From Trueperaceae bacterium (GTDB taxonomy: Bacteria > Deinococcota > Deinococci > Deinococcales > Trueperaceae): a DNA stretch of 64,000 nucleotides. The notes beneath the pieces were generated by a model that saw only the letters and a list, made by a program, of their open reading frames with translations, made no database searches and was not told the origin of the DNA. Of the stretch, positions 1 through 64,000 are shown piece by piece. The stretch's first letter is position 1; each line of letters starts with the position of its first letter. Location: contig JAXHNB010000002.1 in the NCBI GenBank assembly GCA_034520945.1, forward strand, positions 352,001 through 416,000, written 5' to 3'. Made by a program: the position numbers and the translations under genes.

Positions 1-2
1 TG

Positions 3-2128
<2,126 letters not shown>

Positions 2129-2225
2129 GGGCCCCGTCCACCTGCGGCGCGGCGTGGACCGGCGGATCCGCGGTTCGTGACGAATCCGTCAGGAACCCGT
2201 GAGTGGCGGTCGGTAGACTGGCTTC

Positions 2226-2597
2226 ATGGACGATTCCCTCCTCGACCCCGGCGACACCGTGACGGCCCAGGGGCCGCGCGACGCGGCGCCGCATCGCCGT
2301 ACGGCACCGCGTCGCGCCCGCCGCGCCGAATTGCGGCGCGAGGTCGAGGGCGATGCGCGACGCGTGGCGCACCCGCGGGGCGTCGAAGTCGCGTCGGGGG
2401 AGCCGCGGCGGGCCTCCGACGTCGCCGTGCTGTGGTTCCGGGGCGAGCGCGCCTCGGTGCTCCGCACCGTCGGCGGATGGCGCCCCACGGCCCCCGTCGA
2501 GGTTCGGATCGCGCACGCCGGCATGCTTGGCGTCCGCTACGAACTGGCCCTGTACGTGGTGCCTTGCGCCACGGGATCCCGCACGGCCGCTGCCTAG
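2226..2597 (+). CDS. Hypothetical protein (123 aa)
   Basis: ORF with coding-like codon usage; TAGACT-N6-ATG leaderless start. Confidence 0.6.
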   Translation: MDDSLLDPGDTVTAQGPRDAAPHRRTAPRRARRAELRREVEGDARRVAHPRGVEVASGEPRRASDVAVLWFRGERASVLRTVGGWRPTAPVEVRIAHAGMLGVRYELALYVVPCATGSRTAAA

Positions 2598-2619
2598 CCG
2601 CGGCCGTTCGCATACCCAC

Positions 2620-2648
2620 TTGCATGTCCTGAATCCTTGCGCTAGGAT
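2620..2648 (+). promoter_or_regulatory. Sigma70-type promoter TTGCAT-N17-TAGGAT
   Basis: -35/-10 hexamers at 17-bp spacing upstream of a small transcription unit. Confidence 0.7.
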
Positions 2649-2692
2649 CGTGCCGCCGGTCGACGTGACGACCGCAGCGAGGAGGTGACCCG

Positions 2693-2806
2693 ATGATGCG
2701 AACCGACCCGAACACCTCGACCCCCATCCCGGGTCGCCCGCGGTGCGGGATGCCGCCGGCGGTGCGCGTCGAGCTTGGAGGGGACCCACTCGGGACCGGT
2801 TTCTGA
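2693..2806 (+). CDS. Candidate 37-aa small ORF (MMRTDPNTSTPIPGRPRCGMPPAVRVELGGDPLGTGF), or part of an sRNA
   Basis: AGGAGGTGA at 2680-2688, ATG at 2693, TGA at 2804; flanked by promoter and terminator. Confidence 0.35.
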   Translation: MMRTDPNTSTPIPGRPRCGMPPAVRVELGGDPLGTGF

Positions 2807-2828
2807 GGCCACGCCCGTGCCCGATTCG

Positions 2829-2860
2829 GATCCCCTCGGCGGCCCGCCGAGGGGATCTTC
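2829..2860 (+). terminator. Intrinsic terminator-like hairpin
   Basis: GATCCCCTCGGCG-GCC-CGCCGAGGGGATC 13-bp perfect stem followed by TTC. Confidence 0.7.
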
Positions 2861-2959
2861 ATGCCCGGTGCGTGGGCCACGGACGCCGCGCCATGGGCGC
2901 CCGTGTGCGCGGCGGCGAGAGGAATGAACGGTGCCGATGCATGATATGGAAAGAGAGAC

Positions 2960-2988
2960 TTGACAAAGACTCATATACCACCTATCAT
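2960..2988 (+). promoter_or_regulatory. Near-consensus sigma70 promoter TTGACA-N17-TATCAT
   Basis: Perfect -35, 5/6 -10 and 17-bp spacer in an AT-rich patch. Confidence 0.85.
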
Positions 2989-3010
2989 TCTCTTCGAGAA
3001 GGAGGGCGCG

Positions 3011-3142
3011 ATGATGCATCCGGACCAAATCTTTCGTGCCGCTCACGACCGAGCCGAGGATCTGCACCGCCGCAGCGCGTTCGACGCCGCTCGTGTTCCC
3101 ACCCTCGTCGGGGTCCCAGCTCAGGAAGAGAGTACGTCATGA
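3011..3142 (+). CDS. Small protein (43 aa), paralog of the downstream ORF
   Basis: AAGGAGG RBS; MMHPDQIFRAAHDRAEDLHRR; ATGA overlap with the next ORF. Confidence 0.6.
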   Translation: MMHPDQIFRAAHDRAEDLHRRSAFDAARVPTLVGVPAQEESTS

Positions 3143-3375
3143 ACCATCCACACGACATTCTGCGCGCCTCGCACGACCGCATGCACCGCCTACACCGGGA
3201 TGCCGCCACCCACCGCGCCCTGACCGACGCCCACGCCGCCGACCGGGAACACATGGCAGCCTCCGGGCTCCGAGCGAGCCTCGCGAGCCTCCTGCGCGCG
3301 CTGGCGGAACGTCTGGAACCCGGTCCCCCGGTAGGGCCCGGTCCGGGTCGGATGACGACCCCACCGGCGGCCTGA
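3139..3375 (+). CDS. Small His-rich protein (78 aa)
   Basis: MNHPHDILRASHDRMHRLHRD...LASLLRALAERLEP; translationally coupled to the upstream paralog. Confidence 0.7.
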   Translation: MNHPHDILRASHDRMHRLHRDAATHRALTDAHAADREHMAASGLRASLASLLRALAERLEPGPPVGPGPGRMTTPPAA

Positions 3376-3460
3376 CGACGGCCGGCCCGGGGCCCAGCTG
3401 ACGCGTTCGCCGGCGGCACGATCGCGTGCCGCCGGCGAACGCGTGCGTGCACGTTCCGGT

Positions 3461-4312
3461 TCAGCCCCGAGCGACCAGGGCCACGCCGACGGCCATGCCC
3501 GCCCCCGCCACCAGGCGACGGTAGCCTCCGGCCTCGCCCAACAGGCCCGTACCCAGCGCCACGGTCAACAGGATGCTGATCTCGCGCGCCGGCGCGACCA
3601 GGCTCACCGGGGCCAAGCGGAACGCCTCCAGCACCAGCAGGTACGCCAGCGGACTGAGCACCCCGACCATGATCATCGAGCGCCAGGCGCGACGCCACGT
3701 CACCGCGAGCGACCGGCGCCGGCGCCACGCCACGGGGGCGAGCAAGAGAGCACGCATCGTCTCCGACAGCCACGCGAACAGGATCGGCGCGATGCCGATC
3801 CGCGACACGGCGGTGGCGTCCCACAACGTGTAGCCGGCGATGAACACGCCCGTCGCGAGCCCCATGCCGAGCGCCCGCGCCGTGGGCCGTGACGCCCCGC
3901 CGGTCAGCGCGAAGGCCGACACCACCACCAACGCGGTCCCGCTCAGGGCCAGCAGGCTGGGCCGCTCGCCCAACAGGGCGATGGCCGCGACGGTCGCCAA
4001 CGCCGGGCCGGTGCCACGCGCCAGCGGGTACACGATGGAGAGGTCGCCGGCCCCGTAGCCCTTCTGCAGCGACACCATGTAGCCGATGTGCAGAAACGCA
4101 CTGCCCAGTAGGAACGCCCACGCGACCAGGCCCAGCTCGTGACCACCGGCGCGCCAGGTCCATGCCCCCCAGGGAAGCAGCGCGATCGCGCCGACGGTCG
4201 CGAAGGTCCAGGCCACCGCGCCGCCGTCTCCGCCGACGCCCTTGGCCAACAGGTTCCAGGTGGCGTGAATGCCCGCCGAGGCGAGCACCAGCGCCAACGC
4301 GATCGGCGTCAT
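3461..4312 (-). CDS. EamA/DMT family transporter
   Basis: About 10 TM helices; HATWNLLAK, DLSIVYPLARG, VAPARE. Confidence 0.9.
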   Translation of the reverse strand: MTPIALALVLASAGIHATWNLLAKGVGGDGGAVAWTFATVGAIALLPWGAWTWRAGGHELGLVAWAFLLGSAFLHIGYMVSLQKGYGAGDLSIVYPLARGTGPALATVAAIALLGERPSLLALSGTALVVVSAFALTGGASRPTARALGMGLATGVFIAGYTLWDATAVSRIGIAPILFAWLSETMRALLLAPVAWRRRRSLAVTWRRAWRSMIMVGVLSPLAYLLVLEAFRLAPVSLVAPAREISILLTVALGTGLLGEAGGYRRLVAGAGMAVGVALVARG

Positions 4313-4335
4313 GGTGGCTCAGGCCGCGGCGCGGG

Positions 4336-5283
4336 TCACGCCACGTAGGTGAGCCACGACTCGAAGCGGGCGTCCTTCCCCGTCACGGCGTCGAGGTACC
4401 AGCGCCGCATCTGCATCGCGAACGGCCCGGCGGTCCCGTCGCCGATCGGCCGCCGGTCGATCGCCGCGATCGGCGTCACCTCCGCCGCGGTGCCGACCAT
4501 GAACACCTCGTCCGCGGTATAGAGCTCGTCCCGCGTCGCCCAGGTCTCGCGCACCTCGATCCCTTGCGCCTCGGCGAGCCGCACCACCGAATCGCGGGTA
4601 ATGCCCCGAAGGTTGACCGAGTGCGCCACCGGGTACAGCACGTCCTCCCGGACCAAGAACAGGTTCTCGCCCGATCCTTCGGCCACGAAGCCGCTCGTGT
4701 CCAGCAACAGGGCCTCGTCGAAGCCGTTGTCGCGCGCCTCCTGGTTGGCCAGCACGCTGTTCACGTAGTTGCCGCCCGCCTTCGACTTGGTCGGCATCAC
4801 GTCCGCGGGGCTGCGTCGCCAGCTGGACGTCATCAACTGCGCCCCCTGCGCCACCGCGTCCTCGCCGAGGTAGGTCCCCCAACTCCAGGTCGCCACCATG
4901 AAGTGGACACGGTTGCGGGCCGGGCTGACGCCCAGCGACTCCGAGCCGTACCACAACAACGGCCGGATGTAGCACGAGGTGCGGCCGTTGGCGCGAACGG
5001 TCTCGGTGACCGCATGCACGATCTCGTCGAAGCTGGGCACGCCCGTGCGCATGCCCAGGATCTTGGCCGAATCCAACAGCCGCTGCACGTGCTCTTCGAG
5101 GCGGAACACGGCTGCGCCCGACTCCGTCTCGTACGCGCGAATCCCCTCGAATACGCTGGTGCCGTAATGCATCGCGTGCGTCAGCACGGAGACCTTGGCC
5201 TCCGCTTGCGGCACGAGCGCGCCGTCGAACCAGATCTTGCCCGCTTCGATGGCGGGGGCGGTGTGGGTGTCTTCACTAGCCAT
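4336..5283 (-). CDS. ilvE: Branched-chain amino acid aminotransferase
   Basis: HYGTSVFEGIRAY, KAGGNY, EGSGENLF, GITR, GTAAEVTP. Confidence 0.96.
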   Translation of the reverse strand: MASEDTHTAPAIEAGKIWFDGALVPQAEAKVSVLTHAMHYGTSVFEGIRAYETESGAAVFRLEEHVQRLLDSAKILGMRTGVPSFDEIVHAVTETVRANGRTSCYIRPLLWYGSESLGVSPARNRVHFMVATWSWGTYLGEDAVAQGAQLMTSSWRRSPADVMPTKSKAGGNYVNSVLANQEARDNGFDEALLLDTSGFVAEGSGENLFLVREDVLYPVAHSVNLRGITRDSVVRLAEAQGIEVRETWATRDELYTADEVFMVGTAAEVTPIAAIDRRPIGDGTAGPFAMQMRRWYLDAVTGKDARFESWLTYVA

Positions 5284-5384
5284 GGGCGTTGGTACCTCCC
5301 GAGAATCGTGTGACCACACCATACTTCTCCTCGCCGCCCAGGTCGACGTTGTGCGCCCGCGGCCGGGCGAGTACACTGCACGGG

Positions 5385-6365
5385 ATGCGTATCCTCGTCA
5401 CCGGCGGCGCCGGCTACATCGGCAGCGTCACGGCCGACGCCCTCGTGCGTCGCGGCCACGAGGTGACGGTGCTGGACGACCTTCGCAGCGGCCATCGCGA
5501 CGCCGTGCCGAGCGGCGCGACCTTCGCCCTCGCCGACGTGGCGGAGCGTGAGGCCGTCGGCCGCGTTCTGGAGGCATCGAGGGCCGACGCCGTGATGCAC
5601 TTCGCGGCCAGCTCGCTGGTGTCCGAGTCGATGGCGCGTCCGATGGCCTACTTCGCCAACAACACGGGCGCGTCGCTGGCGCTCTTGGACGCGATGGTCG
5701 AGCACGACGTCCGGCGGTTCGTGCTTTCCTCCACCGCGGCCGTGTACGGCACGCCCGATGCCGTGCCGATCCCCGAAGACGCACAGGTCCGCCCCGAGAG
5801 CGTGTACGGCGAATCGAAGGTGCTGGTCGAACGCACGCTGGCGTGGTTGGCCCGCACGGCCGGCCTGGGGTACGCCGCGCTGCGCTACTTCAACGCCGCA
5901 GGCGCCACCGAGGCCCTGGGCGAGGACCACCGGCCCGAGACGCATCTCGTTCCCTTGGTGCTGCAGGTCGCGCGGGGGGAGCGCGAGGCGCTTCAGCTGT
6001 TCGGCCGCGACTACCCCACGCCGGACGGGACCGCCGTACGGGACTACGTCCACGTGTCCGACCTGGCGCACGCCCACGTGCTGGCCATCGAGGCGCTCCG
6101 CCCCGGCGAGGCCCGCACCTACAACGTCGGCACGGGACGCGGGTTCAGCGTGCTGGAGGTGGTGGAGGCCTGCCGGGCGGTCACGGGCCTCGAGATCGAG
6201 GTCCGCGACGCGCCCCGCCGCGAGGGCGACCCGCCGCGCCTGGTGGCCGACGCACGCGCGATCCAGGAGGGGCTGGGATGGCGTGCCGAGATCCCCGATC
6301 TGCACGACATCGTCGCGTCGGCGTGGCGCTGGCACCGGTCTCACCCCGATGGGTACGCGACGTGA
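5385..6365 (+). CDS. galE: UDP-glucose 4-epimerase
   Basis: GGAGYIGS, YGESK, LRYFNAAGA, TPDGTAVRDYVHV. Confidence 0.96.
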   Translation: MRILVTGGAGYIGSVTADALVRRGHEVTVLDDLRSGHRDAVPSGATFALADVAEREAVGRVLEASRADAVMHFAASSLVSESMARPMAYFANNTGASLALLDAMVEHDVRRFVLSSTAAVYGTPDAVPIPEDAQVRPESVYGESKVLVERTLAWLARTAGLGYAALRYFNAAGATEALGEDHRPETHLVPLVLQVARGEREALQLFGRDYPTPDGTAVRDYVHVSDLAHAHVLAIEALRPGEARTYNVGTGRGFSVLEVVEACRAVTGLEIEVRDAPRREGDPPRLVADARAIQEGLGWRAEIPDLHDIVASAWRWHRSHPDGYAT

Positions 6366-6541
6366 TGGGAACCCCGCGGCGGTCCCCGGGACCGGCGCGG
6401 CCCCTCCGGCACACCGGTGGCTCACCGGCACGTGATATACCCTTGTCGAACCGACCCGAGGTCGGGTGCCCAGCCGGCGCGGGACGCGTCCTGGCGGGCT
6501 ACCCGCCTTTTCGGTACGTTGCCCCCCGTTTGGAGACCTTC

Positions 6542-7144
6542 ATGAAACGAGCGCTCACGATCCTGTTCGCCCTGATGCTGGGCTTCACCTTCGCGCAACG
6601 CTCGATCAGCCTCGCCGGCGTGATCGACAGCGAGGAAGGGCTCCCCGACGACACGCGTCTGTCGGTGCAGGTGCTGAACGCCGACGGAGCGTGGAGCTAC
6701 GAGGTCGACAGCGTCGCGCCCATCGGCGGAAGCTTCGAGCTCGAGGTCGGCGAGGTTCCGGCCGAGCACCTTCGCCCCTTCCGCTCCGGCGCCGTCCTGC
6801 TGCCGGGGCTCCAGAACGAGTACCGCGTGACGCCCGAAGACGCCAACTACGTGCAAGGCACGCTCGCGATGTACCTCGATGAGGACCAGGACGGCACCTG
6901 GACGCGCGAGCCCGAGCGCGACCCGTTCTTCTTGGCGTTGTCGCAGCTGGAACAGCCGATCGGGTTCTTCACGCTGATCTACGTCGACCAGGCCGCCACC
7001 ATGGAGGGGCGTGGCGAGGAGCTGGCGTTGGCGCAGGGCTGGAACGTATTCACGGTGCGCTTCCCCGAGAGCGGCCCCGCGTACGAGATTCGGGAGGCCG
7101 TGGACGACATCGCCCTCGAGGTGCTGGACCTGCTGCCCCGCTGA
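6542..7144 (+). CDS. Secreted hypothetical protein
   Basis: Signal peptide MKRALTILFALMLGFTFA; GGAG RBS. Confidence 0.8.
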   Translation: MKRALTILFALMLGFTFAQRSISLAGVIDSEEGLPDDTRLSVQVLNADGAWSYEVDSVAPIGGSFELEVGEVPAEHLRPFRSGAVLLPGLQNEYRVTPEDANYVQGTLAMYLDEDQDGTWTREPERDPFFLALSQLEQPIGFFTLIYVDQAATMEGRGEELALAQGWNVFTVRFPESGPAYEIREAVDDIALEVLDLLPR

Positions 7145-7207
7145 GCGAGGCGCAGAGACGAGGCGCGTCCGACCCCACCCCCCGCCCGTCGCTGATATAA
7201 CGGCCCC

Positions 7208-7675
7208 ATGAACGAGGTGGAGGGTTCCTTGAGGGGCGACGGGCTCCGCATCGCCATCGTGGCGAGCCGCTTCAACGACCTGATCACGAAACGACTCCTG
7301 GAGGGCGCACGAAGCGCCCTCCAGCGTCATGGCGTCGCCCATGAAGACGTCACGGTCGCCTGGGTGCCCGGCGCCGTCGAGATCCCGCTCGTCGCCACCC
7401 GATTGGCGCGCGAGGACGGGGTCGACGCGGTGATCGCGCTCGGCGCGGTGATCCGGGGCGCCACCGACCACTACGATCACGTCTGCGGCATGGTCGCGTC
7501 CGGCGTGGCGCGGGCGTCGGCCGATACCGGCGTGCCGGTGATCTTCGGCGTGCTGACGACCGATACGGTGGATCAGGCCCTCGAGCGGGCCGGCAGCAAG
7601 GCCGGCAACAAGGGGGCGGACGCCGCCGCGTCCGCGATCGAGATGGCGACGCTTTTGCGGGCGTTGCCGGGCTGA
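7208..7675 (+). CDS. ribH: 6,7-dimethyl-8-ribityllumazine synthase
   Basis: [31 protein letters not shown]. Confidence 0.97.
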
Positions 7676-7678
7676 ATC

Positions 7679-8479
7679 GTGAGCGCGACGCCGGCCCAAG
7701 ACGACGCCGCGCCGCGACCGGCCGACCGGCTGCGTCAAGGCGCGGTCCTGGTCGCGATCGCGGCGATGATCGCCATGAACGTCGCGGCCAACGCCCTACC
7801 GTTGGCCGGCCGTAGCACCGGCGAGGTGTCCGCCGCCTACCCGGTCCCCTTCACGCCCGCCGGGTACGTGTTCGCGATCTGGGCGCTGATCTACCTGGGA
7901 CTGATCGCCTTCGGCGTGTTCCAGGCGCTCCCTGGACGGGCCCGCGATCCGCGCCTGCGCGACGTGGCGCCCTGGGTCGTCCTCGGCTGCGCCGCCAACG
8001 TCGCCTGGCTGGTCGCCTGGCACACGCTGCGCATTCCCCTCAGCATGGCGCTGATGGTCGTCTTGCTGATCGCCTTGCTGGCGACGTACGAACGGCTGCA
8101 CCGAGGCCCCAGTGATCGCGCCACCGTGCTTTTGGCGCGGCTGCCGTTCGGGATCTACCTGGGGTGGATCACCGTCGCGACCGTGGCCAACGCCTCGGTG
8201 ACGTTGTGGCACTGGGGGTTCCGAGGCGGTCCGTGGGCGCCCGAGACCTGGGCGCTGATCATGGTCTTCGTGGCGACGGCGATCGGGGTCCGCGTCCTAC
8301 AGGCGCGCGGTGACGTGGCGTTCGCCTTGGTGTTGATCTGGGCCTTCGTCGGCATCGCGGTCGCCCGCGGGTTCCCCGGCCTGCTGCCGGGCGGCGCGCT
8401 GGTCGCCTCGGCGCTGTTGGCGGGCGGGATCGCCGGGCGGCTGGTGCGCGGCCGGGCGGACGCCGAAGGGCGGGCATGA
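7679..8479 (+). CDS. TspO/MBR-related tryptophan-rich membrane protein
   Basis: FTPAGYVFAIWALIY and PFGIYLGWITVA; multiple TM helices. Confidence 0.75.
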   Translation: MSATPAQDDAAPRPADRLRQGAVLVAIAAMIAMNVAANALPLAGRSTGEVSAAYPVPFTPAGYVFAIWALIYLGLIAFGVFQALPGRARDPRLRDVAPWVVLGCAANVAWLVAWHTLRIPLSMALMVVLLIALLATYERLHRGPSDRATVLLARLPFGIYLGWITVATVANASVTLWHWGFRGGPWAPETWALIMVFVATAIGVRVLQARGDVAFALVLIWAFVGIAVARGFPGLLPGGALVASALLAGGIAGRLVRGRADAEGRA

Positions 8480-8862
8480 GCGAAGGAAACGACCGCATCT
8501 GGACCGATCGCGAGATCGTGCTGGAGATGTTCCCTGCCACCCCGGAGCCGTTGGTGCCCAAGCCGCTCCAGTTCACCGTCGAGGACGAAGGCGACGGCCA
8601 GGCGCGGGTCCTGGATCGCGAAGGCTTCGTGGTGCTGCGGCTGGTGCCCATCACGCCGGCGGGGAACCCCACCGGCGAGCTGTGCTGCGACCTGTGTCAC
8701 CGCTCCGGCACCCGGCGCTTCCTGGGCCTGTACCGGGCCGAGATGCCCGGCTCCAACGGTCGTCGCTTCCGCTACCTGAGCGCCTGCCGTGACCACCAGG
8801 CGTGCGAGACGCGGCGGCTGGACGACGGCGCCCTGCATGTCCTGTTGGCGTCCGACGCCTGA
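8476..8862 (+). CDS. FusB/FBP C-terminal-like treble-clef zinc finger protein
   Basis: CDLC...NGRRFRYLSAC-x5-C four-Cys pattern; ATGA overlap. Confidence 0.55.
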   Translation: MSEGNDRIWTDREIVLEMFPATPEPLVPKPLQFTVEDEGDGQARVLDREGFVVLRLVPITPAGNPTGELCCDLCHRSGTRRFLGLYRAEMPGSNGRRFRYLSACRDHQACETRRLDDGALHVLLASDA

Positions 8863-8895
8863 CCCGGCGCCGCCGGCCGCGCGTACACTGAGGGC

Positions 8896-10071
8896 ATGAG
8901 CCCAGGTCGCTTCGCCTCCGCGCGGGCGCGCGCCATGCCGGCCAGCGTGTTCGCCACCATGGACGACGCCAAGTCCGACGCCCGCCGGCGCGGCCTCGAG
9001 GTGGTCGACCTCTCGATCGGCTCCTCCGACCTGCCGCCACCGCAAGGCGCCTTGGCGCGGGTCCGTGAGGCCGCGGACGACCCGGACACCTACGGCTACT
9101 GCCTTCAGGCCGGGACCCGGCCGCTGCGGGAGGCGGCCTGCGACTGGTACCAAGGTCGCTACGGCTGGCGGCCGGATCCGGACCGGGAGGCGCTGCCGCT
9201 GATCGGCGCGCAGGAGGGGTTCGCCAACCTCCTGCTCGCGACCTGTGACGCGGGCGACACCGTGCTGCTGCCCGAACCCGCCTACCCGAGCTACTTCGGA
9301 GCGGTGGCGCTGGCGGGCCTCGACGTGGTCACCATGCCGCTGTTGGCCCAGAACGCGTTCCTGCCCGACCTGGACCAGGTCCCGAACGAGGCGGCCGCGC
9401 GGGCCCGCGTCATGGTGGCGTGCTACCCCAACAACCCCACCGCCGGCACGGCCACGCCCGCGTTCTTCGAAGAAGCGGTCGCGTTCTGCGCGCACCACGA
9501 CCTGCTCCTGGTGCACGACTTCCCCTACGTCGACCTCGACTTCTCCCAGGCGGGCGCCCCCTCGGCGTTCGACGCCCCCAATGGGCGCGACCGTGTCGTC
9601 GAACTGTACTCGTTCAGCAAGAGCTTCCACATGGCCGGCTTCCGCATCGGCTTCGCCCTCGGTGCGGTCGACGCCATCGCCGCCCTCGCCCGCGTCAAGG
9701 GCGCGATCGACTTCCACGCCTGGTTGGGCATCCAACGCGCCGCCGTCGCCGCGTTGCGCACCCCCCGCAGCCGCGTGCAGGCGCACGCCGACATCTACCG
9801 CGAGCGCCGGGATGCGCTGGTGGACGAGCTGAACCGGGCCGGCATGCCGACCCAGCGCCCCGACGCCACCATGTACGTGTGGACCCGCCTTCCGGGCGAC
9901 CAGGTCGACTCGTACGCCTTCGCCGCCCGGCTGGTGCGCCAGACCGGCGTCGCGGTGGCGCCGGGACGCGCCTTCGGGCCCAGCGGCGAGGGCTGGATCC
10001 GCCTGGCGCTGGTGCGCGAGCCAGGCGTGCTCAGGGCGGCGGCGCGGCAGGTGGCGACGCACCTGGACTGA
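8896..10071 (+). CDS. Class I/II PLP aminotransferase (DapL/MtnE-like)
   Basis: YPNNPT, HDFPY, SFSKSFHMAGFRIG. Confidence 0.9.
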   Translation: MSPGRFASARARAMPASVFATMDDAKSDARRRGLEVVDLSIGSSDLPPPQGALARVREAADDPDTYGYCLQAGTRPLREAACDWYQGRYGWRPDPDREALPLIGAQEGFANLLLATCDAGDTVLLPEPAYPSYFGAVALAGLDVVTMPLLAQNAFLPDLDQVPNEAAARARVMVACYPNNPTAGTATPAFFEEAVAFCAHHDLLLVHDFPYVDLDFSQAGAPSAFDAPNGRDRVVELYSFSKSFHMAGFRIGFALGAVDAIAALARVKGAIDFHAWLGIQRAAVAALRTPRSRVQAHADIYRERRDALVDELNRAGMPTQRPDATMYVWTRLPGDQVDSYAFAARLVRQTGVAVAPGRAFGPSGEGWIRLALVREPGVLRAAARQVATHLD

Positions 10072-10618
10072 CGCGCCGGCGCGGAGGGCGGCGTCGCCCC
10101 CCGCGGCCCAACAGCAGGCCGGTCGCGTTCACGATCAGGTGCGCCACGATCGCGGGCAGCAGGCGTCCCGTCGCCAGCACCAGGGCGCCGAACGCCAGGC
10201 CCGCCAGGGCCGCGAACACGGGGTAACTCCAGCCGCGACGCCCCAGCGGATGCAGCGCGCCGAACAGCACGGCCTGCACGACGAGGCCGAGGTGGGCCAG
10301 CAGCATGCCGCGGAACAGCAGTTCCTCGCCCAGCGACGTGGCCAGCGCCAGGGACGCCGCCATGGGGCGCGATGGCGCCAAGCGCGCCAGCGCTCGCTCC
10401 ATCACGCGCGACGCCCACCGGAACGACGGCAGGACGCGCTCGAGCCCCGCCGCCGCCGCCAGCAGCGCCAAGCCGGTGGCGGCGCCCAGCGCCAGGGAGG
10501 GGAGCAGCGGCATGCGCGGCGTCAGCGTCGGCGGCGCCAACGACCACCATACGGCCGCCACCACGCCGCCCAGCAGGCTCGGCGCGAACGCCAGCAGCGT
10601 CCAGGCCTGCCGGGTCAC
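10031..10618 (-). CDS. CPBP (CAAX/Abi) intramembrane protease
   Basis: EELLFRG, FGALH, AHLIVN; GTG start overlaps upstream stop. Confidence 0.85.
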   Translation of the reverse strand: MTRQAWTLLAFAPSLLGGVVAAVWWSLAPPTLTPRMPLLPSLALGAATGLALLAAAAGLERVLPSFRWASRVMERALARLAPSRPMAASLALATSLGEELLFRGMLLAHLGLVVQAVLFGALHPLGRRGWSYPVFAALAGLAFGALVLATGRLLPAIVAHLIVNATGLLLGRGGRRRPPRRRVSPGASPPAAPPP

Positions 10619-11979
10619 GCCTCGACCTCGTCCCAGTTCTGCGCCGCCGCGAAGCGGCGCAGGGCCGCCCGGGCCTCCTCGGGCGTGGTGACGTCGCCGA
10701 CCGCCTGCGCCTCGTGAAGGAAGGCCAACGCCTCCCCCACGCGCGGGCCCGGCGCCAAGCCCAGGCACGCCATCACGTCCTCGCCGCGCAGCAACGGCTC
10801 GGGCGGGGGCGCCTCCTCCAGGATGGCCACGATCCGCGCCAGCGCCAGGCGGTAGGCGCGGCGGGTGCCCTCGCTGGACAGACGTCCCCGGGCGGCCTCC
10901 CGGTCGGCGATCATCAGCTTCATCAGGTCGGGCAGGAGCTCGCGGCGGCGATGCACGAACCGTCGTGCCTCGACGTCGTTGCGCGGCAGGGGCAGCATGT
11001 GGCGGTGGACCAGCGCCGCGGCGCGCTGCACGGTCGCGCCGTCGAACCGCAGGCGCGTCAGGGCCCGGCGGGCGATGGCGGCGCCCTCGCCTGCGTGCCC
11101 GTAGAAGCGTAGCCGCCCGTCCGGCCCGCGGTCGCGGCAGGCCGGCTTGCCGACGTCGTGCAGCACCGTGCCGAGCCGCAACGCCCGATCTGCCTCCGGA
11201 AACGCCGTGACCAGTCGCTGCAGCGCTTCGAGCTGGTGCCGGAGCACGTCCAGGTGATGGAAGCCCCCCTGTGCCACGCCGTCGCCCGTGATCAGTTCGG
11301 GGAGCAGCAGGGCCAGCCACCCCAGCGCGTGCGCCTCGGCCAGCGCGTCGCCCGCCCGGACCGACGCCAGGATCAGCGCGAGCTCGTCGCGCCGCCGCTC
11401 GGCCGCGGGCAGCGGCAACGCACCTTCGGCCAGCTCGGCCGCCACGGACGCGGCGCTACGGCGTGTGGCCGAGTCCCAGGACAGGGCGTGCGTGGCGGCC
11501 AACCGGACCCCCCGAAGGCCGCGCAACGGGTCGGCCCGCAGGGCCCGTGGCGAGGTCGCCCGCAAGGTCCGGCGCGCCAGATCGCGGCGGCCGTCCAGCG
11601 GGTCGACCGGCCCGTCGTCCCGGAGGGCCATGGCGTTCATGGTGAAGTCCCGCTGCCGGAGGTCCGCCTCGAGCGTGCCCTGCGGCGCGACGACGTCGAG
11701 GGTGCGCGCGCCCGCGTGCACGCGCCAGTGCCCGCGCGTCGCGTCCAGGGCGAAGGCGTGCCCACCGGTGCGGGCGGCCAGCTCGCGCGCGGCGCGGCGC
11801 GGATCCGGCACGATCCAGTCGGTGTCGAGGGGCGACAGGCCCAGCAAGGCGTCACGCAGGGCCCCGCCGACCAGCACGCCCCCGTCCGGTCGGGGCCCGA
11901 ACGCCTCCAACCGTGGCCACGGCGCCAGGCGCGCCGGCGCTCGGGCGCGGCGCAGCAGCGCGGTCAGCCAACCCGTCAC
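10615..11979 (-). CDS. tRNA nucleotidyltransferase with HD domain (probably CC-adding)
   Basis: GGALRD, DTD, DLRQRDFTMNAMA, DPLRGLR, LHDVGKP; start uncertain. Confidence 0.85.
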   Translation of the reverse strand: MTGWLTALLRRARAPARLAPWPRLEAFGPRPDGGVLVGGALRDALLGLSPLDTDWIVPDPRRAARELAARTGGHAFALDATRGHWRVHAGARTLDVVAPQGTLEADLRQRDFTMNAMALRDDGPVDPLDGRRDLARRTLRATSPRALRADPLRGLRGVRLAATHALSWDSATRRSAASVAAELAEGALPLPAAERRRDELALILASVRAGDALAEAHALGWLALLLPELITGDGVAQGGFHHLDVLRHQLEALQRLVTAFPEADRALRLGTVLHDVGKPACRDRGPDGRLRFYGHAGEGAAIARRALTRLRFDGATVQRAAALVHRHMLPLPRNDVEARRFVHRRRELLPDLMKLMIADREAARGRLSSEGTRRAYRLALARIVAILEEAPPPEPLLRGEDVMACLGLAPGPRVGEALAFLHEAQAVGDVTTPEEARAALRRFAAAQNWDEVEA

Positions 11980-12093
11980 GCGGGGAGGGGCTCGTGCCGG
12001 GGAACGGGATCGGACATCGGGCCCCCAGCCTACGTCAGGCGCCCAGGTCCGCGCGTGCCGCGCGCAGCGCGGGCGGGCGTGGTGGAATGGCGC

Positions 12094-12726
12094 ATGACGG
12101 CCGAGATCGGACTGACGGGCAACGTCGGCGCGGGCAAGTCGACCGTGGCGCGGCTGCTGGCGGAGCGTGGCGCGGTCATCATCGATGCCGACGCGTTGGC
12201 GCGCCAGGCGACCGCGGAGCCGGACACCGTGGCGCGGATCGCGGAGGCGTTCGGCGACCCGGTGGCGCCGGAAGGCGTCCTGGACCGCGAGGCGCTGGCT
12301 CGCCGGGTGTTCGACGATGCCGACGCGCGGGCCCGCCTGGAGGCGATCGTGCACCCTCGCGTGGCGGCCCTCCGCCGGGAGGCGGCGGAGGTGGCCCGGC
12401 GGCGCACGCCGGCACCGCCGCTGATCGTGCACGACGTGCCGTTGCTGTTCGAGGTGGGGCTCGACGCCGCGTTCGACGCCGTCGTGGTGGTGGACGCGCC
12501 GCTGGAGGTACGCGCCGCGCGGGCCGCACGCCGTTCGGGCTGGGACGCGGGCGAGGTGCGCCGGCGCGACGCGGCGCAGATGCCTGCCGAGGAGAAGCGT
12601 GCGCGCGCCGACGTGGTGCTGGACAACGCGGGGGACGAGGCGTCGTTGGCGGCGCAGATCGACGGCGCCTGGCCACGTTTGGTGCAGGCGGACCGCCGCG
12701 CGGGCCGCGCGCCGGACGCGCCGTAG
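12094..12726 (+). CDS. coaE: Dephospho-CoA kinase
   Basis: GLTGNVGAGKST, IDAD, IVHP, DVPLLFE. Confidence 0.95.
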   Translation: MTAEIGLTGNVGAGKSTVARLLAERGAVIIDADALARQATAEPDTVARIAEAFGDPVAPEGVLDREALARRVFDDADARARLEAIVHPRVAALRREAAEVARRRTPAPPLIVHDVPLLFEVGLDAAFDAVVVVDAPLEVRAARAARRSGWDAGEVRRRDAAQMPAEEKRARADVVLDNAGDEASLAAQIDGAWPRLVQADRRAGRAPDAP

Positions 12727-12818
12727 CAGGCGAAGGGCGCGCCGCGAACGGCGCGCCCATCAGGTCGTCCTTGCGGGGCGCGCCGTCGTCGCGGGGCGCC
12801 CCGTGGCTCAGCGGCGGC

Positions 12819-14591
12819 TCACCAGTCGATCTCGGTGCTGCCTTGGCTCCGCAGCGCGCCGTCTTCGACGGTGGTGTAGCTCACGCTGGCGCCCAAGCGC
12901 TCGGCGACGAACTCTGCGTACGCCTCGATGGCGGTGCCGGCCTCGTCCACGGACTGGAAGTCGAGGTTGGCGCCCCCGGCCATGCCGGCCATCATCTGCA
13001 GTTGGCCCACCAGGCCGCCGACCGAACCGCGCAGGGCGCCCTGCGTGTCGGAGACGGACCAGCTGCGCACGCCCGAGGGCACCTGCGCATGCGCGTCGTT
13101 CAGGACGCTGGCCCCGCCGCCCTGGGCGTACGCCTCGAGCGCGGTGGCGGTCGCGTCGCTGGAGCCGGACAGCAGCACCCAACCGTCCACCACCGCGGCG
13201 TCGATCAGGAAGCCGTCCGAGATCTCGAGGCGCAGCACCTCGTGGCCGGCCACCTCGACCCGGGTGGGCGCGGCGCTGCCCTGCGCGTCCGGGGAGGTGA
13301 AGGCGCCGAGGTTCGGGCCGATCGCGCCCAGCAGCGTGGCCAGGCCTTCCTTGGCGGCCGCGTCGTCGCGGGAATCGATCAGCAGCACCTGCGAGCCCAG
13401 CAGCGCATTGGGGGTGACCCCCGGCTGCACAGCTTCGGGCGGCGAGGCCTGCACCTGCGCGATGCGCGTGCCGGCCCAGTCGAGCAGCACCGAGCGGGCG
13501 TCGATCTCGAACATGGCCAGCGCCTGGGTCGCAGTGGGCACGCCCTGCTCAGCGACCGAACCGAGCACGTCGTCCAGCCATGCCCACCACCCGTTCACGT
13601 CGAAGGTGCCTGCGCTGACCGCGATCGCGCCGGCGGGGGCGAAGGACAGCACCTCGGCGCCCGGCGCGTCGCTCTGCGTCAGCAGCCCGTGCAGCGACGC
13701 GTCGGGGCCCGAGGCGTCGGGACGTTGCAGTTCGGACGAGGCGATCCCGTCATCGGTGACTCGGATCACGCCGGTGGAGGGTCCTGCGGTCCGAATCGCG
13801 TCGCGAAACCGCGACAGCAGCGGGCCGAACTCGGTGGAGGCGGCGAACGGTTGGGCGGCGCCGAGCAACGGATCGGCGTCCATCATCCAGCGGACGGCGC
13901 CGTCGCCGAGCTCCTGCAGCGAGGCGTACAACGGCGCGTCGTCCATCGACGGCTCGTCCACGCCCGACTGCGCCCGCAGCACGAACCGGACGATCTCGAC
14001 GTCGGTGGAGGCGACCACCACGTCGTCGCTCTGCGCGTACGCCAGGGGGAGCGGCAGGTCGTCGTCGTCCGAGGGCATGCGGGTGTAGAAGCCGCGGCCC
14101 TCCTCTTCGAGGCGCGCCACGCCTGGGTCTTCGCCCATCGCGTCCGCCATCGCGGTCGCGAACGCGTCGGCCGTGTCGGGCGACACGCGGGCGATCATGG
14201 TGGCGGCGGGTATGGGACGTGACTGCGAGGCCGACACGACCAGCCAGGCCTCCTGGCCGAGCACGTCCATCGTCTCCAGTCCGCGGAGCGCTTCGGGGAC
14301 CGGGTTTTCCTCGACGTCCAGCTCGTCGGTGGCCTCCGCGGGGATGGCCGCGCCGAGAGTGTCGATCAGGCCCAGCCGTTCCGCTTCGTCCAGGAACGGC
14401 TGCACCCGCTCCGACTCGGAGGCGAGGTCGTGCAGGCCGATGGCCACCGCCGCGTCCTGCGGCAGAAGGCTGGGCAGGCTCTGGGCGGACGCCGTGGCGC
14501 CCCATGCGAACGCGAGGGCGGCCACGGCCGCGACGAGGCGAATGGGCCGCCGGAGCGGTGCGGATGGAGTGGCGAGACGGGTTGGTGTCAT
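12819..14591 (-). CDS. Large secreted hypothetical protein (possibly DUF3352-like)
   Basis: Signal peptide ending ASA-Q; acidic about 590-aa ORF with coding bias. Confidence 0.75.
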   Translation of the reverse strand: MTPTRLATPSAPLRRPIRLVAAVAALAFAWGATASAQSLPSLLPQDAAVAIGLHDLASESERVQPFLDEAERLGLIDTLGAAIPAEATDELDVEENPVPEALRGLETMDVLGQEAWLVVSASQSRPIPAATMIARVSPDTADAFATAMADAMGEDPGVARLEEEGRGFYTRMPSDDDDLPLPLAYAQSDDVVVASTDVEIVRFVLRAQSGVDEPSMDDAPLYASLQELGDGAVRWMMDADPLLGAAQPFAASTEFGPLLSRFRDAIRTAGPSTGVIRVTDDGIASSELQRPDASGPDASLHGLLTQSDAPGAEVLSFAPAGAIAVSAGTFDVNGWWAWLDDVLGSVAEQGVPTATQALAMFEIDARSVLLDWAGTRIAQVQASPPEAVQPGVTPNALLGSQVLLIDSRDDAAAKEGLATLLGAIGPNLGAFTSPDAQGSAAPTRVEVAGHEVLRLEISDGFLIDAAVVDGWVLLSGSSDATATALEAYAQGGGASVLNDAHAQVPSGVRSWSVSDTQGALRGSVGGLVGQLQMMAGMAGGANLDFQSVDEAGTAIEAYAEFVAERLGASVSYTTVEDGALRSQGSTEIDW

Positions 14592-14676
14592 GCCTTCCAC
14601 CTTACTTCATGCGCCCCGGTGCGCGAACCGTTCGCTGACCTGCCCGGCGGGCGGGGCGATGGGGGACCGAAAGGAC

Positions 14677-16672
14677 TCACAGTAGGGCCTTGGCGCGGCG
14701 CACGACCTCGTCGGGTGTGAAGCCGTACTCGGCCAGCACCCGGTCGCCGGGGGCGGAGTGGCCGTAGCGGTCGACGGAGATCACGTCCCCGGCGGGACCG
14801 ACCCACTCGTGCCAGCCCAGGCGGACGGCGGCCTCGACCGCCAGGCGGGCCGGCACGTCCGGCGCCAGCACCTCGCCTTTGTAGGCGTCGTCCTGCGCGC
14901 GGAAGCGTTCCCAGCTCGGCATCGACACCACGCGGGTGGGGATGCCGTCCTCCTCGAGCCGCTCGCGGGCCTCCAGGCAGATCGACACCTCCGAGCCGGT
15001 GGCGAGCAGCAGCAGCCGTGGCGTGCCGCCTGCCGCTTCGGCCTGCACGTAGGCGCCGCGCGCCACGGCGCCGCCGGGCACGCGCAGGTGCGGCACGCCC
15101 TGGCGGGTCAGGATCAGCGCGGTGGGGCCGTCGCGCCGCGCCAGCGCCCGTTGCCACGCCTGCGCCGTCTCGTTCGCGTCGGCGGGGCGGATCACGTCCA
15201 GGTTCGGAATCGCCCGCAGGGCGGCCAGGTGCGCTTCGGGCTGGTGGGTGGGACCGTCGCCGCCCAGGCCGATCGAATCGTGCGTGAACACGTACGTCAC
15301 CGGCCGTTCCATCAACGCTGCGAGGCGCAGGGCGGGCCGCAGGTAGTCGGAGAACACCAGGAAGGTCGCCACGAACGGCCGAACGCCGCCGTGAAGCGAC
15401 AGGCCGTTGGCGATCGCGGCCATGCCGTGTTCGCGCACGCCGAAGTGCACGATGCGTCCCGAGGCGTCGTCGCGGCTCAGCGAGCGCTCGCCGTCGAGGT
15501 CGGTGTGGTTGGAGCCGGCCAGGTCGGCCGACCCGCCGATCAACTCCGGCATGCGGGGCGCGAAGTGGTTCAGTACCGCGTGCGAGGCCTTGCGCGTCGC
15601 GATCGAGCCGCCGGGCTCGAAGGCGGGCAGCGGATCGTCGAACCCGCTGGGCAGCTCACCGGCCATGACGCGGACGAGCTGCGCCGCCTCGTCGGGATGG
15701 GCCTCGCGGTAGCGGGCCCACAGCGTCTCCCACGCCTCGCGCGCCTCGGCGCCCTTCGCCTGCACCTCGCGGCCGTCGGCAGCGACGTCGTCCGGCACCG
15801 TGAACGCCGGCCAGTCGATGTCGAGGGCCCGCTTGGTGGCGGCCACCTCCTCGTCGCCGAGGGCGGCGCCATGGATCTTGGGGGTGCCCGCCAGCTTGGG
15901 GCTGCCGTAGCCGATGGTGGTGCGCACCGCGATCATGCTGGGCCGCTCGTCCTCCGCGATGGCGGCCTCCATCGCCGCCTGCAGCGCGCCGTAGTCGTTC
16001 CCGTCGGAGACGCGCTGGACGTGCCAACCGTACGCCTCGTAGCGCTCCAGCACGTCCTCGCTGAAGGTGATGTCGGTGGGACCGTCGATGCTGATGTGGT
16101 TGTCGTCGTACAGGACCGTGAGCTTGCCGAGGCCGAGGTGGCCCGCCAGCGAGGAGGCCTCCGAGGCGACGCCCTCCATCATGTCGCCATCGGATGCGAT
16201 CACCCAGGTGCGGTGATCGAACAACGGCAGGCTCGGGCCGGTTGTAGCGCGCCGCCAGGTGCGCCTCGGCCAGCGCCATGCCCACGGCGTTGGCGAGGCC
16301 CTGCCCCAAGGGGCCGGTGGTGGTCTCGATGCCGGGCGCCAGGCCGACCTCCGGGTGGCCGGGGGTGCGGCTGCCCCATTGCCGGTAGCCTTTCAGGTCG
16401 TCCATGGACAGGTCGTAGCCGGTGAGGTGCAGAAGGGCGTACTGAAGCATCGAGCCGTGACCGGCGGACTGCACGTAGCGGTCCCGGTTCCACCAGTCGG
16501 GCCGCGCCGGGTCGTGCCGCATCATGTGCCGGTACAGCAGCCACCCCATGGGGGCGGACCCCATCGGCATGCCCGGATGCCCGTCGCCGGACGCCTGGAC
16601 GGCGTCGATGGCGAGGGCACGGATGACGTTGGCGGCGCGCTGGTCGAGGGCGCGGTCGTGAGCTGGGCTCAT
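14677..16672 (-). pseudogene. tkt: Transketolase split by a frameshift near 16231 (pseudogene or assembly error)
   Basis: N-half [19 protein letters not shown]-half [20 protein letters not shown] in another frame. Confidence 0.9.
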
Positions 16673-16838
16673 CAGGTGTTTCCTCCGTTCGAGGTGGGGC
16701 GCAGCCGCGCGGGTCGGTGTCGTGGAGATACGACGGGGTCGCTCCCGGACCGCCCGCCCAGCGGGCGTTCGTGACGGCGTTCACCATAGCAGGCGGGCCG
16801 GCGCGCGCGGCCCGGGGTTACCCCCGCGCGCTGAGGGT

Positions 16839-17318
16839 TCAGGCCTCCTGGCGGCGCGCCAGGATGGCGTCGCGCACCCGTTGCCCCGCCTCCCAGTGAC
16901 GCTGTTCCATCTCCGAGGACACGCGAAGGCGCGGCACGGGCGTGGGGCGCCCATCATCCCCGATCGCCACGAAGTTCAGGTGACCGACGGTGGTCAGCGA
17001 GCGGGCGCCGCTGGTGGGGTTCTCGGCGTACACCTCGCTGCGCACGATCATGCTGGTGGTGCCGGCCCACGCCACGCGGCTCCGCACCTCGAGGATGTCG
17101 CCGACCCGGACCGGATTGCGGAAGTCGACCGGCTCGGTGGAGGCGGTGACCGAAATGCGGCGGCAAAAGCGGTTGCAGGCGATGGAGGCGTTGATGTCCA
17201 TCAACTCCAGCGCCCGCCCCCCGAACAGGGTTCCCACGGGATTGGTGTGGTGCGGGAACACGGCGTCGACGGTCGTCACCCAGCGACTGGACCGTGTTCG
17301 CTTCGGATCGATGGCCAT
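16839..17318 (-). CDS. Acyl-CoA thioesterase (hotdog fold, YciA-like)
   Basis: HTNPVGTLFGG, VTAS, FVAIGDDGRP. Confidence 0.92.
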   Translation of the reverse strand: MAIDPKRTRSSRWVTTVDAVFPHHTNPVGTLFGGRALELMDINASIACNRFCRRISVTASTEPVDFRNPVRVGDILEVRSRVAWAGTTSMIVRSEVYAENPTSGARSLTTVGHLNFVAIGDDGRPTPVPRLRVSSEMEQRHWEAGQRVRDAILARRQEA

Positions 17319-17479
17319 GCTGTGAGTATAGTCGGGGCCTGCTATCCTTCTCCCATGGCCGCTCGGCCGGGCGGCGCCCAGGCGCAGGTCCGAACGGGCG
17401 GTGTTCCGAATCAGGTGTACGTCCGAACGGGGGCGAGTCCGAGCGGGGACGAGCCCGACGTGTGTTCCGGAGGTGTTTC

Positions 17480-18067
17480 ATGCTCGACGTACGTTCGTCC
17501 GCGCCGACCGGCCTGCTGGTCGATCGTCTGGTGCCCGTGCGCAGCCCGGCGTTGCGCATCGCCGTGCAGGTCGTGATCGGCGTGGCGTTCCTGGCGGCGC
17601 TGGCGCAGGTTCGCGTTCAGGTCGGGCCCGTGCCCATCACCGGGCAGACGCTGGGCGTGCTGCTGCTCGGGGCCGCCTACGGGGCCACCCTGGGCCTGGG
17701 CACGACGTTGGCCTACCTGCTGGCCGGCGCGGCGGGTCTGGCCGTGTTCAGTGGCGGCGGCGCCGGGCTGTCCACGCTGCTGGGCCCGACCGGAGGCTAC
17801 CTGTTGGGCTTTCCCCTGGCGGCGCTGCTGGTCGGAGCGCTGGCGGCGCGCGGCTGGGACCGGTGGATCGGTTCGGCCGCCCTGGCCATGGTGGCCGGCA
17901 ATGTCGTCATCTACACGTTCGGGCTGGCGTGGCTGTCGCGCTTCGCGCCCGACCTGCCCACCACGCTGGCGTGGGGCCTGTGGCCGTTCCTGGCGGGGGA
18001 CGCCGTCAAGATCGTGGCGGCGGCGGGGATGCTTCCGCTGGCGTGGCGCCTGCTGGGGCGTCGCTGA
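17480..18067 (+). CDS. bioY: Biotin transporter BioY
   Basis: PVPITGQT, GPTGGYLLGF, PFLAGD; GGAGG RBS. Confidence 0.95.
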   Translation: MLDVRSSAPTGLLVDRLVPVRSPALRIAVQVVIGVAFLAALAQVRVQVGPVPITGQTLGVLLLGAAYGATLGLGTTLAYLLAGAAGLAVFSGGGAGLSTLLGPTGGYLLGFPLAALLVGALAARGWDRWIGSAALAMVAGNVVIYTFGLAWLSRFAPDLPTTLAWGLWPFLAGDAVKIVAAAGMLPLAWRLLGRR

Positions 18068-18104
18068 GCAGCCGGAGGGTCGCGCACGTCTTCTTCGGCA
18101 CCAC

Positions 18105-18272
18105 GAGAACACCCCCGGACGCTCGGGTCCGGGGGTGCGGTGCTCCGCCATGGATTGAGGGGCCGCGTGGGCGCCCCATTCCAGGAGGCGGGTCCTAGGC
18201 TACCCTCGGCGGGCACCTCCACTGGTCGTGCGATGCGATTCGCGTATTTGGACCACCTCCTTTCCGTGGTGA
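18105..18272 (-). ncRNA. Candidate intergenic sRNA (about 165 nt) with an extended anti-16S motif
   Basis: TTGCCG-N18-TAGGGT promoter, GAAAGGAGGTGGTCCA, second GGAGGTG, long hairpin and terminator. Confidence 0.5.
18110..18137. terminator. 11-bp hairpin, possibly a bidirectional terminator
   Basis: CACCCCCGGAC-GCTCGG-GTCCGGGGGTG; TTCTC tail on the minus strand. Confidence 0.7.
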
Positions 18273-18372
18273 TGTGACCCTAGCGCACCCGCCCTGGCGG
18301 CGGCAAGGGCCGGGGCCACCTGCCCGGCACGGGCGGCGACGCCCGCCGATATGCTGTGGGTGGAGGTTCGAC

Positions 18373-20439
18373 GTGCTCACCGTGTCCGAGAAGCTGGTGT
18401 TTCTGGTTCTGGCGTCGTTCTCGTTGGCGTTCGCGTACGGCGGGTTCGAACGCGTGGTGCGGGCCACCGCCCGTGGAGCGAGGGGCGGAAGCGACCGCAC
18501 GCGGGGGATGGCGTCGCGCGTGGGGGCGGCGTTGGTGCGTACCCTGTCGCAGGTCACGGTGTTCCGCGATCGGCCGTGGGTGTCCACGTTCCACGCCGCG
18601 GTGTTCTACGGCTTCGTGTTCTACCTGGCGGTGAACCTCGCCGACGTGGCCAAGGGGTTGGCACCCCACGCCTACACGGCGTGGCTGGGGTCGACGTGGG
18701 CCGGGCCCTACCGGCTGGCAGCCGATGTGTTCACGGTGGCGATCCTGTTCGGCATGGCCTCTCTGTTGGTGCGACGGTTCGTGCTGCGCGATCCGGCGTT
18801 GGCGCCGCAGGCGGCGCTGCACCCGCGCGCCGCGGCGGGCGGCATCCGACGCGATTCGCTGATCGTGGGGACGTTCATCACGTTGCACGTCGGCTTCCGC
18901 TTGCTGGGGGAGGGGTTCTTGCTGGCCGCGGAAGGGGGGACCGACGCCTGGCAGCCGTTCGCCAGCCTGATCGCCGCCGGCGTGGGCGCGGACGAGTCGC
19001 GGCGAATCGGGTGGCACGTCGGTTGGTGGGGTGCGATCGGGCTGGTGTTGGCGTTCCTTCCGTACTTTCCGCGCAGCAAGCATCTGCACCTGCTGGCGGC
19101 GCCCGTCAACTTCGCGCTGGAGCGGCGGCGCTCGGATGGGACGCGGATGCCCTCCGGCGCGCTGGAGCCCTTGGACCTGGAGGACGAATCGGCCGAGACG
19201 TTCGGGGCCGAACGCCTCGAGGACCTGCCCTACGCGCAGATCCTGGACGCCTACGCCTGCATCCAGTGCCACCGCTGCACCGACGCCTGCCCCGCGTACG
19301 CGACCGGCAAAGCGCTGTCCCCCTCGGCGCTGGAGATCAACAAGCGCTATGAACTCACCCTGGTCGCGGACCGGTTGGCGGCCGGCGAAGCGACCCCCCG
19401 GCCGTTGCTGGGGTTCGCGCAGGACGAGGAGCAGATCTGGGCGTGCACCACCTGCGGCGCCTGCATCGACGCCTGTCCGGTGGGCAACGAGCCGATGTTG
19501 GACATCGTCGACATGCGCCGCGAGCGCGTCCTGATGGCCGGGGCGTTTCCCGCCGAGCTGCAGCAGGCGTTCCGCGGGATCGAGCGCACGGGAAACCCCT
19601 GGGGGCTCGGCCAGGATGCCCGCCTGGATTGGGCCGAAGGCATGAACGTTCCCACCGTCTGGGAGGCGCCCGACTTCGAGGTGCTGTTCTGGGTGGGGTG
19701 CGCGGGGGCGTACGATCCGGTGGCGCAGGAGACGACGCGCGCCATGGCGCGGATCCTGGATCACGCGGGCGTCCGCTACGCGGTGTTGGGCAAGAACGAG
19801 ACCTGCACCGGCGACCCTGCGCGGCGCGCGGGCAACGAGTACCTGTACTACCAGCTCGCCACCGAGAACGTGGCCGTGCTGAACGACGCCCTGGCCGACA
19901 CGGTGCTGGACCCGGCACGGGCCAAGCGCGTGCTGACGACCTGTCCGCACTGCTACAACGCGCTGTTGAACGACTACCCGCAGCTCGGCGGCGACTACCA
20001 GGTGGTGCACCACACCGAGGTCCTGGACGAGTTGGTGCAGGCCGAACGCCTGCCCCCCCTCGACCTCGGCCAGGGGACCACCTACCACGACCCGTGCTAC
20101 CTGGGCCGACACAACGGCGTGTACGACGCACCGCGGCGCGTGTTGGGCGGCGAGGGCGACCCCCCGCGCGAGATGCCACGCACCCGCGAGAAGAGCATGT
20201 GCTGCGGCGCCGGCGGCGCGCAGTTCTGGAAAGAGGAGTCGCCCGGCCGCGAGAAGGTCGCCGACGCCCGCATGGCCGAAGCGCGCGCGACCGGGGCGGA
20301 GGTGGTGGCATCGGCGTGCCCGTTCTGCAAGTCGATGCTGGGCAGCGCGGCGGGAGAGGAGGACGGCCCCGAGGTGCTCGACGTGGCGCAGCTCTACGAC
20401 CGGCGCCTGCGCTCCCTCCAGGATCGGTTGTCTCCGTGA
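18373..20439 (+). CDS. Membrane Fe-S oxidoreductase (FadF/HdrD/GlpC-like)
   Basis: TM N-terminus, two CxxCxxCxxxCP motifs, CCG domains (TTCPHC, YHDPC, CCGAGG). Confidence 0.92.
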   Translation: MLTVSEKLVFLVLASFSLAFAYGGFERVVRATARGARGGSDRTRGMASRVGAALVRTLSQVTVFRDRPWVSTFHAAVFYGFVFYLAVNLADVAKGLAPHAYTAWLGSTWAGPYRLAADVFTVAILFGMASLLVRRFVLRDPALAPQAALHPRAAAGGIRRDSLIVGTFITLHVGFRLLGEGFLLAAEGGTDAWQPFASLIAAGVGADESRRIGWHVGWWGAIGLVLAFLPYFPRSKHLHLLAAPVNFALERRRSDGTRMPSGALEPLDLEDESAETFGAERLEDLPYAQILDAYACIQCHRCTDACPAYATGKALSPSALEINKRYELTLVADRLAAGEATPRPLLGFAQDEEQIWACTTCGACIDACPVGNEPMLDIVDMRRERVLMAGAFPAELQQAFRGIERTGNPWGLGQDARLDWAEGMNVPTVWEAPDFEVLFWVGCAGAYDPVAQETTRAMARILDHAGVRYAVLGKNETCTGDPARRAGNEYLYYQLATENVAVLNDALADTVLDPARAKRVLTTCPHCYNALLNDYPQLGGDYQVVHHTEVLDELVQAERLPPLDLGQGTTYHDPCYLGRHNGVYDAPRRVLGGEGDPPREMPRTREKSMCCGAGGAQFWKEESPGREKVADARMAEARATGAEVVASACPFCKSMLGSAAGEEDGPEVLDVAQLYDRRLRSLQDRLSP

Positions 20440-20486
20440 CGCCGGGCCGACCGTGAGGACCGGGCGGGCCCGGTAGCGTGGCGGGC

Positions 20487-21083
20487 ATGCGGCGTACCCT
20501 GTGGATGGTCCTCGGCGCGGTGGCGCTGGCCGGTGCGGGCCTGCTGGCCTTCCGGACGGGGGTGGCGCTGGCGCCCCCGCCGGAGCGCGTGGGCACGGTG
20601 CTGGACCAGCCCCAACCCACGGCCGACCTGGCGCTGCGCAGCACCGAGGGGCGCGTGGAGATGGGCGGGGTGGCCGCCCGGGCGGACTGGACGCTGGTGT
20701 TCTTCGGCTTCGTGGATTGTCCGGACGTGTGTCCGATGACCATGTCGCGCCTGGCCGACACCTACCGGGAGCTGGGGGAGCCGTCCGACCTTCAGGTCGT
20801 CATGGTGACGGTGGATCCGGAGCGGGACGACCCGGCGCGGCTGGAACGCTACGTCGACGGGTTCCACCCTTCGTTCATGGGGTTGGGCGGCAGCAGCGAG
20901 GACGTCGCGGCGGCCGCCGAGCGGTTCTTCATCGGCTACAACGGAACCGGCGAAGGGATCGCGCACACGGAGGCGGTGGCGCTGCTGGACGCCGAGGCAC
21001 GCCTCCGCGTGGTGTACACGCAGGGCAACCTGCACGGCCTGCAGCGCGACCTGTCGAGCCTATTGAACGGCGGGCGCCTCTGA
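20487..21083 (+). CDS. SCO family copper chaperone
   Basis: FGFVDCPDVCP, TVDPERD, conserved His. Confidence 0.93.
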   Translation: MRRTLWMVLGAVALAGAGLLAFRTGVALAPPPERVGTVLDQPQPTADLALRSTEGRVEMGGVAARADWTLVFFGFVDCPDVCPMTMSRLADTYRELGEPSDLQVVMVTVDPERDDPARLERYVDGFHPSFMGLGGSSEDVAAAAERFFIGYNGTGEGIAHTEAVALLDAEARLRVVYTQGNLHGLQRDLSSLLNGGRL

Positions 21084-21114
21084 CGCCCGCCGCCGCCGAC
21101 GTCGGTCGGCGGGT

Positions 21115-21375
21115 TCAGTTCATGTCGGCAAGAATGCCGTACAGGGTGCGGCGATCCTTGGCGTCGATCTCCAGGCGCGTACGGGGACCGTCGATCCGTA
21201 GGCGCTGTCCAGCGCGGCGGCGCGTGGTGTAGATCTCCACCGTCTCGTCGCCGATGCGTGCCAGCACGCGCCGGAAACTGGGGCGATCCTGGACGACGCG
21301 GTGCGCCATGGTGCGCAGCGCGTGCGCGTCGAAACCGTCGATTTCGGTGGTCAGGGGGCCGATGTGGACCGTCAT
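21115..21375 (-). CDS. Hypothetical protein (86 aa)
   Basis: GAGGTG RBS; coding-like composition. Confidence 0.65.
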   Translation of the reverse strand: MTVHIGPLTTEIDGFDAHALRTMAHRVVQDRPSFRRVLARIGDETVEIYTTRRRAGQRLRIDGPRTRLEIDAKDRRTLYGILADMN

Positions 21376-21633
21376 GATGGCTCACCTCGCAGGCGTGGAT
21401 TCCGGGGCGTGCGTGCGGCCCCCCGGTGGGCGCGAAGGGCATGGTAGACGCCCTCGGCCCACCGTGTGTCGCCGTCGATACGTGCAACGGGACATTCGCC
21501 AACGATCCGATGGCTATTTAGGGATATGGGCTTGGATCCATAGTCGAACGCACGTATTTCATTTCGATTCGGGAATCCTGAGCCGTTCGCGTCGGCGCGG
21601 GCGCCCGACGCTTGCCGCCATCCCCTGCGCGGG

Positions 21634-22913
21634 TCAGGGACCGTACACTTCGGCGCCGCCGACCCACGTCCGGACCGGCCATCCTCGAAGGGCCCACCCC
21701 TCCCACGGGCCGAAACGCGCTTTGGAGCGGAAGCGACGGCCCTCCACCGGACGCTCCGTGTCCAGGTCCAGCAGCACCACGTCCGCCGGCGCGCCGGCCT
21801 CCAGCCGCGGCGGCTCCAGGCCCAGCACGCGGGCCGGTCCGTCCTGCATCAGCGACAGCAGCGCCGGCAGCGTCAGGAGTTCGCCCTGCACCAATTCGGT
21901 GTACAGCAGTGGGAACGCGACTTCGAGGTTGGCGATGCCGAACGGGGCGTTCAGCAGGTCGCGGCGTTTCTCGTCCCGGGTGTGCGGCGCGTGATCGGTC
22001 CCGATGCAGTCGACGCCTCCCTCCTGCAGGGCTCGTCGGAGGTAGGCGACGTCGTCCGCGGTGCGGAGGGGCGGCGCGACCTTGAAGACGGGGTCGAACC
22101 CCTCGAGCCGGTCGTCGGCGAGGGTGAGGTGGTGCGGCGTGACCTCGCAGGTGACGGCGACGCCCCGTTCCTTGAAGTACGACACCACCTCCAGGGCGGC
22201 GCGGCAGGTCACGTGCGCGATGTGCACCCGCGCCCCGGTGAGGCGCGCGATCTCGCAGTCGCGGTAGACCATCGCCGCTTCGGCCGCGGTGGGATTGCCG
22301 GGCAGCCCCAACCGTTCGCTGACCGTCCCTTCGTTCATGACGCCGTCGCGGCGCAGGGTCGGGTCCTCGGAATGCGTCTGGACCACCAGGCCCAGGTCGC
22401 GCGCCCACTCGCAGGCGCGGCGCATCAGATCGCCGTCCACGACCGGTATGCCGTCGTCGGTCAACATCACCGCGCCCGCCTCCGCCAGGGCGGCCGCGTC
22501 GGTGAGGCGCGTCCCCGCCAGGCCCATCGACAGCGCGGCGGCCGGCCGCAGGCGGGCGCCGGGCAGCGCCTCCGCCCGGGCGAGGAGCGACCGAACCAGG
22601 CCCGGTTCGTCGACCGGCGGGTCGGTGTTGGCCATCGACACCACGGTGCCGTAGCCGCCGGCCGCGGCGGCGGCCAGCCCCGAGGCGAGGTCCTCCTTGA
22701 CCTCCTGGCCGGGATCGCGCAGGTGCACGTGCGGATCGATGAAGGCGCTCGTCAACGTCAGGCCCGTGGCGTCGACCTCGTGGTCTACGGGACCGGCCGG
22801 CTCCGACCCCTCGATGCGCCCGCCGAACAACACCAGGTCGCCGCGGTCTTCGCTGCCCTCCGGCGTCGCCCACGTCGCGCCCCGGATCCGCGTGCGCGTC
22901 TGCGTCTCCTGTT

Positions 22914-22917
<4 letters not shown>
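21634..22917 (-). CDS. pyrC: Dihydroorotase
   Basis: DPHVHLRDPG, MANT, EVTPHHL, TDHAPH. Confidence 0.95.
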
Positions 22918-24412
<1,495 letters not shown>

Positions 24413-24449
24413 CTAGGAGGGGTGGACGCCGCCCCCGCGAAGCGGCCAC

Positions 24450-24552
24450 GAAACGTGCCGCCCGGACGCGAAGGCGCCGGGCGGCACGGGACGGATCGCT
24501 CGGTGGGGTTCCACGTTCACTCCTTTCCGGTCTCACGGGACCGGATTAAAGG
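24450..24552 (-). promoter_or_regulatory. PyrR-binding attenuator leader
   Basis: CCTTTAA-TCCGGTCCCGTGAGACCGGA-AAGG binding stem-loop (24522-24552), then terminator hairpin 24454-24488 with TTTC. Confidence 0.88.
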
Positions 24553-24654
24553 CTGAGGGCAGCCTACCGCGCGGGACGCCCAACGGCAATGCGGGGTGCC
24601 CGTTTACGCCTCGTTAAGGCCGGTGCGGCACCATGGGGATCGAGGAGGTTCGAC

Positions 24655-25344
24655 ATGCAAACACAGAAAGCATCCCTGGCAACGAGGTTGACATCGGTGT
24701 TCGCGGCTTTGGTCGTGTCGGCGTGCGTGATGGGGGTCGCCTTGGCGCAGTCATCCCCGGGCGATCTGGTGAGCGTGCAGGTGCAGGACGACGATGGTCG
24801 CGTGATCGCGCGAGGGAGCGTGCACGACGGCCGTCTCGACGTCTCGGTCGCTCCGCGCCGCAGCGAGCTGGGCACGATCGAGGTCACGTTCACAAGCGGC
24901 GAGACCCGGTTGTACCAGACCGCGTTCACGTCGGACGGTGACATTTTGGTGTTCGGCAACGATTTCGACGACGACCTTGGGGCGTTCGCGGCCCGCTACG
25001 GCGTCGACAGCGTACGGATCGAGGTCGACGACGACTTCGACGAGGGCGACCCGAATGGGCGCGACCCGATCCGCGACGACGATGACGACGACATGGATGA
25101 CGACCGCGACGACGTCGACGATGATCGGGACGATCTCGACGACGATCGTGACGACATGGACGACGACCGGGACGACATGCGCGACGATATGGACGATGAT
25201 CGGGATGACCGGGACGATCTAGGCGACGATCGTGACGACATGGACGACGACCGGGACGATCGCGACGACGATGACGACGATGACGATGACGACGAAGATG
25301 ACGATGACGACGAAGATGACGACGACGATCGCGACGACGACTGA
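24655..25344 (+). CDS. Secreted protein with Asp-rich repetitive C-terminal tail
   Basis: GAGGAGG RBS, signal peptide ending ALA-Q, tail of DDDRDD[MVL] units. Confidence 0.85.
   Translation: MQTQKASLATRLTSVFAALVVSACVMGVALAQSSPGDLVSVQVQDDDGRVIARGSVHDGRLDVSVAPRRSELGTIEVTFTSGETRLYQTAFTSDGDILVFGNDFDDDLGAFAARYGVDSVRIEVDDDFDEGDPNGRDPIRDDDDDDMDDDRDDVDDDRDDLDDDRDDMDDDRDDMRDDMDDDRDDRDDLGDDRDDMDDDRDDRDDDDDDDDDDEDDDDDEDDDDDRDDD
25075..25341 (+). repeat. Coding tandem repeat (about 21-bp units, DDDRDDx) and poly-Asp
   Basis: GACGACGAYCGNGACGAY units seen directly. Confidence 0.9.
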
Positions 25345-25474
25345 TCGAGACGTCACCTAGCCGGCGCGGCAGCGCCCAGAGGAGGGGAGGGGTGGATCGG
25401 CGTGTGCCGGTCCGCCTCCCTATACGATGAACGAGATGCGTGCACGGCGTAGGGGATGTCGGCGCGACGTGCGC

Positions 25475-26180
25475 ATGGATGGGGTCCGGAGCGGCCTTCG
25501 GACCATCGTGGCCGTGTGCGTTCTCGGCATCGGGTTCGGCGGAGGTGGGTGGGCGCAACGCGGCCCGGGGCCCGCCACCGTGCCCGAGGGGAGCGAAGTG
25601 ATCGTGACCGACGTTGTGGGCGGGCGGCGAGGTGCGCATCCCGCCGACGGACGATGCGCCGCTGCCGTACCACGAGACGCCCACGCGCGTGCGGCACACG
25701 GACGGGGTGCCCTTCCTGGTGCTGGGTGGTCCATGGTGGCTGCCCAGCGGGCGTGAGGTGGGCACCGTTCGCCTGGGCGTGAACCTGTCGGGGGTCGCGG
25801 CAGCGAGGGCGACGTTGTGGCGCGTCCTGGTGGCCGTCGGGGCCGGCATCGCGTTGGTCGCGGGCGCCGTGACGTTGGGGTCGTTGCGGCGGGCGCTGGC
25901 GCCGCTGGAGCGATTGGTGCGCGAGGCCGAGGCGATCGATCCGGCGGACCCGCAGCGCATCGCCCTTCCAGGGGGCCGGACGCACGACGACGAGGTAGGC
26001 CGCCTGGCCCGCGTGCTGGACCGCGCCTTGGAAGGGATTCGGGCGCACCGGCGGCGCGAGCGTGACGCTTTGGCCGAGGTCGCCCACGAGCTGGCCGCGC
26101 CGTTGTCCGTGGTGGCCGCGCGGTTGGCGGCGCTCGAGGGCCGCGTGGACGATCCCGGCGTGCGCGCTGCGTATGCCGGG
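25475..26180 (+). pseudogene. Composite remnant: signal-peptide N-terminus plus TM-HAMP-HisKA fragment of a sensor kinase, no HATPase domain
   Basis: LAPLERL...DEVGRLARVLD (HAMP) and VAHELAAPL (H-box); frame change near 25620. Confidence 0.65.
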
Positions 26181-26510
26181 GCTGGCCAGCCGCTTCACGG
26201 CCGACCCGCATCCCTAGCGCCGCGCGCGCCTCACTCGTCACGATGGGGCACGGCGGGCCGAAGCAAGGCGCGAAGCTGGGCCGGCTGGGGGCCTCGCGTG
26301 CTAGCCTGGGCGCCAACGAACCGGCAACCGGCGTCCAGGGCTTGGGAGGTACCATGCGGCACACGTTGTCGGGGCATTCGGCCGGTCGCCACAGGGGCGG
26401 TCCTCGCGCCGATGCTCCCATTCGAACTTCGCGCTGGACGGTGGTCCGCATCGGTGCGGACGGCGGCTTCCGTGGCGGCGCCGCATGCGAAGGCTGACGA
26501 CCCCCCGCCC

Positions 26511-27545
26511 GTGAGCGATCAGGACGCCCCCCGCCCCCCCGAGGGCTACGACGTGCTTCATCGGTTGGGCTCGGGCCAAACCTCGAACGTCTACCTCGCG
26601 CGGCACGCGCGCTTTGGTTCCGTGGCCCTCAAGCTGCCCCGGCCGGAGCTCGATCACCGCCCCGTGCTGCGTCGCATGTTCGAGAACGAGGTGATGATCA
26701 CCTTGCGGTTGCAGCATCCGCGGGTGGTGCAGGGGCTCGAGGGGCACCCGACCGGCGACGGGGCGTTCCTCGCCTTGGAGTTGTGCGCGGGAGGCACGTT
26801 GGACCAACTGTTGCTGGAGCGTGGGCGTCTGCCCGCCTCCCGGGCGATCGCCTTGGTGATCGACGTCGCGGAGGGGCTCGCCTACACCCACGGCCGCAAG
26901 GTGCTGCACCGGGACGTGAAGCCCGCCAACGTGTTCCTGAGCGAGGAGGGGCGCGCCAAGCTGGGCGACTTCGGGACCGGCGTGTTCACGGCCGAGAACG
27001 GGACCGATCGTGTGGGCACGGCGTTCTACATGGCGCCGGAGATCTTCGAGGGCGCGGCGTCGTCGGTTCGAAGCGATGTGTACGGCCTGGGCGTACTGGC
27101 GTACGAGGTGGCGGTGGGGCAGCGCCCGTTCATGGGGGACAGCTACGACGCGTTGATGCACCAGCATCTCGGAGGGCTCCTGCGCGACCCCGCCAGCGTT
27201 CGGACCGATCTGGACGCGGGCGTGTCGCGGGTGATTCGAAAGGCCCTGGCGCGCCTGCCCGAGCGGCGTTACCCGGACGTCGACGCGTTCCTGGCCGACC
27301 TTCGCGCGGCCGTCGGGGTGCCCCCCGAGGACGCGACGGTTCAGGCGAGCCCGGCCGCCTCGGCGCCGATCGGGCGACGCGGCCGGGTGAGCACGCTTCC
27401 GTCCGCCTCCCAGGCGCCGGGCGCGGGCGGCGACGCCGAGGCGGAGGACGCCTCCGTCGACGCGGGCCCGTCGGATCGCGACGACGAAGAGCGGAGGGGC
27501 CGCGGGCTGTGGCACTGGCTCAAGGGGGGCGGCCGCAAGTCGTGA
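26511..27545 (+). CDS. Hanks-type Ser/Thr protein kinase
   Basis: LGSGQTSNVY, VALK, HRDVKPAN, DFG, APE, DVYGLG. Confidence 0.92.
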   Translation: MSDQDAPRPPEGYDVLHRLGSGQTSNVYLARHARFGSVALKLPRPELDHRPVLRRMFENEVMITLRLQHPRVVQGLEGHPTGDGAFLALELCAGGTLDQLLLERGRLPASRAIALVIDVAEGLAYTHGRKVLHRDVKPANVFLSEEGRAKLGDFGTGVFTAENGTDRVGTAFYMAPEIFEGAASSVRSDVYGLGVLAYEVAVGQRPFMGDSYDALMHQHLGGLLRDPASVRTDLDAGVSRVIRKALARLPERRYPDVDAFLADLRAAVGVPPEDATVQASPAASAPIGRRGRVSTLPSASQAPGAGGDAEAEDASVDAGPSDRDDEERRGRGLWHWLKGGGRKS

Positions 27546-27725
27546 GGCCGTGATGGACGCGGCTCCACGTCGGTCGGTCGCGTGGATCCCGACCTCCGCA
27601 CTACACATTTCCGCGGCCGGCCTGGTATCCTGTTTCTCGGAACGAATCCGAAGAACGACGGGGCGTCGTTGCTTCGGACCCGAACGACTTCCGAACCTTC
27701 GAATTCACGCGAACGAGGTGCTGTG

Positions 27726-28493
27726 ATGAGCGACAACCGGCTCGAGATTCGTGACCTGCACGCCCGCGTCGCCGGCGGCGAGGACATCCTGAACGGCGTC
27801 GACCTGATCGTGCCCCGCGGCGAGGTGCACGCCCTGATGGGCCAGAACGGCTCGGGCAAGTCGACCCTCGCCAAGGTGATCGCCGGCGATCCCGCCTACG
27901 AGGTCACCGCGGGCGACATTTTCGTGGACGGGCAGAGCGTGCTGGAGATGGAGCCGGACGAACGTGCGCGTGCGGGCCTGTACCTGGCGTTCCAGTACCC
28001 GGTCGAGGTGCCCGGCGTGTCGATCGCGAACTTCCTGCGCCTGGCGCTGAACGCCCGCCGCGAGGGGGAGGAAGAGATCGGCGTGATGGAGTTCTACGAG
28101 AAGCTGCAGCGCGCCGTGAAGGCGCTCGACTGGGACGAGTCGATCATCGAACGCAACCTCCACGAAGGGTTCTCGGGCGGCGAGAAGAAGCGCAGCGAGA
28201 TCCTGCAGCTGCTGGTGCTGGAGCCGCACTACGCGATCCTCGACGAGACCGACTCCGGTCTGGACGTCGACGCGCTCAAGACGGTGTCGAAGGGCGTCAA
28301 CGCGGCGCGCACGCCGGAGTTCGGCGCGCTCGTCATCACCCACTACCAGCGGTTGCTGAACTTCATCGTTCCCGACCGGGTGCACGTGATGGCCAACGGT
28401 CGCGTGATCACCAGCGGCGAGAAGGAGCTGGCCATGGATCTCGACACCAAGGGCTACGACTGGATCAAGGAACAGGTCGCCGCGACCGCCTGA
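27726..28493 (+). CDS. sufC: Fe-S assembly ATPase SufC
   Basis: GQNGSGKST, FSGGEKKR, LDETDSGLD. Confidence 0.97.
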   Translation: MSDNRLEIRDLHARVAGGEDILNGVDLIVPRGEVHALMGQNGSGKSTLAKVIAGDPAYEVTAGDIFVDGQSVLEMEPDERARAGLYLAFQYPVEVPGVSIANFLRLALNARREGEEEIGVMEFYEKLQRAVKALDWDESIIERNLHEGFSGGEKKRSEILQLLVLEPHYAILDETDSGLDVDALKTVSKGVNAARTPEFGALVITHYQRLLNFIVPDRVHVMANGRVITSGEKELAMDLDTKGYDWIKEQVAATA

Positions 28494-28596
28494 GCCGCGC
28501 GGACGGCCACGCGGCCTGGCCGCGTGCGCCGCGCGTCCGCGCATCAGGCCCGGCGGGCGCGCCCCGCCCACGCTTCGCGCCCCGAGGAGGGACGAC

Positions 28597-30030
28597 ATGG
28601 CAGACGCACCGATGCAGCACCCGGATGCCGACAAGCTGACCGGGATGCAGCACGAGAAGCAGTACGACTTTCAGATCCCCGAGAACTACTTCTACAAGAG
28701 CGAGAAGGGGCTGAACAAGCGCAGCATCGAGAAGATCAGCTACTTCAAGGGCGAGCCGCAGTGGATGCTGGACTTTCGCCTGCGCGCGCTCGAGATCGCC
28801 CACAAGAAGGGCCGCCCCAAGTGGGGTCCGGACCTCTCCGAGCTGGACTTCGACGAGATCTTCTTCTACATCCGTCCCAACGAGCAGCAGGGCACCACCA
28901 AGGATTGGGACGAGATCCCCGAGGAGGTGCGCGAGACCTACCGCCGGCTGGGGATCCCCGAGGCGGAGCAGAAGGTGCTGGCCGGCGTCGGCGCGCAGTA
29001 CGAGTCCGAGATGGTCTACCACAACCTCAAGGAGGAGTGGGAGAAGAAGGGCGTCGTCTTCCTGGACACCGACACCGGCATGAAGGAGTACCCGGAGATC
29101 TTCCGGGAGCACTTCTCGACGGTGATCCCGCCCGAAGACAACTACTTTGCGGCGGTGAACAGCGCCGTGTGGTCGGGCGGTTCCTTCGTGTACGTCCCCG
29201 CGGGGGTCGAAATCGATGTTCCGCTGCAGGCGTACTTCTTGCTCAACGCCGAGAACATCGGCCAGTTCGAACGGACGTTGATCATCGCCGAGCCCGGCGC
29301 CAAGCTGCACTACATCGAGGGGTGCACCGCGCCGAGCTACAAGACCAGCAGCTTCCACTCCGGCGTGATCGAGATCATCGCCAAGGAGCGCAGCAACGTT
29401 CGCTACTCCACCATCCAGAACTGGTCGCACAACGTGTTCAACCTGGTGACGCAGCGCGCCATGGTGCACGAAGGCGCCAGCATGGGGTGGCTGGACGGCA
29501 ACCTCGGCTCGAAGACCACCATGAAGTACCCCAGCTGCTACCTGCTGGGCGAGGGCGCGCACGGCGAGGTGCTCTCGATCGCCTTCGCCGGGAACGGCCA
29601 GCACCAGGACGCCGGCGCCAAGATGATTCACGCCGCGCCGCGCACCAGCAGCTCGATCGTGTCCAAGTCGATCTCGAAGGGGACGGGCCGCAGCAGCTAC
29701 CGCGGGCTGGTGCAGATTCACGAGGGCGCCACGCACGCCAAGTCCAACGTCGAGTGCGACGCGCTGCTGTTGGACGACACCGCCAGGACCGACACCTGGC
29801 CCTACATCGAGATCGGCGAGAAGACCGCGCACATCGGCCACGAAGCAACGGTGTCGAAGCTGAACGACGAGCAGATCTTCTACCTGCAGTCGCGCGGCCT
29901 GTCGGCAGAGGAGGCGATGGCGCTCATCGTCCGCGGCTTCCTGGAGCCGGTCGCGAAGGAGCTCCCCCTCGAGTACGCCGTCGAGCTGAACCGCCTGATC
30001 GAGCTGGAGATGGAAGGGAGCGTGGGCTGA
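28597..30030 (+). CDS. sufB: Fe-S assembly protein SufB
   Basis: GQFERTLI, YIEGCTAP, TMKYPS, EYAVELNRLI. Confidence 0.97.
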   Translation: MADAPMQHPDADKLTGMQHEKQYDFQIPENYFYKSEKGLNKRSIEKISYFKGEPQWMLDFRLRALEIAHKKGRPKWGPDLSELDFDEIFFYIRPNEQQGTTKDWDEIPEEVRETYRRLGIPEAEQKVLAGVGAQYESEMVYHNLKEEWEKKGVVFLDTDTGMKEYPEIFREHFSTVIPPEDNYFAAVNSAVWSGGSFVYVPAGVEIDVPLQAYFLLNAENIGQFERTLIIAEPGAKLHYIEGCTAPSYKTSSFHSGVIEIIAKERSNVRYSTIQNWSHNVFNLVTQRAMVHEGASMGWLDGNLGSKTTMKYPSCYLLGEGAHGEVLSIAFAGNGQHQDAGAKMIHAAPRTSSSIVSKSISKGTGRSSYRGLVQIHEGATHAKSNVECDALLLDDTARTDTWPYIEIGEKTAHIGHEATVSKLNDEQIFYLQSRGLSAEEAMALIVRGFLEPVAKELPLEYAVELNRLIELEMEGSVG

Positions 30031-31353
30031 GTGTCGACGCTGGTCGACAATCCCGCGCTCGACGCGGACGCGCTCGAGGCGCTGATCGCGCGCCACGACG
30101 AACCGGACTGGCTGGCCGAAGAGCGTAGGGCGGCGTTCCGCACCTTCGAGAAGACGCCGTGGCCCACGTCGCGTGACGAGAACTGGCGCTTCACCGACCT
30201 GCCGCGCTTCGCGGTCGACGGCCTGACGTTCGGCGAGGGACCGCGCGACGCGGCGGTGTCCGACCGCATCCACATGCGCATGACCGACTCCGACGCCGAG
30301 GGCATCCTGGTGCACAAGAACGGCGAGGTGGTCGAGCGGCGCAGTGAGCTGCGCGAGCACGGCGTGATCTTCACCGACCTGCGCACCGCCGTGCGCGAGC
30401 ACGAGGAGCTCGTGCGCGAACACCTCTACACCGTGGTGGACGCCAAGGCCGGCAAGTACCACGCCCTGAACGCCGCGTTCTGGCAGAACGGCACCTTCGT
30501 GTACGTGCCGCGCGGCGTCGAGGTCGAACTGCCGCTCGGCGCGTTCGTCACCGCGGACCGCGGCGGCCTCTCAGCCGGGCGTACGCTGGTGGTGGTCGAG
30601 GACAACGCCAAACTCACCTACCTCGACGAGTACACCAGCGACCCGTTCGACGAGCGGCTGTTCCACTCTGCGGCCAGCGAGCTGGTGCTGGGGCCCGGCG
30701 CCAAGGTGCGCCACCTCAGCCTGCAGAACTGGGGCCGCAACGTCGCGCACATGAACAAGCAGCGCGCCCACCTGGCGCGCGACGCGCGCCTGGAGTCGCT
30801 CAGCGTCAGCCTGGGCGCCGACGCGGCCCGCGCCGAGGTCGAGTCGAAGCTGGAAGGCCCCGGCGGCGAGAGCGAGATGCTGGGCCTCTACTTCGGCGAC
30901 AAGGGCCAGCACTACAACCAGTACACGATTCAGCACCACGCCGCCGATCACGCCTTCAGCGACCTGCTGTTCAAGGGCGCGCTGCGCGACGGCAGCACCG
31001 CCGCCTACTCGGGCGTGATCATCGTGGACGAGGGCGCGCAGAAGACCGACGCCTACCAGACGAACCGGAACCTGCTGCTGGACTCCGACAGCGAGGCGGT
31101 CAGCATCCCGCAGCTCGAGATCGGCGCCAACGACGTCAAGTGCTCGCACGGCTCCACCACCGGCCCCGTTCCGGAGGACCAGCGCTTCTACCTGATGAGT
31201 CGCGGCATGCCGCCCGAGGTGGCCGAGCACCTGCTGGTGACCGGCTTTTTGTACGAGGTGATGAGTCGCGTCACCCTGCCCAAGGTCGCCGCGTACGTCG
31301 AGCGGGTGGTGCAGGCCAAGTTGGGCGTGCCCGGCGTGAAGGAGAAGTTGTGA
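30031..31353 (+). CDS. sufD: Fe-S assembly protein SufD
   Basis: ENWRFTD, PQLEI, DVKCSHG, FYLMSRG. Confidence 0.95.
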   Translation: MSTLVDNPALDADALEALIARHDEPDWLAEERRAAFRTFEKTPWPTSRDENWRFTDLPRFAVDGLTFGEGPRDAAVSDRIHMRMTDSDAEGILVHKNGEVVERRSELREHGVIFTDLRTAVREHEELVREHLYTVVDAKAGKYHALNAAFWQNGTFVYVPRGVEVELPLGAFVTADRGGLSAGRTLVVVEDNAKLTYLDEYTSDPFDERLFHSAASELVLGPGAKVRHLSLQNWGRNVAHMNKQRAHLARDARLESLSVSLGADAARAEVESKLEGPGGESEMLGLYFGDKGQHYNQYTIQHHAADHAFSDLLFKGALRDGSTAAYSGVIIVDEGAQKTDAYQTNRNLLLDSDSEAVSIPQLEIGANDVKCSHGSTTGPVPEDQRFYLMSRGMPPEVAEHLLVTGFLYEVMSRVTLPKVAAYVERVVQAKLGVPGVKEKL

Positions 31354-31679
31354 GCCCAGCCACGCCCGAGACGCGGCACGCCGTCGGCTCGGTCGACGAC
31401 TTCCCCGAGGAGGGCATCACCCCGGTCACGGTCGAGGGACGCGAGGTGGTGGTGGTGCGGCACGAGGGTCGCTTCTACGCCCTGCCGGACCGCTGCACGC
31501 ACCAGAAGTACCCGCTGCACGACGGCGAGGTGCTGCCGGGCAAGATCAAGTGCATCCACCACGGCGCCACCTTCGACCTGAACACCGGCAAGCCCACCAT
31601 GCCGGCCGTCAAGAAGATCGAGCTGTTCGACGCCGAGGTCGAGGACGGCACCGTCTACGTGCGGGTGCAGAGCCGCTGA
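31350..31679 (+). CDS. Rieske [2Fe-2S] ferredoxin
   Basis: CTH...CIHHGATFD. Confidence 0.92.
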   Translation: MSPATPETRHAVGSVDDFPEEGITPVTVEGREVVVVRHEGRFYALPDRCTHQKYPLHDGEVLPGKIKCIHHGATFDLNTGKPTMPAVKKIELFDAEVEDGTVYVRVQSR

Positions 31680-31703
31680 GCGCAGGCGCGACGACGTGAT
31701 GCG

Positions 31704-31732
31704 AGGGCCCGCCGTCAGGCGGGCCCTTCTTC
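31704..31732 (+). terminator. suf operon terminator
   Basis: AGGGCCCGCC-GTCA-GGCGGGCCCT followed by TCTTC. Confidence 0.75.
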
Positions 31733-31738
31733 GGTTCG

Positions 31739-32254
31739 TCAGGGCGGGGTTCCCACGTCGGCATCTTCCGCTGGGCCGACCCGCACCAGCACGCTCACGC
31801 GCGCCTGCACGTGGTCGGGCGCCAGCCCCTCGCTGGTCTTGAACGCCACGTTCACCTCGGCCGGGGCGAGGTCCAGGCACGCCGCGACGCTGTCACGAAG
31901 CGCGTCACGGTAGGGCGCCAGCGCGGGCCGGTCCAGGGTGATCACGGCGGCGACGTTCACGACCCGCAGCGGCCCGCAGGTGTCGCGCAGATGGGCGCGC
32001 ACGCGCGCCAGCAGTTCACGGCCGTCCAGGCCGCGGTGGGCGGGGTCGCTGGGCGGGAAGTGAAGCCCGATGTCGCCCGCGCTCGCGGCGGCCAGCAGGG
32101 CGTCGGCCAGCGCGTGCAGCAGGGCGTCGCCGTCGCTGTGCGCCACGGCGCCGCGCGGTGCCTCCTCGATCGCCACGCCGCCCAAGCGCAGCGGCCGGTC
32201 GGCCGCGAGGGCGTGCGCGTCCTCGCCGAACCCGATGCGGAGCGACTCGTCCAT
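31739..32254 (-). CDS. ispF: 2-C-methyl-D-erythritol 2,4-cyclodiphosphate synthase
   Basis: [28 protein letters not shown]. Confidence 0.95.
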
Positions 32255-32321
32255 CGACGCGCATGGTACCGCCGCGGGGCCGGCCCGGTTCGCGCGGGGC
32301 GGGCATGGCATGATGGCGCGC

Positions 32322-33194
32322 ATGCCGTTTCCCGTGGGCGTCCTCGTCCTGGTGCTCGTCACGCTGCTCTGGGGCACCACCTTCGTGGTGATCAAGGAGA
32401 CGCTCACGGTCGTCCCGGTGCCGCTGTTCCTGGCGCTCCGCTTCACCATGGCGCTGGCGTTCTTCGTGTGGGTGCCCCTGGGCCGCGCCGCGCGGCGGCC
32501 CGCCATGGTGCTGGGCCTGTTGTCGTTCGCGGGCTTCGCGACGCAGACGCTGGGTCTGGCGGTCACCACCGCGTCGAAGGCGGCGTTCATCACCGGCCTG
32601 TCGGTGGTGCTGACGCCCGTGGTCGCGGCCGCATGGTTGCGCGCGGCCGTGCCGGTGCGGGCGTGGATGGCGGCGTTCGTGGCGCTCGGGGGCCTGGGCC
32701 TGATGACGTTGTCCGGTCAGGAGGTCGGCGGCGTGAACCGCGGTGATCTGTGGGTGTTGGTGACCGCCCTCGCCTACGCGGTGTTCATCGTCTACCTGGG
32801 CAAGGTGGCGCACGCCGCGCCGGCGTTGGCGCTCGCGGGGTGGCAGCACCTGCCGATGGCCGCCTTGGCGTGGCTGTGGGCCATCCCGCACCTGGACGCG
32901 CTGGCCACGCTACCGCTGTCCGCGTGGGCGGGGATCGCCTACCTGGCGGCGGTGTGCACGGCGTTGGTCGCCGTGCTGCAGACCTACGCCCAGCGGGTGG
33001 TGCCGGCCCACCTGGCGGCGCTGATCTTCCTGTTGGAACCGGTGTTCGCCGCGCTGTTCGCGTACCTGCTGCTGGGCGAACGCCTGGGCCTGGCGGGCTG
33101 GATCGGCGGCGGTCTGGTGGTGCTCGCGATGGCGCTGGCCGAACTGAAGCCCAAGCGACTGCTGCGGGCGCGGCGTGCGCGGGCCGGCGACTGA
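32322..33194 (+). CDS. EamA/DMT family transporter
   Basis: WGTTF, AAFITGL, LEPVFA; about 10 TM helices. Confidence 0.9.
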
Positions 33195-33211
33195 CGGCCC
33201 GCGCGCCGCGC

Positions 33212-35155
<1,944 letters not shown>

Positions 35156-35287
35156 GCTGCCTCCTGACCCGGACGGAAAACGAGGGTGCGGGCGCTTCAC
35201 GATGGTTCCCGGGCGAAGCCCCTTCACCGACGACATTGGGGTGACGCGCCGAGCATACCGCACGCGGCGGCGGCGCTCGACGCGTCG

Positions 35288-36766
35288 CTAGCGCCAGGGG
35301 CGCCACGAACGGGGCAGCCGCCACCAATCGAACGTGAACACCACGAACACGACCACCACCTCGAGGCGACCGGCGTACATCGCGAAGGTGAGCAGGAGGG
35401 TGGCCGGATCCGACAGGACAGCGTAGCCGGCCATCGGCCCCACCGCGCCGATGGCCGGGCCGACGTTGCCCAGCGCGGCGATGGACGCGCTGAACGCCGT
35501 GACGTAGTCGTTGCCCATCATCACCAGCGTCGTGGTCAACGTGGCGAACAGGGCCACGTACAGCGTGATGAAGGCGGCGACCGCCCGCAGCACCTCCTCC
35601 GGCACGGTGCGCCGGCCGACGCGCACGGGCAGCACGGCGCGGGGGTGCAGGACGCGCTGCACCTCGCGCGCCGTGTGCCGGGCCACGATCAGCAGCCGTA
35701 CCACCTTGATGCCGCCGGCGGCGCTGCCGGCGCTGCCCCCGATGAACATGAGCAGCAACAGCACGGTCTGCGCCGGACGGTGCCAATCCGCGAAGTCGGT
35801 CGAGGCGTAGCCGGTGGTGGTGAGGATCGACACGCTTTGGAACAGCGCGTGACGGAGGGACGATCCCCCCTCCGACGGCCACAGGAGCCACGTCAGGGCG
35901 GCGGCGGCCACGCCCAGGATCGCCAGGTAGGTGCGGAACTCGGTGTCCCGCCACAACGCACGCGGACGCCCGCTCCAGGCCCGAAACTGCAGCGTGAAGC
36001 TCACGCCGGCCAGCGCCATGAACGGAATCGCCGCCCACTGCGTGGCCGCGGAGAACCCTTCGAACGAGCGAGCCTCGGGGCTGAACCCCCCGGCCGCCAT
36101 GGTGGTCAGGGCGTGCGTGAACGCCTGGTACGGCCCCAGGCCCGTTGCGAGGTAGGCAATGCCGGCCGCGAGGGTGAGCCCCGCGTACACCAGCAGCACC
36201 GCCGTCGCCGTGTTCCGCAGGCGCGGCGTCATGCGGTCCTCCGTCGGGCCGGGCGCCTCGGTGAAGAACAGCTGCCGGCCCGCGATCGCCAGCTGCGGAA
36301 ACACCGCGACGAACAGCACGATGATGCCGATCGCGCCGATCCACTGCGACAGCGCGCGCCACACGAAGGTCGTGGGTCCGAGCGCGCCGAAGTCGCTGAG
36401 GACCGTCGCCCCCGTCGCCGTGAAGCCGCTCATCGACTCGAACAGCGCGTCGACGGGCGACAGGGCCCCCCCGACCCAGTAGGGCATCGAGCCGACCAGA
36501 GGCACCAGCAACCACAACGTCAGCACCGACACCAGCGCCTCGCGGCGCGAGGGGTCCCCGTCGGCACGGCCGAGCACGTTCAGGAGCGTTCCCGCGGCCA
36601 GGCCGACGACCGCCGTGGCGGCGAAGCCCGTCCACGGGTCGCCCACCAGGCGCGCCGCCAGCGCGAAGGCGGCGGCGAGGCCGCCCAGCCCGGTCAGGCC
36701 GGCCCCCAGGATGCGCGGCGCGAACCGCCCGCGCACCCTGGGGTCGCCCGCCTCTCGCGGGGTCAT
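35288..36766 (-). CDS. trkH: Trk K+ uptake permease
   Basis: ESMSGFTATG, TTTGY, GSAAGGIK, GNVGP, GRLE. Confidence 0.94.
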   Translation of the reverse strand: MTPREAGDPRVRGRFAPRILGAGLTGLGGLAAAFALAARLVGDPWTGFAATAVVGLAAGTLLNVLGRADGDPSRREALVSVLTLWLLVPLVGSMPYWVGGALSPVDALFESMSGFTATGATVLSDFGALGPTTFVWRALSQWIGAIGIIVLFVAVFPQLAIAGRQLFFTEAPGPTEDRMTPRLRNTATAVLLVYAGLTLAAGIAYLATGLGPYQAFTHALTTMAAGGFSPEARSFEGFSAATQWAAIPFMALAGVSFTLQFRAWSGRPRALWRDTEFRTYLAILGVAAAALTWLLWPSEGGSSLRHALFQSVSILTTTGYASTDFADWHRPAQTVLLLLMFIGGSAGSAAGGIKVVRLLIVARHTAREVQRVLHPRAVLPVRVGRRTVPEEVLRAVAAFITLYVALFATLTTTLVMMGNDYVTAFSASIAALGNVGPAIGAVGPMAGYAVLSDPATLLLTFAMYAGRLEVVVVFVVFTFDWWRLPRSWRPWR

Positions 36767-36824
36767 GACGCCCCGCGGCCGCCCCACGGGACGGCGCCCC
36801 ACCGCGGACCGACTGCGCCGCCGC

Positions 36825-38171
36825 TCACGCGGCGCCGCGGCACTGCCGGGCCAGCCAGCGTTCCACCGCGGCGATGTTGTCCGGCGTGGTGACGACGTAC
36901 AGGTGATCATCGTGCTGGATGGTCGTCTCGCCGGAGGGGATCAGCACCTTGTCCTTGCGCACGATCGCGCCGATCAGGCTGTGCGGCGGGGCGCCCAGGT
37001 CGCGCACCTTGCCGACCTTGGCGGTGCGGGGGTAGGTGACCTCCATCACCTCGGCGCGGTCCTCGATGCTGGCCAGGTGGTCGACTTCGTCGACCCGCAG
37101 CCAGTTCAGCACCTCCTGCAACGCGGCGGTGCGCGGCGTCAGCGGCGCGTCGATGCCGACCCGCTCGAACAGCCGGCGGTTGCGGGTGCGCCCCACCCGC
37201 GTGATCACCTTCGGTACGCCCAACTGCTTGGCCAACAGGCTGGTCAGCAGGTTCTTGCTGTCGTCGTCGGTGACGGCCACCACCACGTCGCTGTCGTCCA
37301 GGCGTTCCTGCTCCATCAACTCGAGCTCGGTGCCGTCCCCTAGCAGAACGAGCGCGTTGGGGAGGAGCTGCGCCAGCTTCTGGCAGCGCGCCTCGTTGGA
37401 ATCGATGATGGTGATCCGAGCCCCGATCTCCTGCAGCCGTTCGGCGACCATGAACCCGACGTTCCCGCCGCCGACGATGGCGACGCGCGGTCCCTTCTTG
37501 CGGGGCGCGAAGCGGCGTTCGACCGCGCTCATGCTTTCGCGCGTCCCCATGAACACCACCTTGTCTTCGGGGCGGAGCACGGTCGTGCCCGAGGGAATGA
37601 CGAAACTATCGTCCCGGATCGACCCCACCAGCAGCGCGCGGGGCGGCAGGTCGACCTCGGCCAAGGAGCGGCCCAGGAACGGGTCGCCCTCTCGCAGGCG
37701 GTACTCCAACAGGTGGATGCGGCCGCCCGCGAAGCTGGCGCTGTCCACGGCGCGCGGGACGCGCACGATGTCGGTGATCTGCTTGGCGAGGGTTCGCTGC
37801 GGCCACAGCACCCGGTCGATGACCAGGCCGATCTGCGACATCGCGCCCTTGTGGGCGAACGCGTCCAGGTAACGCTGGCGGGACACGAACGCCATGGTGC
37901 GCTCGGCACCCAGGCCCTTCGCCGCCAGGCAGGCCAGCACGTTGACGTCGTCGTTCGGGGTGCAGGCGATGAAGCGGTCGCACGATGCCACGTCCGCCTG
38001 CTTCAGGTCGTCCGGGTCGGCGCCGTTGCCCCGCACGAAGCGCACGTCGAGCGTCTCGAACGACTGCGCCCGCGTCTCTTGTTGGTCCATGACCGTCACG
38101 TTGTGGGTGCGGTGGAGCGCGCCGGCGATCTGCTGCCCGACATCGCCCCCGCCGACGAGGACGAGGTTCAT
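36825..38171 (-). CDS. trkA: Trk K+ uptake regulatory subunit (tandem RCK)
   Basis: Two GxGxxG RCK_N and RCK_C pairs. Confidence 0.94.
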   Translation of the reverse strand: MNLVLVGGGDVGQQIAGALHRTHNVTVMDQQETRAQSFETLDVRFVRGNGADPDDLKQADVASCDRFIACTPNDDVNVLACLAAKGLGAERTMAFVSRQRYLDAFAHKGAMSQIGLVIDRVLWPQRTLAKQITDIVRVPRAVDSASFAGGRIHLLEYRLREGDPFLGRSLAEVDLPPRALLVGSIRDDSFVIPSGTTVLRPEDKVVFMGTRESMSAVERRFAPRKKGPRVAIVGGGNVGFMVAERLQEIGARITIIDSNEARCQKLAQLLPNALVLLGDGTELELMEQERLDDSDVVVAVTDDDSKNLLTSLLAKQLGVPKVITRVGRTRNRRLFERVGIDAPLTPRTAALQEVLNWLRVDEVDHLASIEDRAEVMEVTYPRTAKVGKVRDLGAPPHSLIGAIVRKDKVLIPSGETTIQHDDHLYVVTTPDNIAAVERWLARQCRGAA

Positions 38172-38253
38172 ACGCGCGCCATCTTAGCCGACGGGTCGCG
38201 TGGCGTCCGGCACTGATGGACGTCGCGCCTGCGCGGCCCCGGCCGGGGGGCGC

Positions 38254-39804
38254 TCAACGACGCCGGACCGCCGCGAACGCCGAGGTGGCGACGCCCAGGC
38301 CGAGCAGCAGCCATGGGGTGAGGTGCCCGTGGCGCACGTACGGGGTGACGCCGTCCAGGCGGGCGTACGAGACGCGCAAGGTGCCGCGCTCCCCGCGGGG
38401 CAGCGCCTCCACGGTGCGGCCCAATGGGTCCACGGCAGCGGTGATGCCGTCGTTCCCGGCGCGCAACAACCAACGACGCGTCTCGATCGCCCGCAGGCGC
38501 CCCATGTCGAAGTGCTGGCGCGCGCCGTTCCCGCGGGAGAACCAGGCGTCGTTGGTGATGTTGATCAGCACCTCGGCGCCGCCCTGCACCATTCCGCGGG
38601 GAATGCGTGGGAACACCGACTCGTAGCAGACGTAGGCCGCCACCCGGCCGGCGCCCGTCTCCAACGGCCGCGGCCCCGGCCCCGGCACCGTGTTCTCGAG
38701 CAGGGGCAGCCCGAACAGGCCGAAGATCGCGCGGTACAACGGCGCCGCCACCTCGAGCAGGGGCCAGCGTTCCCCGAACGGCACCAGCACGTGCTTGTCG
38801 TAGCGGTCGGACAGCGCGCCGCCCCGAATCGCGAACACGGCGTTGGTGCTGCCCCCCTCAGTGCGGGCCCGCCCGCCCACGACGAACGCGCTCTGCGGCG
38901 CGGCCTCCTGAATGGCGCGGCGGGCCGGTTCGCCGCGGAACCCCTCCAGCGGATAGCCCAGCACCGCCCCCTCGGGCCAGATGACCAGGTCGGGCGGGTC
39001 CTGGCCGACGGCGCTCTCGGTCAGTTCGACGTGCACGTCGAGGTCGCGGTCTGCGCCCGCCGCCCGACCGAACGGATCGACGTCGCCCTGCACCAACAGC
39101 GCGCTGCGCTCCGCGGCGGGGAGGTCGGCCTCGATCCCGCCGGCCCGCAGGTCGCCGCCCCACCACGCCAGCAGGACCAGCACCAGCGCCAGCGGCGGTC
39201 CGAACATCGACGCGTTGGAACGCGGCGGCGCGGTGCGCGACGCGTCGCTGCCCGCGCCGCGGTCCGTAGCGGGGGACCGCCGTACGAACGGCGCGGCCAG
39301 GAGCGCCGCGGCCCAGGTCGTGAACAGGCTCAGTCCGTGGACGCCGACCAGGTCCGCCCACTGCGCCACGGGCGTATCCAGCCAGGCGTACCCGAGCGTG
39401 CCCCACGGGAAGCCGAGGAAGCCCAGGCCCCGCAGCCAGGTCATCAGCACCCAGAAGGTAGCCAGCACGAACAGCGTCGGCGCGCCGCCCCGCCCGACCC
39501 AGCGGGCGGCGGCGACCGTCGCGCCCCAGATCGCCCCCAATGCCGCCAGCAGGAACGGGAACAACACCCAGAACACCGGGCCCAGCAGGTCGCTGAAGCT
39601 GGCCGGCAACCACAGCACGTGCAGTGCGAAGAACGCCACCGCCGCGGCGAACGCCACCCAGAAGGCCGCCCGCGGACCCGGACTTCCAGCCACGAGCGCG
39701 AACACGACGGCCAGCGCCGCGACGGCGAACCACGCGGGGGACGGGGGCAGCGACGTCGACAGGACGATCCCGGCGGCGGCCGCCAACAGCAGCCGAATGA
39801 TCAC
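38254..39804 (-). CDS. lnt: Apolipoprotein N-acyltransferase
   Basis: FPWG, WPE, KHVLVPFGE, CYE, TNDAW. Confidence 0.95.
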   Translation of the reverse strand: MIIRLLLAAAAGIVLSTSLPPSPAWFAVAALAVVFALVAGSPGPRAAFWVAFAAAVAFFALHVLWLPASFSDLLGPVFWVLFPFLLAALGAIWGATVAAARWVGRGGAPTLFVLATFWVLMTWLRGLGFLGFPWGTLGYAWLDTPVAQWADLVGVHGLSLFTTWAAALLAAPFVRRSPATDRGAGSDASRTAPPRSNASMFGPPLALVLVLLAWWGGDLRAGGIEADLPAAERSALLVQGDVDPFGRAAGADRDLDVHVELTESAVGQDPPDLVIWPEGAVLGYPLEGFRGEPARRAIQEAAPQSAFVVGGRARTEGGSTNAVFAIRGGALSDRYDKHVLVPFGERWPLLEVAAPLYRAIFGLFGLPLLENTVPGPGPRPLETGAGRVAAYVCYESVFPRIPRGMVQGGAEVLINITNDAWFSRGNGARQHFDMGRLRAIETRRWLLRAGNDGITAAVDPLGRTVEALPRGERGTLRVSYARLDGVTPYVRHGHLTPWLLLGLGVATSAFAAVRRR

Positions 39805-39834
39805 GGCGCCCAGGCTAGCACGGCCGGACGCGAC

Positions 39835-40989
39835 TCAGGGGGCGCCTGCCTGCCCTGCGCGGCCGTGCAGCAGCGCCGCGACCAGCGCGACGCGGTCCAG
39901 GGTGGCCTGCACCCGGAGGTGCTCGTGCCGGGCGTGCGCGCCACCCCCCACCGAGCCGAGCCCGTCCAGGGTGGGCACGCCGAGCGCCGAGGTGAAGTTG
40001 CCGTCCGACACGCCCCCGACCACGGCGGTGTCCGCCTCCTGCCCCATGGCGCGCAGGCAGGCCTGCGCCTCCGCCGCCAGGGCCCGGTTGGCCGGCGTCG
40101 GCTCCATCGGCCCACGGTTGATGCCCCCCTCCAGGCGGAAGGTGACCCCCTCCACCGCGGCGTCATGGTCGGCCAGCGCCGCGGCGACCCGTTCCCCCTC
40201 GGCGAGGCGCAAGAAGCGCACGTCGACGCTGGCCCGGGCCGACTCGGCGATCACGTTGGTCACCGTGCCCCCCTGCACCACGGTGACCGCCACGGTCGTG
40301 CCGGCGTCCAGGTCGGCCAGCCCCTCGGCGAAGAGCACGAACTGCGCCAGCGCCCGCACGGCGCTGGCGCCGCGTTCCGGTTCGGTGCCGGCGTGGGCGC
40401 TGCGGCCGGCGAAGTGGGCGGTGAACAGGCCCACGCCCTTGCGACCGACCTTGAGGGCGCCGTCCTCCCGGCCGGGTTCGAGTACCAGCACCCGCGCGTG
40501 TCGCCGGGCCTCCGCCTCGATGGCCGCGCGGGAGTACGCGCTGCCCGCCTCCTCGTCCGGGGTGAGCAGCAGCGTGACGGGGCCGCGGGGCCCCCCGGCC
40601 TCGCGCACCAGGCGCATGGCGTGCACGGCGTTGACGATGCCCGCCTTCATGTCGAGGGCGCCGGGACCGTACACCACGTCGTCCTCGTGCCGCCACGGCA
40701 TCTCGTTCAGGGTGCCGGCCGGCCACACCGTGTCGTAGTGCGCCAGCAGCAAGGTTCCGTCCTGGGGGTCGCCGCCGTCCAGGCGGGCGGTGAGCAGAGC
40801 GCCGGCCGCGGTCTCGGTGCGGGTCACCGTCCAGTCGTCGCCCGCCAGCAGGGCAGCGAGATGGTCGGCGAGGCGCTGGGCGCGCTCCAGGTCGAAGGTG
40901 GGCGATTCGAGCGCCACCAGGGCGTGCAACGTCTCCAGAAACGAAGACGAACGTGCCGACGCCTGCCGGCGGAAGGTGTGAGCGTTCAT
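39835..40989 (-). CDS. M20 family metallopeptidase (glutamate carboxypeptidase-like)
   Basis: HYDTV, DMKAG, DEEAGS, SDGN, AHARHE. Confidence 0.9.
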   Translation of the reverse strand: MNAHTFRRQASARSSSFLETLHALVALESPTFDLERAQRLADHLAALLAGDDWTVTRTETAAGALLTARLDGGDPQDGTLLLAHYDTVWPAGTLNEMPWRHEDDVVYGPGALDMKAGIVNAVHAMRLVREAGGPRGPVTLLLTPDEEAGSAYSRAAIEAEARRHARVLVLEPGREDGALKVGRKGVGLFTAHFAGRSAHAGTEPERGASAVRALAQFVLFAEGLADLDAGTTVAVTVVQGGTVTNVIAESARASVDVRFLRLAEGERVAAALADHDAAVEGVTFRLEGGINRGPMEPTPANRALAAEAQACLRAMGQEADTAVVGGVSDGNFTSALGVPTLDGLGSVGGGAHARHEHLRVQATLDRVALVAALLHGRAGQAGAP

Positions 40990-41023
40990 GGGCGGCATGC
41001 TACCGCCCCGGACGCGCGCAGGA

Positions 41024-41350
41024 TCACTCGGCGTCGGAGGGGACGCGGCGGCGGGTGCGCCGCAGGCGCTCCGCCAGTTCGCGCACGTGGGGTTCCTTGG
41101 TGGTGCGCGCGTAGCTGTATCCGATGCGGAAGTCGCCGTCGGCGCGGCCCGGATCGACGTCCCGCTCGATCTGGGCGCGCGAGAGGTACACCTGCGCCAG
41201 CAAGACGTCGCGCATGCGTTGCGGCTTTACGGCGTGCAGGTCCAACAGGGCGTCCTGGAACGCGACCTGCGCGCCGCGCACGTCGCCACGTTCGGCCAGG
41301 GCGGTGCCCCGCTTGTAGTGCCGGGCCGCGCTGAAGAGGAGTTCGCGCAC
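41024..41350 (-). CDS. Hypothetical helical/TPR-like protein (108 aa)
   Basis: TATGCT-N6-GTG start; VRELLFSAARHYKRG. Confidence 0.65.
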   Translation of the reverse strand: MRELLFSAARHYKRGTALAERGDVRGAQVAFQDALLDLHAVKPQRMRDVLLAQVYLSRAQIERDVDPGRADGDFRIGYSYARTTKEPHVRELAERLRRTRRRVPSDAE

Positions 41351-41420
41351 GCCGAGAGCATACCCGCCGCGTGGGGCCGGGCATGCAGGGCATGCAGGGC
41401 GCGCGGGATGGCCGGCCGCG

Positions 41421-42410
41421 TCACGAGCCCGGCGCCTCCCCGAACGGGCGCTCCAGCCCGAGCCGCGCCGCCTCGCGCGCCGCCTCCGGGGCCCAGTCGA
41501 GGGCCAGCGCGCCCCGATAGGCGCGCCGGGCATCGTCACGACGGCCGGCCAGGTCGTACAACTGGCCCAGCCGGGCCAGCAGCCAGCCCGGCACGTGGTA
41601 CGGCCGCGAGAAATCGCCGCGGCTGGCCTGCTCCAAAACCTCGAGCGCTTCGGCCGGGTGGCCGTGCGCCAGCAGCACGTCGGCCTCCGCCAGCCGGGCC
41701 TCGGCCCCGGCCAACTCGCGCAACGCCTCCAGCAGGCGCGCCGGTTCGCGCGCCTCGCCCGACAAGGCCGAATCCAACAGCGCGCGCCGGCGCGCCTCGT
41801 CGCTCGGTGGCGCCACGGTCGCGAACGCCGCGTCGTCCCCCAGGCGGCCCAGCAACGGCGGCAGGTGCTCGATCGGGGCGAGGACGACCGTGCGGCCGCG
41901 GGCGGCCCGCCGTAGATCCGCGGCCATGCGATCGGCGCGGTTTTCGAGCCAGTCGGTGCCGGGACCGTCGCCGAACAACTCCAGGCGCGTGTCGTGAACC
42001 GCTTGCACTGCGGGAAGCAGCTCCCGCACGATCCGCTCCTGGTCCAAGGCGGCCTCCAGGAGCGCGCGCATCGGCGCCTCGGCGTCGGCCAGACGCTCCA
42101 TGGCGGGGCGCGCGGCCGTCGCCTCGGACAGGTAGCGCTCCAGGTCCGCCCGCGCCGCCGGGTCGGGGGAGGGGGCCGCGGCCCCCCGGAGCGGAACGCC
42201 TCGTGCGTGGGCCCAGGGCACGACCGCCATGGGGAGGGCCACCTCCTCGGTGGTCTTCCAGTCGGGCTCACGGAACGCGCCCGCAGGGAGGGCGGTGGTG
42301 AGCACCAGCTCGGGTGCCTCGGCCGCCACCACGTCGCGGACCGTGACGGCGTTGTAGCGGGGGAAGCGAAGGTGGAACGGGCCGACCAGCGGCACCAGAC
42401 GAAGGGCCAT
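41421..42410 (-). CDS. Hypothetical protein with C-terminal TPR
   Basis: LARLGQLYDLAGRRDDARRAYRGAL; TACCAT-N6-ATG start. Confidence 0.75.
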   Translation of the reverse strand: MALRLVPLVGPFHLRFPRYNAVTVRDVVAAEAPELVLTTALPAGAFREPDWKTTEEVALPMAVVPWAHARGVPLRGAAAPSPDPAARADLERYLSEATAARPAMERLADAEAPMRALLEAALDQERIVRELLPAVQAVHDTRLELFGDGPGTDWLENRADRMAADLRRAARGRTVVLAPIEHLPPLLGRLGDDAAFATVAPPSDEARRRALLDSALSGEAREPARLLEALRELAGAEARLAEADVLLAHGHPAEALEVLEQASRGDFSRPYHVPGWLLARLGQLYDLAGRRDDARRAYRGALALDWAPEAAREAARLGLERPFGEAPGS

Positions 42411-42465
42411 GGGGGGATGGTACCGTCGGAGCCGCGTGCGGTCTGACGCGTGGAAGGGAGTCACC

Positions 42466-43908
42466 GTGTACGGACAACCACGATCTCCCTCGTGGCATCG
42501 CGACGTGCTCTGGGCCGCCGCGCTGGTGACGTTGATCGCCACCATGGTCGCCGTGACCGCCTTCGCCTGGTCCCGGCTGGCCGACGAGGTGCGCGGGCCG
42601 CGGGCGATCGCAGAAGCGTTGCGGGTCACGCTCGTTCCCAACGACGGCGCATCGAGTGCGTTGAACGTACGCGACGACACTTTTTCGGTCGACGGGCCGT
42701 TCGAGGTTCTGGCGGGCTCCGGCGTGCAGGTCGACCCGACGGAGGTCCCGACCTTCGACGCCGACGCCGCCATCGACCGCATCGCGGGCGTGTGGTCGGG
42801 ACGCCTGGTGGACGGGGGGAGGGACGCGCTGCTGGCCGAGGTGTCCGATCCTGCGTTGTCGGCGCAGCTGGCGCGCGCCCTGGACGGTCCCGCGCCGGCG
42901 TTGATGGAGGCGGAACTGGCGGAGGAGATGCTCCCCTCGGGCCTGACGGACGGGTCGCGGCTGGCCAATTGGGAGCTCCAGGCCCAGCAGAGCCCCGGTG
43001 CAGAGGTCCAGCCCGTCGTGGGCATGTTCGTGTTCGTGGACCCAGGTGAGCTTCAGGGCCTGTCCGACCGTCAGATCGGCGTGCGCGTCGTCTCGGGCCT
43101 GAGCGAGGTCGTCATGACCGAGGGCGCGGACGCCGCCCGCGACGCCGTGACCAACCAGAACCTGACGGCGCGGCTCGAGCAGGGGCTTAGCCAGGGCCGC
43201 GCCGCCGTTCACGACCTGTTCGAGACCCTGCTCACGCCGCGGCGCGCCGCGTTGGAGGCACGCCTGGACGAAGCGAGGGCCTTGCTGGCCGACACCGCGT
43301 CGGCGCCCCAGGGCTTGGCCGGCCTCCTGCCCGAGAGCGAGCTGGCGGGCCTGTCCCAGGAGGCCGCCAACGCGCGCGTCTTGGAGGCGCTGTCGGAACG
43401 TACCTGGGAGGAGGGCGCGGGGGCGCTCGCGTCGTTGCTGCAGAACGATCCGCGGGCCGAGCGGCTCGATTCGGCGCGTCCGGTGGTCGCGGCGTTCACC
43501 CGTGGTGCGCGCAACGGCGCGCTTCGCGTCGCGTACGCCGCAGCCGCGGTGGCGGTGCTGGCCGGGCTGGTGGCGGCGCTGCTGGCCCGTGGCGCGGGGC
43601 GCGTGGCGCGCCCCGGGATCGCGGTGCTGCTCGGGGCCGCGCCGGGTTCGTGGTTGGCCTGGACGGCCCAGCGCCACGACCTCGGCGCAGGCGACGTGAG
43701 CGTGCCGCCGACCGTGATCGGGGGCGGCGCCTTCAGCGCGCTGGAGGGCCTGCTTTCCTACCTGGCGACGGCGGTGCCCGACGGCGCGATCGCGGCCGTT
43801 CTGCGCGTGCACCTCGTGGCGGCCGGGATCGGGGCCGCGCTGCTGTTGGTGGCGGTGGTCGTGTTGGCGAGCCGGGCCGTTCGTCCGCGGCGCCGCGGCT
43901 ACCTGTGA
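42466..43908 (+). CDS. Membrane protein with a large extracytoplasmic domain
   Basis: N-terminal TM and three C-terminal TMs; AAGGGAG RBS. Confidence 0.75.
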   Translation: MYGQPRSPSWHRDVLWAAALVTLIATMVAVTAFAWSRLADEVRGPRAIAEALRVTLVPNDGASSALNVRDDTFSVDGPFEVLAGSGVQVDPTEVPTFDADAAIDRIAGVWSGRLVDGGRDALLAEVSDPALSAQLARALDGPAPALMEAELAEEMLPSGLTDGSRLANWELQAQQSPGAEVQPVVGMFVFVDPGELQGLSDRQIGVRVVSGLSEVVMTEGADAARDAVTNQNLTARLEQGLSQGRAAVHDLFETLLTPRRAALEARLDEARALLADTASAPQGLAGLLPESELAGLSQEAANARVLEALSERTWEEGAGALASLLQNDPRAERLDSARPVVAAFTRGARNGALRVAYAAAAVAVLAGLVAALLARGAGRVARPGIAVLLGAAPGSWLAWTAQRHDLGAGDVSVPPTVIGGGAFSALEGLLSYLATAVPDGAIAAVLRVHLVAAGIGAALLLVAVVVLASRAVRPRRRGYL

Positions 43909-44858
43909 GCGGCGTCCGGGCGGACGGGCTCGTCGGTGGCGCGCCACAGGTCCGGCTCCAAGCCCGCCTCGGCCACCATGGCCTCCAGATCGGCCGTGGG
44001 CAGGGGGTGACGGCCCGCCACGGCCACGAACGCCGCCTCCAGCAGGTTGGTCGGTAGGCTCCGCCCGTCGTACCGGGGGGTCGTGGTGGCCACGGCCTTC
44101 ACGCCGCGCGCCGCGAGGTCGGCCATGTCGGCGGGGGTGGTGGTGTTGGTCAGCACCGTGATGCCCCTCAGGTCATGGGGCGCGTAGCGGGCCAGGAAGT
44201 GGAAGTCGCCCGCGATCACCTCCTGACCCTGGAACAGCCGGGCGCGCCACCCGCTCGCGGAGGCGCGCTGCTTACGGCCGGTCGGATAGACCCAGTCGAA
44301 CGGCAGCTTCGTCACCACCGGTGCCAGGACGCGGGCGATGGCGGCGATGGTGGCCGGACGGCGGACGGAAATGGGAACCCCCAACAAGAACGGCAGGTCC
44401 CCCAGCGTCAACACGGCGCCGTGGGCGTACAGCGCCTCGGTCATGCCCCAACGATCGATCGCGGAGGTGACCAGCACGCGGCGGCCGCGCCAGGCCAGCG
44501 TCTCGTCCAGGTGCGCCACGGCGCGTCGTTCGAGCGTGGTCTTCAGGCCCGCCCCGCACACCACCGGAACGCGCCCGGCGTGGCGGGCCAGGGCGGCGCT
44601 TTCGCGGATCTCGTAGCGTCGCGACCCCACCACCAGCTCCAGGTCGGCTCCGCCCAGCCCGAAGGCGTCGGCCTCGCCTTGCAGGCGCGCGTAGGTACGG
44701 GCCGCCTCGCGCAGGTCGCCGTCGGTGCCGATCCGTTCCAGCCGCACGCGACGTCCCAACAGCGCGATCTCGGCGGCGAAGTCGCGGTGGGGAGACCCGC
44801 GGGAGACGCTGACGACGCGCAGCGGCCGTGCGGGATCGTCCGTGCGCGGGCTGGGCAT
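43899..44858 (-). CDS. Conserved protein of the family often labelled 'quinate 5-dehydrogenase' (function unverified)
   Basis: VVSVSRGS, ERIGTDGD, AFGLGG, IAGDF, TTTP...TNLLEA. Confidence 0.7.
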   Translation of the reverse strand: MPSPRTDDPARPLRVVSVSRGSPHRDFAAEIALLGRRVRLERIGTDGDLREAARTYARLQGEADAFGLGGADLELVVGSRRYEIRESAALARHAGRVPVVCGAGLKTTLERRAVAHLDETLAWRGRRVLVTSAIDRWGMTEALYAHGAVLTLGDLPFLLGVPISVRRPATIAAIARVLAPVVTKLPFDWVYPTGRKQRASASGWRARLFQGQEVIAGDFHFLARYAPHDLRGITVLTNTTTPADMADLAARGVKAVATTTPRYDGRSLPTNLLEAAFVAVAGRHPLPTADLEAMVAEAGLEPDLWRATDEPVRPDAAHR

Positions 44859-44861
44859 CGA

Positions 44862-45452
44862 TCACTCCTCCTTGGAGACGACGGCGATCTGGTCGTCGAA
44901 GTGCTTGGAGATCCGCCCGCTGATCTGCGTCCCGAACTGGCGCAGCATCCACAGTTCGGGGATGATCTCGGTGACCAGCTCGCCCCCGTCGAAGATCCGC
45001 ACCATCGAGCTCTCCGACAGCACCACCGCGACCGCCCGCGTGTGCGCGCTGATGGAGGCGGCGGCCATGTGCCGGCTGCCGAGCCCCAGGGGCAGCTCGA
45101 TCCCCTCGGCGCTGGAGGACAGGAAGCGGCAGGCGGCCACCGCCACGCCCGCGTCGGACACCACGAAGGCGCCGTCGAGTTGGGCCAGCTCCTTCAAGGT
45201 CTCCCGCACGTTGGGGTCCTCGACGCGCTTGTCCTCGTCGGGGTGACCCGCCAGCGGGTCCAGGATCAAGGGGCGCGATCGTGCCAGCACCGCGGCGTGA
45301 TCGCCGACGGTGAACAGGGTGCCGATCTTGCGTCCTTCGCGGCCCTCCCGGGCCAGCTCCAGCGTGATCAGCGTCACCTGCTGCAATACCTGCGGGTCGC
45401 AGCTGCGCTTGGCGAGGTAGGCGTCGTCGAACAGCGCAACGTCACGAAACAT
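44862..45452 (-). CDS. Stand-alone diadenylate cyclase (DisA_N/DAC domain) protein
   Basis: EGREGRKIGTLF, LAQLDGAFVV, GLGSRHMAAASIS, VLSES. Confidence 0.85.
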   Translation of the reverse strand: MFRDVALFDDAYLAKRSCDPQVLQQVTLITLELAREGREGRKIGTLFTVGDHAAVLARSRPLILDPLAGHPDEDKRVEDPNVRETLKELAQLDGAFVVSDAGVAVAACRFLSSSAEGIELPLGLGSRHMAAASISAHTRAVAVVLSESSMVRIFDGGELVTEIIPELWMLRQFGTQISGRISKHFDDQIAVVSKEE

Positions 45453-45552
45453 CAGCGACGGACCTGGGGGCGGGGCACGAGGCGGCGCATGTCCCGAGCC
45501 TAGCGTGCCGACGCGACGCGCGCGAATCGGAGGCCGCTGCTACAGTCTCGGC

Positions 45553-46926
45553 ATGAGCCTCACCTCGCCACGAATCACCGTGATCGGTGCCGGGATGGCC
45601 GGTTCGGACGCGGCGCTGGCCGCGTCGCGCCTGGGCGTCCACGTCGACCTGTACGAGATGCGGCCGACGCGGACCACACCGGCGCACGCCACCGACCGCT
45701 TCGCGGAGATGGTGTGCAGCAACAGCCTCGGCGGCGAAGCCGAGACCAACGCCAAGGGCCTGATGCAGGCCGAGATGCGGGCGGCCGGCGGCGCGATCAT
45801 TGGGGCCGCCAACGCGTCGCGCGTGCCGGCCGGTGGGGCGCTGGCCGTGGACCGGGCCGCCTTGGCGGAGGCGGTCACCGACCGGATTCAGGCCGATCCC
45901 CGCATCACCGTCCACCGCGAGGAACTCACCGAGCTGCCGGCGGGCGTGGTGGTCCTCGCGACGGGGCCCCTCACCAGCGACGCGCTGGCGGATGCGGTTC
46001 GGCGCCACGTGGGCGAGGACTTCCTGGGGTTCTACGACGCCGCCTCCCCGATCGTGGACGTGGAGTCCATCGATCACGACGTCGTGTACCGCAAGGGACG
46101 CTACGATCAGGCGGCCGACTACCTGAACGTGCCGTTGCGCCGCGAGGACTACGACCGGCTGTACCAGGGCCTGCGCGACGCGCGTCAGCACACGCCGCAC
46201 GACTGGGAGAAGCTGGAGTTCTTCCAGGGCTGCATGCCGATCGAGGAGCTGGCGCGGCGCGGCTACGACACGCCCCGCTTCGGGCCGCTGAAGCCGGTCG
46301 GCCTGGAGCATCCCGACACGGGCGAACGCTTCTTCGCCGTGGTGCAGCTGCGGCAGGAGGACGCCGCGGGACGCATGTGGTCGTTGGTCGGCTTCCAGAC
46401 CGGCCTGAAGTGGGGCGACCAGAAGGACCTGGTGCGCAGCCTGCCGGGGCTCGCCAAGGCGGACGTGGTCCGCTACGGCGTGATGCACCGCAACACCTAC
46501 CTGAACGCGCCGCGGCTGTTGGCGCCCGACCTGTCGTTGCGGGGCGACCCCGACGTGTTCGTGGCGGGCGTGCTGGCCGGCACCGAAGGCTACCTGGAGT
46601 CGTCCGCCACCGGCTGGCTGGCCGGCGTCAACGCCGCCCGCCGCGCGCGGGGCGAACCTTCGGTGCACCCGCCCGAGGACACCATGCTGGGCGGGCTGGT
46701 CCAGTTCCTCTCCGGCGCCAACCCTGATGGCTTCCAACCGATGAACGCCAACTGGGGGCTGGTGCCGAACGCGCCCAAGAAGGACGCGCAGGGGCGGCGG
46801 ATGGGCAAGAAGGATCGCCGCGCCCACATGTACCGGCGCGGCCTCGCCTCCTTCGAAGCGTGGTTGGCGGCCCGCGAGCTGCCATCCCAGGCCGCACCGG
46901 CGCCGGCCCCCGCCGCCCCGCTATGA
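45553..46926 (+). CDS. trmFO: tRNA m5U54 methyltransferase TrmFO
   Basis: GAGMAG, VCSNS, FYDAASP, GVMHRN, EGYLES, FQPMN. Confidence 0.97.
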   Translation: MSLTSPRITVIGAGMAGSDAALAASRLGVHVDLYEMRPTRTTPAHATDRFAEMVCSNSLGGEAETNAKGLMQAEMRAAGGAIIGAANASRVPAGGALAVDRAALAEAVTDRIQADPRITVHREELTELPAGVVVLATGPLTSDALADAVRRHVGEDFLGFYDAASPIVDVESIDHDVVYRKGRYDQAADYLNVPLRREDYDRLYQGLRDARQHTPHDWEKLEFFQGCMPIEELARRGYDTPRFGPLKPVGLEHPDTGERFFAVVQLRQEDAAGRMWSLVGFQTGLKWGDQKDLVRSLPGLAKADVVRYGVMHRNTYLNAPRLLAPDLSLRGDPDVFVAGVLAGTEGYLESSATGWLAGVNAARRARGEPSVHPPEDTMLGGLVQFLSGANPDGFQPMNANWGLVPNAPKKDAQGRRMGKKDRRAHMYRRGLASFEAWLAARELPSQAAPAPAPAAPL

Positions 46927-46933
46927 TGCCGTC

Positions 46934-47965
46934 ATGCGCGTCATCGATCTGAGAAGCGACACCCTCACCGTGCCCGACCGCGCCATGCGCCGCGCCATGG
47001 CGAAGGCCGAGGTCGGCGACGACGTCTACGGCGAAGACCCCACCGTGAACCAGCTGCAGGACGAACTGGCCGAACGGGCCGGCATGGAGGCGGGCCTGTT
47101 CTTCCCGACCGGCTCGATGAGCAACCAGGCGGCGCTGGCGGCGCACACGCGGCGGGGCGCCGAGGTGATCGCGCCCGAGGGGGCGCACGTCTACGAGTAC
47201 GAGCTGGGGGCGATGTCGGCCCTGTCCGGCCTCACGCCGCGGCTCCTGCCCGCGCCCTACGGCGTGCCCAACGTGGACGATCTGCGCGCCGCCGTGCACA
47301 CGGGCGGCCACCAGGCGCCGAGTGGGCTGGTGGTGTTGGAGAACACGCACAACCGCGCCGGCGGGACGGTGCTGCCGCTGGACCGCCAGGCCGAGCTGAT
47401 CGCCGCGGCGCGGGAGGCCGGGCTTCCCGTGCACCTCGACGGCGCGCGGGCGTTCAATGCCGCCGCCGCCCTCGGCGCCGGCATCGACGAGGTGTGCCGC
47501 GGCGTCGACACGGCGTCGTTGTGCCTCAGCAAGGGCCTCGGCGCGCCCGTCGGCACGGTGCTGGTCGGCCGCCGCGAGGTGATCATGGAGGCGCACCGCT
47601 ACCGCAAGATGTTCGGCGGCGGCATGCGGCAGGCGGGCGTGCTGGCCGCGGCCGGCCTGCACGCGCTCCGGCACAACGTGAGCCGGCTGGCGGACGATCA
47701 CGCCCGCGCGCAGACCCTGGCGGAGGGCCTGGCCGGGTTGCCCGGGGTCGACGTCGACCTGGAGGCGGTGCAGACCAACATGGTGTACCTCCGCGTCGCC
47801 GGGGCGCGACCTCTCGTGGCGGAGCTCGCGGAGCACGGCGTTCGCGCGGGCGCCACCGGGCCCAATACCATCCGGATGGTGACGCACCTCCACGTACGGG
47901 ACGAGGACGTTCGGCGCGCGCTGCGCATCGTGACCGAGCGGGTCGCGCAGCGGCGCGCCGCCTGA
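46934..47965 (+). CDS. ltaE: Low-specificity L-threonine aldolase
   Basis: DLRSDT, ENTHN, HLDGAR, CLSKGLGAPVG. Confidence 0.94.
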   Translation: MRVIDLRSDTLTVPDRAMRRAMAKAEVGDDVYGEDPTVNQLQDELAERAGMEAGLFFPTGSMSNQAALAAHTRRGAEVIAPEGAHVYEYELGAMSALSGLTPRLLPAPYGVPNVDDLRAAVHTGGHQAPSGLVVLENTHNRAGGTVLPLDRQAELIAAAREAGLPVHLDGARAFNAAAALGAGIDEVCRGVDTASLCLSKGLGAPVGTVLVGRREVIMEAHRYRKMFGGGMRQAGVLAAAGLHALRHNVSRLADDHARAQTLAEGLAGLPGVDVDLEAVQTNMVYLRVAGARPLVAELAEHGVRAGATGPNTIRMVTHLHVRDEDVRRALRIVTERVAQRRAA

Positions 47966-48859
47966 GTGCACCGCGCCGTCCTGCTGGGGCACCCCGTCGG
48001 GCACAGCCTCAGCCCGGCGATGCACGACGCGGCCTTCGCGGCGGCGGGGCTGGAGGCGCGCTACGAGGCGTGGGACGTGCCCCCGGACGCGCTCGCCGCC
48101 GCGGTGGGCCGCCTCCGCGCTGGCGAGGTGCTGGGCGCCAACGTGACCGTGCCCCACAAGACGGCCGTGATGGCGCATCTGGACCAGGTCAGCGAGCGGG
48201 CCCGCGCCATCGGGGCGGTGAACGTGATCCGACCCGTGGGCGGCGGCCTGCACGGCGACAACAGCGACGCGGAGGGGTTCCTGAGGTCGCTGCGCGAGGC
48301 CGGGCACGACCCAGGGGGTCGTCGTGTGGTGCTGCTGGGGGCGGGGGGCGCGGCCCGGTCCGTGGCGTGGGGCCTGATCGACGCGGGCGTGGTGGAGCTG
48401 GGGATCGTGAACCGCTCCCCGGACGCGGCCGAGGCGTTGGCTGCGGCGCTTCGGGCGCGGGCCGGGGAACGGATGCGGCTGTGGACGGCGGGACGCGAGG
48501 CGTGGGCGCGCGGCGTGCGCGCCGAGTGGTGGATCAACGCCACCTCGGTCGGGATGCTTCGTGGCGGGGTCGATCCGGACGAGAGCCCCGTGCCGGCGTC
48601 GGCCTGGTCGGAGGTGGTGACCCGACACGCCGAGGAGGGATGGCCCGAGGCGCCTCTGGCCGTCGACCTGGTGTACCGCCCCCGCGACACCCGCTTCCTT
48701 CGCGACGCCCGGGCGGCGGGCGTGGCGACGTTGTCGGGGCTGGGCATGCTGCTGCACCAAGGCGCGGTCGCGTTCGAGGCGTGGACCGGCCGTGCCGCGC
48801 CGCTCGCCGCGATGCGGACCGCCCTCGAGGCGGCTTTGGCGGGGGAGCGCGCGGGGTGA
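47966..48859 (+). CDS. aroE: Shikimate dehydrogenase
   Basis: HSLSPAMH, NVTVPHK, GAGGAAR, MLLHQG. Confidence 0.95.
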   Translation: MHRAVLLGHPVGHSLSPAMHDAAFAAAGLEARYEAWDVPPDALAAAVGRLRAGEVLGANVTVPHKTAVMAHLDQVSERARAIGAVNVIRPVGGGLHGDNSDAEGFLRSLREAGHDPGGRRVVLLGAGGAARSVAWGLIDAGVVELGIVNRSPDAAEALAAALRARAGERMRLWTAGREAWARGVRAEWWINATSVGMLRGGVDPDESPVPASAWSEVVTRHAEEGWPEAPLAVDLVYRPRDTRFLRDARAAGVATLSGLGMLLHQGAVAFEAWTGRAAPLAAMRTALEAALAGERAG

Positions 48860-48911
48860 GGGGCCGGCGGTGCGTGGACCCGCGCGGGCGGGGCCCGGCG
48901 GCGGGGCGGAC

Positions 48912-49844
48912 GTGAACGCCCCCGGCCGGGTGGCGATCCTGGCGGACGTCCACGGCAACCTGGCTGCTTTGGAGGCGGTCGTGGAGGACGTCCGGGCGGT
49001 CGACGCGGACCGCGTGATCGTCAACGGCGACATGGTGAACCGAGGGCCGGACGGCGTGGCGGTGCTGGAGCGGCTGGACGCGCTTGCGTGGCCGATGACG
49101 CTCGGCAATCACGACGACCTGATGCGCATGTGGGTGACGCGCGACCCGGCCCTGCCGCCGGCGTGGTTCGACCATCCGTATTGGCGCGCCACACAGTGGT
49201 GCGCCGAACGGCTGCATGCCGCCGGCTGGCTGCCGCGCCTGACCGCGCTGCCCATGACCCTCACCGTCGCCGCCGAGGGGGCCGACACGGTGCTGGTGTC
49301 ACACGGCAGCCCCCGGCACTACCGCGAAGGGTACGGCGAGTTGCTGGACGACGCCACCCTCGGCGACATCGTCCGGACCGTCGAGGCGGAGGTGCTGGTC
49401 GGTTCGCACACGCACCGGCCGTTGCTGCGGCGGTTCGGCCGGCGGACGTTTTTGAACAGCGGTGCGGTCGGTACCCCGTTCAATGCCGACCCGCGGGCGC
49501 AGTACCTGGTGCTGCACCGGGACGGGCGTCGCTGGCGTCCGGAGTTCCGGCGCGTGTCGTACGACCGCCACGCGGCGTTCCGTGCCTTCCACGACAGCGG
49601 GTACCTGGACGAGGGCGGCCCCAGCGCGCGCATCTTCCTATTGGAGCTCGCCACGGCGCAGAGCCTGCTGGTGCCCTACCAGGCGTGGGCCGCGCGCAGG
49701 GATCTTCCCGAAGGTCCGGACTCCTGGACGGCGTACGTGCAGGCGCACCCCGAGCGGTTCGTGGCGCCCGACCCAGCCGGCGCCGAACTGCTGGACCGGA
49801 TCGGCGGGCCGCCCCAGGTAGAGCCTCCCGAGGGGCAGGCGTGA
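48912..49844 (+). CDS. Metallophosphoesterase
   Basis: DVHGN, GDMV, GNHD, HGSP, HTH. Confidence 0.9.
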   Translation: MNAPGRVAILADVHGNLAALEAVVEDVRAVDADRVIVNGDMVNRGPDGVAVLERLDALAWPMTLGNHDDLMRMWVTRDPALPPAWFDHPYWRATQWCAERLHAAGWLPRLTALPMTLTVAAEGADTVLVSHGSPRHYREGYGELLDDATLGDIVRTVEAEVLVGSHTHRPLLRRFGRRTFLNSGAVGTPFNADPRAQYLVLHRDGRRWRPEFRRVSYDRHAAFRAFHDSGYLDEGGPSARIFLLELATAQSLLVPYQAWAARRDLPEGPDSWTAYVQAHPERFVAPDPAGAELLDRIGGPPQVEPPEGQA

Positions 49845-49888
49845 GGCAAGGGCGTTCGGGGCGGGCCTGACGGCCGCGCCGGGCGAAC

Positions 49889-51454
49889 TCAGTGGCCCGT
49901 GCGCTCGACCCGCCACGCCCCTTCCCGGACGGGCGTGAGGCGCAGGCCGTCCGGCGGGTCGTCGGAGATGTCCCGCAGCAGATCGCCTGCCGTCTCGGGG
50001 TCCAGGTCGAAGCGTGACGCCACCATCTCGGTCTTGGCGATGAGCGGCATGTCGGGGCTGGACAGAAACCGGAGCATGCGCGTTCGCAGATCGCCCGCCA
50101 AGAATCGCTCGGCGCGGCTCGGCACGGAGCTCCCGTCGTCCTGCCACTGCGCCGCGCGTTCGGCGGCCACGTCGACGTCGTCGGGGGACGGCGAGGGGTC
50201 GGCCGGTTCGTCGGGCGTGTCGTCGCTCACATCGGGTCCGGCGGGCGGCGTCACCTCGGGCGGCGTCTCCGCCTCGGGTCGAGCGGGCGGTGTCGCTGGG
50301 CGACCGGGTGCCGTCGTGGTATCGGCGTCGGCGTCGGCGTCGGTCGGGGTGGCCCGTGCCGGCTCCGCACGGCGCGGATCGCGGGTGTCGGCCGCGCGGG
50401 CGCGCACGCGCTCGGGTTGCGCCTGTTCCCGCACGCGCACGGCGGGCGGCGGGGGTCCGTACGCATCGGTGCCGGGCGCGTCCGTCTCGGCCGGAACGTC
50501 GCCCATTGGGGCGCGGCGGGCCTCCTGGCGGTCCTCGGCGCGCTGCGACCGGTCGAACGGCGCCGCGGACGGCGCGTCCGGCAGCAGGTCGTCGCTGGCC
50601 GGGTCGCCGAGGGGGTCGTCCCCCGGCTCGCGGTCGTTCCAGGCCTGCGTCCAGTCGGGGGCGCGACGGGGGGCGGCGTCGGTGGGCGCCGGGCGGCCTG
50701 GGGCGTCGCCGCTGCCGAACCACCCTTGCACGGTCCGGACCATGCCGCCGAACAGGCCCGCCCGATGGTCTTCGCGCCCGCGCGGGGGGGACGTGTCGTT
50801 GCTCGCGCCGGAGGGGCTTCGGGGGCCGCCCTCCGCCAGGGGTTTCACCTTCACCCGTGGCGCCCGTGGCGCGTCGTCGGGCAGATCCGCGCCGTGGCCG
50901 CCCGCACCGGCGACGCCGTCGTCCGGGGGGCCGGCGAGGTCCGCTGGGTCGGTGGCGTCCAGCGGCGTGGGGCCGGGGGATCCGGCGTCAGGGACGGCCT
51001 CGCCGGCCGGCGCCCGCTCGTCGCGCGGGACTTCGTCGTGGGCCTGCGGCGGTCGCTCGGGGTCGGCGACCTGCCGGCGAGCGTCCTCGTCGGGCAGGCG
51101 GTGGCTGGCCCAGGTGCTGGGGGTGACCTTCGGCCGCGCCCGGCGGGGTCGCTTGTGCAGGCCGAGCCGCACGGTGTCACCGTCGACCTCGAGGATGACG
51201 GCGTCGTTGACCTGCACCTCGTTCGCTTCGAAGAGCGGTCCCAGCCCGGCCAAGCGGCGGGGCGGTTCGGACCACAACACCAGCGCTTCGGCGCTTTCCA
51301 GCTCGTGCGCCAGCAATTCCCCTTCGGGGAGGCGACCCGCCAGCGCGAACGGCAGTTGCACGCTGCCGGTGCGGAGGCACAGGCGCGTCACGTTGATGGT
51401 GTGTCGTTCGGCCGCTGCGGGCGGGCCCTTTCTGCGCTTCGGGTCTCGGTCCAC
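49889..51454 (-). CDS. Hypothetical protein: two small folded ends joined by a Pro/Asp-rich disordered linker
   Basis: AGGGAGG RBS, GTG start, composition. Confidence 0.7.
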   Translation of the reverse strand: MDRDPKRRKGPPAAAERHTINVTRLCLRTGSVQLPFALAGRLPEGELLAHELESAEALVLWSEPPRRLAGLGPLFEANEVQVNDAVILEVDGDTVRLGLHKRPRRARPKVTPSTWASHRLPDEDARRQVADPERPPQAHDEVPRDERAPAGEAVPDAGSPGPTPLDATDPADLAGPPDDGVAGAGGHGADLPDDAPRAPRVKVKPLAEGGPRSPSGASNDTSPPRGREDHRAGLFGGMVRTVQGWFGSGDAPGRPAPTDAAPRRAPDWTQAWNDREPGDDPLGDPASDDLLPDAPSAAPFDRSQRAEDRQEARRAPMGDVPAETDAPGTDAYGPPPPAVRVREQAQPERVRARAADTRDPRRAEPARATPTDADADADTTTAPGRPATPPARPEAETPPEVTPPAGPDVSDDTPDEPADPSPSPDDVDVAAERAAQWQDDGSSVPSRAERFLAGDLRTRMLRFLSSPDMPLIAKTEMVASRFDLDPETAGDLLRDISDDPPDGLRLTPVREGAWRVERTGH

Positions 51455-51551
51455 GGGCGAACCCCTCCCTACGCTGGAACGTGTCCGAGTCTAGCAGGCG
51501 GCCCGGTGTTTCTTCGGCGTGAGCGGCGACGCGGAACGGCGGCGCAGCGGC

Positions 51552-51986
51552 TCAGCGTCGCGTCGCGGCGACCGCGCCGAGCAGGATCGTGATCAGGACG
51601 AAGGCGCTCAGCGACAGTACGGGAATGGTCACCCAGCCGAACCATTCGATGTAGGCGGCGTTGCAGGGGACGCCGCTGCGGCAGGTGCTCGCGAAGCCGA
51701 AGTCGGGGATCTTCTGCACCAGCACGTGGTAGGCGGCGATGAGGCCGCCCAGGGTCGTCAGCGGCAGTGCGTAGCGAATGATGCTCACGTCGCCGCGCCA
51801 CGCCGCGATGCCCAACTGGATCGCCAGCGGGTACATCAGGATCCGCTGGTACCAGCAGAGCGTGCACGGCACGAACCCACGCACCTCGCTGAACCACAGG
51901 CTGCCGAGGGTGGCCACGAGCGACACCAGCCAGGCCAGGTACAGCACCATGGCGGTGCGCCCCGCGCCGGTGTCGTGTCGGGTCAC
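51552..51986 (-). CDS. Disulfide bond formation protein, DsbB/BdbC family
   Basis: [10 protein letters not shown], second Cys pair, 4 TM helices. Confidence 0.93.
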
Positions 51987-52603
51987 TCCAGTGCCGCGTC
52001 GAGGGCCCGCGACAGCCCTTCGTAGGTGGCGTCGACCTCCTCGCCGTTCAGCAGCACGCTGGGCGTGCCGCCGAGGCCGAGCTCCTGGGCATGGTCCTGG
52101 TCGGCCTGCACGGCGTCCATTCGTTCGTCGTTCGCCGCGCAGGACCGCAGTGCCTCGCCGTCGATCCCGTCGGCGTACTCGAGGGCCAGCTCGATGGCGC
52201 GCCCTTCGTCCAGGCCGTCCTGCGCGCGGTAGGCGACCTCTTCGAACGCCCAGAAGGCGTCGTTGCCCTGGTCGAACACGCACTCCCCGACGTGGGCGAT
52301 GCGGCGGGCTTCAGGCCCGATCACCACGAAGTTCTTGTAGTAGATCGCCACCCGATCGCCGTACTCGCGTTCGATGCGGGGCACCACGGTTTCGGTGAAG
52401 GTGCCGCAGTGCGGGCACAGGAAGTCTTCGAACAACACCAGCTCCGCCTCGGGGTCGGCGGCCCCCTTGCGGGGTTGGGCGTCCAGGGCCAGGTCGCCGC
52501 CTTCGGCGGAGGCGCCACCCGCCAGGCGGGGGGCGAGGACGAGCGCGACCACGACGACGGCCGCGAGGGCCACGGTGGCGAGGATCATGCGTTGCGGGGT
52601 CAT
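51983..52603 (-). CDS. DsbA/BdbD family thioredoxin-fold oxidoreductase
   Basis: [11 protein letters not shown]-terminal anchor. Confidence 0.92.
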
Positions 52604-52663
52604 GGCGTCATGCTACCGGACGAAGGTGAGACGTGCGAGCCGGGACGCACGAAGTCGGGCGGG

Positions 52664-53233
52664 CTAGAAGCCCGCATGATGGTCGATGCCTTCGTACGCA
52701 TCGACGAAGGTGCGCATGGCGTCGACGTCCGGCTCATCGAAGCGTTGCAGCCGCTGCCAGGCGGTCAGCGTGAACGGGGTTTCCATGTCGGGCCGCGGCG
52801 CGATCACCACCCGGCGATAGCCGCGCGACGCTTGCTCCAACACCGAGATGCGTTCATTGGTCGCCGCTGCGTCCTCGGCGGGCCGGTACCAGAGGATCAC
52901 GCCGCCGTCCTCCATGTTGTGGATCAGGCGTTGGTCGTTCACCTCGTCGCCGGGCTCATACGTGCCCCAGGACGCCAGGTCCGGCGTGTGCGGGCCGGAG
53001 GTGGGTGGGTCGCTGTTGTAGTCGGGCACGTTGGTGCCGAGCGCGATGTGCCGGTTGCCCTGGCTGGCGAATCGTTCGCCGGGAAGGTTGGCGGACTGGA
53101 TGATCTGCAGCGCGATGGGGACGGCGATCAGCGCGACGACGCCGATGCCGCCGAGGATCCAGGGGAGCCGGTTTCCGCGGGCGCGGCCGGGCGCGCGTTT
53201 GCGCTTGCTTCGGTGCTTCTGCGGGTTCGCCAT
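52664..53233 (-). CDS. DUF3105-like protein
   Basis: YNSDPPTSGPH, HNMEDGGVILWY, LTAW. Confidence 0.8.
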   Translation of the reverse strand: MANPQKHRSKRKRAPGRARGNRLPWILGGIGVVALIAVPIALQIIQSANLPGERFASQGNRHIALGTNVPDYNSDPPTSGPHTPDLASWGTYEPGDEVNDQRLIHNMEDGGVILWYRPAEDAAATNERISVLEQASRGYRRVVIAPRPDMETPFTLTAWQRLQRFDEPDVDAMRTFVDAYEGIDHHAGF

Positions 53234-53427
53234 GATGCGAACGAAGATAGCAGGCCGGTGGGTGGAGGTCCGTCAAACGCCGGACCTCCCGCGCCGTCTC
53301 CGCGAGGGAGGTGGCCGGAGCCTTGTCGGGCGCGCGAAGTCCGTAGGGCGCCTCCTCTGCTATCCTCGATGCAGCAGCGGGCGCCACGCCCGCGCTGAAC
53401 GTTCCAGCCCACCTCGAGGGGGTACCC

Positions 53428-54027
53428 ATGGCATTCGAACTTCCTTCCCTTCCCTACGCATTCGACGCGCTCGAACCGCACATCGACGCCCGCACCATGG
53501 AGATCCACCACGGCAAGCACCATGCCGGCTACGCCAGCAAGCTGTCCGCCGCGGTGGAGGGGACCGATCTGGCCGGCAAGGGGATCGAGGAGATCCTTCG
53601 GATGGGCGCTGACCGGCTTCCCACGGCGGTCCGCAACCACGGCGGCGGCTACGCCAACCACAACCTGTTCTGGGAGATCCTGTCGCCGAACGGCGGCGGC
53701 GCGCCGTCCGGGGAGCTCGGCAGCGCGATCGAATCGACCTTCGGTTCGTTCGAGGACTTCAAGAAGACGTTCTCCGACGCGGCGGCCGGCCGTTTCGGCA
53801 GCGGGTGGGCCTGGCTGGTGGTCAAGCCGGGCGGCGCGCTGGCGGTGTACAGCACCCCGAACCAGGACAGCCCCTACATGGACGGGGACGTGCCCATCAT
53901 GGGCCTGGACGTCTGGGAGCACGCCTACTACCTGAACTACCAGAATCGCCGCGCCGACTACATCGCGGCCTTCTGGAACCTCGTGAACTGGCCTGCGGTG
54001 GCCGAGCGGTACGCGGCCGCACGCTGA
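53428..54027 (+). CDS. sodA: Superoxide dismutase (probably Mn)
   Basis: [25 protein letters not shown]. Confidence 0.93.
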
Positions 54028-54073
54028 CGCGCCGCCCGCGGCGCGGGCCACGCACCATATGAGCAAAGCCTAG

Positions 54074-54102
54074 ACGGGCACGGGGACGCTCCCCGTGCCC
54101 GT
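54074..54102. terminator. 13-bp perfect hairpin after sod
   Basis: ACGGGCACGGGGA-CGC-TCCCCGTGCCCGT. Confidence 0.7.
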
Positions 54103-54159
54103 TCGCATGGACCTTGGCACCCGGCGCCCCGCACGACGGTCCCCCCCTAGGGTGAGGGC

Positions 54160-54660
54160 ATGGGCGACGCCGCCGAGTCCCGCCTGACCCTCACGTTGTG
54201 CGGGTGCTGCCTGGTGCTGCTCGCCTGGGGCCTCTGGCCCCACCTGCGCGCGCGGCCCCAGGCTCCCGTCACGTCGCACCCGTCGATCACCGTCGCGATC
54301 GAAGGGGCGGTGCGGGCGCCCGGCAGCTACCAACTCCCGTTCGGCGCCCGCGTCGAGGCGCTGATCGATTCCGCCGGCGGGCTCGCGCCCGGCGCCGCGC
54401 GGGAGATGGTCAACCGCGCCGCGCCGCTCTCGGAGGGCGCCGTGGTGGTGGTGCCGGCCCAGCGGACGCCGGACGGCAATGATCGCCTGTCGCTGAACAC
54501 CGCCACCCGCGACGAACTCCGGCGCCTTCCGGGCATCGGCCCGGCGCTGGCCCAGCGGATCGTGGCCCACCGGCCCTTCTACCGCGTGGAGGAGCTGCGG
54601 GAGGTGCCGGGCATCGGCCCCGTCACCCTGGCGCGCCTTCGCCCGCGGGTCACGCCGTAG
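54160..54660 (+). CDS. comEA: Competence DNA-binding protein ComEA
   Basis: SLBB domain (GAVRAPG) plus HhH (LNTA...LPGIGPALA). Confidence 0.92.
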   Translation: MGDAAESRLTLTLCGCCLVLLAWGLWPHLRARPQAPVTSHPSITVAIEGAVRAPGSYQLPFGARVEALIDSAGGLAPGAAREMVNRAAPLSEGAVVVVPAQRTPDGNDRLSLNTATRDELRRLPGIGPALAQRIVAHRPFYRVEELREVPGIGPVTLARLRPRVTP

Positions 54661-54669
54661 GGAGCCCCG

Positions 54670-56835
54670 GTGGGCGCAGGCTTCGTGCCGTGGTCCGTGC
54701 CCTACGCCCTGGGGGTGGCGGCGGGCGCGTGGCTGCACGGCAGCGGCCTGCCCGCCCCCGCCCTCGCGCTGGCGGTGCTGGCGCTCCCGGCCTGCCGCCC
54801 GCGCCACCGACGCGTGTGGCTGGTGCTGCTGTTGGCCCTGCCGCTGGGGTGGGTTCGGCATGCCCAGCGGGAGGCACGGCCGGTGCCGCTCGCCCCGCTG
54901 GCGGGTCGCACCGTGGAGCTGGCGGGGTACGGCGAAGGGGGCCTGCTGCGCGTCCGTGGACTGGGCGGGGTGCGCGTCGCGTTGCGGCCGACCGATGCCG
55001 TGCCGCGCGGGCCGGTCCGGGTCCGCGGGCGGCTCGAGGCGGCGGAGGGCGTGCGCAACCCCGGCGGCTTCGATGCGCGCGCATGGCTGCGCCGGCGTGG
55101 GGGCGCGCACGTTCTGTACGTCGATGCCGTCACGGCGGCGGGGACTCCCGCGACCGGCCTCCGCGAGGCGGCACGGGACGCCCTCACGCGCGGCCTGACG
55201 CCCCAGCGCGCACGCCTGATGCGCGCGCTGGTGCTGGGCGAGCGCGAGGGGGCGGGCGAGCTGCGCGACACCTTCGCCCGGGCGGGCCTGGCGCACCTGC
55301 TGGCACTTTCGGGTCTGCACTTGGGCATCCTCGGTGGGGTCGCGGCGGCGCTTCTGGCGCCGCTCGGGCCTTGGCGCTGGGCGGGTGCCGGCTTCTTCGC
55401 GGCCGCCTTCGCCCTGTGGGTGGGCCCGACCCCCGGCTTGGCCCGCGCCGCCATGATGGCGGTGGCGACCGGGCTCGGCATGGCGTCGGGGACGGGACGG
55501 CTGGACGGGTTCGCCACGCTGGCGCTGGCGGCGGGCCTGACGCTGACGGTCCGGCCGGACTGGACGTTCGACCTGGGGTTTCAGCTGTCCTACCTGTCGC
55601 TGTTCGGCATTCTCGCGTGGGGGGTGCCGCTGGCGCGCCGCGCCGCGCGGGGGCGGTCCGCCTGGCATCCGCGGGCATGGGCGCCGGCCGGCATGGCGGT
55701 CAGCGCGTCGGCCACCGTGGCGACCGCCCCGATGGTGATCGACGCGTTCGGCGAGGTGCCGCCGTTCGGGCCGCTGGTGAACCTGGTGGCGGTGCCGCTG
55801 ACCACCGTGCTGGTGCCGGCAGGGTTCGTCGCCGCGGCACTCGGGGCGGTCTGGGCGCCGCTGGCCGTGCCGGTGCAGGCCGTGGTGGGGCCCCTCGCGG
55901 GGGCGCTGTTGGCGCTCGCCCACGCCTGTTCGGCGCTCCCCGTGATCACGTGGGGACAGATCGGCACGCCCGCAATGGGCCTGTGGATGGTGGGCACGCT
56001 GCCGTGGGCGTGGACGCTTCGCGGGCGGTTGCGGCCGTGGCGGGCCGCGGCGGTGACGGCGTGCGCCCTGGCCGCGGCGTGCCTGATGGCGCTTCCGGAG
56101 CGGCCCCCGACGGCGTACGTGCTCGACGTCGGTCAGGGCGACGCGATCGTGCTTCGCCTCCCTGGGGGGCACGACGTGCTGGTCGACGGCGGCGGCACCC
56201 CCTTCTCGGACTACGACGTGGGCGCGGAGGTGGTCGTGCCCGCCCTGCGGGCGCTGGGCGTGCGCGCCCTCGACCTGGTGGTGGCCACGCACGCCGACAG
56301 TGATCACGTGGAGGGGCTCGCCGCCGTGCTGCAGGAGCTGCCCGTGGGCCTGCTGGCGTACGGCCACGACGTGCGCAAGCCGGTGTGGGACCGCCTGTTG
56401 GCCGTGGCCGACGCGCGCGGCGTGGCCCGCCGGCCGCTGCGCCGGGGCCAGCGGATCGCCCTGGGTCGCGCCGAGCTGCACGTGCTGCACCCGGTCGCGC
56501 GAAGCCGCGGCGAACCGAACGACGATTCCGTCGTGCTCCGGGTCGACTGGCGGGGGCGCGCGTGGGCGTTGCTTTTGGGCGACGCGCCGGCCGCGCTGGC
56601 CTCGCGCTTGGCGATTCCGCCGGTTCCGCTGCTGATGGCGGCGCACCACGGCGCGAATGATGGCACCTCGGCCGCGCTGTTGCGGGCGGCCCGGCCCGAG
56701 GTGGTGGCGATCTCGGTGGGCCGCAACCGCTACGGCCACCCCTCGGACGCGGTCCTGGCCCGCGTCCGCGAGGTCGGCGCGGAGGTTCGTAGGACCGACC
56801 AGGAGGGCGCCCTTCGCTTTTCGCCCGCGTGGTAG
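54670..56835 (+). CDS. comEC: DNA uptake channel ComEC/Rec2
   Basis: NPGGFD, HLLALSGLH, GFQLS, DVGQGD, THADSDH, HHG. Confidence 0.95.
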   Translation: MGAGFVPWSVPYALGVAAGAWLHGSGLPAPALALAVLALPACRPRHRRVWLVLLLALPLGWVRHAQREARPVPLAPLAGRTVELAGYGEGGLLRVRGLGGVRVALRPTDAVPRGPVRVRGRLEAAEGVRNPGGFDARAWLRRRGGAHVLYVDAVTAAGTPATGLREAARDALTRGLTPQRARLMRALVLGEREGAGELRDTFARAGLAHLLALSGLHLGILGGVAAALLAPLGPWRWAGAGFFAAAFALWVGPTPGLARAAMMAVATGLGMASGTGRLDGFATLALAAGLTLTVRPDWTFDLGFQLSYLSLFGILAWGVPLARRAARGRSAWHPRAWAPAGMAVSASATVATAPMVIDAFGEVPPFGPLVNLVAVPLTTVLVPAGFVAAALGAVWAPLAVPVQAVVGPLAGALLALAHACSALPVITWGQIGTPAMGLWMVGTLPWAWTLRGRLRPWRAAAVTACALAAACLMALPERPPTAYVLDVGQGDAIVLRLPGGHDVLVDGGGTPFSDYDVGAEVVVPALRALGVRALDLVVATHADSDHVEGLAAVLQELPVGLLAYGHDVRKPVWDRLLAVADARGVARRPLRRGQRIALGRAELHVLHPVARSRGEPNDDSVVLRVDWRGRAWALLLGDAPAALASRLAIPPVPLLMAAHHGANDGTSAALLRAARPEVVAISVGRNRYGHPSDAVLARVREVGAEVRRTDQEGALRFSPAW

Positions 56836-56843
56836 CGTTTCTC

Positions 56844-57596
56844 ATGCTCAAGGCGGTGCGCGTGCTCGCCGAGAACGGGCCCGTCCGTGTCGAGTTGGCA
56901 CGTAGCGAGGGCCGGCTGGTGGTCGTCAAGCGGCTGGTGGGGTTCCATCCGGTGCTCGAGCGGCGCTTGGCCCGCGAGGCCGAGGTGGTGCGCAAGCTCG
57001 ATCACCCCGGCATCCTGCCGCTCCTGTGGGTGCGGGACGGCGTGCTGGTCTATCCCTTTTTGCCGGGCGTCAATCTCGCCGACGCGCTGAGGGCGGGCCC
57101 GCTTCCCTGGCGCCGCGCGCGCCGCATCGGCGTCGAGGCGCTCCGCGCCCTGGACTACGCCCACGGGCACGGCATCATTCACCACGACGTCAAGCCTGGC
57201 AACCTGGTGCAACGGGGCGAGCGAACCATCCTGCTGGACTTCGGCTTCGCGAAGGACCTGGCCCTGTCGTCGATCACGGCGATTTCGTCGGCCATGGGCA
57301 CGCCGAACTACATGGCGCCCGAGCAGTTCGGCGGCGTCCGCGACGATCCGCGCAGCGACATCTACGCCGTCGGGGCGGTGCTGTACCACGCCGTGGCGGG
57401 CGAGCCCCCCTACGGCCGGGAGGTGCTGCGCATGCTGGCCGGCGAACGGCCCGAATTGGCGCCCGTGCCCGCACGGGCGCGGGCGTTGGCGGACTGGATC
57501 CGGACGGCCCTGGCGCCCGCGCCGAGCGCGCGCTTCCAGTCGGCCGCCGAGATGCTGGCCGCGGTGCCGGACGAACGCGCCCAGGTGGCCCGTTGA
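56844..57596 (+). CDS. Minimal Hanks-type Ser/Thr kinase
   Basis: VVKR, HHDVKPGN, DFG, GTPNYMAPE. Confidence 0.9.
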   Translation: MLKAVRVLAENGPVRVELARSEGRLVVVKRLVGFHPVLERRLAREAEVVRKLDHPGILPLLWVRDGVLVYPFLPGVNLADALRAGPLPWRRARRIGVEALRALDYAHGHGIIHHDVKPGNLVQRGERTILLDFGFAKDLALSSITAISSAMGTPNYMAPEQFGGVRDDPRSDIYAVGAVLYHAVAGEPPYGREVLRMLAGERPELAPVPARARALADWIRTALAPAPSARFQSAAEMLAAVPDERAQVAR

Positions 57597-58543
57597 TCCT
57601 CGCGTTCAGCGGCGATTCGTTCCTGGCCCGGCGTGGTGCGCGGCGCGCCCTGGACGCCCGCGGCGGCGATGGCGTCTCCGTGGTCGAACTGGGCGAGGGG
57701 ACCGACGCCGACGAGATCGTCCAGCAGGCCCGACAGTCGGGGCTGTTCGGGGCCTCGACGCTGCTGATCGACTTCGACGCCGCGTTCCAGGGCCAGGGGG
57801 GCGTGGCGCCGCGCAACGCCGCCCTGAAGGCGCTGGCGTCGGTCCCGGACGAGACCCTGGTGGTGGTGATCGACAGCCACGCCACACCGGCGCGTCAGAA
57901 GCGCTGGCAGGAGCTGGGCGAACTGGATCACCGCCCCACCCCCCGGTTCGGCGAACTGCGGCGCTGGATCGCGCGCGAGCTCGACGATGCCGGGGTGCGC
58001 GTCGAGCCGAGCGTGCCGGCGTTGCTGGCCGACCTGTTCGGCGAGGACCTGCCCGGGCTCGCCTCCGAAATCCAGAAGCTGGCGGTCCTGGACGAGACGC
58101 TCGGCGAGGACCGCGTACGTCGTCTGGTCGCGCGGCCCGCCTCCCGCGACGCCTTCGACATGATCGACGCCATCGTGCGTGGCGACGCGGGGCAGGCGGT
58201 GCGGGTGGCTCAGACGCTGATGGACGCCGGCGAGCCCCCCGCCCGCGTCGCCGGGGCATTGGCGTGGCAGTTCGCGCTGGTGGCGCGGGCGCGGGGGTTG
58301 CGCGAGGAACAGGGGGAGGTGCCCAAGGCGATCGCCGCGAAGGAGCTCGGCACCTCCCCATACCCGGCGGGACGGGCGATGGCGCTGGCGCGCGAGGCGG
58401 ACGAGCGGATGCTGGCCGAGGTGTTCGAGCAGTTGCTGGACGCCGAGACCGCCCTCAAGACCGGCCGCCGCGAGCCGGGGTGGGCGATGACCGCGTTGGC
58501 GCTGTCGTTGGCGTCGACCTTCGGGCGTGGGGCCGCCCCGTGA
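57593..58543 (+). CDS. holA: DNA polymerase III delta subunit
   Basis: SGLFG, SEIQKL, AFDMIDAI, ALKTG; synteny with comEC. Confidence 0.88.
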   Translation: MILAFSGDSFLARRGARRALDARGGDGVSVVELGEGTDADEIVQQARQSGLFGASTLLIDFDAAFQGQGGVAPRNAALKALASVPDETLVVVIDSHATPARQKRWQELGELDHRPTPRFGELRRWIARELDDAGVRVEPSVPALLADLFGEDLPGLASEIQKLAVLDETLGEDRVRRLVARPASRDAFDMIDAIVRGDAGQAVRVAQTLMDAGEPPARVAGALAWQFALVARARGLREEQGEVPKAIAAKELGTSPYPAGRAMALAREADERMLAEVFEQLLDAETALKTGRREPGWAMTALALSLASTFGRGAAP

Positions 58544-59535
58544 GCGCGGACCGACGCGGCGCGGACGCGCTCGCGGCGCCCGCGCAGGTGGTGGACGGTG
58601 TCGCGGCGGGCGACCCGCGGTCGCTGGCGCGCGCGGTCTCGTGGCTCGAAGCGGACGATCCGCGCGGCGCGGAGGTGCTGGCGCGGCTGCGTCGCGGGGC
58701 CGGCGGGGCCGCCCCGGCACACCTGATCGGGATCACCGGCGCACCCGGGTCGGGGAAGAGCACCCTGGTGGACCGCTACATCCACCACCAACGGCACCAT
58801 GACCGGCGCGTGGCGGTCGTGGCCGTCGATCCGACCAGCCCCTTCTCCGGCGGGGCGATCCTCGGCGACCGCATTCGCATGACCCGCTGGCACGCCGACC
58901 CGGGCGTGTTCGTCCGCTCGATGGCCACCCGCGGTCAGCTCGGCGGGTTGGCGGCGGGCACGCTGCGCGTGGCGGGGTTGCTGGCGATGAGCGGCTTCGA
59001 CCGGGTCGTGATCGAGACGGTGGGGGTGGGGCAGTCGGAGGTGGACGTCGTCGAGGTCGCCGATACGACGGTGCTGTTGCTTGCGCCGGGCGCGGGGGAC
59101 GGGATTCAGGCGGTCAAGGCCGGCGTGATGGAGATCGCCGACGTGTTCGTCGTCGCCAAGGCCGACCTGCCCGGCGCCGACCGCCTGCAGCGCGAGATCC
59201 GGGCGTCGCTGGCCCTGGCGCCGGCGGCCGAGGGGGATGCCTGGTCGCCGCCGATCGTGCGGGCCAGCACCACGGACGAGGCGGGGGCGGAGGCGTTGGC
59301 GTCGGCCCTGGAGGCGCACCGCGCCCACCTGGCGGCGGGCGGCGGCGGCGGTTTCGCAGAGCGCCGCCGGCGGCGGGTCCGCGCCGAACTGGCCGCGGCC
59401 GTGCGCGGGCGCGTGCGCGGCGCGCTGTTCGAGCACGGCGAGGCGTGGGTCGACGCTGTCCTCGCCGGCGAGCGAAGCGCCGAGCAGGCCGTGTCGGGGT
59501 TGATGGCGCACCTGGCCGTCACCGAGCAGGCGTAG
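58540..59535 (+). CDS. meaB: MeaB/ArgK GTPase
   Basis: GAPGSGKST, DPTSPFSGGAILGDRIRM, ETVGVGQSE. Confidence 0.94.
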   Translation: MSADRRGADALAAPAQVVDGVAAGDPRSLARAVSWLEADDPRGAEVLARLRRGAGGAAPAHLIGITGAPGSGKSTLVDRYIHHQRHHDRRVAVVAVDPTSPFSGGAILGDRIRMTRWHADPGVFVRSMATRGQLGGLAAGTLRVAGLLAMSGFDRVVIETVGVGQSEVDVVEVADTTVLLLAPGAGDGIQAVKAGVMEIADVFVVAKADLPGADRLQREIRASLALAPAAEGDAWSPPIVRASTTDEAGAEALASALEAHRAHLAAGGGGGFAERRRRRVRAELAAAVRGRVRGALFEHGEAWVDAVLAGERSAEQAVSGLMAHLAVTEQA

Positions 59536-60084
<549 letters not shown>

Positions 60085-60166
60085 ACTCTTCGTTCGCGGC
60101 CGCCGAGGGGGTCGCACTCGGCGCGGCAGGCGGGACGCCTGGCGCCGCGCCCGGAGAGGACGTCGG

Positions 60167-61159
60167 ATGTCGTACTTGATGCGAGGCTTGGCGGCGAACG
60201 GTGGGATCCGTATCGTCGCGGCGGACACGACGGCGTTGGTGAGTGAGGCGGTGCAGCGCCACGAGGCGCGGCCCACCGCCGGCGCAGCGCTGGGACGGAC
60301 GTTGACCGGCGCGCTGCTGCTTTCGCACGTCCTGTTGAAGGACCCCCGCGACCGCGTCACCCTGCGGTTGCAGGGGGACGGGCCGTTGGGCGGCGTCATC
60401 GCCGAAGCGGGCCTGGACGGCACCGTCCGCGGGTACGCTGAGCGACCGTCGGCCGACCTTCCGCTCCGGCAGGACGGAAAGCTGGACGTCGGGGGGGCGG
60501 TGGGGCCCGAGGGAACGATCGAGGTGATCCGGTCGCACGCCCCCTACGGCGACCCCTACCAGAGCGCCGTGGAGCTGGTCTCGGGCGAGGTGGCCGAGGA
60601 CATCTCCGGATTCCTGGCGCGAAGCGAGCAGATCGCCTCCGCCGTGCTATTGGGCGTGTACTACCAGAACGGTGTCGTCTCGCGGTCCGGGGGCGTGCTG
60701 CTGCAGGCGTTGCCGGACGCGGAGGAGGGCGTGCTCGCCCGGCTCGAAGCCAACGTGCGCGCGTTCGGCCCCCTCACCGAAGGGTTGCGGCGCGCGTCGT
60801 TGATCGAAGCGATGCACGAGCTGACGGCCGGGTTCGACCTGCGCATCATGAACGACGAGGCGCTCCCCGTAGGGTTCGCGTGCCGCTGCAGCGACGACAA
60901 GGCGCGTCAGGTCCTGGCGTACTTCACGCCCGAGGAGCGACGCCGCATGATCGAGGAGGACGGCGGCGCCGAGGCGGTGTGCCACTGGTGCGGCCAAAGG
61001 CGCTGGATCGGGGCGGAGGCGATCCGCTCCCTTGGCGACGGCAAGGACGAGGTGCGGTGTCCGGACTGCGGCACGTTGTGGTACCGCGACGCGGGCACGG
61101 TGATGGTGCGCGACGGCGAACGGTGCGCCTGCGGACGCCCGGTGGCGCTTCCGAACTGA
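60167..61159 (+). CDS. hslO: Hsp33 chaperone
   Basis: ALGR, GEVAED, SEQIAS, CRC...CHWC. Confidence 0.95.
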   Translation: MSYLMRGLAANGGIRIVAADTTALVSEAVQRHEARPTAGAALGRTLTGALLLSHVLLKDPRDRVTLRLQGDGPLGGVIAEAGLDGTVRGYAERPSADLPLRQDGKLDVGGAVGPEGTIEVIRSHAPYGDPYQSAVELVSGEVAEDISGFLARSEQIASAVLLGVYYQNGVVSRSGGVLLQALPDAEEGVLARLEANVRAFGPLTEGLRRASLIEAMHELTAGFDLRIMNDEALPVGFACRCSDDKARQVLAYFTPEERRRMIEEDGGAEAVCHWCGQRRWIGAEAIRSLGDGKDEVRCPDCGTLWYRDAGTVMVRDGERCACGRPVALPN

Positions 61160-61180
61160 ACACCTGCTAGCATTCGCGGC

Positions 61181-62074
61181 ATGCCCCTCATCGCGCTTCT
61201 GGCGCTTCTCGTCGTCGCCGTACTGTGGGGTTCGGCGTTTCCGCTCATCAAGGTCGGCCTCTCGGGCCTGTCGGTGCCGCACCTGACGGTGGTGCGGCAC
61301 CTCGTGGCGTCGGGGGCGTTCGCGGTGTTCCTGCTCGCGACCGGCCGCCGGCTCCGGCCCGCCTGGTCGGACGTGCCGTGGTTCCTGCTGCTGGGGTTCA
61401 GCGGCATGTTCGTCTACCACACGGCGCTCAACGCCGGCGAACTCCGGGTCTCGGCCGGCGCCACCAGCCTGATCATCGCGACCGCGCCGGCCATCACCGC
61501 GCTGTTGGCGCGCCTGATCACGGGCGAGCGCCTGCCGGCCTGGGGGTGGGCGGGCATCGCGACGTCGTTCTCCGGCGTGGTGCTGATCGTGCTCGGCGAC
61601 ACCCCGGACCTTCGCTTCGACCCGTTCGCCGGGTTCGTGCTGTTGTCGGCCTTCGCGACCAGCCTGTACTTCGTGTTGCAGCAGCGCATGTTCGCGCGCT
61701 ACCAGGCGGTGGAGGTCACCGCGTTCGTGACCTGGGGCGGCACCGTGCCGATGCTTGCCTTCCTGCCCGGCCTGCCGGCCGACGTGCTCAGCGCCCCGCC
61801 CCAAGCGCTCATGGCGGCGGTGTACATCGGCCTGCTCCCTTCGGCGGTGGCGTACAGCCTGTTCGCCTTCGCCCAGACCCGGGCGCCGGTCACGCAGGTG
61901 GCGACGATGCTGTACACCGTGCCGTTGTTCAGCCTGCTGCTGTCGTGGGGCATTCTCGGCGAGGTGCCGACCCTACTGACGCTCCTCGGCGGGGCGGTGG
62001 CGATCGTTGGCATCGTGATGGTGCAGCGCGCGCGCAGGCACGCCGCCCGTCGGGTGACCGCCCTGCGCGGCTGA
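61181..62074 (+). CDS. EamA/DMT family transporter
   Basis: WGSAF, GERL; about 10 TM helices. Confidence 0.9.
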   Translation: MPLIALLALLVVAVLWGSAFPLIKVGLSGLSVPHLTVVRHLVASGAFAVFLLATGRRLRPAWSDVPWFLLLGFSGMFVYHTALNAGELRVSAGATSLIIATAPAITALLARLITGERLPAWGWAGIATSFSGVVLIVLGDTPDLRFDPFAGFVLLSAFATSLYFVLQQRMFARYQAVEVTAFVTWGGTVPMLAFLPGLPADVLSAPPQALMAAVYIGLLPSAVAYSLFAFAQTRAPVTQVATMLYTVPLFSLLLSWGILGEVPTLLTLLGGAVAIVGIVMVQRARRHAARRVTALRG

Positions 62075-62091
62075 GCCCGCGCGGGCGCCGC

Positions 62092-62703
62092 TCAGGCCCG
62101 TGGCGGGCGGGGCGCGCCCAGGCGGCGCTCGGTCCCCTTGGCGAGCCTGCGGACGTTCTCGCGGTGCTGGGCGAAGGCCAGCAGCATCAGTACGATCCCC
62201 AACGCCAAGTCCGGGGGCGCGTAGGTGCCCGACGCCAGCAGGAACAGCGGGGCCGAGGCCATCCCCACCAGCGAGCCGAGCGACACGTAGCGACCGAGCG
62301 CGATCGTCAGCACGCCCAGGACGACGGCGACCAACGCGACGGCGGGGTTGACGACCAGGAACACCCCCAGGGTGGTGGCGATGCCCTTGCCGCCCCGCAA
62401 GCGCAGGAACACGTTGAAGTCGTTGCCGAGCACCGTGGCCATGCCGGTGAGGGCCACGGTCCACCCGTCCATGCCGAGGGCCAGCGGCAGCAACGTCGCC
62501 AGGGCGCCCTTCACCGGGTCCATGAGGCCGACCAGCAGGGCCGGCCACACGCCCAGCGCACGCAGCACGTTGGTGGCGCCGATGTTGCCGGACCCGACCT
62601 GCTGGATGTCCACGCCGTGCGCACGCGCGACCAGCCAGCCGGTCGGCACCGTGCCGACCAGGTAGCCGATCACCATGAACAAGGGCGCGAGCAGGACGGA
62701 CAC
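62092..62703 (-). CDS. plsY: Glycerol-3-phosphate acyltransferase PlsY
   Basis: GSGNIGATN, GGKGIAT, HRENVRRL. Confidence 0.95.
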   Translation of the reverse strand: MSVLLAPLFMVIGYLVGTVPTGWLVARAHGVDIQQVGSGNIGATNVLRALGVWPALLVGLMDPVKGALATLLPLALGMDGWTVALTGMATVLGNDFNVFLRLRGGKGIATTLGVFLVVNPAVALVAVVLGVLTIALGRYVSLGSLVGMASAPLFLLASGTYAPPDLALGIVLMLLAFAQHRENVRRLAKGTERRLGAPRPPRA

Positions 62704-62885
62704 GTGACCTCCCAGCGGAGGGGAACGTCGGGGGCGAGGGCGGGGCGAAGCGCGGGCGTGGGACCTGGCCGTGGGACCTGGGCGCGGGACCTGGCCGAAT
62801 CATACCGGCGCGCGTGTGGGGGGACCGTGAGGGGCCCAAGGTGGGGGCGAGGTTCGGGACGAGCGGGCGCGGTACCCTGCGCGGC

Positions 62886-64000
62886 ATGACTCAAGAGGCG
62901 CTACTTCTGCTGGTCGTCGTCGTGACCGGCGTGTTCGCGTTCCGGTGGACCCGGCGGCTGGCGCCGGGGTGGAGCGAGCTTCCGCTCAAGACCGCCGCGG
63001 CCGCGTTGTTGGCGGCCGGCGTGCTGGCGGCCGAGTTCGGGGTGGTCCAGGCCGGGCCCGCCTGGCGGTGGGCGGCGCTGGTGTTGGCGCCGCTGTACGT
63101 GTTCGCGCCGCTGGCGCTGACCGGGTTGGCGCGGGCCGGGCGGTTCCGCGCAGCGGGCCTGCTGGTGCGCGTGCTGTACTGGTCGGGGCCGGGACGGGAC
63201 GGGATGCGGCGCTTGTTGACGCAGGTCGCGTTGCGCCGCGGCGACGCCGACGCGGCCGAGCGAACCATGCCGGAGGACGCGCCGTTGTTGCAGGCGCAGC
63301 TGCACGCGCTGCGCCAGGAGTGGGCGCGCGTGCTCGAGGTCGAGCTCGACGGGGCCCGCGACAACGTGCACCTGTTGGAGGAGGCCAAGGTGCGGGCATT
63401 GCTGGCGTTGGAGCGGACCGACGAGGCGGCTGCGCGCGTGGCGGACCTGGAGTCTCGCCTGCAGGACGCCGACGCCGGTCCGATCCTCGCCCGCGCCGCG
63501 CTGTTGTCGTCCGCGCGGCTGGCCGCCGCGCGCGGCCGGTTGGAGGAGGCCCAGAAGGCGTTGCAACCGCCGCCCGCCGGCGTGCCGCCGTTCGAGTTGT
63601 TCGCGATCCTGGCCGAAGCGGCGGAGCGAGGCCGGCACGACGTGGCGGGCGACCTGTGGACGCGTGCGTACGCGGCCGCCCCCCCGCCGTTGCGCCCGCG
63701 CTACGCCGAGCATCTGCGCGCCCTGGGCCGCACCGTGCCGGAGGTACGGCTCCGGCGGCCGGTGGCGACCTACGCCATGGCGGCCACGCTGGTCGTGGCG
63801 TACCTCGGCCAGCTGCTGCTGGACGGCTCGGTGGCGCCGTTTCCGACCCCGATCGGACGACTGGACCCCAGCATGGCGACGGCGGCGTTCCTGTTGGGCG
63901 TGCCGGGCGTGCCGAGCGGCGAGGCGTGGTGGCGTTTCCTGTCGTACGCGTTCGTGCACGGCAACCTGATCCACATCCTGCTGAACGCCTGGGTGCTCAC
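62886..64000 (+). CDS. Rhomboid family protease with a long N-terminal region (3'-truncated by window; absent from ORF track)
   Basis: TACCCT-N7-ATG; the same frame ends in WWRFLSYAFVHGNLIHILLN. Confidence 0.85.
   Translation, partial: MTQEALLLLVVVVTGVFAFRWTRRLAPGWSELPLKTAAAALLAAGVLAAEFGVVQAGPAWRWAALVLAPLYVFAPLALTGLARAGRFRAAGLLVRVLYWSGPGRDGMRRLLTQVALRRGDADAAERTMPEDAPLLQAQLHALRQEWARVLEVELDGARDNVHLLEEAKVRALLALERTDEAAARVADLESRLQDADAGPILARAALLSSARLAAARGRLEEAQKALQPPPAGVPPFELFAILAEAAERGRHDVAGDLWTRAYAAAPPPLRPRYAEHLRALGRTVPEVRLRRPVATYAMAATLVVAYLGQLLLDGSVAPFPTPIGRLDPSMATAAFLLGVPGVPSGEAWWRFLSYAFVHGNLIHILLNAWVL

Follow-up and report, generated by a model that had tools for sequence, protein, structure and literature searches.

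The closest described relative of the RNA considered here is Ms_IGR-5, on record since 2013 as an actinobacterial small RNA (sRNA) without a function. A preprint passage calls the Mycobacterium smegmatis RNA 'validated but yet uncharacterized' and reports it to be NAD-capped (bioRxiv 10.1101/2021.12.14.472595), another study mentions ribosome footprints on MS_IGR-5 homologues of M. abscessus and M. smegmatis (PMC4974804), and in the literature consulted expression of the family is known only in Streptomyces and mycobacteria. An open reading frame (ORF), a spread across phyla and a function are undescribed for Ms_IGR-5 in the literature that we searched, although supplementary tables of mycobacterial Ribo-seq studies may list the short ORF (in M. 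smegmatis, between MSMEG_5794 and MSMEG_5795).

We analysed a 64,000-nt stretch of DNA from a Trueperaceae bacterium (the window) and found a minus-strand locus (Table 1) that appears to be a divergent Deinococcota (Trueperaceae-type) member of the Ms_IGR-5 family. At gathering thresholds Rfam gave no match anywhere in the window; with permissive filters, the Ms_IGR-5 model RF02471 reached 29.2 bits (E 7.9e-5), below its gathering score of 45. This alignment matches window positions 18103-18270 to the model from position 1 to 184, at full length and with the terminator included. The sequence-only reading, made from the letters of the window without database searches, had named a match to a described Rfam family as evidence against itself. 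Such a match exists in the extent of the alignment and falls short in its score; together with detection in the reciprocal direction it gives the element a precedent. Our covariance model R1, built from five Deinococcota sequences only, assigns 49.8 bits to one Mycobacterium Ms_IGR-5 locus (L062) and 45.3 bits to another (L100), for which the Rfam scores are 176.5 and 189.5 bits.

The Ms_IGR-5 family also extends far outside Actinobacteria. R1 matches 29 of 31 cross-phylum sources and, within its own Trueperaceae-type family, 106 of 121 genomes in 35 of 36 genera. The sRNA is present in 69 of the 77 high-quality genomes of this family, with one full-length copy each; three other genera of a sister family hold four credible homologues, and a record under the name Truepera radiovictrix carries the same element type (L181). 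Judged by record names, the element also occurs in Acidobacteria, Planctomycetota, Nitrospirae, Heliobacteriaceae, Ignavibacteriales and Zixibacteria. For the cross-phylum search, a model restricted to 73 positions of the 5' domain (R2) gave at least 12 of 101 in the Acidobacteriota-centred search and at least 2 of 101 in the Planctomycetota-centred one, counts that are lower bounds because R2 is less sensitive for divergent lineages. Weak matches at L007, L008 and L054-L061 (the latter in Deinococcus-like and Thermus-like genera) were set aside as coding sequence or bare terminators, and pattern matches in Rhodobacteraceae (L091) and in a Thermoanaerobaculia repeat (L116) as unrelated.

Members of the family appear to have in common an extended Shine-Dalgarno (SD) sequence in an internal loop, an ORF of 11-18 codons, an internal GAGGUG, a covarying long-range helix and a terminator. 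Our locus shares with Ms_IGR-5 the 5' ACAC/ACCAC start, the AAGGAGGUGGUC SD, the P1/P2 hairpin, the mini-ORF, the internal GAGGUG, a P3 that closes the 3' domain, the terminator, and the stand-alone, single-copy organization. It differs in its host, which belongs to Deinococcota and not to the Actinobacteria from which the family was described; in its start codon, AUH instead of AUG, GUG or UUG; in the register of the internal motif, displaced by one base so that it reads SGGA, not REVA; in P3, CCGCC/GGCGG as against GCUGC/GCAGC; and in an extra anti-SD-like box.

Table 1. Features of the sRNA locus, numbered by position in the window
Feature	Position	Strand	Remarks
Whole small RNA, ~170 nt	18101..18271	-	R1 model match, 172.5 bits (contig 370101-370271)
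-35-like TTGCCG	18301..18306	-	weak sequence match; putative role
-10 box TAGGGT	18277..18282	-	TAnnnT hexamer, same distance from 5' ACCAC
P1 5' strand CCAC	18266..18269	-	pairs with GUGG 18222-18219
Extended Shine-Dalgarno sequence GGAAAGGAGGUGGUCCAA	18248..18265	-	18 nt complementary to 16S 3' end
P2 5' strand UGGUC	18251..18255	-	pairs with GACCA 18227-18223; overlaps 3' part of SD
Mini-ORF, AUA + 14 codons + UAG (I/M-RESHRTTSGGARRG)	18200..18247	-	frame open in relatives
Internal SD-like GGAGGUG	18214..18220	-	11 nt upstream of stop codon; invariant in family
P3 5' strand GGUGCCCGCC, last ORF codons	18208..18217	-	pairs with 18149-18139
Anti-SD-like box GGACCCGCCUCCU	18183..18195	-	resembles 16S 3' end; MFE fold pairs box with SD
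AAUCC motif, 5' of P3 3' strand	18152..18156	-	by eye
P3 3' strand GGCGGAGCACC	18139..18149	-	adjoins terminator on its upstream side
Intrinsic terminator hairpin, 10 bp, loop CCGAGC, tail UGUUCUCGUGG	18101..18136	-	helix 8 covariation

Comparison with relatives indicates a real, conserved, stand-alone minus-strand sRNA gene with its own promoter and terminator, as the sequence-only reading had supposed; that reading had also placed the promoter, both SD-like motifs and the terminator stem correctly. The -35-like and -10 hexamers are separated by an 18-nt spacer. A TTG at -35 distance is found in just 6 of 61 relatives; of 62 unique Deinococcota homologues, 61 have the TAnnnT hexamer, in 53 cases 6 nt upstream of the 5' A, and the 5' end of the sRNA is probably A18270. 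The terminator stem, ACCCCCGGAC/GTCCGGGGGT at 18136-18111, shows compensatory changes in 14 of the 14 pairs of helix 8. At this locus a consensus scanner called neither promoter nor terminator, the latter missed because its U tract is weak; support for both elements comes from their conservation among relatives and not from the scanner. Downstream lies bioY (PF02632), convergent with the sRNA, and 33 nt separate the end of the sRNA transcript from the bioY stop. Within the Trueperaceae-type family the sRNA is usually divergent from an Fe-S/CCG oxidoreductase gene and often convergent with bioY. Its neighbours are entirely different in the sister family and other phyla, and among the flanking ORFs of 20 cross-phylum loci we found no shared neighbour gene.

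The 16S rRNA of this genome ends in ...GGTTGGATCACCTCCTTTCT, so that the pairing with motif 1 (GAAAGGAGGTGGTCCA, 18264-18249) is real. Complementarity with one G.U pair had been claimed over 16 nt against a typical bacterial 16S; against the genome's own it extends to 18 nt (GGAAAGGAGGTGGTCCAA). When the 10 contigs of the 3.47-Mb genome were all scanned on both strands, no other uninterrupted run of Watson-Crick or G.U pairs with the final 20 nt of 16S was as long, the antisense of the rRNA gene itself excepted; the next-longest complements are three runs of 16 nt. No ribosome-binding site of the genome is stronger. The 11-mer AGGAGGTGRTC is not over-represented (14 sites versus 21 for a reversed control). 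The predicted duplex between the SD and the 15-nt 16S tail has an energy of -25.6 kcal/mol, as compared with -11.6 kcal/mol for a bare GGAGG. Complementarity to 16S is conserved even outside any helix (L182-type sequences), and the SD extension UGAUC is kept where P2 uses other bases (L182-L185).

The 5' hairpin formed by P1 and P2 appears to display this SD, 12-18 nt long, in an internal loop, and the mini-ORF appears to start in the hairpin loop and to contribute its last four codons as the 5' strand of P3. P1 is paired in 98% of cells of the model-fitted alignment, with 3 of 4 pairs covarying, and in 89% of a MAFFT alignment (n = 41) that is not fitted to structure. Pairing of P2 reaches 89%, with variation mostly of the G.U type. 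Helices 3 and 4, which make up P3, are 93-95% paired; helix 4 covaries in 4 of 5 pairs (CCGCC/GGCGG versus GCUGC/GCAGC), and further compensatory changes are CCACC/GGUGG in L020 and CCGUC/GACGG in L021-L024 and L035. Over all helices, 90% of cells are paired, as against 38-50% when the partners are slid.

These pairings revise two elements of the sequence-only reading. Its second motif (GTGGAGGTGCCCG, 18222-18210) is present, and conservation in relatives, on which that reading had placed weight, was found: the internal GGAGGUG is invariant in the family, and GAGGUG is kept across phyla. The motif is, in addition, one strand of a covarying long-range helix. Of the long interrupted hairpin, the GGCGG arm does pair, but its partner by covariation is the ORF-internal CCGCC at 18212-18208 and not the downstream CCGCC. 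We also considered whether the 3' strand of P3 imitates the 16S 3' end and rejected this, as the two have CACC alone in common. By eye, AAUCC seems to stand in the corresponding position in family members from Actinobacteria, Heliobacteriaceae, Ignavibacteriales and Zixibacteria.

No ATG, GTG or TTG lies at SD distance from motif 1, as had been noted; an AUA stands there in frame, followed by the codons CGC GAA TCG CAT CGC ACG ACC AGT GGA GGT GCC CGC CGA GGG and the stop TAG. This frame is open in 61 of 61 unique Deinococcota sequences, compared with 23 and 25 of 61 for the other two frames, and is stop-free in 60% of trials with shuffled variable regions. The start position is occupied in all 61 by ATT, ATC, ATA or CTG only, and the stop in relatives is TAA, TAG or TGA. 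On a rough tree from a short alignment of these related sequences, we count about 11 length changes, every one a multiple of three. One stop was exchanged for another 11 times, and the start codon changed 9 times, always among ATT, ATC, ATA and CTG; 1-nt deletions occur only between the SD and the ATH (L043, L045, L181). An in-frame TAG immediately precedes the ATH in 6 of 61 sequences. In other phyla, an ATG, GTG or TTG 7-14 nt after GGAGG opens an ORF of 11-18 codons at 115 of 120 pattern loci. Three other starts were considered and rejected: the GTG at 18222 (MEVPAEG...), which has no SD and whose frame is open in just 23 of 61; a GTG inside the SD, interrupted by the in-frame TAG in 6 of 61; and an ATG or GTG at the codon before ACC-AGT, found in about half of the relatives and absent here.

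The comparative data thus favour the 'non-canonical micro-ORF' that the sequence-only reading had entertained as an alternative. The mini-ORF appears to be kept open, in frame and with the same end point while its amino acids are free to vary, and as to the missing AUG, it appears that AUH or CUG has taken the place of a canonical start in this lineage. Across phyla the reading of GAGGUG varies: E-V in Actinobacteria, Acidobacteria, Nitrospirae and Heliobacteriaceae, G-G in Deinococcota and Gaiellaceae, and R-W in Planctomycetota. In its conserved tail the ORF is without third-position bias, GGA GGT being invariant at all three positions, so that RNA constraints would fully explain the sequence conservation. 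AUA, AUC, AUU and CUG are poor initiators, and translation of the mini-ORF could therefore be negligible here.

The sequence-only reading had inferred an RNA that binds 30S subunits or an SD-binding protein. The predicted fold does not favour this, since it has the SD largely sequestered by the downstream GGACCCGCCUCCU box; with the SD hidden in the minimum-energy fold, the mature RNA could rarely load ribosomes. Among 58 family members the SD-box duplex averages -17.6 kcal/mol, versus -12.4 kcal/mol for shuffled boxes. CCTCC stands in the box of 36 of the 58; the box is missing from 13 of 58 relatives and was not found in the actinobacterial members inspected by eye, which would make the SD-box part of any mechanism lineage-specific at best.

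On balance it seems probable, if by no means assured, that the locus encodes a stand-alone ribosome-engaging RNA of about 170 nt, related to Ms_IGR-5, in which folding and mini-ORF translation are coupled. A 30S subunit would bind the exposed SD and a ribosome would translate the mini-ORF. In the Trueperaceae-type clade initiation would probably be infrequent and sensitive to initiation-fidelity control because the AUH codon is weak. The translating ribosome would melt P1 and P3 and stop in a poor termination context, C being the next nucleotide after the stop codon. The internal GGAGGU would then lie at an initiation-like distance from the P site; judging from spacing, the terminating ribosome may pair with this GGAGGU. 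Ribosome occupancy would thereby select the fold of the 3' domain: either P3 closes or the SD is taken up by the anti-SD-like box. The functional event would be the act of translation, not the peptide, and the sRNA may read out or buffer ribosome availability.

Two other explanations would make translation incidental. If the start codon had been lost and the RNA titrated 30S subunits or an SD-binding factor while making no peptide, as the sequence-only reading had proposed, the genome's longest 16S complement, with a duplex predicted to be much more stable than that of a core SD (-25.6 versus -11.6 kcal/mol), the absence of a canonical start from all 61 Deinococcota sequences (0/61) and the retention of UGAUC where P2 bases differ (L182-L185) would all follow. 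Of the proposal, the exceptional and conserved 16S complement stands; a purely untranslated RNA fits the frame retention poorly. Were translation irrelevant, frame, indels of 3n and stop should decay, yet the frame is open in 61 of 61 with 11 stop-to-stop changes, and the replacement by AUH or CUG within it likewise argues against such a decoy. Moreover, only near-cognate codons occur at the start position, the predicted fold engages the SD in internal pairing, and a single-copy sRNA would need extreme abundance to titrate ribosomes; we judge this explanation unlikely. Alternatively, the G-rich SD-like motifs or the AAUCC/CCUCC loops could pair in trans with target mRNAs or rRNA precursors, with the mini-ORF a stabiliser or by-product. 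The gene stands alone and has a terminator, its single-stranded motifs are conserved and its neighbours vary, all of which is consistent with this, as is the first recovery of Ms_IGR-5 with heterologous Hfq (according to the title of Li et al., 2013). Such an RNA, to which we give the same low probability, leaves unexplained the exact retention of frame and stop position and why the ORF of every phylum ends at a P3 strand.

A strong SD and an ORF conserved in at least 7 phyla would agree with a functional micropeptide (12-15 residues), as would the good conservation of its C-terminal motif inside individual lineages (TSGGARRG in this one, TREVAAR in Actinobacteria). Between phyla, however, three frames of the same nucleotides give unrelated peptides, the N-terminal half is hypervariable, third-position relaxation is absent, and 0 NCBIfam models match 13 extended short-ORF translations, which makes a peptide function very unlikely. 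Still less probable is a cis-acting element, whether it served as leader, attenuator or bioY antisense regulator or shared control with the divergent Fe-S oxidoreductase gene. The usual family context, with a divergent Fe-S/CCG oxidoreductase and often a convergent bioY, and the attenuator-like order of ORF and terminator point that way. Against it, there is no same-strand regulated gene and no target for read-through because bioY, the next gene, is convergent; the transcript does not reach the bioY stop, which is 33 nt away; and the neighbours are wholly different in the sister family and other phyla.

Returning to the ribosome-engaging RNA, a wider version that we regard as possible but doubtful is that Ms_IGR-5-type RNAs form an ancient multi-phylum class for sensing or parking ribosomes, with a super-strong SD, a sequence-free track of 12-15 codons, an internal SD-like anchor whose spacing to the last codon is that of initiation, and a weak stop, each tuned to retain a ribosome. 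A parked ribosome would flip the 3' domain between two folds, and in Trueperaceae the AUH start and the 16S 3'-end mimic would allow the device to sense initiation fidelity (IF3) or the supply of free 30S subunits. The device, now found in Deinococcota as well, has two constant features, a ribosome-binding site of great strength and a mini-ORF that keeps its frame but not its peptide, and one clade seems to have exchanged the start codon for AUH or CUG without loss of frame. Taken together, the strong SD, conservation of the frame only and this exchange suggest translation itself as the signal. A widespread orphan RNA thereby acquires a concrete model that can be tested, and studies of initiation fidelity gain a natural set of near-cognate-start variants.

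SgrS/SgrT, RNAIII/hld and SR1/SR1P are dual-function sRNAs with a conserved, active peptide. Our RNA resembles them as a small structured RNA with an in-frame conserved short ORF and a ribosome-binding site; unlike theirs, its peptide is not conserved and its ORF overlaps conserved helices. The AUU start codon of infC mediates autoregulation by IF3, and a conserved near-cognate AUH start behind a good SD is common to both, with initiation in infC being IF3-sensitive, which by analogy may hold here; in contrast to infC, the sRNA ORF is not ahead of IF3 or any long gene. In the programmed frameshift of prfB, an internal SD-like sequence lies upstream of a poorly terminating stop followed by C. 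An SD-like sequence a few nucleotides before a stop and C is found here as well, whereas the spacing to the P-site codon is 8-10 nt, not 3, and there is no conserved downstream frame, +1 being open in just 23 of 61. RNA thermometers and translational riboswitches are switches that sequester the SD, and with them our RNA may share a competition between an intramolecular anti-SD box and the ribosome; it differs in having no regulated gene, no known ligand and a box that is not universal in the family. Finally, leader-peptide attenuators and rnTrpL, described in PMC6614838 as a trans-acting attenuator RNA, differ from our locus, which has its own promoter, no downstream operon and no run of regulatory codons. 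The likeness is that the position of a ribosome on a short ORF can set the downstream fold, that a terminator follows, and that the liberated small RNA can act in trans.

The hexamers, the two motifs and the terminator hairpin described in the sequence-only reading were all recovered on the minus strand at the positions tabulated below, and the plus strand carries the flanking genes that it had named, for BioY (PF02632) and for an Fe-S/CCG-domain oxidoreductase. The oxidoreductase probably starts at the downstream GTG, 6 nt after GGAGG, the first GTG of its long ORF being the less likely start; it and the small RNA would then share a divergent promoter region of about 100 nt, and most of the family genomes inspected have the two genes in this divergent orientation. 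The small-RNA terminator hairpin (18101-18136) lies 44-69 nt past the convergent bioY stop and may also terminate bioY, with the U tract absent on the plus-strand side. Elsewhere in the window, the minus-strand transketolase frame is broken at 16200-16230, its N-terminal part running from 16672 in one frame and the remainder lying in another, between about 16224 and 14677; either an indel in the assembly or a genuine frameshift could explain this.

Coordinates of features at the small-RNA locus
Feature	Position	Strand	Remark
-35-like hexamer TTGCCG	18306-18301	minus	18-nt spacer to -10 box
-10 box TAGGGT	18282-18277	minus	
Extended Shine-Dalgarno (SD)	18265-18248	minus	complement of the genome's own 16S 3' end
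GAAAGGAGGTGGTCCA	18264-18249	minus	16S 3'-end complement of the sequence-only reading
Mini-ORF	18247-18200	minus	AUA, 14 codons, UAG
GTGGAGGTGCCCG	18222-18210	minus	second motif of that reading
GGACCCGCCUCCU	18195-18183	minus	box resembling the 16S 3' end
GC-rich terminator hairpin, 10 bp	18136-18111	minus	followed by UGUUCUCGUGG
Stop of bioY	18067	plus	
First GTG of oxidoreductase ORF	18274	plus	
GGAGG before oxidoreductase	18362-18366	plus	
Probable oxidoreductase start GTG	18373	plus	

The single 16S gene detected in this genome ends GGTTGGATCACCTCCTTTCT. Checked against it, the proposed complementarity holds and extends to 18 nt with one G.U pair. When uninterrupted Watson-Crick/G.U complements of the final 20 nt of the 16S were sought on both strands throughout the 3.47-Mb assembly, only the antisense strand of the rRNA gene itself ranked above this stretch, and the runners-up were three 16-nt runs; a shorter 11-mer of the complement was not over-represented (14 sites vs 21 for a reversed control). 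The computed duplex with a 15-nt 16S tail reaches -25.6 kcal/mol, compared with -11.6 for bare GGAGG. The SD of this RNA is exceptional.

An Rfam search of the window at gathering thresholds gave no match. With permissive filters, model RF02471 (Ms_IGR-5, 'Actinobacteria sRNA') aligned end to end (1-184) to 18103-18270 at 29.2 bits (gathering score 45; E 7.9e-5), and it also recovered four clear homologues in related genomes. In the family to which the window belongs, R1, a covariance model built from these four and the window sequence, detected the element once and at full length in 106 of the 121 genomes (105/120 leaving out one unpublished genome); these span 35 of the 36 genera and include 69 of the 77 genomes at least 90% complete. 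All 12 family members in a whole-phylum sample were matched, as were four genomes from three other genera of a sister family (46-59 bits). Weak matches in two large genera, Deinococcus-like and Thermus-like, were rejected on inspection as coding regions or bare terminators. A MAG labelled Truepera radiovictrix (L181) carries the same element type as the window.

A consensus scanner called neither promoter nor terminator at the locus, but the comparative evidence supports both: 61 of 62 unique sequences have a TAnnnT hexamer ahead of a conserved 5' A(C/T)(C/T)(A/G)C, at a distance of 6 nt in 53, and the terminator stem (ACCCCCGGAC/GUCCGGGGGU in the window, varying elsewhere) covaries in 14/14 pairs. 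Among 31 multi-phylum sequences aligned to R1, 90% of cells hold standard pairs, against 38-50% with partners slid by 1-3 columns, in an alignment that is fitted to the model and leans towards its structure. The SD sits in an asymmetric internal loop with helix P1 on one side and helix P2 on the other. P1 (CCAC/GUGG in the window, CACG/CGUG in Actinobacteria, CGCCG/CGGCG in Nitrospirae) is 98% paired in the R1 alignment with 3/4 pairs covarying, and 89% paired in an independent MAFFT alignment (n=41). UGGUC, the 5' strand of P2, also supplies the 3' portion of the 16S complement; in one lineage (L182-L185) other bases make P2 and GGUGAUC is still kept, so the extended complementarity is conserved in its own right. 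P3, a long-range helix between the last ORF codons and the strand abutting the terminator (GGUG/CACC and CCGCC/GGCGG in the window, GCUGC/GCAGC elsewhere), is 93-95% paired with 4/5 pairs covarying. The GGCGG arm of a long hairpin proposed earlier does pair, but its partner is the CCGCC inside the ORF and not the downstream CCGCC, as indicated by the family variants CCACC/GGUGG (L020) and CCGUC/GACGG (L021-L024, L035). The small RNA is a real, ancient, single-copy gene with a covarying structure.

At its predicted energy minimum (-90.1 kcal/mol, z = -3.4), the RNA of the window has its SD paired with the anti-SD-like box; when the SD is constrained to stay unpaired, the fold obtained is the comparative P3 one, at -84.2 kcal/mol. 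The best duplex of SD and box has a mean energy of -17.6 kcal/mol in 58 family members, vs -12.4 for shuffled boxes. No more than 36 of the 58 contain CCTCC, and 13 have no such motif. The pairing seems to be a lineage-specific acquisition.

In 61 unique Deinococcota sequences the start position lies 8 nt after GGAGG (7 nt in three) and is occupied by ATT (31), ATC (17), ATA (9) or, in the sister family, CTG (4); ATG, GTG and TTG occur there in none. The frame set by this codon stays open in all 61, for 12-15 codons, up to a stop whose position is constant, compared with 23 and 25 for the other frames; shuffled variable regions are stop-free in 60% of cases. The stops are TAA (43), TAG (16) and TGA (2), followed by C in 57/61. 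Six sequences have an in-frame TAG immediately 5' of the ATH codon (ATA, ATC or ATT), so the frame cannot start upstream, and a 1-nt deletion is seen only between SD and ATH. Parsimony on a quick tree from the element flanks, whose short alignment makes the counts rough, gives 11 length-class changes, all multiples of three (class-number minimum 3), 11 stop-to-stop changes and 9 start-codon changes, all among ATT, ATC, ATA and CTG. The N-terminal half of the peptide is hypervariable, the conserved tail displays no third-position relaxation, and NCBIfam models gave no match to the translations. Deinococcota and Gaiellaceae read the shared GAGGUG(G)C as G-G-A and Planctomycetota as R-W-L, whereas most phyla read it as E-V-A. 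The mini-ORF is maintained as a frame, not as a peptide.

A scan of one genome per GTDB species for AAGGAGGTGGTC-N15-45-GAGGTGNCNGC found at least 120 stretches. About 102 of the matches listed are labelled Actinomycetota (including Mycobacterium, Nocardioides, Rhodococcus, Cellulomonas, Tsukamurella, Kineococcus, Gaiellaceae, Acidimicrobiales and Solirubrobacterales); the list also holds Planctomycetota/Gemmataceae (4), Acidobacteria classes (4), Nitrospirae (2), one each from Heliobacteriaceae, Ignavibacteriales, Zixibacteria, a Truepera MAG and one further bacterium, and one 'Gammaproteobacteria' MAG contig with Mycobacterium-like sequence. The last (L167, labelled uncultured Gammaproteobacteria) is a 7-kb contig with the Mycobacterium-type element MVDLWTCEVAAS, and may be mis-binned rather than a proteobacterial member. 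Two matches, L091 and L116, are unrelated to the small RNA; L116, from a Thermoanaerobaculia MAG, has tandem units of about 45 nt at about 460-600, starting ACAAGGAGGTGG, then CGCCGCTTCGCTCCGGTCGGA. RF02471 was the sole Rfam family matched among 20 pattern loci: 10 exceeded the gathering score, with 46-190 bits (55.9 for the Zixibacteria locus), 4 fell short of it (29.5-38.7 bits) and 6 had no match. Of 31 cross-phylum sources, 29 are matched in turn by R1, built from Deinococcota sequences only, with scores of 45-50 bits at the Mycobacterium loci. R2, a 73-position model of the 5' domain, gave one match in each of five test genomes and found 73 of 151 sampled genomes in the phylum of the Mycobacterium locus (67/145 without six unpublished), and, as lower bounds from a short model, at least 12 of 101 in that of a Blastocatellia locus and at least 2 of 101 in that of a Planctomycetia locus. 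The adjoining genes vary between lineages; the element is therefore not the leader of one particular gene.

Among the matches listed, 115 of 118 true loci have ATG, GTG or TTG 7-14 nt after GGAGG and an ORF of 11-18 codons, mostly 12, ending in TAG (102), TAA (9) or TGA (4) and typically encoding M-x3-(R/W)-T-(R/C)-E-V-A-A-(R/S). The non-canonical starts listed are ATT at two Trueperaceae-type loci and CTG at an Acidimicrobiales MAG locus (L075, 490-564), 8 nt after GGAGG. This CTG, in the actinobacterial branch, parallels that of the sister family of the window's clade; near-cognate starts therefore arose more than once.

The sequence-only reading, noting no AUG nearby, had proposed that the RNA may be an untranslated ribosome decoy, with a non-canonical micro-ORF as the alternative. 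A decoy is possible, but the conservation of the mini-ORF frame fits it poorly. We favor a translated mini-ORF: ribosomes would load on the SD and translate it, presumably weakly in the window RNA because it starts with an AUH codon (AUA, AUC or AUU). Translating ribosomes would open P1 and P3 and may dwell at the poor stop context, where the internal GGAGGU would be 8-10 nt from the P-site codon, and ribosome traffic would set the fold of the 3' domain.

Ms_IGR-5 was reportedly first described by Li et al. in 2013. Our literature search, with supplementary tables outside its scope, found no account of the ORF, distribution or function of the element. Passages of two reports place it among Rfam matches with RNA-seq support in two Streptomyces species (PMC8079986, PMC8780764), and a passage of another mentions 'significant ribosomal reads' on homologues in M. 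abscessus and M. smegmatis (PMC4974804). Part of a preprint locates IGR-5 between MSMEG_5794 and MSMEG_5795, NAD-capped at +1A, and calls it 'validated but yet uncharacterized' (bioRxiv 10.1101/2021.12.14.472595). The small RNA does not reach the curated threshold and is therefore not a formal RF02471 member; it is a variant of Ms_IGR-5, a known but uncharacterised kind of RNA.
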